In this document: piece by piece, positions 1 to 46,444 of the stretch | How the letters are laid out: every line of letters begins with the position of its first letter | Numbering within the stretch: position 1 is the first letter of the stretch | Assembly: GCA_022452125.1 (NCBI GenBank) | Contig: JAKURJ010000002.1 | Span: forward strand, 1-46,444 | Source of the DNA: Candidatus Poseidoniaceae archaeon | Lineage (GTDB): Archaea; Thermoplasmatota; Poseidoniia; Poseidoniales; Poseidoniaceae | Length of the DNA: 46,444 nucleotides | Reading direction: 5' to 3' | Translations under genes and position numbers: made by a program | Notes under the pieces: generated by a model | Seen by the model: only the letters and a program-made list of their open reading frames with translations | What the model was told of the DNA's origin: nothing | The model's database searches: none

Positions 1-121
1 AATACTAATCCCCTGGGAAAGCGCTGGTGACGTATCGTAATTTCTAGACTACGCGGTAAGAGCTAAGGGGCAGCGAGCACTGCAAGTTCCTCACCAAAAC
101 ATCCGCGACGCACTAGTTACA

Positions 122-1060
122 ATGATCACTGTACAAGGTGATACCGAATTTGCATCTGTAGAACAGCAGCGCCACCTTTTGGCTACTGCACCTACAGACT
201 ACGACCGCTATGCTGCCGCTCGCATCATGGCTGAAGAACAACGCCACGGATGGCAGATGGCTTACCTATTGATGACTTATTTCGGACAACAGGGGCGAAG
301 AGAAGCTCAAAAGTTGCTAGAACGCAATGCACAGGACGGAGACCGCCTACTTGGTGCATTCAACCGACCAATGCCGCATTGGTTGGATTTCTTCTGCTAC
401 ACAATGTTCGTCGACAGAGACGGTAAGTTCCAACTTGGAATGCTATCCACCTCTGCGTTCAAGCCACTAGCTGCATCCATGGGACCTATGCTCAAAGAAG
501 AGTCGTTCCACCTGGGTACTGGTTCAAATGGACTAAGAAGAATCATCAAGGCTGGAATCATTCCACTGGACATGCTACAGCGCTACATGAACAAGTGGGT
601 TGCAACAGCTCACGACTTGTTCGGAACTGATTCATCCACCTCTGCTCACTGGGCATACGTCTGGGGAGTAAAGGGACGCTGGGACGAGCGTAAGAAGCAG
701 GAAGGCGAAATCGATGTTGACAAAGAAGTTCTCAACGAAGAAAGCCGTGGCCACTACCACGATGAAATCGTAAAGGAAGTCCAGAAACTCAATGGATACC
801 TCCCTGAAGACTGTGGAGTAACTCTATTCGTACCTCACGAAAACTTCCACAGAGACATCGGAGCTTTCGGCGGAAAGAACTGCTACACTAACGGCGAACT
901 GTTCGAAGGAACTGACGAAGAGTATGCAGAATACCTGAAGACTGTACTTCCAACTCCAGAAGATGAAGAAGCACTGAAAGAGATTTTCAAGCAACAGTGG
1001 ATTGAGGACAAACCATTGACTCCTCGCCAACTTGCTAGTGGAATCGGCGCTACTGCTTGA
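122..1060 (+). CDS. PaaA/BoxB-like diiron acyl-CoA oxygenase (ferritin-fold) subunit
   Basis: Carboxylate/His motifs 'MAEEQRHG' and 'KEESFHLGTG' lie ~88 aa apart, as in phenylacetyl-CoA/benzoyl-CoA epoxidase catalytic subunits. The N-terminus looks too short (see finding). Confidence 0.6.
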   Translation: MITVQGDTEFASVEQQRHLLATAPTDYDRYAAARIMAEEQRHGWQMAYLLMTYFGQQGRREAQKLLERNAQDGDRLLGAFNRPMPHWLDFFCYTMFVDRDGKFQLGMLSTSAFKPLAASMGPMLKEESFHLGTGSNGLRRIIKAGIIPLDMLQRYMNKWVATAHDLFGTDSSTSAHWAYVWGVKGRWDERKKQEGEIDVDKEVLNEESRGHYHDEIVKEVQKLNGYLPEDCGVTLFVPHENFHRDIGAFGGKNCYTNGELFEGTDEEYAEYLKTVLPTPEDEEALKEIFKQQWIEDKPLTPRQLASGIGATA

Positions 1061-1069
1061 GGTGAGAGA

Positions 1070-1603
1070 TTGATCCCCGTCTCGCTCTACGGAGCCGACG
1101 AAGCGGAATTAGAACGCTTCTACTCGGTTTTACCAGGTCTTGTTAGCGACGCCTATGAAGATAGGCCGTACCAGGAAACATTGTTTTCTGTAACAGGTGA
1201 GGATGTGATTGAACACATCGAATTAGCTGATGCTTGGGCTAAACACACTCCTTTTGCATGGCCAGAAGATGTCGTGATGGAAGTCAATATGGCAATTCAA
1301 ACAATCAAGTACCCCGATGTTGGATTACTTGAGCACCTTCTGACTCTTGAGAATGTAGACTGCTGTAGAGTTTCAACATGGATGCACTTTGAGACCAATG
1401 TCTATCCGATATACAGTGAAAAGGCGTGTGAAGGCTTAGAGAAAATGGGCCTACCTACACCTTTCTTGCCAGGCGATATTGCATCTTATGGACTGTATGT
1501 CCAGCGACTGGAAGGACTAAAACTCCACGCACCAGCCGAAGGAATGCCGGAAATCGGGCTACCTAGAGCCCGTATCCTGCAACTCGGCTTGGAGCGATTC
1601 TGA
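1070..1603 (+). CDS. Hypothetical protein (177 aa), translationally coupled to the upstream oxygenase gene
   Basis: TTG start 9 nt after the upstream TGA, preceded by GGTGAG. No recognisable motif. Confidence 0.45.
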   Translation: MIPVSLYGADEAELERFYSVLPGLVSDAYEDRPYQETLFSVTGEDVIEHIELADAWAKHTPFAWPEDVVMEVNMAIQTIKYPDVGLLEHLLTLENVDCCRVSTWMHFETNVYPIYSEKACEGLEKMGLPTPFLPGDIASYGLYVQRLEGLKLHAPAEGMPEIGLPRARILQLGLERF

Positions 1604-2499
1604 TGAAAAATGCATCAACTCACGCTAAATTACTAGCTGTTGCATTCATTTGGGGCTTGGGCTGGGTAGCAGGAAGAGTAGCAGCACGTGACATCCCCCC
1701 TTTCACGGCGGGCTGGGCAAGGTACATTCTCGCAGTAGGATGTTTTTTCCTATTCTTGTTCGCAACAAAGCAATGGGTCACGCCATCTAGAGATCAATGG
1801 AAAATAATCACTGCAATTGGATTCTTGTCTACTTTCTTGTACCAGGCATTCTTCATGTATGGAATGAAGTGGACCGCTGCAGGTGACGCTTCTCTAATGA
1901 TAACATTCAATCCACTATTGACAGCTATACTTGCTGTACCGTTCCTAGGCGAGAAATTCGACAAACGGCTTGGGTTAGGATTACTATCTGCGGTTTGTGG
2001 TGTTGCAGTGATTGCATGGTACTCTCCTAATGTCGATTTGCCCGTGAATGAAAGATTGCTAGGTGACGCACTAATCGCTATGTCAGCACTTTCATGGGCT
2101 TGTACAACCATTCTGATGAAGAAAGCGATGAGTGGGGAGAATGCTCTGTCGCCACTCCACCTAACGGTATGGTCAAGTGCGGTTGGATTACTGATCCAAA
2201 CCCCCGCTGTAATTTGGGAATACTCGCAGGTTGGATTCCCTATGAACGCAGGTTTAGATGCGTGGGCGTGGTTGGCATTCTTGGCGATTTTCTCCACTGT
2301 ATTGAGCTATGTTTGGTTTGCAGATGGAATCAAAATCATCGGTGCAGGTAGGTCTGCAATGTATGTTTACTTGGTACCAATATTCGGAATTCTAAGTGGC
2401 TGGTTATTGCTTGATGAGAAATTAGGATTCTCACTCATCGCCTCATTTGTTCTGATTGTAGGCGGAGTATATCTCGCTCAATCCAAGGAATTGTCATGA
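1603..2499 (+). CDS. EamA/DMT-family transporter (10 TM)
   Basis: About 10 hydrophobic helices arranged as two repeated EamA-like halves. The start overlaps the upstream stop (TGATG). Confidence 0.8.
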   Translation: MKNASTHAKLLAVAFIWGLGWVAGRVAARDIPPFTAGWARYILAVGCFFLFLFATKQWVTPSRDQWKIITAIGFLSTFLYQAFFMYGMKWTAAGDASLMITFNPLLTAILAVPFLGEKFDKRLGLGLLSAVCGVAVIAWYSPNVDLPVNERLLGDALIAMSALSWACTTILMKKAMSGENALSPLHLTVWSSAVGLLIQTPAVIWEYSQVGFPMNAGLDAWAWLAFLAIFSTVLSYVWFADGIKIIGAGRSAMYVYLVPIFGILSGWLLLDEKLGFSLIASFVLIVGGVYLAQSKELS

Positions 2500-2523
2500 A
2501 CCTAAATCCCATCGGACGCTAAC

Positions 2524-3408
2524 ATGGGAATCAGTTCTGTAGCAGTAATTGGTGCTGGAACTATGGGAGCAGGTATTGCTCAAGTATGTGCACAAGCCGG
2601 TTGGCATACCAACCTGTATGATGCATTTCCTGAAGGCCTAGAACGTGGAATGAATACAATTGATGCGTTTTGGGACAAAGGCATCGCTAGAGGGAAAACT
2701 ACTGCTGAACAAAAAGCCGAATGGGCAGAAAATCTTCATGCTGTATCAGACATGCATGAAGCGGTAAAAGATGCTGACCTTGTAATCGAAGCTGTCCCTG
2801 AAATCCCAGATTTGAAGCACAAAATTTTCGCAGAACTTGGTACAATGACAAAGGAAGATTGTATCCTAGGAACTAACACTTCTTCCCTTTCTATCGCCGA
2901 TATTGCTGCTGCATCTGGCAGGCCAGAGAAAGTCATTGGAATGCATTTCTTCAATCCTGTACCAATCATGAAATTGCTTGAACTAATCAAGCATGACTCA
3001 TGCTCTGAAGAGACGATTCAAGCGGCTACGGCTGCCGGTGAAGCCATGGGGAAGACCACTATTCTCGTCAAGGATGTACCAGGATTCGCAACATCTCGAC
3101 TTGGCGTTGTTCTCGGCAATGAAGCGATTCGAATGCTTGCAGATGGAGTTGCCAGCGCCAAAGACATCGATACTGCGATGGTCTTAGGGTACAAGCATCC
3201 GATGGGACCACTCGCTCTTACTGACCTCGTTGGCCTGGATGTGCGCAGAGACATTCTATTGAATCTGAAGAAATCATTCAACGATGATTCATACACACCT
3301 CACCCACTTCTTGAGAAATTGATTGCAGAAGGACGCTTAGGCAAGAAATCCGGCAAAGGAATCTATGACTGGTCATCGGGGTCCGCTGAAGAAACCGAAC
3401 TTCCCTAA
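2524..3408 (+). CDS. hbd: 3-hydroxyacyl/3-hydroxybutyryl-CoA dehydrogenase
   Basis: N-terminal Rossmann motif 'VAVIGAGTMGAGIAQV', 'NTSSLSI', 'GMHFFNP', and a C-terminal 'GRLGKKSGKG(I)YDW' typical of HBD/FadB family members. Confidence 0.85.
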   Translation: MGISSVAVIGAGTMGAGIAQVCAQAGWHTNLYDAFPEGLERGMNTIDAFWDKGIARGKTTAEQKAEWAENLHAVSDMHEAVKDADLVIEAVPEIPDLKHKIFAELGTMTKEDCILGTNTSSLSIADIAAASGRPEKVIGMHFFNPVPIMKLLELIKHDSCSEETIQAATAAGEAMGKTTILVKDVPGFATSRLGVVLGNEAIRMLADGVASAKDIDTAMVLGYKHPMGPLALTDLVGLDVRRDILLNLKKSFNDDSYTPHPLLEKLIAEGRLGKKSGKGIYDWSSGSAEETELP

Positions 3409-4730
3409 TCTCTGTAATCCTCTTCATCCTTATGGAAAATAATCAGATGTTCAACATCTCCAGAATAGTTCCTCAACTGGCTGCTCAATTGCTTCAGTGT
3501 CGCATTCCCGTGGACAACTGTAGCGACAGTTGGACCGTTTGACAATTTCAACAACTCCAAAGTCAGATTTGGAGTTGAATAATGCCCTGACCACTTCAAT
3601 TTTGAAATCGGATTTTTGTCCCATTTAGGCTGCAAATCTACCGCTTTGGATTGAAGCCAACACCATTTAGAAAGACAATCACTCAGGAGTTCTCCTCTCA
3701 AGATTAAACTAGCATCTTCAACATATAGCCAATCTAGATGTTCGGTAATATCGCCGTGAACCAATGTCACCTTGATTCCAAAATTGTACTTCCTCTCATC
3801 TCTAGGAATCGGCCTCAAAGCCCTCGGGTTTCCAATCAATGAGTCAACCCATTGGTAGTATTCTCTGAATGTCCACGAATTAGCATGCGGGCAGGGTAAA
3901 TATGGTGGCCCATTTTCTGGCCAGTCTAGATAATCCATGTATCTTTGATACCATGAATCCTTATCCGGATGGCCGGGCCATCTTTCGGGTAGCTTCTTCG
4001 TTTTCTTCTTCAAATCCTTAGGAGTTAATCTCCTTTCATGGATTAGAGATGCAAGGAAGTCATTGACATCTACCTTCTCATTTCCGAGATTCTTGACTCT
4101 GAATACCTCAGCCTGCACTTCCCTTACCCCATCGATATCGAGGTATGGTATTGGCCATTCACCTCTACCTATGTGCTCCACGCAAACATCCTTCTTAGTA
4201 CTCAAAATAATCTGTGAATATGCAAACCATTCCGGGACTACTTCTGCATGCTTCCTATCTAGGATAATCAAGCCTCCATCTCTAACATGCGATGCTAATT
4301 TTGGAATGATATCTGAATAAGAATTCCTACTTCTATTCTCAACAAATGGCTCTAACCAATCAAGATACAGAATATCGACTAATGGTAAATCCTCAATCCC
4401 TTTACTCGCATCTTTTTGCCTCATCACCAACATGTTTTGATACCCTAATTCCGGACTTCTGTACGCTCTTCCTCCAATCAGCGGGTTAGCTATCCTAGCA
4501 AAATATTCCATCCTTAAACTGGTTTCAAGGAATGGCATATCATCGGGATATCTCGGTCCCAATTCATCACAAAATAGTATGAAGGGTTGGTCGTTTTCTA
4601 CCATAATTGACCATGAGTTAAGGTAATTCATATCAGCTGCTGGATGGTATACGATTAGCGGTCTATCCCTCGCCTTAGGAAAGGGTACAGAGGAGAATAA
4701 TTCACCATTTTTCCACATCATGAAAATCAC
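3405..4730 (-). CDS. Hypothetical 441-aa protein (island gene 4). The N-terminal half is weakly class-I methyltransferase-like.
   Basis: GTG at 4730 directly follows the upstream TAG, with AGGAGG 6 nt upstream. An alternative ATG at 4721 sits behind AGGTGAT. 'VDILYLDW...VRDGGLIILD' resembles TylF/Methyltransf_24 beta4/beta5 motifs, but no GxGxG was seen. The C-terminal half is unrecognised. Confidence 0.55.
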   Translation of the reverse strand: MIFMMWKNGELFSSVPFPKARDRPLIVYHPAADMNYLNSWSIMVENDQPFILFCDELGPRYPDDMPFLETSLRMEYFARIANPLIGGRAYRSPELGYQNMLVMRQKDASKGIEDLPLVDILYLDWLEPFVENRSRNSYSDIIPKLASHVRDGGLIILDRKHAEVVPEWFAYSQIILSTKKDVCVEHIGRGEWPIPYLDIDGVREVQAEVFRVKNLGNEKVDVNDFLASLIHERRLTPKDLKKKTKKLPERWPGHPDKDSWYQRYMDYLDWPENGPPYLPCPHANSWTFREYYQWVDSLIGNPRALRPIPRDERKYNFGIKVTLVHGDITEHLDWLYVEDASLILRGELLSDCLSKWCWLQSKAVDLQPKWDKNPISKLKWSGHYSTPNLTLELLKLSNGPTVATVVHGNATLKQLSSQLRNYSGDVEHLIIFHKDEEDYRD

Positions 4731-5309
4731 CTAAACCCTCCTCGGGTGCCCAGTGGGAACTACCCTGAAAATCCTCTTTGTCTGCCTTGATAGTCTCGGG
4801 TATTGCGTGGCAATACTTACTCCAAAGGGAGCGCTTTTCGCGGTATCAATGATTTTGTCTCTATGCAATGTTACAATGTGTGCTGTGCATAATTTCCCTC
4901 TCTCATCCGGGTCGGATGGAGGGTCAACCGAGTAGAAGCATAGCAAGAACAAATCATCATGTTCAACCAATTCGTCGATACAATAACTCAATCTTCTCAA
5001 ATCATGGTTACAATATGCTAGTTGCAAACCGTACGGTTGCAAAGCATTTGACCAAGTATGCGGTGATTGTGAGTTGATGATTTTCTTGAAATGATCAGGG
5101 TCCACATCTGCACCTGTACTTCTTGCCAGCATAGCAAGCGTAGTAGGGACACAAGATGGTCCAACCTGCTTGACGTGCTTGATGTCTAAGTCTGTAAAAA
5201 ACGGACCCTTTGGCTCATTTCCAGATTCTTCATCCCACAAAGGGGCGCTAGCATTCGGTTTCCAATTTTTCATTGCATCACTGTTGTTTCTTTCTTTCAT
5301 TACCATCAT
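4731..5309 (-). CDS. Papain-fold cysteine peptidase, C39-like (island gene 3)
   Basis: 'KQVGPSCVPTTLAMLARSTG' fits the Q-x5-C-[GV]-P-x-x-LAM nucleophile motif. 'CTAHIVTLHRDKIIDTA' fits the H-[FIY]-V-x-L ... D motif of C39/C39-like peptidases. TGAGGTGAT lies upstream of ATGATG. Confidence 0.5.
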   Translation of the reverse strand: MMVMKERNNSDAMKNWKPNASAPLWDEESGNEPKGPFFTDLDIKHVKQVGPSCVPTTLAMLARSTGADVDPDHFKKIINSQSPHTWSNALQPYGLQLAYCNHDLRRLSYCIDELVEHDDLFLLCFYSVDPPSDPDERGKLCTAHIVTLHRDKIIDTAKSAPFGVSIATQYPRLSRQTKRIFRVVPTGHPRRV

Positions 5310-5315
5310 ATCACC

Positions 5316-6080
5316 TCACAAATACATCCAATCATCCGGCCTACCATTTGGCCACTTCTTGTTCCATTCATCATTCGCTTTCCTTCTCTTGACCTCTTGT
5401 TCGTGCAGGATTTCCCAAATGTGGTAATCTGCAATTAAAATCTCAATGAGATCCCTCAGATTTTCTGGAAATGTTGACTTGCTAGGATAGACAAATGTTG
5501 ACCATCCCTCATACTGCTTGAGCTCTAATCCTTTGACGTAATCAGGAAAATCACAGAATCCCAATCCGTCATCCGTGATTCCAGTGTCTATCTTCCAAGT
5601 TGCCTGAGACGCCTCTAGATACTCCATATGTACGCCAAGATTGCTCTTTCTTCTAGCACCATTTCTGATTGCTTTCAGAGAAGGGCCATACCTTTCCAAA
5701 GTATTTGGCGGCAACCAAATCGAAAATTCCATACTCGCATCAAATGAGAACTTAGAGCCGTATTTCCCCTCAATGGTGAAGGTGTTCTCCTTCAGAGAAA
5801 TCGAATCGTTCTCATCGACATATTGAGCAAAATCAATCCATTTCTGTTTCAAATCTGCTTCTTCTTTTTGACTCAATAAAGATTCTTTGTCCCATTTTGA
5901 GGGCTTATATCCTAATGGTAAAAGCATGATTCCTAACATATCTTTAGGCCATTCAATCCACTTTTTACCAACATTGGGATTAGATTTGTTATGAGATTTT
6001 ATCGCCATCAAATCAAACTCTAAGGTATCAATCTCGACATCCCAATCTATGTTTTCCCAACCGTCGAATTCCTCACTCAT
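5316..6080 (-). CDS. Hypothetical W-rich 254-aa protein (island gene 2)
   Basis: ATGA overlap with the upstream gene and GAAGGAGGG 8 nt upstream of the ATG. No family recognised. Confidence 0.5.
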   Translation of the reverse strand: MSEEFDGWENIDWDVEIDTLEFDLMAIKSHNKSNPNVGKKWIEWPKDMLGIMLLPLGYKPSKWDKESLLSQKEEADLKQKWIDFAQYVDENDSISLKENTFTIEGKYGSKFSFDASMEFSIWLPPNTLERYGPSLKAIRNGARRKSNLGVHMEYLEASQATWKIDTGITDDGLGFCDFPDYVKGLELKQYEGWSTFVYPSKSTFPENLRDLIEILIADYHIWEILHEQEVKRRKANDEWNKKWPNGRPDDWMYL

Positions 6081-6517
6081 TGGAAAGCCCTCCTTCTAGA
6101 CTCAGTTCTATTTGGATGACAGGTCATGCATGTTGTGTTGATACAAGGCCAAGAGTAATCGTTGGCGATTGAGTCAATGGATCCCTCCTGCTGCATTTTT
6201 TGCCAGAAAGGCCTGGTACAATTCCAAGTATCTACCCAAATATGGGATTCTGGAAACGCTTTCCTGATGTCAGAAATCATAGCTGATCCATGTCCAGAAA
6301 ACCTTGCATCTGGATTGTAGACAATCACATTGTGAATCTCGACATTCCTGTCGTTGACAAAAATCCAACAATTTGATGTTGGCATTCTGCCGTTGTATAT
6401 CCAGCAATTTTCTTTTCTAGGGTGTTCACAAAATGGACCGATTCCGTTTATTGAAACGGTATTTTCATCTATTTTGCACGCTTGTTTTTTGTTTTGTTTT
6501 TTTGTATTTATTTTCAT
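6077..6517 (-). CDS. Small Cys-rich GNAT-like acetyltransferase (island gene 1)
   Basis: The ORF track starts at 6595, but that extension runs through the tRNA. ATG 6517 is preceded by AAGGTGAT. 'VIVYNPDARFSGHGSAMISDIRKAF' fits the GNAT motif A (R-x-x-G-x-G) and 'RPFWQKM' fits the following helix. A C-terminal 'C-x4-C-x2-C-H' cluster is present. Confidence 0.5.
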   Translation of the reverse strand: MKINTKKQNKKQACKIDENTVSINGIGPFCEHPRKENCWIYNGRMPTSNCWIFVNDRNVEIHNVIVYNPDARFSGHGSAMISDIRKAFPESHIWVDTWNCTRPFWQKMQQEGSIDSIANDYSWPCINTTCMTCHPNRTESRRRAFQ

Positions 6518-6534
6518 TTTATCACCTTGTTGAA

Positions 6535-6609
6535 TGGCCAGGGTACCGGGACTCGAACCCGGGTCGACAGTTCCGCAAACTGTCATGATATCCACTACAC
6601 CATACCCTG
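6535..6609 (-). tRNA. tRNA-Arg (anticodon GCG), CCA encoded
   Basis: Hand-folded cloverleaf: 7-bp acceptor CAGGGTA/TACCCTG, anticodon stem ACAGT/ACTGT with loop TTGCGGA, T-arm CCGGG-TTCGAGT-CCCGG, discriminator G plus CCA. Confidence 0.85.
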
Positions 6610-6626
6610 ATTGAAAACCAAACCAG

Positions 6627-6698
6627 CGAGGGTACCCGGATTCGAACCGAGGTCAAGTGGTCCGTAGCCACTTATGCTATCCACTACACCATACCCCC
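6627..6698 (-). tRNA. tRNA-Arg (anticodon ACG), no encoded CCA
   Basis: Hand-folded cloverleaf: acceptor GGGGGTA/TACCCTC (one G-U), D-arm GTGT/GCAT, anticodon stem AGTGG/CCACT with loop CTACGGA, T-arm CTCGG-TTCGAAT-CCGGG. 54 of 72 positions are identical to the neighbouring tRNA. Confidence 0.8.
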
Positions 6699-6740
6699 AT
6701 TGGTTTGATTGCTCAGCGACTTAGAGCCGCTGAAGCATAC

Positions 6741-6778
6741 GCATTTCGAATCGAAATGCAATTTTGCAATAATTGCAA
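6741..6778. repeat. Two adjacent palindromes (GCATTTCGA-A-TCGAAATGC and TTGCAAT-A-ATTGCAA) upstream of the tRNA pair
   Basis: Read directly: 9+1+9 nt at 6741-6759 and 7+1+7 nt at 6764-6778. Confidence 0.7.
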
Positions 6779-6931
6779 CATTACTGAAGTAATTTTCAGA
6801 ATACATGGGATCGAACTCGACTGCGATGTCGACCCAACCTAGTGAAATATCCTAATTGCATGGTATCACCATTTCTCCGTTGCAACATAGCCGAGGCCGT
6901 CATTACGTAAAAAGATTTCGGTATTTTCTAT

Positions 6932-6951
6932 CATTTTAGGCGCCTAAAATG
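6932..6951. promoter_or_regulatory. Perfect 20-bp palindrome CATTTTAGGCGCCTAAAATG in a divergent non-coding region (candidate operator)
   Basis: The sequence equals its own reverse complement over 20 nt. It lies in the only long intergenic region of the window. Confidence 0.6.
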
Positions 6952-7196
6952 CGTAGTTGCCATATTTTCCCGTAACCTGCTCAGTGCATTAATGTTATTT
7001 AATTATAAATTTTAATTACAAATATTGGCGATTTTGTTACTTTTTCGTGATTTTACAGTTAATTTTATACAAAAAAACGACAAAATGTGATTTTCAAAAT
7101 TATTTTCCCTCGATTTGCACCCTCATTTGCAGATTTATTTTTTACAACCGAGTGAAAATGCGCCAAAACTATGTGCTCGAGATTAATCCGGGATTC

Positions 7197-8132
7197 ATGA
7201 ATGTCCGCTTGTTATTGGTTTGCTCAATTCTAGCAATAGCCCCTCTTAGCGGATGTATCGGGGATGATTCTGACAGCAGCGATTCGGAATCGATGTGTTC
7301 TGGCGGTGTCTCGGATCAAGATTTGATTGGAATGTGGACCAAATACACAGACCCAGATTTGACACCTAGAGAGATGCATATCCGTTCTAACTTAGAAAAA
7401 ACAGGTTACATTCTGGATGATGATTTTGCTTCCACTTATTGTTGGACTGCAGAAAACTCAGAGCTTGTGGAGTACGTGAATTACCCACAATGGTCTGCAA
7501 CGCACTACATGTTCTCAAATTACCATGTAGATGGCGACTTGTTATTCCTTGGAAATGTGTATAGCGAATGGATACATGAAAATGGAACAAGTGCAGGTAT
7601 ATCATATAACGACAAGCCTACAGAATGCAATGTATTTCATAGAAAAGGAGTCTTTTCTGATAATGAGACCATCAACTCAACTATCCTCTCAACCGAATAC
7701 CCTGAGTTCTGTACTTGGGTATTCGCAGACCCAAGTGGAGCACACCCTGGTGATGCTTGGAACGCAACATACCTAGCTCAAGACCACTCAGATGGTGTTT
7801 CTACATCTGCAACGGACAATCTTATGACCATTGAAATCGATGAATTCCACGGAGAAATAGACTGGTATGTTTCAGAGGGTTACTTTGGCTTCTGGGTACA
7901 ATTGACCGTGAATAATCAGACACACCAATGCGATTCTGGAGGGGAATCCGAGTGTTTGATTACATTCTCGGGCGTTGACGAGGATTATGCCGTATGGGAA
8001 GAAGGTGAAATCGCAACGTTAACGGAAAACGGTGTTGACATTTGCTCTGTATCTTGTGAAGTCGAAATTACAAGATTTGGAGTGCGCGAAGAGGATACTC
8101 TGTTTGGAAACACAGAGATAACAATCGAATGA
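7197..8132 (+). CDS. Secreted acidic Cys-rich lipoprotein, unknown function
   Basis: 'MNVRLLLVCSILAIAPLSGC' is a signal peptide plus lipobox. A Ser/Asp linker and many N-x-S/T sequons follow. The track start at 7047 runs through AT-rich promoter-like DNA; ATG 7158 is also possible. Confidence 0.6.
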   Translation: MNVRLLLVCSILAIAPLSGCIGDDSDSSDSESMCSGGVSDQDLIGMWTKYTDPDLTPREMHIRSNLEKTGYILDDDFASTYCWTAENSELVEYVNYPQWSATHYMFSNYHVDGDLLFLGNVYSEWIHENGTSAGISYNDKPTECNVFHRKGVFSDNETINSTILSTEYPEFCTWVFADPSGAHPGDAWNATYLAQDHSDGVSTSATDNLMTIEIDEFHGEIDWYVSEGYFGFWVQLTVNNQTHQCDSGGESECLITFSGVDEDYAVWEEGEIATLTENGVDICSVSCEVEITRFGVREEDTLFGNTEITIE

Positions 8133-8185
8133 TTTTCTCTAAGAAAATAACAATCCATTAAGAGTCGTTTCTTCTAGAGGCGTTC

Positions 8186-8737
8186 ATGGAAGTTAGCCGT
8201 GAAATGATTAGGACGTTCACATTTATTGCCGGTCCTTTGGTTTTGGTTAGTTATGGCCTAGCTCTATCAAAGATGGATGATAAAGCAGCACTCTGGGGTG
8301 GAATCCCAAGTTCATGGATCACCTACATTGTGCCATTCATGTTCTTGGCAGCGATTGGATTCCTGATGTACTGGTGGGTTGCTTTATTCCAGATTGAAGT
8401 ATCAGTTCTTGATTCATTGAGATGGCCATGGGGCGAATCTGATGGCAACGGAGCACAAAGGATTCTTCTCGCATATGCATTATTCCTAATTCCATCCATG
8501 TTCTGGATTGACAGTACTCGAATGCACATCAACAATGATTATTCTTGGACTCCATTCTTGGTGATTGGAATCCTTGCACTAGCATCGATAGTCAACATAA
8601 TGTTTGGACTGCTAGCCTATGGCGCATATCAAGATGGAGTTGACGGTTCAGGACTGATGCTACTCGGCTCGATTTTCTTGGGAATACAGGTTATTGTCAA
8701 CGACCTAATTGTTTGGTCTGCCAAATTCCCTTGGTAG
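8186..8737 (+). CDS. Integral membrane protein (about 5 TM), unknown function
   Basis: Hydrophobic helices throughout; no motif recognised. Confidence 0.5.
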   Translation: MEVSREMIRTFTFIAGPLVLVSYGLALSKMDDKAALWGGIPSSWITYIVPFMFLAAIGFLMYWWVALFQIEVSVLDSLRWPWGESDGNGAQRILLAYALFLIPSMFWIDSTRMHINNDYSWTPFLVIGILALASIVNIMFGLLAYGAYQDGVDGSGLMLLGSIFLGIQVIVNDLIVWSAKFPW

Positions 8738-8739
8738 AA

Positions 8740-9261
8740 TTAGGTAACCAAGAATTCCTCGATGATTACCTGTGTCACAGCCAATGCGAAGAATAAAGCA
8801 AAGGCAGCGGCAATGAAAATCGCGATTCTATTTTTGCGATACCACTCGTGCTCACTCATATTTTCATCAAATTCTTTCAATGTCTCTTTGACATCTTCGC
8901 GGGCCTCATCAACAAAATCTTCCAACGGCTGAGTTAAATCGTCCAATGCCTCAACAATAACCGAACCCTTTGGGTCAGTCTCTTCCCAGTTTGGTCTGAA
9001 GTAAGCATAGATTTTAATGAGAACAAATCTGTACACGAATATAAGGAACAATAGAGCAAAAAAAATCACGCCATCCAAGACAAACATTACTGCAACCAAA
9101 GGAAGAATAGAAAGGAACCAAAACACCTCTACGAATAGTGGACCATCATTCAACTTGGGATTATTGAACCAATTGTTGTCCTTGTTATTGGGAGTGGGGC
9201 AGGTTCTTCTGTCATGACCTTCCTTTCTACAAATTCCACATTTCCTTGCGATGTATATCAC
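8740..9261 (-). CDS. Membrane protein with an N-terminal CCHC zinc knuckle
   Basis: The GTG start overlaps the upstream stop (GTGA). 'CGICRKEGHDRRTC' is C-x2-C-x4-H-x4-C. Two TM helices, an acidic segment and a C-terminal TM helix follow. Confidence 0.55.
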   Translation of the reverse strand: MIYIARKCGICRKEGHDRRTCPTPNNKDNNWFNNPKLNDGPLFVEVFWFLSILPLVAVMFVLDGVIFFALLFLIFVYRFVLIKIYAYFRPNWEETDPKGSVIVEALDDLTQPLEDFVDEAREDVKETLKEFDENMSEHEWYRKNRIAIFIAAAFALFFALAVTQVIIEEFLVT

Positions 9262-10031
9262 CTATCGTTCGAAAAATTAGGTTTGCGTTTTGAGAGGAAT
9301 GCATCAATTCCCTCTGCGAAGGATGCGGTTGTCCCAGCAGCTTCGATCAAAGTTTGCTCATGCTTGAGATGGGTCTCGAAGTCATTCACGTTCTGAGTCA
9401 ACAGCAGATGCTTTGTCGCTTCTTTTGTGTGGCTTCCCCACTGTGACCAGGTGTTTGCAATCTCGATGGCTCTCTCGATCAAATCGTCCTCAGAAACCAC
9501 TTCGTCGATTGCTCCGAGTTTGCAGGCATCCTCTGCACTCCAAACTTGGTTTTCAAGGAAGAAACGACGGGCAGCCTGTTCACCAACCAAGCGTGGAAGT
9601 AGCCAGGTTGTTCCACCATCGGGAGAGAGACCGATTCCAGAATAGGAGGCTGCCATCTTTCCATTTGGGCTGGCAATTCTTGCATCACATGCAAGAGCAA
9701 GACCAAGCCCGCCACCTGCAGATGCACCATTCAGCGCAGCAACGAATATTGTCTTGGAGGTGCGCATCTTAACCAGCATTGGATGAAGGATATCGGTTAG
9801 TTCACGAATCAATTCAACGCTGTCTCCATCATCGATTGACTTCTGAAATGCCTTGATATCTGCACCTGCAGAGAAGAACTTGCCTTCTCCGGTAATGACA
9901 ATCGCTTTGCAACCAATGTTATCCATTACTGCATCTCTAATTTTTGGAAGAAACTCTCTGCTAAAAGACTGAGTTGCAGAACCGCCCGTAAGTTGGATGA
10001 GAGTTACTCCGTCTCTCTGGCTTACTTCCAT
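9258..10031 (-). CDS. Enoyl-CoA hydratase/isomerase (crotonase family)
   Basis: 'ITGEGKFFSAGADI' and 'GASAGGGLGLALACDARIA' are oxyanion-hole motifs. Confidence 0.8.
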   Translation of the reverse strand: MEVSQRDGVTLIQLTGGSATQSFSREFLPKIRDAVMDNIGCKAIVITGEGKFFSAGADIKAFQKSIDDGDSVELIRELTDILHPMLVKMRTSKTIFVAALNGASAGGGLGLALACDARIASPNGKMAASYSGIGLSPDGGTTWLLPRLVGEQAARRFFLENQVWSAEDACKLGAIDEVVSEDDLIERAIEIANTWSQWGSHTKEATKHLLLTQNVNDFETHLKHEQTLIEAAGTTASFAEGIDAFLSKRKPNFSNDR

Positions 10032-10035
10032 GATA

Positions 10036-11472
10036 TCACAGCTTTACATTGACGTTCTTCACTTTCGTGTAGAAGTTGAGAGCATCCTTAGATTGCTCGA
10101 TACCAATCCCTGAGTGCTTCCATCCTGTGAATGCTGTTTGTGGGAATGTTATCGGGTATTCATTGATACTAACCATTCCAGATTCGACATCTCTTGCGAA
10201 CTTGTGAGCACGGGATAAGTCGTTCGTCCAGATTCCGTTTAGCAGTCCAAATGGAGTGTCGTTAGCCAAGGCGAGCGCTTCTGAATCCTCGCTAAACTTG
10301 GTTACTGCAAGAACTGGTCCGAATAACTCCTCTTGGAACAATAGGTTGTCAGAGGATACACCAGTTACTACGGTTGCTTCCATGAATGCGCCTTCTCTGT
10401 CTAGTGCATTTCCACCGCATGCGATTTCTCCACCTTGTTCCAATCCCTTGGATAGCATGTCAAGAACATCGTCCCTGTGAGAAGTGTGAACCATACTTCC
10501 CATTCTAACTCCATCTTCCATTCCTGGACCAACTGGCCACTTGGAAATCTCAGCTACAATTGCTTCCACCAATTCATCGTGAACATCTTCATGGACAATT
10601 AGTCGAGAACCAGCCCAGCACATTTGTCCAGCATTCATGAAAATTCCGAAGCATACTGCCTTTGCACAATACTTCAAGTTAGCATCAGGGAATACTACGT
10701 TTGCTCCTTTGCCACCCAATTCTAGAGTAACTGGCGTCAGATTTTCGCTAGCTTTTGCCATGACTGCTTGCCCGGTAGGAACTCCACCAGTTAGCACGAT
10801 ACCATCAACTCCGGAGTGGCCAGCCAGTGCATCTCCAATCAATCCACCAGAACCTGTGATTACTTGCAGTACATCTGTTGGAAGTCCAACCTCTGCTTCC
10901 TGCATTGCCTTCATCCAAGCGATTAGAGAAAGTGGAGTCCATGAAGCCGGCTTTGCAATAACAGTACAACCTGCTGCAAGAGCAGGGGCGATTGAACGAA
11001 TTGCTAATTGTAGCGGGAAATTCCATGGCACGATGTGAGCGGTTACACCTAGAGGTTGCCTCAAAGTGTAGTTCAAGCGATTTCCAGGAACAGGAATTGT
11101 ACTACCTTCTATCTTATCAGATAGCCCAGCGAAATACTCCAAAGTCCAAGCGCCATAGCGGATTTCACTCAATGCTTCACGGAATGTCTTTCCATTGTTG
11201 GAAGATTCTATCGCTGCTAGACTCTTTGCGTTAGCATAGGTTGCTGCCGCCATCTTTTGCAAAATCCTCCCTCTTTGTGCTGGGTCCATAGCAGCCCAAT
11301 CTTTGGAATTAAGTGCCGCCCTAGAAGCAGCAACACATCGCTCAACATCTCCAATTGTAGCCTTAGGAGTTGTCGCAATTACTTCACCTGTAGCGGGGTT
11401 CAGTACATCAGAAGTTGAACCGTCCTCAGAGTCAATCCATTCACCAGCAATCAACATTTGTTCGCTCGCCAT
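10036..11472 (-). CDS. NAD(P)+ aldehyde dehydrogenase
   Basis: 'LIAGEWIDS...NPATGEVIA', 'ELGGKG' and the catalytic 'NAGQMCWAGSR'. ATG 11472 is preferred over the TTG at 11499. Confidence 0.85.
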   Translation of the reverse strand: MASEQMLIAGEWIDSEDGSTSDVLNPATGEVIATTPKATIGDVERCVAASRAALNSKDWAAMDPAQRGRILQKMAAATYANAKSLAAIESSNNGKTFREALSEIRYGAWTLEYFAGLSDKIEGSTIPVPGNRLNYTLRQPLGVTAHIVPWNFPLQLAIRSIAPALAAGCTVIAKPASWTPLSLIAWMKAMQEAEVGLPTDVLQVITGSGGLIGDALAGHSGVDGIVLTGGVPTGQAVMAKASENLTPVTLELGGKGANVVFPDANLKYCAKAVCFGIFMNAGQMCWAGSRLIVHEDVHDELVEAIVAEISKWPVGPGMEDGVRMGSMVHTSHRDDVLDMLSKGLEQGGEIACGGNALDREGAFMEATVVTGVSSDNLLFQEELFGPVLAVTKFSEDSEALALANDTPFGLLNGIWTNDLSRAHKFARDVESGMVSINEYPITFPQTAFTGWKHSGIGIEQSKDALNFYTKVKNVNVKL

Positions 11473-11552
11473 AACCAATGCGAAGAGGAACCGCCTCAAA
11501 GCCTCTCCCGTTGAGGAATGTCTTGATTAGCAAGCAGGCATAGCATTAGTTG

Positions 11553-12215
11553 ATGGCGAGAAGGATAGGTATCGCTGAGGCGACGACAACCAAAGTTACT
11601 GGACGCCCCCCTATCCTAGTATTGATTGCTGGAGCAACCGGTGTTGGAAAATCGACTACTGCGGTGAAAATTGCGAACGAACATTCCTTTGCTAGACTTC
11701 TTTCAACTGATGCAATTAGAGAAATCATGCGTGTTCAAGACACTACAGAGAATCTCGCATTACACCGTTCTTCCTTTTCCAAAGGTGATTCAGGTGATGC
11801 TGTGCTCGATTGGCAAGACACCTGCAAAGCGGTTGAGGCGGGAGTTTTAGCTACTATTGAAAGAGCGCGCAGAGAAGGTATTGACCTGATTTTGGAAGGT
11901 GTGCATCTCGAACCTAGTTCCCGACTACTTCGGTCTTGGAGGGACTCGGGAGGAATCGCAGTTGGAATTGTCATGCATGTTGATGATGAATCACAACACA
12001 CCAGTTTCTTGAAACAAAGAGAAAGTCACTCATTTAGAAATGCGGATAGATACATCTCTGCATTGCCACGAATAAGGGCGATACAAGACTCATTGAAGGA
12101 AAAGGCCAGAGTCGCTGATTGGAATACACTTGACCCAACGGTGGTAAAGGATAGCCTAGACAGAGTCAATCATTGGCTTGATCTTGCTTGGAACGAATGG
12201 CGCAAGTCGTACTAA
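11553..12215 (+). CDS. 2-phosphoglycerate kinase-like P-loop kinase (COG2074-like)
   Basis: 'LIAGATGVGKSTTA', 'LLSTDAIREIMR' and 'ILEGVHL' resemble archaeal 2PGK-family proteins. Confidence 0.55.
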   Translation: MARRIGIAEATTTKVTGRPPILVLIAGATGVGKSTTAVKIANEHSFARLLSTDAIREIMRVQDTTENLALHRSSFSKGDSGDAVLDWQDTCKAVEAGVLATIERARREGIDLILEGVHLEPSSRLLRSWRDSGGIAVGIVMHVDDESQHTSFLKQRESHSFRNADRYISALPRIRAIQDSLKEKARVADWNTLDPTVVKDSLDRVNHWLDLAWNEWRKSY

Positions 12216-12664
12216 GCGTCTAAATCGATATCGAAGGTGATTATTCGAGTTAGCATAGAATTCCTATCTGCTGCCCCTAATTCACTGTAAACAGTTACTA
12301 CGCCGTCAGATTCACTGACTGTGATATTCAGCAACTTTAACTCAACCCCTCTAATCTCTCCATGGTGCAAGACATCATCGTGTAGAGAATCTATTGATTT
12401 CTGAACGCTTTCTAACTCAGACAAGCCGGAATCATACCAGATTTGAGCACGAGCCTCTGTTAGGCTAGGAAGGTTTTCTGCGATATCTGCAGATGCTTGA
12501 ATCGTATCGTCACCTGCTGTATCATACGGCATTGAGATCCCAGCCATCTTGACTCCAAAAATAGCCATAGAAAGCAAAGACATCATCAGAACAACACCAG
12601 TTGCTAACAACATCTGTCCACGGTCGTCTTTTGTTGCTGAGCGCATCATGAACCACGCTCCCAC
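12212..12664 (-). CDS. Type IV pilin-like protein with a class III signal peptide
   Basis: 'KDDRG/QMLLATGVVLMMSLLSMAIFGV' is a basic-Gly cleavage motif followed by a hydrophobic helix. It is the last gene of the pilus operon. The start may instead be an internal Met at 12649 or 12646. Confidence 0.5.
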   Translation of the reverse strand: MGAWFMMRSATKDDRGQMLLATGVVLMMSLLSMAIFGVKMAGISMPYDTAGDDTIQASADIAENLPSLTEARAQIWYDSGLSELESVQKSIDSLHDDVLHHGEIRGVELKLLNITVSESDGVVTVYSELGAADRNSMLTRIITFDIDLDA

Positions 12665-13083
12665 AAATCAAGGCTAACTGTCCACAAGTGGTCATCCACT
12701 GAAACTAATCCATGTGAGTTAACAGTACTAGCACCAGGAGTTGCAACTTCACCATGAGGCTGAGAAGTGCCGGAGTCCTTTGCTAACCAACAATTAGCCT
12801 CTACGCCACTGGCAAGATAATTCTGTACCAACTCGCAAGCCTCATCGCTTTGACCCGCTGCAAGAAGTTCAGCAAGACGTGAATCGTAAGTGCTATCCGA
12901 AGCGGGTGTTGCTAGTGCCAAATTAATTGCATCTTCACCTGCAAATTGCATTTCTGCATCGATTGAGATACTAGCTTCATCCGGAACATGAATTGTGATT
13001 AGGAATGCTGCTGTCATGAAGAACAGCCAGAACAAAGTCAGCATTTCCAAAATGTGAATTTGTGCTGTCTCATCATTCTGCAC
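12646..13083 (-). CDS. Pilin-like/pilus accessory protein with an N-terminal hydrophobic helix
   Basis: GTG start behind TGAGGTGAT. 'ETAQIHILEMLTLFWLFFMTAAFLI' is pilin-like. The protein is small and sits in operon context. Confidence 0.4.
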   Translation of the reverse strand: MQNDETAQIHILEMLTLFWLFFMTAAFLITIHVPDEASISIDAEMQFAGEDAINLALATPASDSTYDSRLAELLAAGQSDEACELVQNYLASGVEANCWLAKDSGTSQPHGEVATPGASTVNSHGLVSVDDHLWTVSLDLWERGS

Positions 13084-13092
13084 AACATCACC

Positions 13093-14607
13093 TCAGGGCG
13101 AGAATGTTCCCGCTGACGGACTTAGAGCGGGTAATGTTGTGACACCAATCAGGTCTGGAGAGAATACGATTACGTTGAAACAGAGGATTGCGAGTAGAAT
13201 CATCAATCCTGAATGCTTCATTCCACTGGTGAATCTTCCAGTCGCCATCAATCCTGCCATCGAACCATTACCGAGTGCTTGCATCGTTACTCCATAATAG
13301 AAAATCGTCAGGAAAAACAGCGGTTCGATATTTCGGATAACCATGTTTCCTAATTGCTGGCCTCCACCACCATCTTCGGAATCCGAGTTTGACCCCGCAA
13401 TCGCTGGAATGAAAACCTTAGCTAGAACGACAATAACACCTAGGAAAACACCGTAAGAGGTCCAAATAACCGAGATGTAGGAAGCGATTGACCGTTTTCG
13501 TTCACCTTCAAGGAACTTCAATTCACGGCTGTCGTTAGCAGCGGTAACAAGAATATCAGAAATCTTACCACCGGCTCTATTCGCTTCAGAAATCAGCGAT
13601 ATAGCACGTAATACGAGTGGCGTACCTACTCTAGCAGCAAACATTTCGATAACGTCACCGAATGCAACACCCCAAGATAACTGGTCACTCATTTTCTTAA
13701 CTTCGTGATTCAGAGCACCGTATTCACTCGTCGCTAACGTTTGAACCGCCACCGTCATCGAAAGACCTCCCTTCCAATATTCTGCAAGGTCTCTTAGGAA
13801 ATCTGGGAACTTCTCTTCCATTTGGTTTGTCTTTTCTTTGACTCTATCCCAGTAAAAGGAAGCAGGCCAAAACATGATGAAGAATCCTAATCCGAAGAAA
13901 TTGAGGAAGATTGTAGGTCTTAATGAGATGCCTCCCAAGTCAACTTCAGGACCAATCCATTGGGACTTGTTGTTCATGTTCTCTGGAAGACCATCGTAGT
14001 AATCCATCTCAAGGCGATATGTAGCTTCCTGAACTTCATTTTCAGAAATTATCACCAATTGATACAGATTTCCTTTCTCCATATTTTGAATGAAGATTTC
14101 ACAATTGTCTCCATTAGCGTGAGTATTACCTCTATACCGCGTTATCTCTACTCCATTGGGGTCGTAGATGATGAATGAATAATCTGAAGGAATCGCAGCC
14201 TCGACATCGCACGTCCCCGTCATGGTTTGTTGGGGCCGCACGCTTGCTGTGATATTCTCGTCCATTCCGGGAACATCAAACAATTGGCCTAAGCCTAGGA
14301 ATTCTTTCCAAGGATCTTCTGGAGACATTACTAGGACATCAGGTTCGTCCTTTAGCAATCCAAATTGACAGGATTCGTTATCATCGAAGGTAGGAATGTA
14401 ATTCGGGTCATAACCGCAAGCCATGTTGACGAACAATGGTTGTCCGTTAGGTGCTGTAGTGAAGTGAGAGTTAGTTACCCAGAATGTGAATGATGCTAAG
14501 CCGAGGAAGATACTCACGCCGAGAATAGCATAGAGTTTAGTCAGAGTTGTATCGTCTTTTGGAAGATCCAGTTTTACGATAATTTTCTCCTTCTTCTTTC
14601 GTGCCAT
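13093..14607 (-). CDS. FlaJ/TadC-like pilus platform protein (T2SS-F domain) with a large extracytoplasmic insert
   Basis: 'FPDFLRDLAEYWKGGLSMTVAVQTLA...LRAISLISEANRAGGKISDIL' is a T2SSF repeat. A roughly 190-aa Cys-containing domain lies between TM1 and TM2. Confidence 0.7.
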   Translation of the reverse strand: MARKKKEKIIVKLDLPKDDTTLTKLYAILGVSIFLGLASFTFWVTNSHFTTAPNGQPLFVNMACGYDPNYIPTFDDNESCQFGLLKDEPDVLVMSPEDPWKEFLGLGQLFDVPGMDENITASVRPQQTMTGTCDVEAAIPSDYSFIIYDPNGVEITRYRGNTHANGDNCEIFIQNMEKGNLYQLVIISENEVQEATYRLEMDYYDGLPENMNNKSQWIGPEVDLGGISLRPTIFLNFFGLGFFIMFWPASFYWDRVKEKTNQMEEKFPDFLRDLAEYWKGGLSMTVAVQTLATSEYGALNHEVKKMSDQLSWGVAFGDVIEMFAARVGTPLVLRAISLISEANRAGGKISDILVTAANDSRELKFLEGERKRSIASYISVIWTSYGVFLGVIVVLAKVFIPAIAGSNSDSEDGGGGQQLGNMVIRNIEPLFFLTIFYYGVTMQALGNGSMAGLMATGRFTSGMKHSGLMILLAILCFNVIVFSPDLIGVTTLPALSPSAGTFSP

Positions 14608-14623
14608 ATTCTCACCTCCTCAA

Positions 14624-15643
14624 TCACATCTTTTGCTCTTCACTTGACGACCATACAATGAATGCGAACATTGCGTGAATCATTGGCAATACCAAGAGAA
14701 CCACTGCGTAAAGAGTGCTCTCTTCCATCTGCGCACCTGCACCGCTAACCCAGAACATAATGACCAGCATAACGATTAGGAACAGCGGCATTGCAACTGC
14801 AACAACAACATACGATTCCGCTAGCATTGCCAGGGATTCAAGGAACTCTTGTAGTCGAGTTCTGTTCTCACGCATGTAGTGCTCAGCGCGGTTCAAGAAA
14901 TACAACTTGAGCGAACCTCCAGCGGTCAGAGTTCCAACCATACCTTGGAAGAATTCTGTCATCCACGGCGAAGCCGCTCTATCTACAGCCATCTTCATCG
15001 CCGTTAGCAAATCGTATCCAAGTAAGGAGACGTCACGATAAATCATCGATGAATCATATGCAATTTCACCATAGATTTCACCATTCAATGCTAGTGATTT
15101 GAAAATCTTGTGAGGTGTTGCATTCGCTGCGGCCATTGCTGCTGTGTAAGATGCTGCGTAAGGAAGGTACTTCTCAAGAGCAACGCCACGAGCATGCGCT
15201 GCTCTTGCTGCGGAGCCCTTGAGGAATCTGAATGTTCCGAACGGCACAACGAATCCTAGTAAAACTGGAATCAAAACCTTAGCAAAGAATGGGAACTCCA
15301 TATACTGGAAGTAAGGACATCCTCTGCTCTCAAGAGTTTCATCCACCAAATCTGCATTCCAATATTCCCACTCATAGCAAGCTAGAGCATAGTCAAGGTC
15401 CGGACGAGACTCATACCACGCAATTAGCCCAATGTCTGGCAGGAAAACTGCTGTCAGCAATAGTCCACAAATGATCGTGACAGCGACAGTTGTAACGAAT
15501 AATTGAGCCATGTAGACTTCAGGCATGATTGGCATGTTGCCTTTCACTAAGTCTTCAGAAAGTTTGACATCATTACGTGCCCTTTTCTTGAACGCCTTAC
15601 CGAGGATACGATGACAAATCTTCTGCCATGCAGTTAACTCCAT
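14624..15643 (-). CDS. FlaJ/TadB-like pilus platform protein (T2SS-F domain)
   Basis: 'PHKIFKSLALNGEIYGEIAYDSSMIYRDVSLLGYDLLTAMKMAV...GGSL' is a T2SSF repeat with flanking TM helices. Confidence 0.7.
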   Translation of the reverse strand: MELTAWQKICHRILGKAFKKRARNDVKLSEDLVKGNMPIMPEVYMAQLFVTTVAVTIICGLLLTAVFLPDIGLIAWYESRPDLDYALACYEWEYWNADLVDETLESRGCPYFQYMEFPFFAKVLIPVLLGFVVPFGTFRFLKGSAARAAHARGVALEKYLPYAASYTAAMAAANATPHKIFKSLALNGEIYGEIAYDSSMIYRDVSLLGYDLLTAMKMAVDRAASPWMTEFFQGMVGTLTAGGSLKLYFLNRAEHYMRENRTRLQEFLESLAMLAESYVVVAVAMPLFLIVMLVIMFWVSGAGAQMEESTLYAVVLLVLPMIHAMFAFIVWSSSEEQKM

Positions 15644-15672
15644 TCATCTCACCTCCAATTACATCTAATCGA

Positions 15673-17196
15673 TCAACGTAGACCGTCAACACGTGCCAGG
15701 ATTTCTTGAGGTCTGACGTAATATTCGGTAATGATTTGGCTTACTTGGTCTGCCTTACGGATATCATTCAGAACCATCCACTCAAGAATACGCTTACGAG
15801 TTCTTAGCTCCCTTCGCATCTCATCTTGACTGAAATTGATTTTTACCATGATTTTCTCAAGGACATACGACTTTCCAGAGAATATGAAATCGTCATTTGC
15901 TACATTCCATCTAAACACTTCATTGGTGATAACTTCCAGAGAGTTAGGGTCTATACCTACGATTTCTACAATCTGCTTGGTTCTTCTTACACGTCGTCCA
16001 TTGATACGGGTCTGAATCTGAATCGCACAAGCTTCCAGAGCAGGCAGCAATACACGAGGGATATCGATCGGTTTGTTCTCTAATCTGTGAACAAGTGAAG
16101 GCACTGAATCCGCGTGCACCGTTGAATAAGCACAGTGACCTGTTGCCATAGCCTGGAACAGAACATATGCTTCAGCACCACGAATCTCACCCACAATGAT
16201 GTACTCAGGTCGTTCACGAAGAGCAGCCTTTAGCAACTCGAATTCTCCGATTTCACCCTCGTTCGATTCACCACCGAATCCCTGTCTTGTTAGACCAGGG
16301 ACCCAGTTTGGTTGAGGGATGTTAACTTCACGAGTTGATTCGATACTTACAATCTTCATCTGCCATGGAATGAAAATACACATAGCGTTCAGCGTAGTTG
16401 TTTTCCCTGAAGCAGTACCGCCTACGAATAGCATCGGTACTTCATTCTGGAACGCTACCCAAAGGTATGCACCCATCAGCGAGGAGAGTGTACGGAAAGC
16501 GATGATATCACACGGTGAGAACGGGTCGTCCTTGAATCTTCGAATACAGAAAGCTGAACCACGGGTCGATACTTCACGGCCTAGTTTCATGACGATTCTT
16601 GAACCGTCCATCAGCGTTGCATCCAGCAATGGGTCAGCAACGGAAATGTGCTTACCACATCGCTGTGCCAATTTGATAACATATGATTCCAATTCCTCAT
16701 CTGTTTCCCAAACACAGGTGGTCTCTACAGATTCGAATTTCCTGTGGTACGCGAAAATTGGGACGTTGGTTCCGTCAAGCGAAACGTCTTCCACATTCGC
16801 ATCGTTCATCAGAACATCCATCTTTCCATATCCTACCAAATCTCTTCGCAGATAGTAGAATAACTTGGATTTGGACTTCTTGTTGATTTTCATTCCGTAT
16901 GCCTTGATGACCTTGTCCATAGCGGTGCGGAGGTACGCTGTTGGGTCTGCGTCGATTTCTTCGATGTTTGCTGTCAGTGAGCGAATGAAGATATCGAGTA
17001 GCTCATCACGCCATTCTTGCTCCTTCTTGTTCAAAGGAGGTTCGATGATTTGGTAGATGATATTCAGTGTTCTCTTGTCACGCACAATTCTTGCAAACGC
17101 ATGTGGTGGCATGACAGGATACTTGTCAAGTTCGTCATACATTGCTCGCTGTTGGTTGCGACCTCTTCTTTTTCCACCACCACTTTTCCTAGCCAT
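15673..17196 (-). CDS. FlaI/PilB/VirB11-family secretion ATPase
   Basis: Walker A 'GGTASGKTTTLNA', 'IVGEIRG' and 'GHCAYSTVHA' (His box). Confidence 0.85.
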   Translation of the reverse strand: MARKSGGGKRRGRNQQRAMYDELDKYPVMPPHAFARIVRDKRTLNIIYQIIEPPLNKKEQEWRDELLDIFIRSLTANIEEIDADPTAYLRTAMDKVIKAYGMKINKKSKSKLFYYLRRDLVGYGKMDVLMNDANVEDVSLDGTNVPIFAYHRKFESVETTCVWETDEELESYVIKLAQRCGKHISVADPLLDATLMDGSRIVMKLGREVSTRGSAFCIRRFKDDPFSPCDIIAFRTLSSLMGAYLWVAFQNEVPMLFVGGTASGKTTTLNAMCIFIPWQMKIVSIESTREVNIPQPNWVPGLTRQGFGGESNEGEIGEFELLKAALRERPEYIIVGEIRGAEAYVLFQAMATGHCAYSTVHADSVPSLVHRLENKPIDIPRVLLPALEACAIQIQTRINGRRVRRTKQIVEIVGIDPNSLEVITNEVFRWNVANDDFIFSGKSYVLEKIMVKINFSQDEMRRELRTRKRILEWMVLNDIRKADQVSQIITEYYVRPQEILARVDGLR

Positions 17197-17251
17197 ACCT
17201 AGACCCCTGACACTTCGGTCACGGTCTGACTCGGTTAAGACCTTTCTCCAT

Positions 17252-17279
17252 TGTGAGAGGCCCTACGGGCCCTCTCACA
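17252..17279 (-). terminator. GC-rich hairpin (about 12-bp stem with one bulge, triloop) overlapping the kinase stop codon, upstream of flaI-like
   Basis: TGTGAGAGGCCC-TAC-GGGCCCTCTCACA, read directly. Confidence 0.35.
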
Positions 17280-17820
17280 GAGTATTCAGCCAAGCCGAAA
17301 CTTCGGATTGTAAATGCTCAAGATTGGATTCATTCGGGAACGAGATTTCTGCTTCCTCGATAATTGTATCAAGACCCCAACCGGTTTCTCTCTCGTCTCT
17401 CTTCTCAAGGTCGGATAAATCCCCATCCTCGGAGCGAGCACGAGATTGGACTCTTTCGAACCTCAATTGCTTGGATGCGGTTATCGCAACCACCTTGAAT
17501 GAATCACCCCAGTGATTCTGGAAAACTTCTCTCTCTGCAGTACCTCTGAGTCCTTCGATTAGAACGATACGATTGCTGTCGAGAAGATCGTCAACAGCAG
17601 CTATTAATCGATGCGCTAAAACATCGTCGCCATGTTCTGCGCGCATCTCTGTAGCGACCTCGCCGAAAACATGTGGCGCTTCTGGGATACCTCTGGCTTT
17701 TACTTCAGCCCTCACCATATCCCCCATAGAACGAACTGGGATGCCGGTTGCAGCGAGAATTGCAGCAAACTCGCCTTTGCCTGCAGCAGGCAATCCACTG
17801 ACTGCAATTACGAGGCCCAT
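17275..17820 (-). CDS. UPF0200-type archaeal nucleotide/dephospho-CoA-kinase-like P-loop protein
   Basis: 'VIAVSGLPAAGKGEFAAILAATGIPVRSMGDMVRAE' and the 'RDERETGWGL' tail. ATG 17820 avoids a 38-nt overlap with the upstream gene. Confidence 0.55.
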   Translation of the reverse strand: MGLVIAVSGLPAAGKGEFAAILAATGIPVRSMGDMVRAEVKARGIPEAPHVFGEVATEMRAEHGDDVLAHRLIAAVDDLLDSNRIVLIEGLRGTAEREVFQNHWGDSFKVVAITASKQLRFERVQSRARSEDGDLSDLEKRDERETGWGLDTIIEEAEISFPNESNLEHLQSEVSAWLNTL

Positions 17821-17839
17821 GGATTGGTCGCGTACGGTT

Positions 17840-19537
17840 TCAATTGTTGAACTCTGCCCTTCCCCATTTGCGGTCAAGCAGTTTCATCAACAAAATGGCT
17901 GCTGCCACTAGGCCAGCACTAACAGCTAGAATTCCTTTGAAGCCTGTAGCCATCCTATCGTTATCGAATTCGACGGCTTCGGCTTGCAAACCTTTGTCCT
18001 GAACTTGGTCAGCCCAATTCTCATAGAAGGAGACGTCTCCTTGGGTGAATGATAGAAGGAATAATGACAGCAGTGGAATGACTGTTCCAATCCAAAAACA
18101 TGTCATGATTTTTGCATCAAAAATCGCTTTATTGGGCGCAAGTCCCATCAGGAAGGCAGTCAGACAAACGATGTAGATACTATTCGCTATCATCACAATT
18201 AATCCAACTGGAAGAACCGCCCACTCATCTAATCTCCAAGCCATTAAGCACAGGAAAATTACTGAAATCCAGGTGGTCGCTAAGAAGTAAACAGTGACTT
18301 TTGCACGAATCAATTGTGGTACACTGAGTGGTAATCCATTCATGTGCTCGGGCGAGTCGAGAGCGGTTAGCCATGAGTAGAAATTGAATCCAAAGAAACC
18401 TAAGAATGGCGCATAAGATAACAGATTAATTGGAATCGGGGCCTCAGCAAAATCGACTAACCACGCCATCATTAGAAGTACGATGAGTGGAACCGAATAG
18501 GAGACAATCATTTTCTTGAGTGAACCTGAGCGAATTAGGTCGACGGTCTCCTTCGCTACAAGTAGTCTCAACGGCCCATTGCCGAGGAACTTCAGACGAT
18601 TCCATGCTGGCAAAAATATCTCCTTCTTTGAGACGACTTTTACTTCGAAATCATCCAAAACCAATTGTGATGCAGCCCATGCCAAAAATATCGATGCAGC
18701 CAATGCCGGGATTGCAAGTAAGAGCCCATCAGGTTGCTGTGTTGCTAACCCCCATAGGAAGTACTCACGAGGCATCAAACCGAGACCGATAACAGTACCA
18801 AGGCCGATTACGAATATAGGTGTTAATCGGCTGAACCAACCGCCTAATAGCCACAGTGAGGAAGCAATAAACGAGAATGCTAATCCTTGAGCAAGGGTTA
18901 CTGACATCGCAATCCAAGTTCTAGGAAGACTGCTGTATTCTAGAGGAGTTCTTACGCTGGTGAAATTTTCCAGCAAAATACCAATCGCCATTCCAGAAAT
19001 AACTGGAGTTAGAATGAGCATAACATAGTATGACAGGTCTTTGACATAATAAGCGAAATGTGCTGTTGGATTGGTCAATGGTTGGAGAGCAGGCGAAGCC
19101 AATAGGTAGTTCTTGGTACCCGTTCTAGCGAGCACTTTTTCCCGCCCTAAGAATGCGAAAGAACCCATTCCGAGACTGAAAAATAACAACGGTAGGTGCA
19201 GAGCAAAGCGCATCTCTTCCCAAGTGAAAGCATTAGCATCAGGGTCAGAGCCTTGAGCAGCTCCTTCTCCAACTAAAAACTGCAAACCAATTGTAGCCAC
19301 CATGGTTACCAAAGCAACCAACAATGGGAACAGAAGAATACGCCTTTTCTTAGCAAAATCCAAGTTTTCTCTGCATTCTTCAACAAACATTACTCTGAAT
19401 GTTGCTGAGAAAGCACTCCACCCGACCAGTGGCGTGTTTAGACGCATACCTCCATTGGATGAACCCAATGAATCTGGTAGAGATTTTTCCGAAAACTCAG
19501 ACCAATCTCGGCTGGAGATAGATGCGGACAGTTTCAT
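17840..19537 (-). CDS. ABC-2-type exporter permease (polytopic, about 12 TM)
   Basis: Hydrophobic throughout. ATGA overlap with the ABC ATPase gene. Confidence 0.6.
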   Translation of the reverse strand: MKLSASISSRDWSEFSEKSLPDSLGSSNGGMRLNTPLVGWSAFSATFRVMFVEECRENLDFAKKRRILLFPLLVALVTMVATIGLQFLVGEGAAQGSDPDANAFTWEEMRFALHLPLLFFSLGMGSFAFLGREKVLARTGTKNYLLASPALQPLTNPTAHFAYYVKDLSYYVMLILTPVISGMAIGILLENFTSVRTPLEYSSLPRTWIAMSVTLAQGLAFSFIASSLWLLGGWFSRLTPIFVIGLGTVIGLGLMPREYFLWGLATQQPDGLLLAIPALAASIFLAWAASQLVLDDFEVKVVSKKEIFLPAWNRLKFLGNGPLRLLVAKETVDLIRSGSLKKMIVSYSVPLIVLLMMAWLVDFAEAPIPINLLSYAPFLGFFGFNFYSWLTALDSPEHMNGLPLSVPQLIRAKVTVYFLATTWISVIFLCLMAWRLDEWAVLPVGLIVMIANSIYIVCLTAFLMGLAPNKAIFDAKIMTCFWIGTVIPLLSLFLLSFTQGDVSFYENWADQVQDKGLQAEAVEFDNDRMATGFKGILAVSAGLVAAAILLMKLLDRKWGRAEFNN

Positions 19538-20313
19538 TCCTCCTCGCTGATTCCTTCATCGCTCATTCTTTCTGCTTCTTCAATCGAATGACCTACTAGT
19601 CGAATGAATACGTCTTCAAGAGTTTCAGTTTCTGATTCTTTCAACCCCTTGACAGTACCTGCTGCCAAAACCTTGCCATGGTTGATAATCGCCATCCTGT
19701 TACACATTCTCTCTGCCATTTCCAATACGTGTGAGCAAAGGAAAATGGTGCCTCCGTCCTTGACCATATCTAGTAGCCACTGTCGGCATTTACGTTGGTA
19801 AATTGGATCTAAATTCGCGAATGGTTCGTCGAGGAAAAGCAACTTTGGTTCATGGATAAACGCTGATGCTAGCATAACTTTCTGGCGTTGACCTTTGGAG
19901 AGGTCTTTGCACATAGTGTCCCTTTTTTCATCTAAACCAAACCAATCCATCCAATGCTCAACCTTCGAATCTAAGTCTTCTACTCCTCTGAGTTTACCTA
20001 CAAATTGCAAGAACTCACTTGGAGTGAGGTAAGACGGCGGTGATTCCGATTCTGGTACAATTCCGATGTTTGCTTTCAGCTTCTGTGGTTCTTTTGCTGC
20101 ATTGATTCCAAGAACTTCTACGGCTCCAATGCTAGGACGCAGTTGCCCTGTTAGTAATTTTATGAATGTCGACTTTCCAGCACCATTTGGACCGAATACA
20201 CCGAAGAATTCTCCCGAACTGACTTTGACATTTAATGGGTGAAGTGCAATAAAATCGCCATACCTTTTGCCCAAGTCTTTTGCGACTACCAAGGATTCTT
20301 CACTTTCGGACAC
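19534..20313 (-). CDS. ABC transporter ATP-binding protein
   Basis: Walker A 'GPNGAGKST', signature 'LSKGQRQK', Walker B 'LLFLDEP'. Confidence 0.9.
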   Translation of the reverse strand: MSESEESLVVAKDLGKRYGDFIALHPLNVKVSSGEFFGVFGPNGAGKSTFIKLLTGQLRPSIGAVEVLGINAAKEPQKLKANIGIVPESESPPSYLTPSEFLQFVGKLRGVEDLDSKVEHWMDWFGLDEKRDTMCKDLSKGQRQKVMLASAFIHEPKLLFLDEPFANLDPIYQRKCRQWLLDMVKDGGTIFLCSHVLEMAERMCNRMAIINHGKVLAAGTVKGLKESETETLEDVFIRLVGHSIEEAERMSDEGISEEE

Positions 20314-20385
20314 ACATTCGGGGCGGCACTCAACATTTTCAATGTGTGCTTACAGATTGATTTGCTATGACTGTCTCGGAGTGCC

Positions 20386-21210
20386 ATGAGCGAAGTATTA
20401 GTTATCGAAGAAATACCTTGTGAAAACGGCGATGGAATGATTGCAAAGGTCACAATCAACCGCCCTGACAAGTTGAATGCGTTGAATCAAGATGTTACAT
20501 CTAGCATCAAGGAAATGTGCAAGTGGGCTGACGAAAATGATTCGATTAGATGTGTAGTGATTACTGGCGCCAAACCTAACCCTCCGCCTGAAGGCAAGAG
20601 AGCTAAGCCACACGCATTCGTTGCAGGTGCCGACATCACCGAATTCGTTGGAAAGGGTTCGAAAGAGATTAGAGAATTGTTCAGAGATAATGCAATCGAA
20701 GCAATTTGGAATCTGAACAAGCCGACAATCGCAATGGTAGATGGTTTTGCACTCGGCGGAGGATGTGAAGTAGCCTGTTCATGCGATATTCGAATCGCCA
20801 GTGAGCGCTCGATTTTCGGAACTCCTGAAATCAAATTGGGATTGATTCCTGGCTACGGAGGTTCACAAAGATTGGTTCATCTTGTCGGATATGGAAGGGC
20901 GATGGAGATGATGATGACTGGAAACAATGTAAGCGCTGAGGATGCTTACAGAATGGGCATCGTAAACCACCTGTGTACTCCTGATGACTTAGAGAGCAAA
21001 ACTATGGAGATCGCTCAAACAATTGCTTCGAAATCTATGCATACACTACGTGTTGCAAAACAGACTATTCGCGCTTCACTCGACAACGGAATTACCGATG
21101 GTGTTGAAATCGAGGCGATTGCATTCGCTAACTTATTCGATACTGAGGACAAGGAAATAGGCGTTCAAGCATTCCTTAACCGAAGCGAGCCCGAATGGAA
21201 GCATCGCTAG
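20386..21210 (+). CDS. Enoyl-CoA hydratase (crotonase family)
   Basis: 'ITINRPDKLNALN', 'FVAGADI' and 'GFALGGGCEVACSCDIRIA'. Confidence 0.85.
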   Translation: MSEVLVIEEIPCENGDGMIAKVTINRPDKLNALNQDVTSSIKEMCKWADENDSIRCVVITGAKPNPPPEGKRAKPHAFVAGADITEFVGKGSKEIRELFRDNAIEAIWNLNKPTIAMVDGFALGGGCEVACSCDIRIASERSIFGTPEIKLGLIPGYGGSQRLVHLVGYGRAMEMMMTGNNVSAEDAYRMGIVNHLCTPDDLESKTMEIAQTIASKSMHTLRVAKQTIRASLDNGITDGVEIEAIAFANLFDTEDKEIGVQAFLNRSEPEWKHR

Positions 21211-22106
21211 TCGTCATTAGCCATTTCATCCTTCAATGCAGCCAGTGCTCCTGAAGCACCCGGTGGCGGTGGAAGAGGGAGACCCAATTCTTCTGGTGAA
21301 GGCAAGCCCGCAGGTAGCGGAAGAGTTGCGGTTGTAGTCCTGTCCTCTTCGACAGCTACGAAGCCTTCATCCAATGGGACTCTCAACTTCAGAATAGTAG
21401 ATTCATCAATTCTAACCAGTGATGCACCATAGACGTGCCCTGCTTCAGCATTTGCAGGCTCAACTAAGATGTTGTGACCGTGGTCATCGCTTTGAATCAA
21501 GCCAACTAAGTCCTCTCCTGAACTGTGCTCTTCCCACATCTTTGCAGTGGAGGCTCTGATCTCTGCCATCTGGTCTCGACGCCTTTCTTCGATTCTTGCA
21601 CGAATACGAGAATGGCGGTCTCTCTTTTCTTGAATGTGTGCTGTGATATTCGCATCTTCGATAGATTGTGGAGATACCTCTACAACAAATTCATCCGCCA
21701 CATGGACTTCCTCTACAGTGACTACGACCTCTTCTAGGTCGTCATCAGGTTCGACTACAATGTCGTTTGATTCTTCTTCTTGACGACTAGCCGCAACCTT
21801 AGCCATCTTTCTTTCTCGTAGCGATGCGCCATCCATGCTGTCTTCGACTACAACTTCGGGAATATCCACAGATGGTTCTGGTGAAACATTGGCAGAAGTC
21901 TGTTGGTTGACAACAGTTCTAGCGGCTGGTTTCTTGTTTGCAGGAGCGTCTCCTAAGTAGACCCAAATGATTGCCAGTAGCAGGATTACACCCACAAATG
22001 CCCAGCGACTATTATCATCCAATTGAGCCTGCATCATGAAGAATGTGACTATACCCGCAACTAGTAGAGTGAATACTACAAGTCTTGAAGTCTTCATGCT
22101 GCTCAC
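21207..22106 (-). CDS. Membrane-anchored, highly acidic hypothetical protein with a Pro-rich tail
   Basis: Two N-terminal TM helices, E/D/V-rich repeats and a basic coiled segment. No family recognised. Confidence 0.45.
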   Translation of the reverse strand: MSSMKTSRLVVFTLLVAGIVTFFMMQAQLDDNSRWAFVGVILLLAIIWVYLGDAPANKKPAARTVVNQQTSANVSPEPSVDIPEVVVEDSMDGASLRERKMAKVAASRQEEESNDIVVEPDDDLEEVVVTVEEVHVADEFVVEVSPQSIEDANITAHIQEKRDRHSRIRARIEERRRDQMAEIRASTAKMWEEHSSGEDLVGLIQSDDHGHNILVEPANAEAGHVYGASLVRIDESTILKLRVPLDEGFVAVEEDRTTTATLPLPAGLPSPEELGLPLPPPPGASGALAALKDEMANDD

Positions 22107-22136
22107 CTCAACCCAAAACGCTCACACTCAAGAATA

Positions 22137-22781
22137 TCACCCAAGCATGTCGAGATTAGAAAGCAGACCTTCAAGCGCTCTGTGCCTGTGAGAATAGTTC
22201 TGCTTATCTTCTAACGATATGCCACCAAATGGTTTGCCGTGTGTGCTTTTTGCACCCATTTCTCCAATCGGCAAAGCGTTACCATCCTCATCTAAATCGG
22301 TAGGAATGAATATTGGGTCGAATCCAAATCCGTCTCCTGTAACAGCTTGATGTGCTATTCTTCCCGGACAAACTCCCTCAGACACTATGGTTTGGCCGTC
22401 CTTGTATAAAACGGCAACTGCTCTAAATTCTGCTTTCCTAAGATTGCCATCTTGGATTGGGTCATCACTCTTGAGGTGGTCCATAAGTTTGAGAATACCA
22501 TGAACATCTAGAGTGTTCAAAGCATAGGATGAGTAGACGCCAGGGAATCCATTTAATGCATCTACGAACAACCCCGCATCTTCCACCAATAACATGTCAT
22601 TAGAGTTAGGAAGATGCGGTATAGCTTGCTCGATTTTTGATAGTGCTACTATTTCCAAATCGTCGGCCTGAGGTTCAGTCGCCTCAAATTCAAACTGCTT
22701 AACCTCAATGCCGTAACCAGCGAAGTATTGCCTCGCTTCCTCTACCTTGCCCTGATTAGTGGTCATGAACCAGATGGTCAT
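22137..22781 (-). CDS. rdgB: Non-canonical purine NTP pyrophosphatase (HAM1/RdgB)
   Basis: 'TTNQGKVEE', 'VEDAGLFVDALNGFPGVYS', 'GFGFDPIF' and 'SHRHRAL'. ATG 22781 is preferred over the long N-terminal extension. Confidence 0.85.
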   Translation of the reverse strand: MTIWFMTTNQGKVEEARQYFAGYGIEVKQFEFEATEPQADDLEIVALSKIEQAIPHLPNSNDMLLVEDAGLFVDALNGFPGVYSSYALNTLDVHGILKLMDHLKSDDPIQDGNLRKAEFRAVAVLYKDGQTIVSEGVCPGRIAHQAVTGDGFGFDPIFIPTDLDEDGNALPIGEMGAKSTHGKPFGGISLEDKQNYSHRHRALEGLLSNLDMLG

Positions 22782-22816
22782 AATTCGCCCTCTGCTGGTA
22801 AGGCTCTTGAGCATGT

Positions 22817-23200
22817 TTGATAGAGTTGCCCCGACAAGAGCGTTTTGTGAATTCGTATATTGCAGTGGCATTCGGAGGTGCAATAGGTGCAACGCTACGC
22901 TTCGCTGTCAGCGAATGGATAGGAAATCCACAGGGTACGCTGGTTGTAAACGCGGTCGGCTCACTCTTGCTAGGTGTTTGTATGGCTGCATTGGCAAGTG
23001 AGATGATTTCAAAGGAGTTGACTTTACTTTTGGGCACTGGTATACTCGGAGCATTCACAACAATGTCGACCTTTTCAGTCGAAACTATTGAAATGTGGGG
23101 TGACGACTCTACCAAAGCGGTTGGATATGTGCTATTGACAATGGTATTGTGCCCTCTATTGGCCTTGTGTGGCTGGAAAGCTTTCGAGACTATTGCTTGA
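22817..23200 (+). CDS. crcB: Fluoride channel CrcB/FluC
   Basis: 'GGAIGATLRF', 'GTLVVNAVGSLLLG' and 'GILGAFTTMSTF'. The start is TTG 22817 or GTG 22847. Confidence 0.85.
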   Translation: MIELPRQERFVNSYIAVAFGGAIGATLRFAVSEWIGNPQGTLVVNAVGSLLLGVCMAALASEMISKELTLLLGTGILGAFTTMSTFSVETIEMWGDDSTKAVGYVLLTMVLCPLLALCGWKAFETIA

Positions 23201-24320
23201 TAGAAAGCATTCTCTCCAAAGCAATTTTTGCCCCTTCCTGCACTTCTGGTGCAACTATAACTTGGTTTGGAACCTCGCCATCCGCTAATCTTTCCAGTAC
23301 ATCCATCAAGTATGCTGGATGAATCATGTACATCGTTGAACAGGGGCAGATTGTCGGCTCTAGACACTGAATGTGAAGGTCCTCATGTTGTGCATCTAAT
23401 CTTGCAACCATGTTGATTTCAGTTCCAACCGCGATGTGAGTGCCTGGTTCTTGCTCAGCAACGAATCTTCGAATATATTCTGTACTACCGTTAGCATCAG
23501 CTGCTTCCACAACCTCCATTGGGCATTCGGGATGAACGACAACTACACCGTTCGGGTGTTCTTTCCTAAACGCCTCAATCTGAGGAACTGTGAATCTCTT
23601 GTGCACTGAACAGAATCCATGCCAGAGCACAATTTTGACGCCTTCGGGAATTGTATTTTCCTCACCTGGTGTCCAAACGGACATCTTGTCCAATGGAATG
23701 CCCATGGATAGACCTGTATTTCGACCTAAGTGCTGGTCTGGGAAGAACAGAACTGCACCGTTCGGGCCTGCTCTATCATATGCCCATTCTAGAATGCCGG
23801 ATGCATTTGAAGAAGTACAGACTATTCCTCCGTGGCGTCCACAGAAGTCCTTGAGTTCAGCTGCACTATTCATGTAAGTTACAGGAATCAAACACGATTC
23901 CCCTTCCTTGGCTGTTGCTGGGTCGCTCAATCCGGATTTAGCTAGAATCTCTTCCCAAGCAACTTCGACTTCGTCTAGGGCAGCCATGTCTGCCATCGAA
24001 CAACCTGCACGCATATTTGGCAGAATCACTCTCTGCTCATCAGATGTTAGAATGTCTGCGGATTCTGCCATGAAGTGAACACCGCAGAAAACAATGTTCT
24101 TGGCTTTAGATTGTGCTGCTAATTCAGAGAGAAGAAATGAATCTCCTAACAGGTCAGCATGCATGACAATCTGGTCTCTTTGGTAATGGTGACCTAAGAT
24201 CAGTAAATCATCGCCCATCTGTTCTTTCAACTCTGCTATCCTATCAGCGATAGCCGCTTCTTCAGGACCCATTGCATCATTGGTGAAGTCAATGGCGCAC
24301 ATCGGCAATGACACAGTCAT
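23190..24320 (-). CDS. nadA: Quinolinate synthase
   Basis: 'ILGHHYQ', 'CGVHFMAESA', 'GCSMA', 'HPECP' and 'CPCSTM' are Fe-S ligand and substrate motifs. Confidence 0.9.
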   Translation of the reverse strand: MTVSLPMCAIDFTNDAMGPEEAAIADRIAELKEQMGDDLLILGHHYQRDQIVMHADLLGDSFLLSELAAQSKAKNIVFCGVHFMAESADILTSDEQRVILPNMRAGCSMADMAALDEVEVAWEEILAKSGLSDPATAKEGESCLIPVTYMNSAAELKDFCGRHGGIVCTSSNASGILEWAYDRAGPNGAVLFFPDQHLGRNTGLSMGIPLDKMSVWTPGEENTIPEGVKIVLWHGFCSVHKRFTVPQIEAFRKEHPNGVVVVHPECPMEVVEAADANGSTEYIRRFVAEQEPGTHIAVGTEINMVARLDAQHEDLHIQCLEPTICPCSTMYMIHPAYLMDVLERLADGEVPNQVIVAPEVQEGAKIALERMLSIKQ

Positions 24321-24383
24321 GGTTGAGCCTCAACTATCGGTAGTAGTGCCCCTTTTTCAACCATACACTTCCTCGCTTATACA

Positions 24384-25061
24384 ATGCAGGCATGGTCGAG
24401 TGGTGAAAGACTACACCTCGGAGCAGAAGCCGAGGTCATTTCAGGAACATGGCACGGAAGGTCTGCAATCCTAAAAAAACGCAGACCTAGAGGCTGGCGG
24501 CACCCAGATTTGGATGCAAGTTTAACCAAAAAGAGGATGACTAACGAAATCAAATTGACAATTTGGTTAGCTAGTCGAGGTGCACCAGTGCCAGCAATTT
24601 GGGACGTTGATATCGAAGAAGCCAGCATCATCATGGAAAGAATCGAAGGAAGACCGCTCATCGAGGTACTCCATTCAAATGAACATGATGAAGAGTTACT
24701 GATTACTGTTGGAAAATCAATTCGTGAATTGCACCGAAATGCAGTCAATCATGGAGATTTATCCACCAACAATATACTAATCAACAGCAAAAGAGATGCT
24801 GTACTAATCGATTTGGGATTAGCAACTCGTGAATACGACTTGGAAGGTTTTGGAATCGACCTGCACGTTTTGCATGAAATCCTAAGAGCAAGTCATCCTA
24901 ATGTAAAGGGCGCCATGGATTTAGTTCTCAAAGGATATCTTGCCTTAGATGAAGAACTGGGTGTGCCAGAAGCCGCTCCTGGGGGAATGCCTCCAAGTGC
25001 TGTAGAAGTAGTCAAGAGGCTAGAACAAATCATGAAGCGTGTTCGATACCATGGCGGCTAG
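24384..25061 (+). CDS. bud32: KEOPS-complex Bud32/PRPK-type protein kinase
   Basis: 'GAEAEV', 'AILKKR', 'HGDLSTNNILI' and 'LIDLGLA'. The size is typical of archaeal Bud32. Confidence 0.8.
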   Translation: MQAWSSGERLHLGAEAEVISGTWHGRSAILKKRRPRGWRHPDLDASLTKKRMTNEIKLTIWLASRGAPVPAIWDVDIEEASIIMERIEGRPLIEVLHSNEHDEELLITVGKSIRELHRNAVNHGDLSTNNILINSKRDAVLIDLGLATREYDLEGFGIDLHVLHEILRASHPNVKGAMDLVLKGYLALDEELGVPEAAPGGMPPSAVEVVKRLEQIMKRVRYHGG

Positions 25062-27114
25062 ATTCATTCGCCTCTCTCTGCTTTTGCATGATGTAAATGA
25101 AGGCTAATGCGATCACCAAAATTACTCCGAATTTCAAAATGTTCGAAGAGTATGGTTGTAGTGTCGGTTCTTTGGCCTGAACCTCGACGCTAATTGCACC
25201 GTCATCATTCATTTGCTGATACACATAATAGTCTTCCAAGACCACAGGGGCCCACTGGTCTAAGTTATCCGCAGTCAGCGGTTTTGTTAGATTGGTTGTG
25301 AAATCATGAATGTAAATCTCTCTGTCTGTATATTTGTCAGAAGCATTTACGGGGTCGATTTCTGTATACGCTGAGAACATCAGAACTCCATAATTGACAT
25401 GCGGGTCATAGGCTGCGAACTTGTGGTCGGAAATCAACTGACTTTCTCCCGTTATCGTGTCCAGTAGAACCAATCTTGTTGTTGCGTTAACATCGATTGT
25501 AGCTGCCAACTTGTTATCTGAGAATGAAATATCAGTTATTGTTGCATTTTCTAAATCTACATTCAATCCTCGAGTAAGAAGTATCTCATCTTCTCCTGGG
25601 TCTGCTGTTGCATTCACATTAATTGAAATCAACCCTTTTCCATCCACAATTCCTAATTGAACAGTATCTGGATCGCTAGCGAAAACTAGTGCGATTTGTC
25701 CATTCGAGGATTCTAATAGAATGATTGAATCTCCTTGGCTAGGAGTGGGGCCTAGTTTTTCTTGACCGTCAAATGACCAGTAGGTTACCTGGCCATCCTC
25801 TAGTAAAGCGAAACAATCGTCTGAAACGATTGTTAGGTCTGTGGGTGATTGGACATCCATGGTAGTCTTTGCTTCAGATGGCTTGCTTAAATCGACGACC
25901 ATCGCTGTAGTTTGATTGGCCATGACCAAAATATCACCACGTACATCATAAGTAGAGTTTTCATCCATTTCTGGTTGATTGACCTCAATGTCTGAATCCA
26001 AGTCAGACAAATCGTGAACTACTAATTCAACTGAATCCCCTTTATCGTCGAGTGTGATCAACCAACCATCGGCTGCCTCTACGCCAACAGGCGCGTCAAC
26101 ACCGCCTGCTGGAATGGATTGATGAGTTAAGTCCCAAGTGACAATTCCAGCAATAACAATCATGACTACTGCAAGCACTACTCCGGTTTCTTTACTGGTA
26201 GGTTTTGCAAACTTCTCCACTTGCTTTTTCGTGGATGATTTCACTACATTGAGAGCCCTTTTTGGATTTGTCAAGAGTGTAACTAATCGGGCATTTATTG
26301 TTCTCTCGTCAAAGATTTTCCAGAACGGGTCTGCGAGTTTGTGAGCAATATTTACTGCAACAGCGGCAACAATCATGCCTCCGATTATATCCATGAACCA
26401 ATGAATACCCAAGTAAAGAATGCAGAAAGCTGTCATCAATACGAAGGCGAAAATAATTCTGCGATAATTTGTCCATCGTCCATCTGTATCGAACCTCAGT
26501 AAACACAGCCAAACCGCAAATGGGAAGGCAATATGCAAACTTGGCATACCGTTTGTCAATGGGTCAATGCGATGAAACCAATCATTGATTTCAGGGGTGT
26601 GATTGTAAGCTAATGTCTCCATTCCAGGAATATAATTTCCAGTAACGTGTACATTGAAAAATAAATAAAATGGAATCGCTAAAATGTAGACCCAGAAAAT
26701 TGCAAGGCTGATTCTATCGGCCATGTATCTGTCATCGAAGTATGCGAAGTAAAATATTGACACATAGCATATTACCATGAATCCTACAACATAGAAATGC
26801 GTCATAAACGCAGTAAGCCAATCTGCTCTAAATGTCTCTTGTACCCACAAAACCATGTCTGCTTCAATAGCGTAAATCCATGGAGTCATGTTTAGCATTC
26901 CATCGGTATTTGCCATCAGGATTCTATCAACTTCGTCTAGGAAATCCTTAGCGTTGTAAATGACAAGTACGATTGCAATATGCAACCAATATCTTCGAAG
27001 AAAATCGATGAAACCGTCTGAAGTTACTTTAGCCCAAGGGGGCTTAATCAGCGGCATTAGCAATACACCAATCGCCAATGCGGAAATCAACCAAGTAAGA
27101 TATACACCATCCAT
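25030..27114 (-). CDS. Polytopic PAP2-superfamily domain fused to a large extracytoplasmic beta-rich domain and a C-terminal TM anchor
   Basis: 'MPSLHIAFPF' (PSxH) and 'GIHWFMDIIGG' (HxxxD) lie in the N-terminal membrane part. A roughly 380-aa D/T/S/V-rich region and a terminal TM helix follow. Confidence 0.5.
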   Translation of the reverse strand: MDGVYLTWLISALAIGVLLMPLIKPPWAKVTSDGFIDFLRRYWLHIAIVLVIYNAKDFLDEVDRILMANTDGMLNMTPWIYAIEADMVLWVQETFRADWLTAFMTHFYVVGFMVICYVSIFYFAYFDDRYMADRISLAIFWVYILAIPFYLFFNVHVTGNYIPGMETLAYNHTPEINDWFHRIDPLTNGMPSLHIAFPFAVWLCLLRFDTDGRWTNYRRIIFAFVLMTAFCILYLGIHWFMDIIGGMIVAAVAVNIAHKLADPFWKIFDERTINARLVTLLTNPKRALNVVKSSTKKQVEKFAKPTSKETGVVLAVVMIVIAGIVTWDLTHQSIPAGGVDAPVGVEAADGWLITLDDKGDSVELVVHDLSDLDSDIEVNQPEMDENSTYDVRGDILVMANQTTAMVVDLSKPSEAKTTMDVQSPTDLTIVSDDCFALLEDGQVTYWSFDGQEKLGPTPSQGDSIILLESSNGQIALVFASDPDTVQLGIVDGKGLISINVNATADPGEDEILLTRGLNVDLENATITDISFSDNKLAATIDVNATTRLVLLDTITGESQLISDHKFAAYDPHVNYGVLMFSAYTEIDPVNASDKYTDREIYIHDFTTNLTKPLTADNLDQWAPVVLEDYYVYQQMNDDGAISVEVQAKEPTLQPYSSNILKFGVILVIALAFIYIMQKQREANESSRHGIEHAS

Positions 27115-27175
27115 TGGAATGACCTCCTAGTTTTGGCGTGTCATAAAGGCATACAAGTGCGTTACTACGACAAAT

Positions 27176-27192
27176 ACGCTCTATGAGAGCGT
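27176..27192 (-). terminator. Perfect 7-bp stem/3-nt loop hairpin abutting the DUF971 gene stop codon
   Basis: ACGCTCT-ATG-AGAGCGT, read directly. It lies 1 nt from the stop at 27194. Confidence 0.3.
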
Positions 27193-27193
27193 T

Positions 27194-27541
27194 TCACCAT
27201 GCTCCGTGTACGTACGCTTTGCCGTTATCTGGATCTTGTTTTTCACCCAAGCGCCAGATTCTCTCGAACCGATGAATGCCAGAGGAGCAGCCATTTGTCC
27301 ATTCAAATGCTAGTGCATAATTGCCAACAGGCCTCACTGTTGGCTTTTCTTTAGGTAGGCTTTCCACGGTTCTTCTCAGTACCTTGGATGAATTTTCATC
27401 GTTTCTTTGGGGCGCACACTTTGCACAAGGACAAGCATGTCTCAAATCGTCGTATGTGATTTGATGCTCAGTACCATCAGACCAAGTTAGATGCATATCG
27501 ACATCTCTACGCTCAAGACGCTTCAATTCTGGAATGTCCAT
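27194..27541 (-). CDS. DUF971 (gamma-butyrobetaine hydroxylase N-terminal-like) zinc-ribbon protein
   Basis: 'LRHACPCAKC' is C-x-C-x2-C, followed by 'VGNYALAFEW' and a later His. ATG 27541 sits behind GAGGTG; the track start overlaps mrp. Confidence 0.65.
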   Translation of the reverse strand: MDIPELKRLERRDVDMHLTWSDGTEHQITYDDLRHACPCAKCAPQRNDENSSKVLRRTVESLPKEKPTVRPVGNYALAFEWTNGCSSGIHRFERIWRLGEKQDPDNGKAYVHGAW

Positions 27542-27551
27542 CAATAACACC

Positions 27552-28556
27552 TCAAATGATTTCCAATCCGCTATCGGTTGAACCGGATTCAACCTTGGAT
27601 TGTATTTGAGCAACGACTTCAGCGAACGCTAGTGATGCTGGACCATCTGGCTCGGAGACTATTCGGTGGACTCCATCATCTCCTCCACGCACAAAGCCTG
27701 GGTCGAAAGGAAGTTTCCCGAGGAATGGAACACCAAATTCTTCAGCAGTTTTCTCGCCGCCTCCGGACTTGAAGATGTCCAAGGTACCAGCCCAGTGGCC
27801 TTCGTCGTCAGCTGTAACACGCACCGTCTTTCCTCCTGGTGCGGCAAGTTCGATTTCGGTTCCTGAAGGCGCTTTGCCTCTTACAGTGTAACCGCTCATG
27901 TTCTCGATTACTCCGATAACATCGACCTTGAGCGAGTTTGCGAAGGTTATTGATTTGCGAGAATCAAGAAGTGCAACATCTTGCGGAGTTGTTACAATGA
28001 CCATTCCATCAATATCAGGAAGATTTTGTGCCACGGTCAACGGCTCATCAGAGGTGCCTGGCGGGAAGTCGATAATGAGGTAGTCCAATTCTCCCCAATC
28101 TACGTCGCCAATGAATTGCTGAATTGCACCTAACTTGATTGGGCCACTCCAAACAACAGGAGTGTCTTCATCTTCAAACAGGCAAGCCAACGAAATCACT
28201 TTGACACCAAGGTGGCCTTGTGCAGGGTGAATTCTGCCTCTTTCTACATTCAATCTGCGGCCGCTAAGTCCCATCATCTTCGGAACGTTAGGCCCGGTGA
28301 TATCGATGTCAAGAAGACCAACTTTCAGGCCTTGTTGAGCTAGTGAAAGCGCTAATCCTGTTGCAACGGTGGACTTTCCTACGCCACCTTTACCGGACAG
28401 TACCATGATTTTGTGCTTAATCGCCTTACCCATTTCTGAAATCGCCATCTTGCGTTTCATCTGGTTGTATGCTGCTTCCATCTTCTTTTGTTCTTCAGGA
28501 GAAGGTCCAGCGGGTGCATCGCCGGGTTGGTTTACCTTAACGGGTGAATCAGCCAT
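27552..28556 (-). CDS. Mrp/ApbC/NBP35-family P-loop ATPase lacking the CXXC motif
   Basis: Deviant Walker A 'SGKGGVGKST', 'DLPPGT-like DFPPGTSD' and 'IENMSG'. The protein contains only one Cys. Confidence 0.8.
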   Translation of the reverse strand: MADSPVKVNQPGDAPAGPSPEEQKKMEAAYNQMKRKMAISEMGKAIKHKIMVLSGKGGVGKSTVATGLALSLAQQGLKVGLLDIDITGPNVPKMMGLSGRRLNVERGRIHPAQGHLGVKVISLACLFEDEDTPVVWSGPIKLGAIQQFIGDVDWGELDYLIIDFPPGTSDEPLTVAQNLPDIDGMVIVTTPQDVALLDSRKSITFANSLKVDVIGVIENMSGYTVRGKAPSGTEIELAAPGGKTVRVTADDEGHWAGTLDIFKSGGGEKTAEEFGVPFLGKLPFDPGFVRGGDDGVHRIVSEPDGPASLAFAEVVAQIQSKVESGSTDSGLEII

Positions 28557-28887
28557 CGTGTTGATGCGCGGGGCTGTTGTACTTCAACCCTTTTTCAGTA
28601 CCATATTGAAATAAAATTGCTCCAATTACCCACGCAATAATCATCCAATCTAGAGTCATTCCTGCGTATGCCCAGCCTAAACCAGCACTCAAAGCAATAA
28701 CTGGATAACGTGCATGGCGAGCATCTCCCTTGAGTAAATGTAGAACTAAACCAGCGAACATTGTCTGGATTGTAATGATGCTCGCAATTATTCTGAAAAG
28801 CAAATCTAAATCGTTTGCTGCAGCGATAATGTGAGAGATAAATAGCGTCACGAAAGTGACGGTGTAGACCAATATTGGCTTCCACAT
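28549..28887 (-). CDS. Small membrane protein (3-4 TM), unknown function
   Basis: Hydrophobic ORF overlapping the mrp start by 8 nt. Confidence 0.45.
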   Translation of the reverse strand: MWKPILVYTVTFVTLFISHIIAAANDLDLLFRIIASIITIQTMFAGLVLHLLKGDARHARYPVIALSAGLGWAYAGMTLDWMIIAWVIGAILFQYGTEKGLKYNSPAHQHDG

Positions 28888-28940
28888 CTATTGAGGCTAT
28901 GTGCCATTGGTTCATATGCCTCTTCTATACAGACCTCATC

Positions 28941-29300
28941 ATGCGCCTACTATTCGTGTGTGTTGGAAACTCCTGTCGCTCTCAAATGGCTGAAGGCATT
29001 GCTAGAAGCCTAGGGCATGATGCTGCTAGCGCTGGAACTCATCCGGCTTCAAATGTCAGTGCAAACGCATTGAGAGTCCTAGAATCAAAGGGAATTAGCA
29101 CTGAAGATTTGTATCCAAAACTAGTTGATGATATTGACTGGGAATCCTATGACATGGTTATCTCGATGGGTTGTGGAGTAAGTTGTCCCATGATACGAAT
29201 CGATGCAGACTGGGAACTCGAGGACCCCGTTGGCCAATCGCTCGAAGTATTCGAGGCGTGCGCTGAAACCATCGAAGCAAACATCAAAAGTTTGGATTAA
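28941..29300 (+). CDS. LMW-PTP-fold arsenate reductase / phosphotyrosine phosphatase
   Basis: 'LLFVCVGNSCRSQMAEG' is a C-x5-R-S P-loop. ATG 28941 is preferred over the track start. Confidence 0.8.
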   Translation: MRLLFVCVGNSCRSQMAEGIARSLGHDAASAGTHPASNVSANALRVLESKGISTEDLYPKLVDDIDWESYDMVISMGCGVSCPMIRIDADWELEDPVGQSLEVFEACAETIEANIKSLD

Positions 29301-29747
29301 TTATTCTCCAAGGCTTAGAAGTTCTGCACCTTGTGGAACTTGGTCTCCTTCTTTGAAGTGAATGGCTTCTACTTTGCCGTCACTTGAAGCGACAATCTTG
29401 TGTTCCATTTTCATGGCTTCCATGACCATCAAAACATCTCCTGATTTTACACTTTGACCTTCGCTAACATGCACTTCAAGGATCTTACCAGGCATTGGCG
29501 CACTTAGGCCCCCCTCATCATCTGATGATGCAGCTCCCGGTTCGATTACTTGGAATTGCATTGTGTGGCCATTGACATGAACCCACCATACATCTCCAAC
29601 TTTGGTCGCTACTGCCTTGTGCTTTCTACCATCGATTTCCAGCCACAATTCCTCTCCAGTGTGGACTGTCATTCCTTCATGAGTGAAGGCAGAGCCGCTG
29701 CGCTTAGCATCTATTTCGATGCGACCCTCTGAGGTTTTGAATTCCAT
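29301..29747 (-). CDS. Biotin carboxyl carrier protein (BCCP) of acyl-CoA carboxylase
   Basis: 'VMEAMKMEHKI' is the biotinyl-Lys motif. The ATG overlaps the upstream TGA by 1 nt (TGATG). Confidence 0.85.
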   Translation of the reverse strand: MEFKTSEGRIEIDAKRSGSAFTHEGMTVHTGEELWLEIDGRKHKAVATKVGDVWWVHVNGHTMQFQVIEPGAASSDDEGGLSAPMPGKILEVHVSEGQSVKSGDVLMVMEAMKMEHKIVASSDGKVEAIHFKEGDQVPQGAELLSLGE

Positions 29748-31234
29748 CAAGGGAACCTCCTGTTGATTGTTGAAAACGGAGACGGCATTTCTGAACTTGC
29801 CCCAGAAGAAGTCAGTACACGCCCGTGATTTGTCGATTCACATGCAGCCGCGATTAGCAATCCTGCATTGCTCATTTGCTCACTGATTTCGGGATTCCAG
29901 CCATCAGGCCATAATCTGTCAATCATGTCGGTCGTGGTCCACCCGTCAACCACATCTTGATTGGTACACAATTCTCGCAAGAATCTGACGTTGGTAGTAC
30001 AACCGAGGACAACAAACTCATCCAGTGCACGCCCCATTCGCTGCAATGCCTCTTCTCTTGAAGGAGCCCACACGATCAATTTAGCAAGCATCGGGTCATA
30101 ATCAGGCGTTACTGCATCGCCCTCACGCACCCCTGTATCTAAGCGAACTCCGGGCCCTGTTGGGGCAATGAATTTCTTCAATTCTCCAATTGCTGGAAGG
30201 AAATTGTTTGATGGGTCTTCAGCATATAGTCTAACTTCGATAGCATGACCTCGCATGTTTAGAGGGCCGCAACTCATCGGTTCGCCGCCAGCAATTCTGA
30301 GTTGTTCACGTACCAAATCAACCCCTGTAACCATTTCAGTCACTGGATGCTCAACTTGTATTCTGGTATTCATTTCCAAGAAGAAAAACTCACCATCAGG
30401 AGTTACTAGGAATTCGACTGTGCCTGCTCCTTCGTATAACACAGCACGGGCTGCAGCACAAGCTGCTTCACCCATCGCTTCACGCAATTCAGCATTTAGT
30501 GCAACGCTTGGGGATTCCTCGAATACCTTCTGATGTCTTCTTTGAACGCTGCATTCTCTTTCGCCGAGGTGTATGGTTTTGCCATACTTGTCAGCTAAAA
30601 CTTGAATCTCAATGTGACGGCTGCCGGTAAGCAACCTCTCGACGTATATTCTATCATCGCCAAATGCATTGAGAGCTTCTCTCATTGCAGCTCTTGCTTC
30701 GCTTTCTAGGTCTTCTTGCCTATGAACGGCGCGCATACCTTTACCACCACCACCAGCGGTTGCTTTCAGTAGCAACGGATAGCCGACTGAAGGTGCAATC
30801 TGCAATACTTCGTCGAGACCGCCAGTTACTTCCTCACCTGGAATAACGGGCACTCCGGCCTCCTTCATAGTAATGCGAGCAGTCATTTTGTCTCCCATTT
30901 TGGTTATCGCATCAGGAGAAGGGCCAACCCAAATTAGGCCTGAATCCATTACCGCTTGAGCGAAATCCGCACGCTCAGACAAAAACCCGAATCCTGGATG
31001 AATTGAATCGCAGCCTGTGTCGATTGCAATTTGCAGAATCTGTTCTTGATTGAGATAGGTCTCAGCAAGGCCTTCTCCTTCGAGTTGTACTGAGAGGTCG
31101 GCTAATTCGGTGAATAGAGTACCTGCATCGTTTGAAGCATAGATGGCAACCCCTTCTATACCTGCTTCACGGCATGCACGTAGGATACGGCATGCTATCT
31201 CACCGCGATTTGCGACGAGAGTGCGCTTTAGCAT
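29747..31234 (-). CDS. Biotin carboxylase subunit (methylcrotonyl-/acyl-CoA carboxylase alpha)
   Basis: 'LVANRGEIACRI', ATP-grasp 'KATAGGGGKGMR' and 'EMNTRIQVEHPVTE'. Confidence 0.9.
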   Translation of the reverse strand: MLKRTLVANRGEIACRILRACREAGIEGVAIYASNDAGTLFTELADLSVQLEGEGLAETYLNQEQILQIAIDTGCDSIHPGFGFLSERADFAQAVMDSGLIWVGPSPDAITKMGDKMTARITMKEAGVPVIPGEEVTGGLDEVLQIAPSVGYPLLLKATAGGGGKGMRAVHRQEDLESEARAAMREALNAFGDDRIYVERLLTGSRHIEIQVLADKYGKTIHLGERECSVQRRHQKVFEESPSVALNAELREAMGEAACAAARAVLYEGAGTVEFLVTPDGEFFFLEMNTRIQVEHPVTEMVTGVDLVREQLRIAGGEPMSCGPLNMRGHAIEVRLYAEDPSNNFLPAIGELKKFIAPTGPGVRLDTGVREGDAVTPDYDPMLAKLIVWAPSREEALQRMGRALDEFVVLGCTTNVRFLRELCTNQDVVDGWTTTDMIDRLWPDGWNPEISEQMSNAGLLIAAACESTNHGRVLTSSGASSEMPSPFSTINRRFP

Positions 31235-31238
31235 CGAA

Positions 31239-32075
31239 TCACTCCTCAGATTTCCAGTTAGCACTTCGCTTTTCCAAGAACGAGGTCAAGCCTTCTTGTC
31301 CTTCTTCGCTACCACGCATTCTGCTAGTAAAGTCGAGTGTCCACAAGCGGAGTGATTCATCATCGCCGCTCCATCTATCGAATCCAAGTGTCAATTCCTT
31401 CGCTGCAGTAACTGCGCAAGGACCAGTGGAAAGAACTTCGGAAATGACTGCAGACTCGTCTAATGAATCATCTATGCTGTCAATCATTCCGATTCGAAGT
31501 GCTTCGGTTGTATCCATTCTGCCAGCTAGCATTGCATGGCGGCGGAAATTAGCACTACCCATTCTTCGGTAGACATATGGTCCGATTACAGCAGGGAGTA
31601 TACCCAACTTTCCTTCTGATAATGCGATCTTAACCCTCGAATCACAGATTACGTGGTCTAAGCATGCAATCAATCCTGCACCGCCCCCTAAGGCAACTCC
31701 CTGAATCTTACCGACTGTGAAGCATGGATGAGACCAAAGGCCATTGAACAGGGAATCAAGTCTCTCAGAATCTCTTCTATTCTCTTCAGGTGTATTTGCA
31801 CCAGCATCTCGCATCATGTTGATGTCTGCTCCAGCGCAGAAGTGCTTGCCTTCTCCAGACAAGACGAGGACTCTGAAGTAAGGCTTACCATCTTCAGAGG
31901 TGAGTTTTCCAGTTACTCCAACAGAGTTCTCTGCTGTCCAGGAAAACACCTCGATTAGCTCTGAAATCATTTGAACATTCAATGCGTTATACTTGTCTGG
32001 TCGAGCCAATGTAACCCTTGCTATGCAGCCATCGGTTTCCAATTGGATAAGTGAAGTTGTAGGTTGATTATTCAT
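31239..32075 (-). CDS. Crotonase-family hydratase, probably methylglutaconyl-CoA hydratase
   Basis: 'ARPDKYNALN' and 'HFCAGADI'. It is positioned between the carboxyltransferase and biotin carboxylase genes, as in liu clusters. Confidence 0.6.
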   Translation of the reverse strand: MNNQPTTSLIQLETDGCIARVTLARPDKYNALNVQMISELIEVFSWTAENSVGVTGKLTSEDGKPYFRVLVLSGEGKHFCAGADINMMRDAGANTPEENRRDSERLDSLFNGLWSHPCFTVGKIQGVALGGGAGLIACLDHVICDSRVKIALSEGKLGILPAVIGPYVYRRMGSANFRRHAMLAGRMDTTEALRIGMIDSIDDSLDESAVISEVLSTGPCAVTAAKELTLGFDRWSGDDESLRLWTLDFTSRMRGSEEGQEGLTSFLEKRSANWKSEE

Positions 32076-32110
32076 GTTTAATTCTCCAATTGCAAAAATT
32101 AATTTTTCAA

Positions 32111-33721
32111 TTACATCCTAAAGACACCAAACCGGTCATTTGGCAACTTAGCATTTTGACTTGCGGCTATGCATAATCCTAGTACATCACGAGTATCTCT
32201 AGGGTCTATGATCCCATCATCCCAAAGTCTGGCTGTAGAGTAGTAAGGACTTCCTTCAGTTTCATACTTTTCAAGGATTGGAGCACGGAACGCTTCCAAC
32301 TCTTCGCCTTCCATGGGCGCCGGTCGTGCTCTTGCCCTCTGGTCTTGTTTGACCGTTGTGAGAACGTCAGCAGCCTGTGGACCACCCATAACTGAAATTC
32401 GGCTATTTGGCCACATGAACAAGAATCTGGGGTCATAGGCTCTGCCGCACATTCCATAATTTCCTGCACCGTGAGAGCCCCCCACGATTACGGTGAACTT
32501 TGGAACATTAACACAGGATACTGCTGTAACTAGTTTAGCTCCATCTTTGGCTATGCCACCAGCCTCATACGCCTTTCCGACCATGAAACCTGTAATGTTC
32601 TGCAAGAAGATTAGCGGGATTCCTCTCTGGCCACACAATTCAACGAAGTGTGCGCCTTTCAATGAAGATTCAGAGAATAGAATACCGTTATTTGCAACGA
32701 TTCCAACCTTGTACCCATGAATATGAGCAAATCCGCAAATTAGAGTCTGCCCATATCTAGACTTGAATTCGTGGAAACGGCTGCCGTCGACGATTCTTGC
32801 AATGATTTCTTTGACATCAACTGGAGTGCGGTTATCTGAAGGAATGAGTCCTAGAAGTTCGTCTGGATCGTAGAATGGCTCCTGTGCATCTATTCGCTCA
32901 AATGGAGCGAGTTCTCTAGAACCAAGATTCTCAACTACATTGCGCACCATCCTCAGAGCTTCCGATTCATCTTCTGCAAAGTGGTCGGCGACCCCGCTTT
33001 GGGACGTGTGTACATCTGCTCCACCGAGTTCTTCGGCTGTGACTTCTTCGCCTGTTGCCGCTTTGACTAGTGGAGGGCCTGCTAGGAAAATGGTCCCATT
33101 TCCTTTGACAATGATGGATTCGTCACTCATCGCTGGAACATATGCTCCACCCGCAGTACAACTTCCTAGAACTGCTGCAACTTGTGGGATGCCATCTCCA
33201 GACATTTTTGCTTGATTTCTGAATATTCGTCCGAAATGACCAATGTCAGGGAATACTTCATCCTGCATTGGAAGGAAAGCGCCGCCAGAATCTACAAGAT
33301 AGATACAAGGCAGGTTGTTTTCATGAGCAACCGTTTGTGCTCTGATGTGCTTCTTAACAGTCATTGGATAGTATGAGCCACCTTTGACAGTAGCATCATT
33401 TGCTACGAAAAGGCATTCTCTTCCGTGAACTAATCCTACTCCGGTTACGATACCTGCACTGCTTGCTTTACCATCGTACAACTCGAAGGCTGCAAGCGGG
33501 GATAGTTCCATGAATGCGGTCCCGGGGTCGATGATTTTCTCAATCCTTTCACGAGCCAATAATTTACCGCGATTTCGATGTCTTTCGACATATTTTCCAC
33601 CGCCTCCTTGATTGACTACATCCAGGCGTTGGCGCAAGGTTTCAATAAACTCTAGATTGTGAGTTCGCCGTTTTTGGTAGTCCGGGTCGACACGATTTAC
33701 ACGAGTTGGTAGCCTATCCAT
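32111..33721 (-). CDS. Acyl-CoA carboxylase carboxyltransferase subunit (methylcrotonyl-CoA carboxylase beta-like)
   Basis: 536 aa. '[28 protein letters not shown]', '[10 protein letters not shown]' and '[16 protein letters not shown]'. Confidence 0.8.
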
Positions 33722-33769
33722 GTCTTCCCCTCTATTCGCCGAAGGTCGATTGCGACTTGAATCAACCGC

Positions 33770-35047
33770 TTACACACCAAGGATTAATCTTCCAATATCT
33801 CGCAATCCTGGAGCCATTCCTACAATCATTACAGCCAAGACAATTAGAACTCGCAGATGCTGTTGTCTGGACTCGATTCTTAATTGAGAGAACATCCAGA
33901 TGATTATACTTGCAAGGGCTGCTTTGACCAAGAAGAATAGCCAAGCTCCTTCTCCTAGTATTCCAAATCCATTCCCAAACTGGATTACTGCATCTGAGAG
34001 CGGATGCTTCTCGGAATAACCGAACCAATCAATGCCAACCATGGTTGCTAATCCATCACACAATTGACCGAATAGCATTCCAGCAACCATCGGGGTTGCA
34101 AGTATTCCCTTAGGAGATAGTATCTCTACAGGATGGTTTGAGCGGTCCTCGCTCTCCCATTCGTCCAATGTCATCCCATCTGGAATCAAACCGACATCGT
34201 TGCCGGTTAGACGTAATTGAGCCAAATCTTCTGTGCCTTGGCGCCAAACCGCCCAGGTGATAATGAATGGAATTACAACCACGACTAGAACAGGCCATAG
34301 AATGTCATTATCACGGGGCAATAATCCACTATCTTGGACCCATGGTGTAGAAGCTAGTTGCGCCCAGTGACCTAAGCCCATTGTGATCAATCCGATCGCA
34401 AATGCTAGCATTGCACGAGGTATTGCTTCCCAATCCCATGTATTGTGAATCACAACAGCAATCATTACTGCACCTGCGAAGGAACCCCCAAGGATCCAGA
34501 AAGTACCTGTGTCGTGCACGTGCACGCTGGGTAGAACTAGTAAGCCTGTGAAAGCGATGTATGCTACGAGCAACATTGCCAACATCGACAACTCATTTTT
34601 CTTACCGATATGGCCAATGAATGCTGAGATAATTAGCCATGCAGCCAAGTGTATGTGAATCAGAGGAGAGATGAATAAGACATCTATACCCTCTTTGAAA
34701 TAATCTGCATCTTCCATTACTCTGAATACCGGAGCTAGAGCGACCCATGCGATTAGAGCCCAGACCATGCGGTCATCAACAGGCAATTGCCACTTTCTGA
34801 ACAATGCTTGGAATGCAATGACTGCAGCAATCATTGTCAGAATATATACAATCGTATTCACTTCAGAATAACCTGCATCCCCGGTTGTTCCAGCATCCTT
34901 CGCAATTGGGTCCCAGATGTAGACTTTGACAAAATCATCCCAGAATAATTCTGGAGCAAAAATTAGTCCACCAACGAGAACAAGAGAAATCAGACCGAAT
35001 AAGGAAAGTAGAATCCTCTCTCCATTTGAGAATTCTGTGTCTTCCAT
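33770..35047 (-). CDS. Polytopic integral membrane protein (about 11 TM), unknown function
   Basis: Hydrophobic throughout; no motif recognised with confidence. Confidence 0.5.
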   Translation of the reverse strand: MEDTEFSNGERILLSLFGLISLVLVGGLIFAPELFWDDFVKVYIWDPIAKDAGTTGDAGYSEVNTIVYILTMIAAVIAFQALFRKWQLPVDDRMVWALIAWVALAPVFRVMEDADYFKEGIDVLFISPLIHIHLAAWLIISAFIGHIGKKNELSMLAMLLVAYIAFTGLLVLPSVHVHDTGTFWILGGSFAGAVMIAVVIHNTWDWEAIPRAMLAFAIGLITMGLGHWAQLASTPWVQDSGLLPRDNDILWPVLVVVVIPFIITWAVWRQGTEDLAQLRLTGNDVGLIPDGMTLDEWESEDRSNHPVEILSPKGILATPMVAGMLFGQLCDGLATMVGIDWFGYSEKHPLSDAVIQFGNGFGILGEGAWLFFLVKAALASIIIWMFSQLRIESRQQHLRVLIVLAVMIVGMAPGLRDIGRLILGV

Positions 35048-35088
35048 AGTTGTCTCACGCCGTCACAGGTGATGAGAATTGCGCTAAA

Positions 35089-35805
35089 TCACTCTTCTTC
35101 GCCGTGGTCGTCGTCGTCTTCAGCAGCGACACGAGGTTCGTGAACTTCGACGAATGAAACCTTACCTGCTTCAACTGCATCACGTAGAACAGTAACCAAG
35201 CGGAACTTCTGCATTGCTGCATTAGGGTCGAATAGCATTGTTTGAGGGACGACGATTGAAATGTCGTCTCCATCGAATGAGACCTCGAACCCTTCTTGAC
35301 CGGTGTTTGCCTCAAGAAGTGCCGCAACTTTCTCTTCCTTACCTTCGATAACCTTGACGATCTTGTAATCGTACTTCAGAGTGCGACCAGCCATAGGGTG
35401 GTTGTAATCGATTCTAGCACGTCCTGCTGCTAGGTAGGAAAGGATTCCTTGACGGCCTTCAACAGTTACTGGACCTCCGATGTATAGGGACTTAGGGTCA
35501 CGTACGTGGCGTAGTAGTTTGTCAATCGAGATGGTTTCGATTTGTTCCGGGTCCTTCTCTCCATAAGCATCCGCAGGTGCAATCTCCAGAGAGATATCCT
35601 TGTCTGCTTCAGCTTCCAAAAGGCTGTCTTCGAATCCAGAAATCAGATTTCCTGCACCAACTACACAGACCAGAGGTGTGTAGGTTCTACCCTCTTGGTG
35701 CATATCATGCTCCTTTGCGACTTCTTCTCTAGTAGTTTCAATCAAATCGCCGGAGTCTGCGTTATACAGGTCGTAATCGACGTGGACAATGGTTCCTTCT
35801 TCCAT
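35089..35805 (-). CDS. Long archaeal FKBP-type peptidyl-prolyl isomerase (SlyD/FKBP26-like)
   Basis: 'VHVDYDLYN...GDLIETT', 'GAGNLISGFEDSLL' and 'PADAYGEKDP'. Acidic tail. Confidence 0.8.
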   Translation of the reverse strand: MEEGTIVHVDYDLYNADSGDLIETTREEVAKEHDMHQEGRTYTPLVCVVGAGNLISGFEDSLLEAEADKDISLEIAPADAYGEKDPEQIETISIDKLLRHVRDPKSLYIGGPVTVEGRQGILSYLAAGRARIDYNHPMAGRTLKYDYKIVKVIEGKEEKVAALLEANTGQEGFEVSFDGDDISIVVPQTMLFDPNAAMQKFRLVTVLRDAVEAGKVSFVEVHEPRVAAEDDDDHGEEE

Positions 35806-35820
35806 GGTTATTCACCTATC

Positions 35821-35835
35821 GCCCCCTACGGGGGC
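35821..35835 (-). terminator. GC hairpin GCCCCC-TAC-GGGGGC between the ccmF-like stop and the FKBP Shine-Dalgarno site
   Basis: Read directly: 6-bp all-GC stem with a triloop. Confidence 0.3.
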
Positions 35836-35860
35836 ATTTCGGCGACCAACCATCCCTATT

Positions 35861-38167
35861 TCAATCAGTTGGGTCACTTCGGGGCATCCAAATGGCGAGA
35901 CTTGACAACAGCATCAACGCCCATCCACCCCACACAAGGTGGATTCCTGGCAAATCGTAAACCATTATTCTAACCAGGTCACTGCCTTCCATCAATGAAC
36001 GTGCTTGAGTTCCGTCCATTATCAAAACCAAGTCCCCATGCCACATACTTACACGGTCGACTTCTGAACGCGAGCGGGTATCGAATCTGAGCACTCCAGG
36101 CTCTACAGTTTCGATTAATTCTCCATCTTCATAGACATTGATTACTGCTCCAAGATATCCATCTCCAACCTCGAGCCCATCGGTTTGAGTTACTACCTCT
36201 GTAAATTCGAACTCGTAACCTTCCCATTCAACTCTTTCATCCTTGATCATGGTTACGGTGTGAGAAAACGTACCTCTATCGATAATAGTTGTACTCATGA
36301 CATGCCCAATCACTAACAGAACCAATCCCAAATGGATTAGATGAGCGAAAAATGGTATCTCACGTTTACCGTAGTTTTCCTTCGCTAGAGAAATTGTAGC
36401 AGGTAATGCTAGAAGAGCGGGAATCAAAACAACAATACCGATTTGACCTCGATTCAATGATGCGCCAAGGATATCCTTTGAATCGTATCCTAAAGAATCT
36501 CCAAACAACCAAGCTAGAACTAGAATCAATGGAGTTGAAGCCATGAGATAGAACACTCTCTGTGGCCTATCCCTTATGCTCCAAGCAGTGAATGAAAGCA
36601 TGATTGCTGCTAGGAATGGTGCTCCATACAATTCGTGTGCTGCAAATTGAATTGAATCGATGCTTGAAATCAATATTACCAATGTCAAAATTAGATACAA
36701 TCCTACAACTACAACAGGCGCCCATAATACCAACCTTTGCTGAGTGCTTCTATCCATGAATGAGAATTTAGATTCCTTATTTTCCTCAGCGAAGAACCAA
36801 GGTGCAACAAATGCAGTCATGCCTATGGCACATATCGTGATGTCTAACATTCCAGACCATGATGCAGACAAGAATAGCATCACACCTGCGCTAGCCCATC
36901 CCCATGCCTTGAATCGGTCTTTTTCGAAGATTAGCCCGAATGCGAAAAGCAACGATAGTAATTCGAACAAAACCATACCGTGAATGAATCGCAAAACAAC
37001 CATAATTCCTGGTAAAGCGAACCATTTCCAATCGTGTCCTTCAGGCAATGACCTGATGCCAGATTCCACGAATGGACCTAATCCCAAAATGACCACAAGG
37101 GTAGGAGGGAACCCATCTAGCACATCACCGCCACCGATTATACCGATTATCGCCACAACAGGTAGCAAAGCCAACCAGTATTTTGAGAACTCAAAACCGA
37201 GTCTTGAGGCGAGGAATATTCCTAGCAATTGCAGTATTCCAAGGAAATAAACCACGACTTCTATTCCGCTAGCATCTGACAACAGAACCATGATTCTTCC
37301 GAAGACATCCCCCGGCGGTGAGCCTGCTGAGTTCACAACGAATGTGTGGACACTAACTGCCCAAACTCCACCTGCTCTAGTTACCATAGTCGCGAATAGT
37401 GCGAGTGCGCCACAAGCCATTGCCACACCAGCCCACATGTGGTCCGATGTCTTGCCCGGCCGTGTTCTTAGATGCAGCAGCATGCCCAAACAAATCCATG
37501 GTAACAGCGAGCCGGTTTCTACAGGATCCCAAGCCCAATATCCTCCCCAATCTAGAATCAGGTAAGCCCACAGGCCTCCTAAGCCAATTCCCAACGTTGC
37601 AAAGAAGAATGCAGGTCTAGCGACTTGGATCAAATCGTCTTTGATTCCTTTGTAATTTGTCAAAATGGCTGATACCGCAATACATGCAAGCGTGATGCAC
37701 AAGGAGTATGCCAGGAATATGAGAGGAGGATGAATCACCATCAAATCTGTCTGCAATAACTCATTGAGGCCTGGTCCACGGCCTTCTGCTGGCTTGAAGG
37801 GTTGCAGTATCCATGCAACCAGTAAGAGAGTTAATGCAAACCCATTCATCAGTCTTAGACGGAGTAGGTGCCTATCTTCACATTCTGATTTCAATGGATT
37901 CCTCCAAACGATTGACAAGAGAGCCATCCATGCTACCCAGAGCAAAATTGGTCCCTCTCTTGCAGCCCATGTGGCCGCGAATCTGTACTTGAGAGGTAAC
38001 TCTTCTCCGCCATACCAAGCAACGAGATGAATCGTATCGTAATTCATTGTGAACATGAACGCCAATAGGAAAAATGGCAAACCTAGAATCCATGTCAACT
38101 TTGGATCTGGCCGAAATGTCACCCAAGCTGCAACGAATACAGCGAATGGCATCAGCAAAGATTCCAT
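35861..38167 (-). CDS. ccmF: CcmF/NrfE-like cytochrome c-type biogenesis (heme-handling) membrane protein
   Basis: W-rich signature 'WGGYWAWDPVETGSLLPW' in a polytopic protein. ATG 38167 lies 4 nt after the upstream stop. Confidence 0.7.
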   Translation of the reverse strand: MESLLMPFAVFVAAWVTFRPDPKLTWILGLPFFLLAFMFTMNYDTIHLVAWYGGEELPLKYRFAATWAAREGPILLWVAWMALLSIVWRNPLKSECEDRHLLRLRLMNGFALTLLLVAWILQPFKPAEGRGPGLNELLQTDLMVIHPPLIFLAYSLCITLACIAVSAILTNYKGIKDDLIQVARPAFFFATLGIGLGGLWAYLILDWGGYWAWDPVETGSLLPWICLGMLLHLRTRPGKTSDHMWAGVAMACGALALFATMVTRAGGVWAVSVHTFVVNSAGSPPGDVFGRIMVLLSDASGIEVVVYFLGILQLLGIFLASRLGFEFSKYWLALLPVVAIIGIIGGGDVLDGFPPTLVVILGLGPFVESGIRSLPEGHDWKWFALPGIMVVLRFIHGMVLFELLSLLFAFGLIFEKDRFKAWGWASAGVMLFLSASWSGMLDITICAIGMTAFVAPWFFAEENKESKFSFMDRSTQQRLVLWAPVVVVGLYLILTLVILISSIDSIQFAAHELYGAPFLAAIMLSFTAWSIRDRPQRVFYLMASTPLILVLAWLFGDSLGYDSKDILGASLNRGQIGIVVLIPALLALPATISLAKENYGKREIPFFAHLIHLGLVLLVIGHVMSTTIIDRGTFSHTVTMIKDERVEWEGYEFEFTEVVTQTDGLEVGDGYLGAVINVYEDGELIETVEPGVLRFDTRSRSEVDRVSMWHGDLVLIMDGTQARSLMEGSDLVRIMVYDLPGIHLVWGGWALMLLSSLAIWMPRSDPTD

Positions 38168-38171
38168 GTAC

Positions 38172-39398
38172 TCACCATCCGAAATGCTTCGCTCTCGAAT
38201 AACCAAATGAAAGTAGCACACTAATCACACCTTTAGTGTACAAAAACGGGTGACGGACCAATATTTTCAATCCAATCCACAATTTGTCAAGTACCGACAT
38301 TGAGCCCAACTCCTCTGGCAAACATCTTGCCATGTTTGATAACTCATCATCGCTCAAATCATATAGGGATGTTTTTCCCTTCAAAATCTTGTGATATGGC
38401 GGGAATCGCTTCTTCCACGCTTTGACATATCTCTGCATTTTTGCATCTGATAAATCTCCTTCAGAAATCGCTGCTGCAATGGTTTGAGCCGCCTCTCTGC
38501 CTGACCACAATGCTAGGTGTGAACCACCTTCGAATAATGGAGATGTGAAGCCTGCCGCATCTCCTACCAAGATTAGTCCGTCTCCTGTGGTGATTTCCCT
38601 CGGCCCTGAAATTGGTATGGTGCCTCCAAATGGGCGAGGTTTGACTCCAGGCTTCCTCCATTCTGGGTTTTGAATTCCCTTTCCGTTTAGATAGGTATCT
38701 TCAACAAATTTGTCAAGATATTTGATTGCGCCTTTTTTGTCTGTAGTGACAAGACCTACATTTGCTCTTCCGCCTTTTTTCGGAATCATCCAGACGTACC
38801 CATGTGGAGAATATTCAGGCCACAAGTAGAAATCAAGATAGCCGTCATTATCCACTTCTGTCATCTCATATTGGAAGCCTGCAATGACCTCCACTTCGGT
38901 CCCCATATCGAGTAATTTTGTTGCTGCTCCAGCAACCCCTGAGGCGTCAATTACTGCCTTACATTCTATCGGAAATTCGTCTCCACGACCTTCAATTTTC
39001 CAATTGACAAATTCATTTTTGCTATTGTAAATTCTTTCCATAGAAGTTACCCTGTGTGAGAGGTGTAAGCTCGCTCCTTTCTTGACTGCTTCATCGCACA
39101 ACCATTGTTCGAATTTATGCTTCTCAAGGACGTACCCTTTCTCGGTCAACAACTTCGCAGTTCCGTCTGGAAAGATAACGCGAATGCCCTTACAATCAAG
39201 TGCAACGACATCCTCTGGCAAATCGAGATCTAGATTGTCAACAGCCATCTGCGACAAGCATTCTCCACAGTGCACAGGAACTCCGACCTCCGGGTCTGCC
39301 TCGACAATCATGGTGCTGAGACCTGCACGCGCAGAATGCAGTGCAGCAGAACCGCCGCCTGGGCCGGCACCGATAACCAGTACATCGCAACTCGCCAT
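38172..39398 (-). CDS. Geranylgeranyl reductase-family flavoprotein
   Basis: 'DVLVIGAGPGGGSAALHSARAGL', 'GDAAGFTSPLFEGG', and the length is typical of archaeal GGR. Confidence 0.8.
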   Translation of the reverse strand: MASCDVLVIGAGPGGGSAALHSARAGLSTMIVEADPEVGVPVHCGECLSQMAVDNLDLDLPEDVVALDCKGIRVIFPDGTAKLLTEKGYVLEKHKFEQWLCDEAVKKGASLHLSHRVTSMERIYNSKNEFVNWKIEGRGDEFPIECKAVIDASGVAGAATKLLDMGTEVEVIAGFQYEMTEVDNDGYLDFYLWPEYSPHGYVWMIPKKGGRANVGLVTTDKKGAIKYLDKFVEDTYLNGKGIQNPEWRKPGVKPRPFGGTIPISGPREITTGDGLILVGDAAGFTSPLFEGGSHLALWSGREAAQTIAAAISEGDLSDAKMQRYVKAWKKRFPPYHKILKGKTSLYDLSDDELSNMARCLPEELGSMSVLDKLWIGLKILVRHPFLYTKGVISVLLSFGYSRAKHFGW

Positions 39399-39417
39399 GC
39401 CTCCCCGAAGGGGAGGC
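39399..39417. promoter_or_regulatory. 8-bp GC-rich hairpin GCCTCCCC-GAA-GGGGAGGC abutting the GGR start codon in a divergent promoter region
   Basis: Read directly. On the minus strand its 3' arm ends 1 nt before the ATG at 39398. Confidence 0.35.
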
Positions 39418-39476
39418 GGGACTTCAATGAGTCGGCACAGAACAAGTATTCATGAAGAAGTTCTCCTAGCGGTACC

Positions 39477-41402
39477 ATGGCCTGGAGAAATTCTACGCGC
39501 TGGGTCGCCCACCTTGAGAAGCGGGGCGAGCTGATTCGCATAACAGAGCCTGTAGATGTAGAATTAGAGGCCGGAGCAATTGCGGATCGGCTGGTAAAGA
39601 ACAACGGGTCGGCTGTTCTGTTTGAGAAACCAAGACTCCCTAACGGAGAAATCAGCGAGATTCCGCTTGCAATGAACCTATTTGGGTCACATGACAGAAC
39701 TCAGAGAGCACTGGGCGCATCACATCCAACTGAAGTCGGTGAAAGATTGGTCGCTTTAATGAAACCAGATATTGGTGGAATAATGAAGAAACCTTGGACT
39801 GGACTCCCACTATTGAGAGATGCAATGTCGCTACCCCCAAAGAAGGTCTGGAGAGGATCTTGTCAAAGAGTAAAAATGGACCTAGATGTCACACAATTAC
39901 CAATTCCAAAGACATGGCCAATGGATGGTGGAAGATACATCACACTTCCTCTAGTCGTTACCAAAGACCCGCACTCGGGAGAGCACAACCTAGGAATGTA
40001 CAGAGGTCAAGTGTTCGGTCCAAAAGAAGTCGGCCTACATTGGCAAATTCACAAGCATGGTGCAGACCATGCTGCGGCTTGGCCGGATGGAAAAATGCCA
40101 GTTGCGATTTGTATCGGCGGCCCCCCAGAATTGATTTTCTCAGCGATTGCCCCCCTACCTGATAATTTGGAAGAATACATGTTTGCGGGATTCCTAGGTA
40201 AAAGACGCCTAAGAATAACCAAAGCACTAACTCAAGACCTCCTAGTTCCTGCTGATGCTGATATAGTAATCGAGGGATGGGTTGATGCAACTCAAACTAG
40301 AACTGAAGGCCCATTCGGAGACCACTTTGGATTCTACTCCCTGACTGGCCAGTACCCTGTTCTGAATGTTACTGCAGTAACCAGAAGGAAAAATGCAATT
40401 TTGCCAGCGACGATCGTAGGCCAACCTCCTATGGAAGATGGATATCTAGGAGAAGCTATTGGAAAGCAATTCAGGCCGATTCTATCTTTCCAGCACAGAG
40501 ATGTACTGGATTTACACTTACCACTTGAGACTGGTTTCCACAACCTTGCCATCGTCAAGAGTAAGCAACGATACCCAAGGCAAGCTAGGAAAACATGTCT
40601 TGGTTTGCTAGGTGCTGGACAAATGATGTTTTTGAAAATCCTAATCGCTACAGATGAAAATCCCAGTGATTTGGATGCCTTGTTAGATGTGCTAAACAAC
40701 CGAGTCGACCCTGAGACTGATATCACCATAATCGAAGGAATAGTTAGTGACTCTCTAGAACCTGCTTCCACTTACGAAAATGTGCATTCGAAAGTAATCA
40801 TTGATGCAACAAAACTTGTCCCTGCTGACCCAAGAAGTGGAAAGCCATTGGAAGGGTCTCCGATTGAAGAATGTCCTGCATGGAGAAGAGGGGAAGAAGA
40901 TGCGCCAGGAATTAGTGAATCTCTGTTGAAACAAATCTCGGAATTAGAAGATGTTGAGGACTGCCTCTTGCTGAGAAATTCGATGTTAGTTGTAACAGTT
41001 GACATCGAAGGAAGACCAGATCCAAGAACCGGAATGCAATGGCCAAATGAGGACGATGCTAAGGCCCAAAGAGAGAAGATTTCTCAATTGAGAAAATCAA
41101 TTTGGCAATTGGACTCTAAAAATGAATTAAGATGGTTATTTGTAACTGACAATGATATGAATCTTCACGGTGAAGGAGCGATGAGAAGGTTGCTATGGCA
41201 GCTAACTTCACGCTTTGCTGTGGAGCGCGATTTCATAGTAGAAAATGGCAGAATATTCTGGGATGCGACCACACCAATTCCTTCGCTCGAAGGACCAACT
41301 CCTGTTCGAAGATGGCCTGCAATTACTATGCATGACCCTGAAACTTTAGATGCGATTGAACGGTTCGATTTACCACCTTGGCCTGACAACTTGGTGATGT
41401 GA
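39477..41402 (+). CDS. UbiD-family (prenyl-FMN dependent) decarboxylase with a roughly 150-aa C-terminal extension
   Basis: 'GGRYITLPLVVTKDP', 'NLGMYR' and 'EGPFGDHFGFY'. 641 aa versus about 500 for typical UbiD. Confidence 0.8.
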   Translation: MAWRNSTRWVAHLEKRGELIRITEPVDVELEAGAIADRLVKNNGSAVLFEKPRLPNGEISEIPLAMNLFGSHDRTQRALGASHPTEVGERLVALMKPDIGGIMKKPWTGLPLLRDAMSLPPKKVWRGSCQRVKMDLDVTQLPIPKTWPMDGGRYITLPLVVTKDPHSGEHNLGMYRGQVFGPKEVGLHWQIHKHGADHAAAWPDGKMPVAICIGGPPELIFSAIAPLPDNLEEYMFAGFLGKRRLRITKALTQDLLVPADADIVIEGWVDATQTRTEGPFGDHFGFYSLTGQYPVLNVTAVTRRKNAILPATIVGQPPMEDGYLGEAIGKQFRPILSFQHRDVLDLHLPLETGFHNLAIVKSKQRYPRQARKTCLGLLGAGQMMFLKILIATDENPSDLDALLDVLNNRVDPETDITIIEGIVSDSLEPASTYENVHSKVIIDATKLVPADPRSGKPLEGSPIEECPAWRRGEEDAPGISESLLKQISELEDVEDCLLLRNSMLVVTVDIEGRPDPRTGMQWPNEDDAKAQREKISQLRKSIWQLDSKNELRWLFVTDNDMNLHGEGAMRRLLWQLTSRFAVERDFIVENGRIFWDATTPIPSLEGPTPVRRWPAITMHDPETLDAIERFDLPPWPDNLVM

Positions 41403-42209
41403 ATGGACCTGAAGCAAATTGCATCCTTCGTAAAAATCGAACATACATTATTCAGTCTCCCATTCGTGTTCATCGGAGCCCTGATGGCTGGTGACCCAAC
41501 TTACTTGCAATACTTCTGGATATTGATTGCAGCAGTTGGAGCCAGAGGGTTAGCCATGGGCCTTAACAGAATTATCGATAGAGATATCGATGCAGAGAAC
41601 CCACGTACAGCAAACAGACATCTCGCTTCTGGAAGCATGTCTATGCAGACAGCATGGATACTGTGCGGGATTTTCTTGGCCATGCTAGTTGGAGGCGCTG
41701 CGATGTTGAACCCTCTGTGCCTGTACCTCTCTCCAATCCCTGTACTCGCTTTTGTTGTCTATCCATATCTCAAGCGATTCACTTGGCTTTGTCATTGGTG
41801 GCTCGGAGGGTGTCTAGCCTTAGCCCCTGCAGGCGCCTGGGTAGCAATTACCGGAGAGATCTCTTCGAACTCTTGGTACCCTGATTTGCTAATCGTTTCA
41901 ATCGGAGTAATGATTTGGATTGCAGCATTTGACTTGGGTTATGCACAAATGGATATCGAAAGTGACAAAAAAACCGGAGTGAAATCGTTTCCTGCTAGAT
42001 TCCAACCGCCAACAACCATGGCAGTAATGCTGGTGTCAATTCCAATATGGGCCGCTGCATTCTCTATTGTTTCACCTAGTGGAACTCTGATTTCCCTAGT
42101 GCTGGTTGTGAGCGTTCTAGTCGCATCTGGTTCCCAATTCCAAAATTGGTGGTTCCGAGCACATGTATCCACAGGATGGATTCTACTTGCTGCAATGCAA
42201 CTTTCATAG
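41403..42209 (+). CDS. UbiA-superfamily aromatic prenyltransferase
   Basis: 'NRIIDRDIDAENPRTANRHLASG' plus a second Asp-rich 'DLGYAQMDIESD'. 8-9 TM. The ATG directly follows the ubiD TGA. Confidence 0.85.
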   Translation: MDLKQIASFVKIEHTLFSLPFVFIGALMAGDPTYLQYFWILIAAVGARGLAMGLNRIIDRDIDAENPRTANRHLASGSMSMQTAWILCGIFLAMLVGGAAMLNPLCLYLSPIPVLAFVVYPYLKRFTWLCHWWLGGCLALAPAGAWVAITGEISSNSWYPDLLIVSIGVMIWIAAFDLGYAQMDIESDKKTGVKSFPARFQPPTTMAVMLVSIPIWAAAFSIVSPSGTLISLVLVVSVLVASGSQFQNWWFRAHVSTGWILLAAMQLS

Positions 42210-42232
42210 AGTGGCAAGACTCCCCTTAGGCC

Positions 42233-42610
42233 ATGAATCCAATAGTGAAGTCCTTGCTAGAATTCAATAACGCATTCGAAATTCCAAAATTAGACAAACC
42301 AGGACTTGGACCTGATGAGTTAATTGAGTTGAGAATCAAACTACTAACGGAAGAAGTTCAAGAATATGCAGAAGCAGCTAGAGCAGGAGACTTGGTAGAA
42401 GTTCTCGATGCACTAGCGGACATCGGATACATCTTGGCAGGAACAATCATCAATCATGGAATGCAAGACATCTATGACGATGCTTTCAATGAAGTTCATC
42501 GCTCAAACATGGCGAAATTGGTTGATGGGAAAGTACTGCGAAGAGAAGATGGAAAGGTGCTAAAACCAGAAGGTTGGCAACCTCCACAACTTGCACAATT
42601 CCTCCAGTGA
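42233..42610 (+). CDS. MazG-like all-alpha nucleotide pyrophosphohydrolase
   Basis: 'LLTEEVQEYAEA...EVLDALADIGY' is the E-x2-E ... D-x2-D metal motif. Confidence 0.65.
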   Translation: MNPIVKSLLEFNNAFEIPKLDKPGLGPDELIELRIKLLTEEVQEYAEAARAGDLVEVLDALADIGYILAGTIINHGMQDIYDDAFNEVHRSNMAKLVDGKVLRREDGKVLKPEGWQPPQLAQFLQ

Positions 42611-42639
42611 GTTATTGAATATCTCCTCTTAGGGATTCC

Positions 42640-43365
42640 ATGCGCACCGCACTTGTGACCGGAGGAGGCCGAGGAATTGGCGCTGCAATTTCCAAAAAAT
42701 TGGCCGAAGATGGTTACAGAGTTTTACTGACGTACTGTAATTCTTCCAAGCCCGCAGAAATGGTTGTTGACGACATCCGCAATTCTGGAATCGATGCTGT
42801 TGCTGCCAATTGTGATGTTACAGATGCTAGAGAAGTGGCGCTGTTGGCAACCCATCCCTGGGTAATCGAAGGTATCGATGTACTAGTATTGAACCACGGA
42901 AGATATGACAGAATAGATGCTAAGAAACTGGACCTAGACCATTTGCGAAGAACTATGTCAACCAACTTTGAAGGAGCATTCCTAGTATGGGATGCAGTCA
43001 AACCACATCTTTCCACAGAAGCTAGAATCTGTGTTATCGGAAGCCAATTAGGCACCAGAGGATCGCCGCATGGTGCGGACTATTCAGCATCTAAAGCAGC
43101 CCTTTCAATTTGGGCACGCTCCCTTGCCCAGTCACTTGCACCTGAAGGAAAGAGGGTAAATGTCATCGCGCCTGGGTTTGTGGACACTGACATTTTGGCA
43201 GGAGATAGTCCAGAAAAAAGAGCTAGTCGGGAAGAGGAAGTTCCACTGAAAAGAATCGGAACTCCCGAAGATATTGCAGGAGTCGTGTCGTTTTTGGTAG
43301 GCGAGAAATCTTCCTACATCACCGGTGCCGTAATTCATGTCAATGGCGGATTATACCTACCTTAG
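42640..43365 (+). CDS. Short-chain dehydrogenase/reductase (FabG-like)
   Basis: 'VTGGGRGIGAAI', 'YSASKAA' and 'INVIAPGFVDT'. Confidence 0.85.
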   Translation: MRTALVTGGGRGIGAAISKKLAEDGYRVLLTYCNSSKPAEMVVDDIRNSGIDAVAANCDVTDAREVALLATHPWVIEGIDVLVLNHGRYDRIDAKKLDLDHLRRTMSTNFEGAFLVWDAVKPHLSTEARICVIGSQLGTRGSPHGADYSASKAALSIWARSLAQSLAPEGKRVNVIAPGFVDTDILAGDSPEKRASREEEVPLKRIGTPEDIAGVVSFLVGEKSSYITGAVIHVNGGLYLP

Positions 43366-43376
43366 GAAGTGAGAGA

Positions 43377-45662
43377 ATGAGTGACCCCTTCGACATATCG
43401 AAGGCCCTGGAAGGGGCGGTGAAAGACACGCTTTCGCCAGAGGCATCCCGCTTCAAAATTCACTCCGAACACGGCACAGCAGGGGACCAAGAAAAAGCAA
43501 TTGAAAAATTAATTTCTCAATTGGAAAATAAACAGGAAAGATGCGTGCTTTTAGGCGTCACAGGTTCAGGAAAAACCTTCGCAATGGCTAACATAATTGA
43601 GAGGTTGAACATCCCAACACTCATCATTAGCCACAACAAAACTCTAGCCCGCAAACTCTACCAAGAGATGGATGGTTTATTCCCAGAAAATGGCATCGAA
43701 TATTTCGTATCTCACTATGACTACTATCAGCCTGAAGCCTATCTTCCAAAGAGAGATTTGTACATCGACAAAGAACTGTCAATCAATGAGAGAATAGAGC
43801 AAGAAAGATTCGCAACCGTTGCAAGTCTAGTGAGCAGACCTGATTGTGTTGTCGTTTCATCGGTATCTTGCATATACGGCCTTAACGCCCCTGAGACCTT
43901 CCTATCCTACCATTGTCGAATTCACGTTGATCAGGCAATCGAGCCAATTGACTTGGTTCGAGAGCTAGTAGCGCTCCAGTATGAAAGAACAAATACGGAT
44001 TTGGAAAGAGGACAAGTTCGTCTGCGTGGCGAGAACCTCGATGTTTGGATGCCGAGCCGTGACGACCCATTGAGGGTCAGATTTGGATTCGATGGAGTTG
44101 AACATATACAGATTTGCGACCCTGTATCTTGGGAGATTCTAGACGAATTGGATGAAGCATGGATCCACCCCAAGGAGTTCTTCATGGTCTCTCCAGAAAG
44201 ATTTGAAGAAGCTCTCGAGAATATTGAAACCGAATTAGATGGTAGATTTGCTGAACTAAAGAGTGAAGGCAAAGATATCGAGGCACATAGACTTCAACAA
44301 CGCACTCAATACGATTTAGAGATGTTGAGGGAAGTAGGCCACTGCACCGCCGTTGAAAATTATTCAATGCACTTTGATGGAAGAACGCATGGCGAGCGGC
44401 CTTACTGTTTGCTCGACTTCTTTGCCGCTGCAGCAAAACAATTCCACGGAGACCCCAAAAAATTCCTTGTCATCATGGATGAGTCGCACGTGACTTTACC
44501 ACAAGTTGGAGGCATGTACGCCGGAGACCGTAGTAGGAAATTGAATCTAATCGAGCACGGATTTAGATTACCGTCAGCTGCAGATAACCGCCCACTGAAA
44601 TTGAAAGAGTTTCAAAACCTAGTCCCTCAAATGCTGTACGTCAGCGCTACCCCTGGAGAGCGAGAATTATTGCATCTGTGTGAAGTTACTGAGCAGGATG
44701 CTCCAATCGGCCTCAGACACGTATCAGGTGGCGGAGGAGTTGAAGAGCCAGAATACTCGAAAAAGCATCCTGACTCTGAAAGCATGTATGACATGCTGCA
44801 AATGATTGAACACATTCCTCGTATGGAAATACGACCAACTGGATTGCTCGACCCTTCGATTGAAGTTAGAGGGACTGAAGGGCAAGTTGCTGACCTCCTA
44901 TCTGAAATCAACGCTCGAATAGAAAATGGCGAGAGGACATTGGTGACTGTACTTACAATCAAGTTTGCAGAAGAAGTAGCGCACTACCTCAATAAAATGG
45001 GAATCAAGGCGCACCATCTTCATTCAGAGATCGACACTATCGAGAGAACTGAAATTCTAAATGCTCTAAGAATCGGCCACATCGATGCAATTGTAGGAAT
45101 TAACTTGCTGAGAGAAGGATTAGATATTCCTGAAGTCAGCCTTGTTGCGATTTTTGATGCAGACCGCCAAGGGTTCCTTCGAAATGAAAGAAGCCTGTTA
45201 CAGACGATTGGAAGAGCTGCTAGAAATTCCAATGGCAAGGTGATTTTGTAGGCGGATACAATGAGTCCACCGATGACTGCTTCGATAAAACAAACATTGG
45301 AGAGAAGGGACAGACAAATGGCTCACAATGAAAAATTCGGAATCACTCCTGCAACCATCAAGAAGGCACTTCCACAGATGGGTAGCGACATTGATGACCT
45401 AATCGCTGGAACTGCCGGCGGCAAGAGATTAGTTGGTTCCAAAGGTGGTCGCAAAGGTGGAGATTGGGCCAGCAATTTGAGAGTTGGAGCAGGCCAATGG
45501 GCACGCTCAGATTCGGTAACTAGCAACATTTCACAACCAATTGAAGAATTAAATTATTCAATTGAAGAATTAAAGGAAATGATGAACCAAGCTGCGCTAG
45601 AATTAGACTTCGAAAGAGCGGCTATGTTGCGAGACAAAATACGCGACTTGGAGTCGTCATGA
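43377..45662 (+). pseudogene. uvrB: Excinuclease ABC subunit B interrupted by a single in-frame TAG (45249-45251)
   Basis: ORFs 43377-45251 and 45261-45662 are in the same frame. Together they give a full UvrB ('GVTGSGKTF', 'YYDYYQPEAY', 'DESH', 'IGRAARN', C-terminal UVR 'FERAAMLRDKIRDLE'). The stop replaces the Tyr of 'GK(A/V)ILYAD'. Confidence 0.8.
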
Positions 45663-45680
45663 AACCGTCATGAGGTTCAT

Positions 45681-46444
45681 ATGCGAAAGCCTCGCCCACT
45701 GGTTATGGCAATCGACCCTGAGTCATTTGACGAGCCGGTCAAAGACTACGATTTTGCATCATTAGGAGATGCTTCTTCACTTATCGACCAGATGGCAACA
45801 GCCGGTGGTTTCACAGCAACCAAACTTGCCTATGCTAGAGACATTCTCAAAGACATGAAGGCAGAGATTGACGAAGTTGATGGCGATGCAAGCAAAGTCA
45901 CTAATTGGCTTTCTTTCCCTGCATGCCTGTGTGCCACCGGGACAAGGGGATTCTTTGTTGAAGCTGTAAAGCGAAAAATGTTCAACGTAGTGTCAACAAC
46001 ATGTGGAATGCTTGACCACGATATTGCTAGAGCGTACAAGCACTACTATCACGGCGCGTTCGAGTTAGATGACATTGAGTTGGGGGAGCATGAATTGATG
46101 CGACTAGGTAATGTAATCGTTCCAAACGCTAGTTATGGTGAAATTATAGAAGCAGTGGTCCTTCCAGTGCTCGAAGATATCAGAAATGCCGGCCTATCTG
46201 AAACTGGTAAAGAAGGAGCTGATGCATGGGTCGGATTCGGTTCAATCCACTTAGTTTGGGAACTTGGCAAGAGAATCGGAACCCCTGATTCTTTGATATA
46301 TTGGGCTTACAAGAACAAAATCCCTGTATGTATCCCTGGAATCACTGATGGCAGTATTGGCGCTCAGTTGTTCATGTTTAGGCAAAAATATCGTGATTTC
46401 CACATCGATACTCTGGCTAATGAACAAGTAATGAGCGACCTAAC
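45681..46444 (+). CDS. dys: Deoxyhypusine synthase (3'-truncated by the window end)
   Basis: Own translation of the open frame (not in the track because it has no stop): 'AGGFTATKL', 'VVSTTCGMLDHD', 'LGNVIVPN' and 'PGITDGSIG'. Confidence 0.75.
   Translation, partial: MRKPRPLVMAIDPESFDEPVKDYDFASLGDASSLIDQMATAGGFTATKLAYARDILKDMKAEIDEVDGDASKVTNWLSFPACLCATGTRGFFVEAVKRKMFNVVSTTCGMLDHDIARAYKHYYHGAFELDDIELGEHELMRLGNVIVPNASYGEIIEAVVLPVLEDIRNAGLSETGKEGADAWVGFGSIHLVWELGKRIGTPDSLIYWAYKNKIPVCIPGITDGSIGAQLFMFRQKYRDFHIDTLANEQVMSDL

Follow-up and report, generated by a model that had tools for sequence, protein, structure and literature searches.

Our analysis of this stretch of DNA (46,444 nucleotides, hereafter the window) points to a leader-peptide feedback unit that would sense the decoding of CGN arginine codons and supply CGN tRNAs along with proteins whose synthesis does not need those tRNAs, a reading to which we assign a probability of roughly 0.55. 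In the proposed order, a BRE/TATA promoter would be followed by a CGN-rich leader peptide embedded in a structured RNA, tRNA-Arg(UCG or ACG), tRNA-Arg(GCG) and a CGN-free operon. The features in the window are:

6907-6922, minus strand: putative archaeal-type promoter, BRE CCGAAA at 6916-6921 and TATA box TCTTTTTAC at 6907-6915
6796-6861, minus strand: leader uORF with SD site GGTGAT, 21 codons, encoding MQLGYFTRLGRHRSRVRSHVF
6809-6834, minus strand: predicted hairpin P1 within the uORF (RNAalifold and pair counts)
6764-6778, minus strand: predicted hairpin H3, a TTGCAA palindrome, first of three consecutive hairpins that separate the uORF stop from the tRNAs
6740-6760, minus strand: predicted hairpin H4, second of the three
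6711-6736, minus strand: predicted hairpin H5, third of the three
6626-6698, minus strand: tRNA-Arg, anticodon ACG (ARAGORN; Rfam tRNA 56 bits)
6535-6609, minus strand: tRNA-Arg, anticodon GCG (ARAGORN, Rfam)
6077-6517, minus strand: A, 146 aa, pI ~8.6, small basic GNAT acyltransferase
5316-6080, minus strand: B, 254 aa, acidic (pI 4.8), Trp-rich
4731-5309, minus strand: C, 192 aa, pI 7.7, papain-fold C39-like Cys-His-Asp hydrolase or transferase
3405-4730, minus strand: D, 441 aa, two domains

The four minus-strand ORFs form one tightly coupled unit, in which A and B share an ATGA overlap (6077-6080), B and C are separated by 6 nt (5310-5315) and C and D abut at 4730/4731. Their SD sites are AAGGTGAT, GAAGGAGGG, TGAGGTGAT and AGGTGAT, and D is convergent with a 3-hydroxyacyl-CoA dehydrogenase gene (identified by Pfam) with a 4-nt overlap at 3405-3408. 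This architecture, including the two tRNA-Arg genes, had been described in an earlier sequence-only reading and was confirmed. The 0-nt gap between C and D holds as annotated, but since D homologues begin with MMWKN or MLWKN, the true start of D is probably ATG 4721 (438 aa), 4-10 nt past AGGTGAT, which would leave a gap of 9 nt. Comparison of 76 distinct tRNA sequences showed that the tRNA-Arg(ACG) of the window is orthologous, by position and by sequence, to the tRNA-Arg(UCG) of sister lineages. The tRNA-Arg(GCG) gene lies 16 nt past it and 17 nt ahead of the start codon of A. This 17-nt spacer contains the SD site and has no room for a promoter, and a run of at least five Ts occurred in 1 out of 62 spacers between the last tRNA and the first ORF. 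Judged by spacing alone, the tRNA genes and A-D would be co-transcribed from a single promoter.

Arginine in the block was encoded exclusively by AGR codons (57 AGR and 0/57 CGN; 10 AGR in A, 8 in B, 12 in C and 27 in D), whereas the 42 other genes of the window contained 300 CGN and 340 AGR codons, with at least one CGN in each (P ~2e-16 versus the block). We used a set of 88 loci for codon and neighbourhood comparisons. When these loci were pooled, the cluster genes presented 14 CGN versus 3441 AGR codons, while their flanks presented 2836 CGN and 1835 AGR (61% CGN) and no CGN-free gene was found among 289 flanking genes. All four CGN codons were depleted in the cluster, by log2 -5.8 to -7.8 (~100-200-fold); for the codons of other amino acids, the largest difference was log2 0.65 (~1.6-fold). 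C lacked CGN across all loci (0/871), and at its invariant arginine positions, compared in 82 distinct genes, AGA and AGG replaced each other (e.g. 43:37) while CGN never appeared, AGA and CGA being one synonymous step apart. The arginine content of the block proteins (3-7% versus ~4.6% in other genes) is not low, indicating that the tRNA isoacceptor is avoided and not the amino acid. The operon is best read as being held CGN-free by selection.

The base composition of the block had previously been taken as a sign of foreign origin. Its GC content is indeed lower than that of the rest of the window (41.4% versus 45.7%), but the earlier hand counts (33-37% versus 50%) overstated the difference, the lowest 400-nt windows reaching 38-39%. 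Foreign codon usage did not stand up to computation, GC3 being 0.42 in the block and 0.42 ± 0.03 in the flanks. The lower GC stems from amino-acid composition, whose skew is real but moderate in size (Trp 3.4% versus 2.0% in the other proteins, Lys+Arg 12.4% versus 9.1%, mean pI 6.8 versus 5.5). The absence of CGN codons, the CGN-rich leader peptide with its structured leader and the membership of the tRNAs in the unit had all been overlooked.

Aligning 23 diverse loci showed the promoter block ACCGAAAnnTTTTTA to be conserved. Its putative BRE and TATA box were assigned from the established archaeal promoter consensus, with a predicted transcription start near 6886. The uORF reads ATG CAA TTA GGA TAT TTC ACT AGG TTG GGT CGA CAT CGC AGT CGA GTT CGA TCC CAT GTA TTC TGA, placing four CGN codons in a stretch of seven; a further ATG at 6888, in the same frame and close to the predicted transcription start, would yield a leaderless version of 30 codons. 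SD-led uORFs of 15-26 codons with at least three CGN were found in 45 out of 57 loci, compared to 12 out of 2850 shuffled controls. The 35 distinct peptides had the common motif R-[LW]-[GD]-R-x-R-x-R-V-R and arginine accounted for 23% of their codons (201 CGN, 52 AGR). The uORF was kept at the peptide level across the order, with synonymous swaps among CGN codons, and it could be a functional Arg-rich micropeptide instead of a sensor.

The leader RNA (6699-6895) was predicted to fold with -59.8 kcal/mol (z = -3.76), a value matched by 0/200 shuffles. Hairpin P1 holds the CGN run of the uORF (GGUCGA-CA-UCG...CGA-GU-UCGAUC) and is invariant within the close clade; elsewhere, by eye, its stem is preserved despite codon changes (TCGGC/GCCGA in L059, CGTC/GACG in L072 and AACGGC/GCCGTT in L083). 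Twelve pairs showed compensatory changes, all of them in H4 and H5. Overall, 94% of the pair cells were paired versus 25-48% in slid controls, and 0/500 shuffles reached the observed value. The leader matched no Rfam family, and that of the window carries no oligo-T run, the usual archaeal terminator signal. TTGCAA palindromes are repeated in the leader and hint at alternative pairings.

A co-oriented tRNA-Arg, namely tRNA-Arg(UCG/ACG) usually accompanied by tRNA-Arg(GCG), was located immediately upstream in all 59 loci with enough upstream DNA. Synteny was kept in five GTDB species representatives and 80 metagenome loci with variable gene content and order (ABCD, BCD, BACD, B-E-C-B' or E-C alone), while the outer flanks varied, with 16 families on the upstream side of 31 loci and 20 on the downstream side of 40. 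An arrangement in which the dehydrogenase gene abuts the tRNAs and the block is absent was seen in 0/88 loci. Since the homologues of D, C and B are confined to Poseidoniales or Thermoplasmatota and synteny is kept, comparison of the loci indicates that the block is vertically inherited across the order Poseidoniales (Marine Group II archaea). The tRNA-Arg genes are part of the unit and not the marker of an integration site.

Among the proteins, C is the most conserved and constitutes the invariant core, with >200 homologue clusters, all unnamed, 61-86% identity across the order and invariant residues Q48, C53, H144 and D155. Its AF2 model (pLDDT 82.9) matched the C39 domains of ComA, PCAT1 and LahT (target TM-score 0.6-0.67) and papain-like toxins in Foldseek (probability 1.0, E ~1e-3), and Pfam Peptidase_C39_2 was sub-threshold (E = 0.024), so that the C39-like assignment made from sequence holds at the fold level. 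The closest structural neighbours include papain-like interbacterial toxins with immunity proteins, CdiA-CT (8ssk/8ssm) and 9l5u. To our knowledge, the substrates of C39-fold enzymes are peptides, not RNA. A was upheld as a GNAT: its profile matched RibT (E = 3e-6) and SACOL1063 (E = 2e-4) in the PDB, and Pfam Acetyltransf_1 was detected in 8 out of 14 members (best E = 1.2e-5). It presents an R-x-x-G-x-G motif A, an FWxKM segment and a C-terminal Cys3-His knuckle (WPC-x4-C-x2-CHP), has only 25 representative homologues among 1.8 billion proteins and is missing from several lineages. B is the fastest-evolving, allele-swapped component (50% identity in L002/L003 versus 86-93% for C and D there), with an invariant C-terminus (KWPxGxPDDWMYL) and 37 clusters of unnamed homologues, none matching Pfam or the PDB.

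D was modelled with confidence (pLDDT 87.9, pTM 0.86) and has 71 homologue clusters, all unnamed, with identity down to 35-37%. Its N-terminal ~215 residues are Rossmann-like and nearest to class I SAM methyltransferases, with H-P-[GA]-A standing in the place of GxGxG; its C-terminal alpha/beta domain was unmatched, and the protein ends in an acidic-aromatic tail (DEEDY). The best Foldseek matches were TrmI, YtqB, TrmR, MycE and NodS (E = 5.6e-3 or weaker, target TM-score ~0.4), the top ones reaching a probability of 0.94-0.96. A profile search of the PDB gave no match; the methyltransferase-remnant assignment holds, but weakly. Most other lineages, though not this window, carry a small acidic protein E, whose C-terminus (...WPDDFEEDWE) has an invariant penultimate Trp. 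This acidic tail with Cys motifs may resemble the amino-group carrier LysW, but searches of E against LysW, Pfam and the PDB gave no match, nor did an E-built HMM against the B tail (E > 0.5). No RNA-binding domain was recognisable in A, B, C or D, and the four-gene unit still has no assignable function. Because A, B and D are each absent in some lineages, C (with E) is the sole component that the logic can strictly require. The set is best read as soluble enzymes centred on C, with the GNAT A, the methyltransferase-like D and the acidic partner B in accessory roles.

The linked tRNA-Arg(UCG or ACG) and tRNA-Arg(GCG) decode CGN. In the proposed mechanism, translation of the leader would be a readout of CGN decoding efficiency. 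When decoding is poor, the ribosome would stall on the CGN run inside hairpin P1, the leader would fold differently or meet a different fate and more transcript would extend through the tRNAs and the operon; we infer this direction, in which stalling raises output. With AGA and AGG as their sole arginine codons, A, B, C and D would be makeable when CGN-decoding tRNAs are scarce. The proteins most likely act on tRNA-Arg, Arg-tRNA or the translation apparatus, a target that we infer, to restore or manage CGN decoding. The earlier side suggestion of an aminoacyl-tRNA-related module went in this same direction.

Other explanations were weighed against the feedback unit. An arginine-starvation operon following a 'selective charging' logic is unlikely: the heavily used CGN isoacceptors would be uncharged first, the CGN leader would sense it and AGR codons would stay readable, while the proteins would supply or spare arginine, e.g. 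through intracellular peptide processing, with the tRNAs as co-regulated passengers. The pattern is the one that charging theory predicts, with a leader that carries sensitive codons and response genes that carry robust ones, as Elf and colleagues reportedly set out in 2003 for isoacceptors; C has a peptidase fold and the E tail may recall LysW. However, the block proteins are not arginine-poor, the CGN ban is absolute and goes beyond the codon biases known from starvation, the CGN tRNA genes between sensor and operon in 59/59 loci are left unexplained, the unit lacks an arginine-biosynthesis enzyme and E has no LysW, Pfam or PDB match. We consider improbable a domesticated toxin-antitoxin-like brake on CGN decoding, in which the basic enzymes C, A or both would disable another translation component or would deacylate or N-acetylate Arg-tRNA(NCG) and so inactivate it, acidic B (E elsewhere) would inhibit these enzymes and the CGN-free operon would allow inhibitor resynthesis during arrest. 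Such a brake would agree with the papain-like toxins structurally near C, with the basic/acidic product pairs (A with B; elsewhere E with C) and with GNAT toxins that acetylate aminoacyl-tRNA, such as TacT and AtaT. Unlike toxin-antitoxin or immunity pairs, however, the unit is universal, syntenic and vertical with a highly conserved C, PADLOC gave no match, an RHH/DUF1778-type antitoxin is absent and A is dispensable in several lineages. Moreover, the papain-like toxin described in PMC12136450 acts on GyrB and ParE rather than on tRNA. Somewhat less probable again is a module for maturing a peptide or protein, whether RiPP-like or not, in which C would cleave, A acetylate and D methylate a protein substrate, namely the invariant acidic-aromatic C-terminal tail of B (E elsewhere), the tRNA linkage providing only a strong promoter. 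C39 domains serve as leader peptidases, tailoring is a typical task of GNATs and methyltransferases, and the tails are conserved, but the codon ban and the CGN leader would be left unexplained, the B and E tails do not match by HMM and a double-glycine site, an ABC transporter and a class-defining RiPP enzyme were absent in the 88 loci.

It is very unlikely that the operon is a passenger whose arginine codon choice arose from very high expression or compositional drift, with the uORF as a chance ORF or unrelated micropeptide. A tRNA promoter could drive strong transcription, and AGR is favoured by the low GC of the first two codon positions; yet translational selection would skew many codon families and here CGN alone is affected, AGA/AGG turnover is saturated with zero CGN at invariant sites, and the uORF peptide is conserved through synonymous CGN changes. 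Least credible of all is the horizontally acquired low-GC cargo islet, possibly for defence or toxin, at a tRNA integration hotspot that the sequence-only reading had put forward. The GC deficit of 4 points, the adjoining tRNA genes and the uncharacterised families would speak for it. However, GC3 does not differ between block and flanks, conservation, synteny and attachment to tRNA-Arg extend across the order, and the tRNAs are upstream, co-oriented and 17 nt away instead of forming a disrupted att site. An integrase and an att repeat were not found, as that reading had itself noted, nor was a tRNA-derived repeat. Searches of PADLOC, phages, plasmids and viral contigs gave no match.

With regard to known systems, we know of no established ribosome-mediated attenuation in archaea, and a search of the full-text literature turned up no case of tRNA genes under the control of a leader peptide. 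Altogether, the evidence favours a previously undescribed unit for feedback on arginine decoding over foreign cargo.

All 57 arginine codons of the four-gene operon were AGA or AGG (AGR), and the CGN group of arginine codons was absent from it. The operon consists of four minus-strand ORFs:

6077-6517, minus strand, ORF of A (GNAT)
5316-6080, minus strand, ORF of B (acidic, Trp-rich protein)
4731-5309, minus strand, ORF of C (C39-like protein)
3405-4730, minus strand, ORF of D (methyltransferase-like protein)

In contrast, the remaining 42 window genes contained 300 CGN and 340 AGR codons, with at least one CGN codon each (P ~2e-16). When 88 loci were pooled, the cluster genes presented 14 CGN versus 3441 AGR codons (0 CGN out of 871 in C), while the genes flanking the same 88 loci carried 2836 CGN versus 1835 AGR. 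The depletion applied to CGT, CGC, CGA and CGG (log2 -5.8 to -7.8), whereas no codon of the other amino acids deviated beyond log2 0.65, and the Leu TTR/CTN and Ser AGY/TCN splits were ordinary in the operon. NCG codons were slightly enriched, which excluded CpG avoidance. At the invariant arginines of C, AGA and AGG toggled (e.g. 43:37) among 82 distinct genes; CGA and CGG, one synonymous step away from the codons used there, never appeared. None of the 289 flanking genes with at least six Arg codons was CGN-free. Compositional drift and a general expression bias were rejected as causes of the CGN absence on the basis of the CGN-specific depletion, the toggling without CGN and the flanks that were never CGN-free. 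Altogether, the codon comparisons argue that CGN is kept out of the operon by purifying selection.

Re-reading of the coordinates bore out the gene layout of the sequence-only reading: A and B overlapped by an ATGA, B and C were separated by a 6-nt gap (5310-5315), C and D abutted and SD sites were present. The ATG at 4721, with AGGTGAT in front, is the likelier start of D because its homologues begin with MMWKN. The 3-hydroxyacyl-CoA dehydrogenase gene was convergent with D and overlapped it by 4 nt. Two co-oriented tRNA-Arg genes preceded the operon:

6535-6609, minus strand, tRNA-Arg(GCG), upstream of A
6626-6698, minus strand, tRNA-Arg(ACG), upstream of tRNA-Arg(GCG)

A co-oriented tRNA-Arg(UCG or ACG) stood directly before the first gene in 59 out of 59 loci with enough upstream DNA, usually with tRNA-Arg(GCG) next after it, and no other tRNA genes were found in the 88 loci. 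The genes beyond the unit (promoter, leader, tRNA-Arg genes and operon) differed, belonging to 16 families upstream (31 loci) and 20 families downstream (40 loci). The distance from the last tRNA to the A start codon was 17 nt in the window, with the SD site in between, and a T5+ run was present in 1 of 62 spacers between tRNA and first ORF. Since there was no room for a separate promoter, we infer that the tRNAs and A-D are co-transcribed. At L006 (5137-9341), the locus that diverged most (D 37% identical), the pair of tRNA-Arg genes was split: tRNA-Arg(ACG) preceded A-B-E-C-B' and tRNA-Arg(UCG) lay immediately before D, so that each part of the operon was still behind a CGN-decoding tRNA. 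We also observed that the longest ORF for A starts at GTG 6595 and reads through tRNA-Arg(GCG) (6517-6595). Similarly, public calls of A homologues (P0229, P0231 and P0246) have N-termini extended by translated tRNA sequence (...GCGPTDLGSIPS...) and constitute annotation artefacts.

The leader of the unit was defined by aligning what lies upstream in 23 diverse loci; its elements in the window were the following:

6907-6921, minus strand, BRE/TATA promoter element (CCGAAA-TCTTTTTAC), conserved in the alignment
ATG at 6861, minus strand, 21-codon uORF (MQLGYFTRLGRHRSRVRSHVF) with the SD site GGTGAT, ~45 nt past the TATA box

The arginine codons of this uORF were, in order, AGG, CGA, CGC, CGA and CGA. 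Another ATG in the same frame, at 6888 and close to the predicted start of transcription, makes a leaderless 30-codon form possible. Across the order, the uORF encoded 35 distinct peptides of 15-26 codons, and synonymous changes among CGN codons kept the Arg across clades. Arg amounted to 23% of the uORF codons, with 201 CGN versus 52 AGR, 47 of the latter being AGG and largely the conserved first Arg. At least three CGN codons were present in the uORF of 45 out of 57 loci versus 12 out of 2850 shuffled controls. As in attenuators, a translatable uORF (SD site, start and stop codons) thus carried a cluster of the codons to be sensed. The CGN run lay within hairpin P1, and three further hairpins filled the space up to the tRNA. 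Folding of the leader was stronger than that of its shuffles (z = -3.76, 0 of 200 as good). Compensatory changes were found in 12 base pairs, which were confined to H4 and H5, the hairpins closest to the tRNA; none of 500 shuffles and none of the slid controls reached this value. An Rfam scan of the leader returned only the two tRNAs and no family for the leader RNA. Repeated TTGCAA palindromes permit alternative pairings, which showed no covariation for an alternative fold, and the window leader contained no hairpin followed by an oligo-T terminator.

Genomes nearest to the window belonged to the Poseidoniales (Marine Group II archaea); one of them, the MAG UBA10, had 96% amino-acid identity. 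These uncultured organisms are among the most abundant archaea of the surface ocean. Searches recovered 71 homologue clusters for D, 37 for B and more than 200 for C, all unnamed hypotheticals from Poseidoniales/Thermoplasmatota MAGs and marine metagenomes, and only 25 representative homologues of A among 1.8 billion proteins. A search of MAG and genome databases for conserved co-occurrence of the four families had been suggested; synteny was kept in five GTDB species representatives and in 80 metagenome loci found by searching with the profile of C. C was the invariant and slowest-evolving member (61-86% identity); A, B and D were each missing from some lineages, and gene order within the unit varied among loci. 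B evolved fastest: the window protein (5316-6080) was 50-52% identical to those of L002 (8651-9412) and L003 (132-893), whereas A, C and D of these two loci were 82-93% identical to the window (86-93% for C and D). The last 13 residues of B were invariant there. This pattern indicates that the B allele was replaced between lineages.

The sequence-only reading had proposed a low-GC islet acquired at the tRNA genes, possibly for defence or as a toxin system. Its GC contrast exists, since the block had 41.4% GC versus 45.7% in the remaining window, but it is small, and the hand counts of 33-37% versus about 50% exaggerated it. GC3 was 0.42 both in the block and in the other genes, so the contrast came from amino-acid composition. 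A and C were basic amid an otherwise acidic proteome, and acidic-aromatic C-terminal tails were common to B, D and, in other loci, the fifth small acidic family E. No integrase was found in the window flanks and no att-type or tRNA-derived repeat of the tRNA 3' end was detected; relatives of C were absent from IMG/VR viral contigs, plasmids and phages, and PADLOC gave no match for any of A-D. Given these empty searches and the order-wide homologues and synteny, the block is not a recently acquired islet. It does not correspond to a described defence or toxin-antitoxin family either, judging by the PADLOC result and the lack of phage, plasmid or viral relatives of C. An island or integrative element at the tRNA gene was likewise rejected: integrase and tRNA-derived repeat were missing, the arrangement was present in 59 of 59 loci and GC3 equalled that of the flanks.

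A 21-nt direct repeat with 76% identity was observed at 3383-3403, just past the D stop, and at 6727-6747, in hairpin H5 and ~30 nt upstream of the first tRNA; both copies lie just outside the tRNA-plus-operon stretch. As the unit is not mobile, this repeat is probably due to chance. Lower GC also extended past the tRNAs (7047-9261, 0.35-0.44), where three genes without Pfam families were located:

7158-8132, plus strand, protein rich in Cys and Asp, probably with a signal peptide
8186-8737, plus strand, membrane protein
8740-9261, minus strand, 173-aa protein

These three genes contained CGN codons and are outside the unit. Genes resembling fatty-acid or aromatic-acid catabolism flanked the unit at 122-3408 and 9258-11472 (a PaaA/PaaC-like protein, an EamA transporter, 3-hydroxyacyl-CoA dehydrogenase, enoyl-CoA hydratase and aldehyde dehydrogenase), a neighbourhood that was kept only in closer relatives.

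None of the A-D proteins rose above a Pfam threshold or matched NCBIfam, and profile searches against the PDB returned nothing for B, C and D. The family profile of A reached RibT with E = 3e-6, SACOL1063-type acetyltransferases being also among its nearest profile matches, and Acetyltransf_1 and Acetyltransf_7 each matched 8 out of 14 family members, the window protein staying below the threshold. Its R-x-x-G-x-G was conserved (G75 invariant) and aligned to the acyl-CoA pyrophosphate-binding motif A (beta4-alpha3) of RibT and SACOL1063, as in GNATs, over an alignment to solved GNATs that covers only ~80 residues; the C-terminus carried a Cys3-His knuckle. The GNAT assignment made from the motif therefore held, and A appears to be a genuine small GNAT and a predicted acyltransferase.

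The predicted structure of C (pLDDT 82.9) had C39 domains (ComA, PCAT1 and LahT150) and papain-like toxins as its closest Foldseek matches (probability 1.0, E ~1e-3), with a target TM-score of 0.6-0.67 to the three C39 domains. Q48, C53, H144 and D155 were invariant in 28 sequences, their catalytic placement being read from sequence only. C would thus combine a papain-like fold with the Cys/His pair, the oxyanion Gln and the Asp. At the sequence level, Peptidase_C39_2 scored 15.6 bits versus a cut-off of 24, with weak matches in 9 out of 28 members over profile positions 2-46 only. Hence, the proposed C39 type was supported in its fold and invariant residues but not by a Pfam-level match. Further features of C were the motif WKPNxSAPLWD in its N-terminal part and a C-terminal hairpin of basic character.

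Nearly all 50 listed Foldseek matches of the N-terminal half of D (model pLDDT 87.9) were class I methyltransferases, although weak (best E = 5.6e-3, target TM-score ~0.4, rmsd 6-9 Å); several tRNA methyltransferases and TylF-like enzymes were among those listed. Motif I (E/D-x-G-x-G-x-G) was missing and a conserved L-I-V-x-H-P-[GA]-A took its place, while the acidic residue closing beta2 (D55) was invariant. As to the suggested TylF-like methyltransferase remnant, D therefore showed a weak fold likeness and lacked the GxGxG motif. The C-terminal domain of D matched nothing.

For B, neither the PDB profile search nor a Pfam scan of the family alignment found relatives of known fold. Its C-terminus, KWPxGxPDDWMYL, was invariant, and the final M-Y-L fits the hydrophobic-Tyr-X (HbYX) proteasome-docking pattern, an idea that we dropped as a main hypothesis. 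A relationship between B and D was not found by hhalign, and an HMM of E did not match B significantly (E > 0.5), so that the likeness of the B tail to E is anecdotal. The E family was located as follows:

L018, ~1855-2093, and L021-L088, ahead of C and behind B (or the tRNA), family E

E preceded C in ~60 loci, including loci with C as the sole other gene, and was absent from the window clade, which has lost it. Its members, 65-87 aa long, combine a Lys/Asn-rich N-terminal part with a long amphipathic helix and an acidic tail (...WPDDFEEDWE, ...FSKEWL or ...GFREEWE) whose penultimate Trp is invariant; some also have a CxCPxC...C motif. The E genes were CGN-free too. E was compared with Pfam and the PDB with LysW in mind, which we take it to resemble, and no match was obtained.

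The first tRNA (6626-6698, minus strand) carried the anticodon ACG, and hence A34, and it was orthologous, by position and by sequence, to the tRNA-Arg(UCG) of sister lineages. ACG was also present in L001, L002, L006, L011-L013, L015, L017, L021-L025, L029, L038, L040, L047, L049, L067 and L068. The 11 distinct ACG tRNA sequences, whose differences fell in stem positions, rule out a sequencing error. We flag this archaeal A34 tRNA against the statement of a review that archaea do not have A34 tRNAs (PMC8072771). The leader uORF of the window lineage contains three CGA codons, which calls for either inosine at position 34 or another CGA-reading tRNA; the A34 tRNA-Arg implies wobble inosine or unusual CGA decoding. 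A motif scan of the window found no TadA-like deaminase motif ([HC][AVS]E...PCxxC).

The simplest model joining the tRNA linkage, the CGN exclusion and the CGN-rich leader would be a leader-peptide feedback on CGN decoding. The leader peptide would read out the CGN-decoding capacity, the tRNAs would be the regulated product, and the downstream operon would be expressed, and have to be translatable, when CGN decoding becomes limiting, which would explain its CGN-free state. We favour tRNA-Arg, Arg-tRNA or the translation apparatus as the target of A-D, given that it is the isoacceptor that is excluded and that the operon is linked to these tRNA genes, and we expect the orphan families A-D, and E, to be connected with CGN arginine decoding. 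To the full reading we give roughly one chance in four. It would comprise a ribosome-mediated leader-peptide feedback, new to archaea and, as a control of tRNA genes, new to any domain, with a codon-insulated tRNA-Arg(NCG)/Arg-tRNA enzyme set. C would act on aminoacyl-tRNA or tRNA, an activity that would be new for its fold, while A and D would modify tRNA-Arg specifically, and the A34 tRNA-Arg of this lineage would point to wobble inosine in an archaeon. All the evidence is comparative and computational, and from it we infer the direction of regulation, the physical mechanism and the biochemical job of A-D.

Several rival explanations were weighed together with the acquired islet, against which the order-wide synteny speaks. 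An arginine-starvation response with selective-charging logic would also fit the CGN-rich leader and the AGR-only operon; the operon proteins were not arginine-poor, so the tRNA isoacceptor is avoided and not the amino acid. Against a passenger operon stand the CGN-specific depletion and the uORF conserved across the order. A toxin-antitoxin-like brake on CGN decoding could be suggested by TacT, AtaT and ItaT, GNAT toxins that acetylate aminoacyl-tRNA, since A is also a small, basic GNAT, and with its gene tied to one particular tRNA it could conceivably use an aminoacyl-tRNA as substrate. However, the unit has no DUF1778/RHH antitoxin, A is nearest to RibT/SACOL1063 and it is absent from many lineages carrying the unit. 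Peptide maturation would draw on C, which shares the papain-like fold and the Gln...Cys / His...Asp residues with the bacteriocin-processing C39 domains (ComA, PCAT1, LahT150) and Peptidase_C39_2. In contrast to them, C is stand-alone, cytosolic and below the Pfam threshold, and it has neither an ABC transporter nor a double-glycine leader substrate, the defining marks of C39 systems; no ABC exporter or Gly-Gly leader ORF was found within the unit in the 88 loci.

Literature searches on Poseidoniales with tRNA-Arg or C39 and on the papain-like CdiA toxin retrieved no prior description of the unit, and those on archaeal leader-peptide attenuation or on a leader peptide controlling tRNA genes retrieved no prior description either. 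On these grounds, we rate the unit as apparently outside the known kinds of system. To our knowledge, neither feedback on tRNA genes by a leader peptide built from the codons of those tRNAs, nor ribosome-coupled attenuation in archaea, nor an operon selected free of one codon family, and thereby translatable when the matching tRNAs fail, has been described before. The architecture offers a directly testable case of all three and a functional handle on four orphan families (five with E), and an order-wide conserved unit in abundant, uncultured archaea is of interest in itself.

Among known systems, the bacterial hisL, trpL, thrL and pheST attenuators share with the unit an SD-led uORF with a run of the sensed codons and, after it, conserved hairpins, all ahead of genes linked to the aminoacyl-tRNA in question; the 4-6 CGN in 16-26 codons of the uORF compare with hisL, which has 7 His among 16 codons. 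However, the unit is archaeal and would control the cognate tRNA genes and an enzyme operon instead of amino-acid biosynthesis, the sensed codons are purged from its downstream operon, a hairpin-oligo-U terminator is missing from the window leader and an antiterminator/terminator alternation is only putative here. Like pylTSBCD, in which the tRNA-Pyl gene precedes its synthetase and biosynthesis genes, the unit places a tRNA gene before a co-oriented, dedicated protein operon and is inherited as a cassette, but it carries no aminoacyl-tRNA synthetase, amino-acid biosynthesis enzyme or sign of recoding, and its tRNAs are ordinary essential CGN decoders. In bacterial tRNA-mRNA operons such as thrU-tyrU-glyT-thrT-tufB, tRNA genes are co-transcribed with a downstream translation-related protein gene, as those of the unit would be, although such operons have neither a cognate-codon leader peptide nor codon exclusion. 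Finally, the bldA (tRNA-Leu UUA)/TTA regulon of Streptomyces similarly partitions expression by the codons of one tRNA. While bldA itself comes with neither a leader peptide nor an attached operon, the unit inverts its logic: nearly every gene needs the tRNAs of the unit, and the one operon attached to them is exempt.
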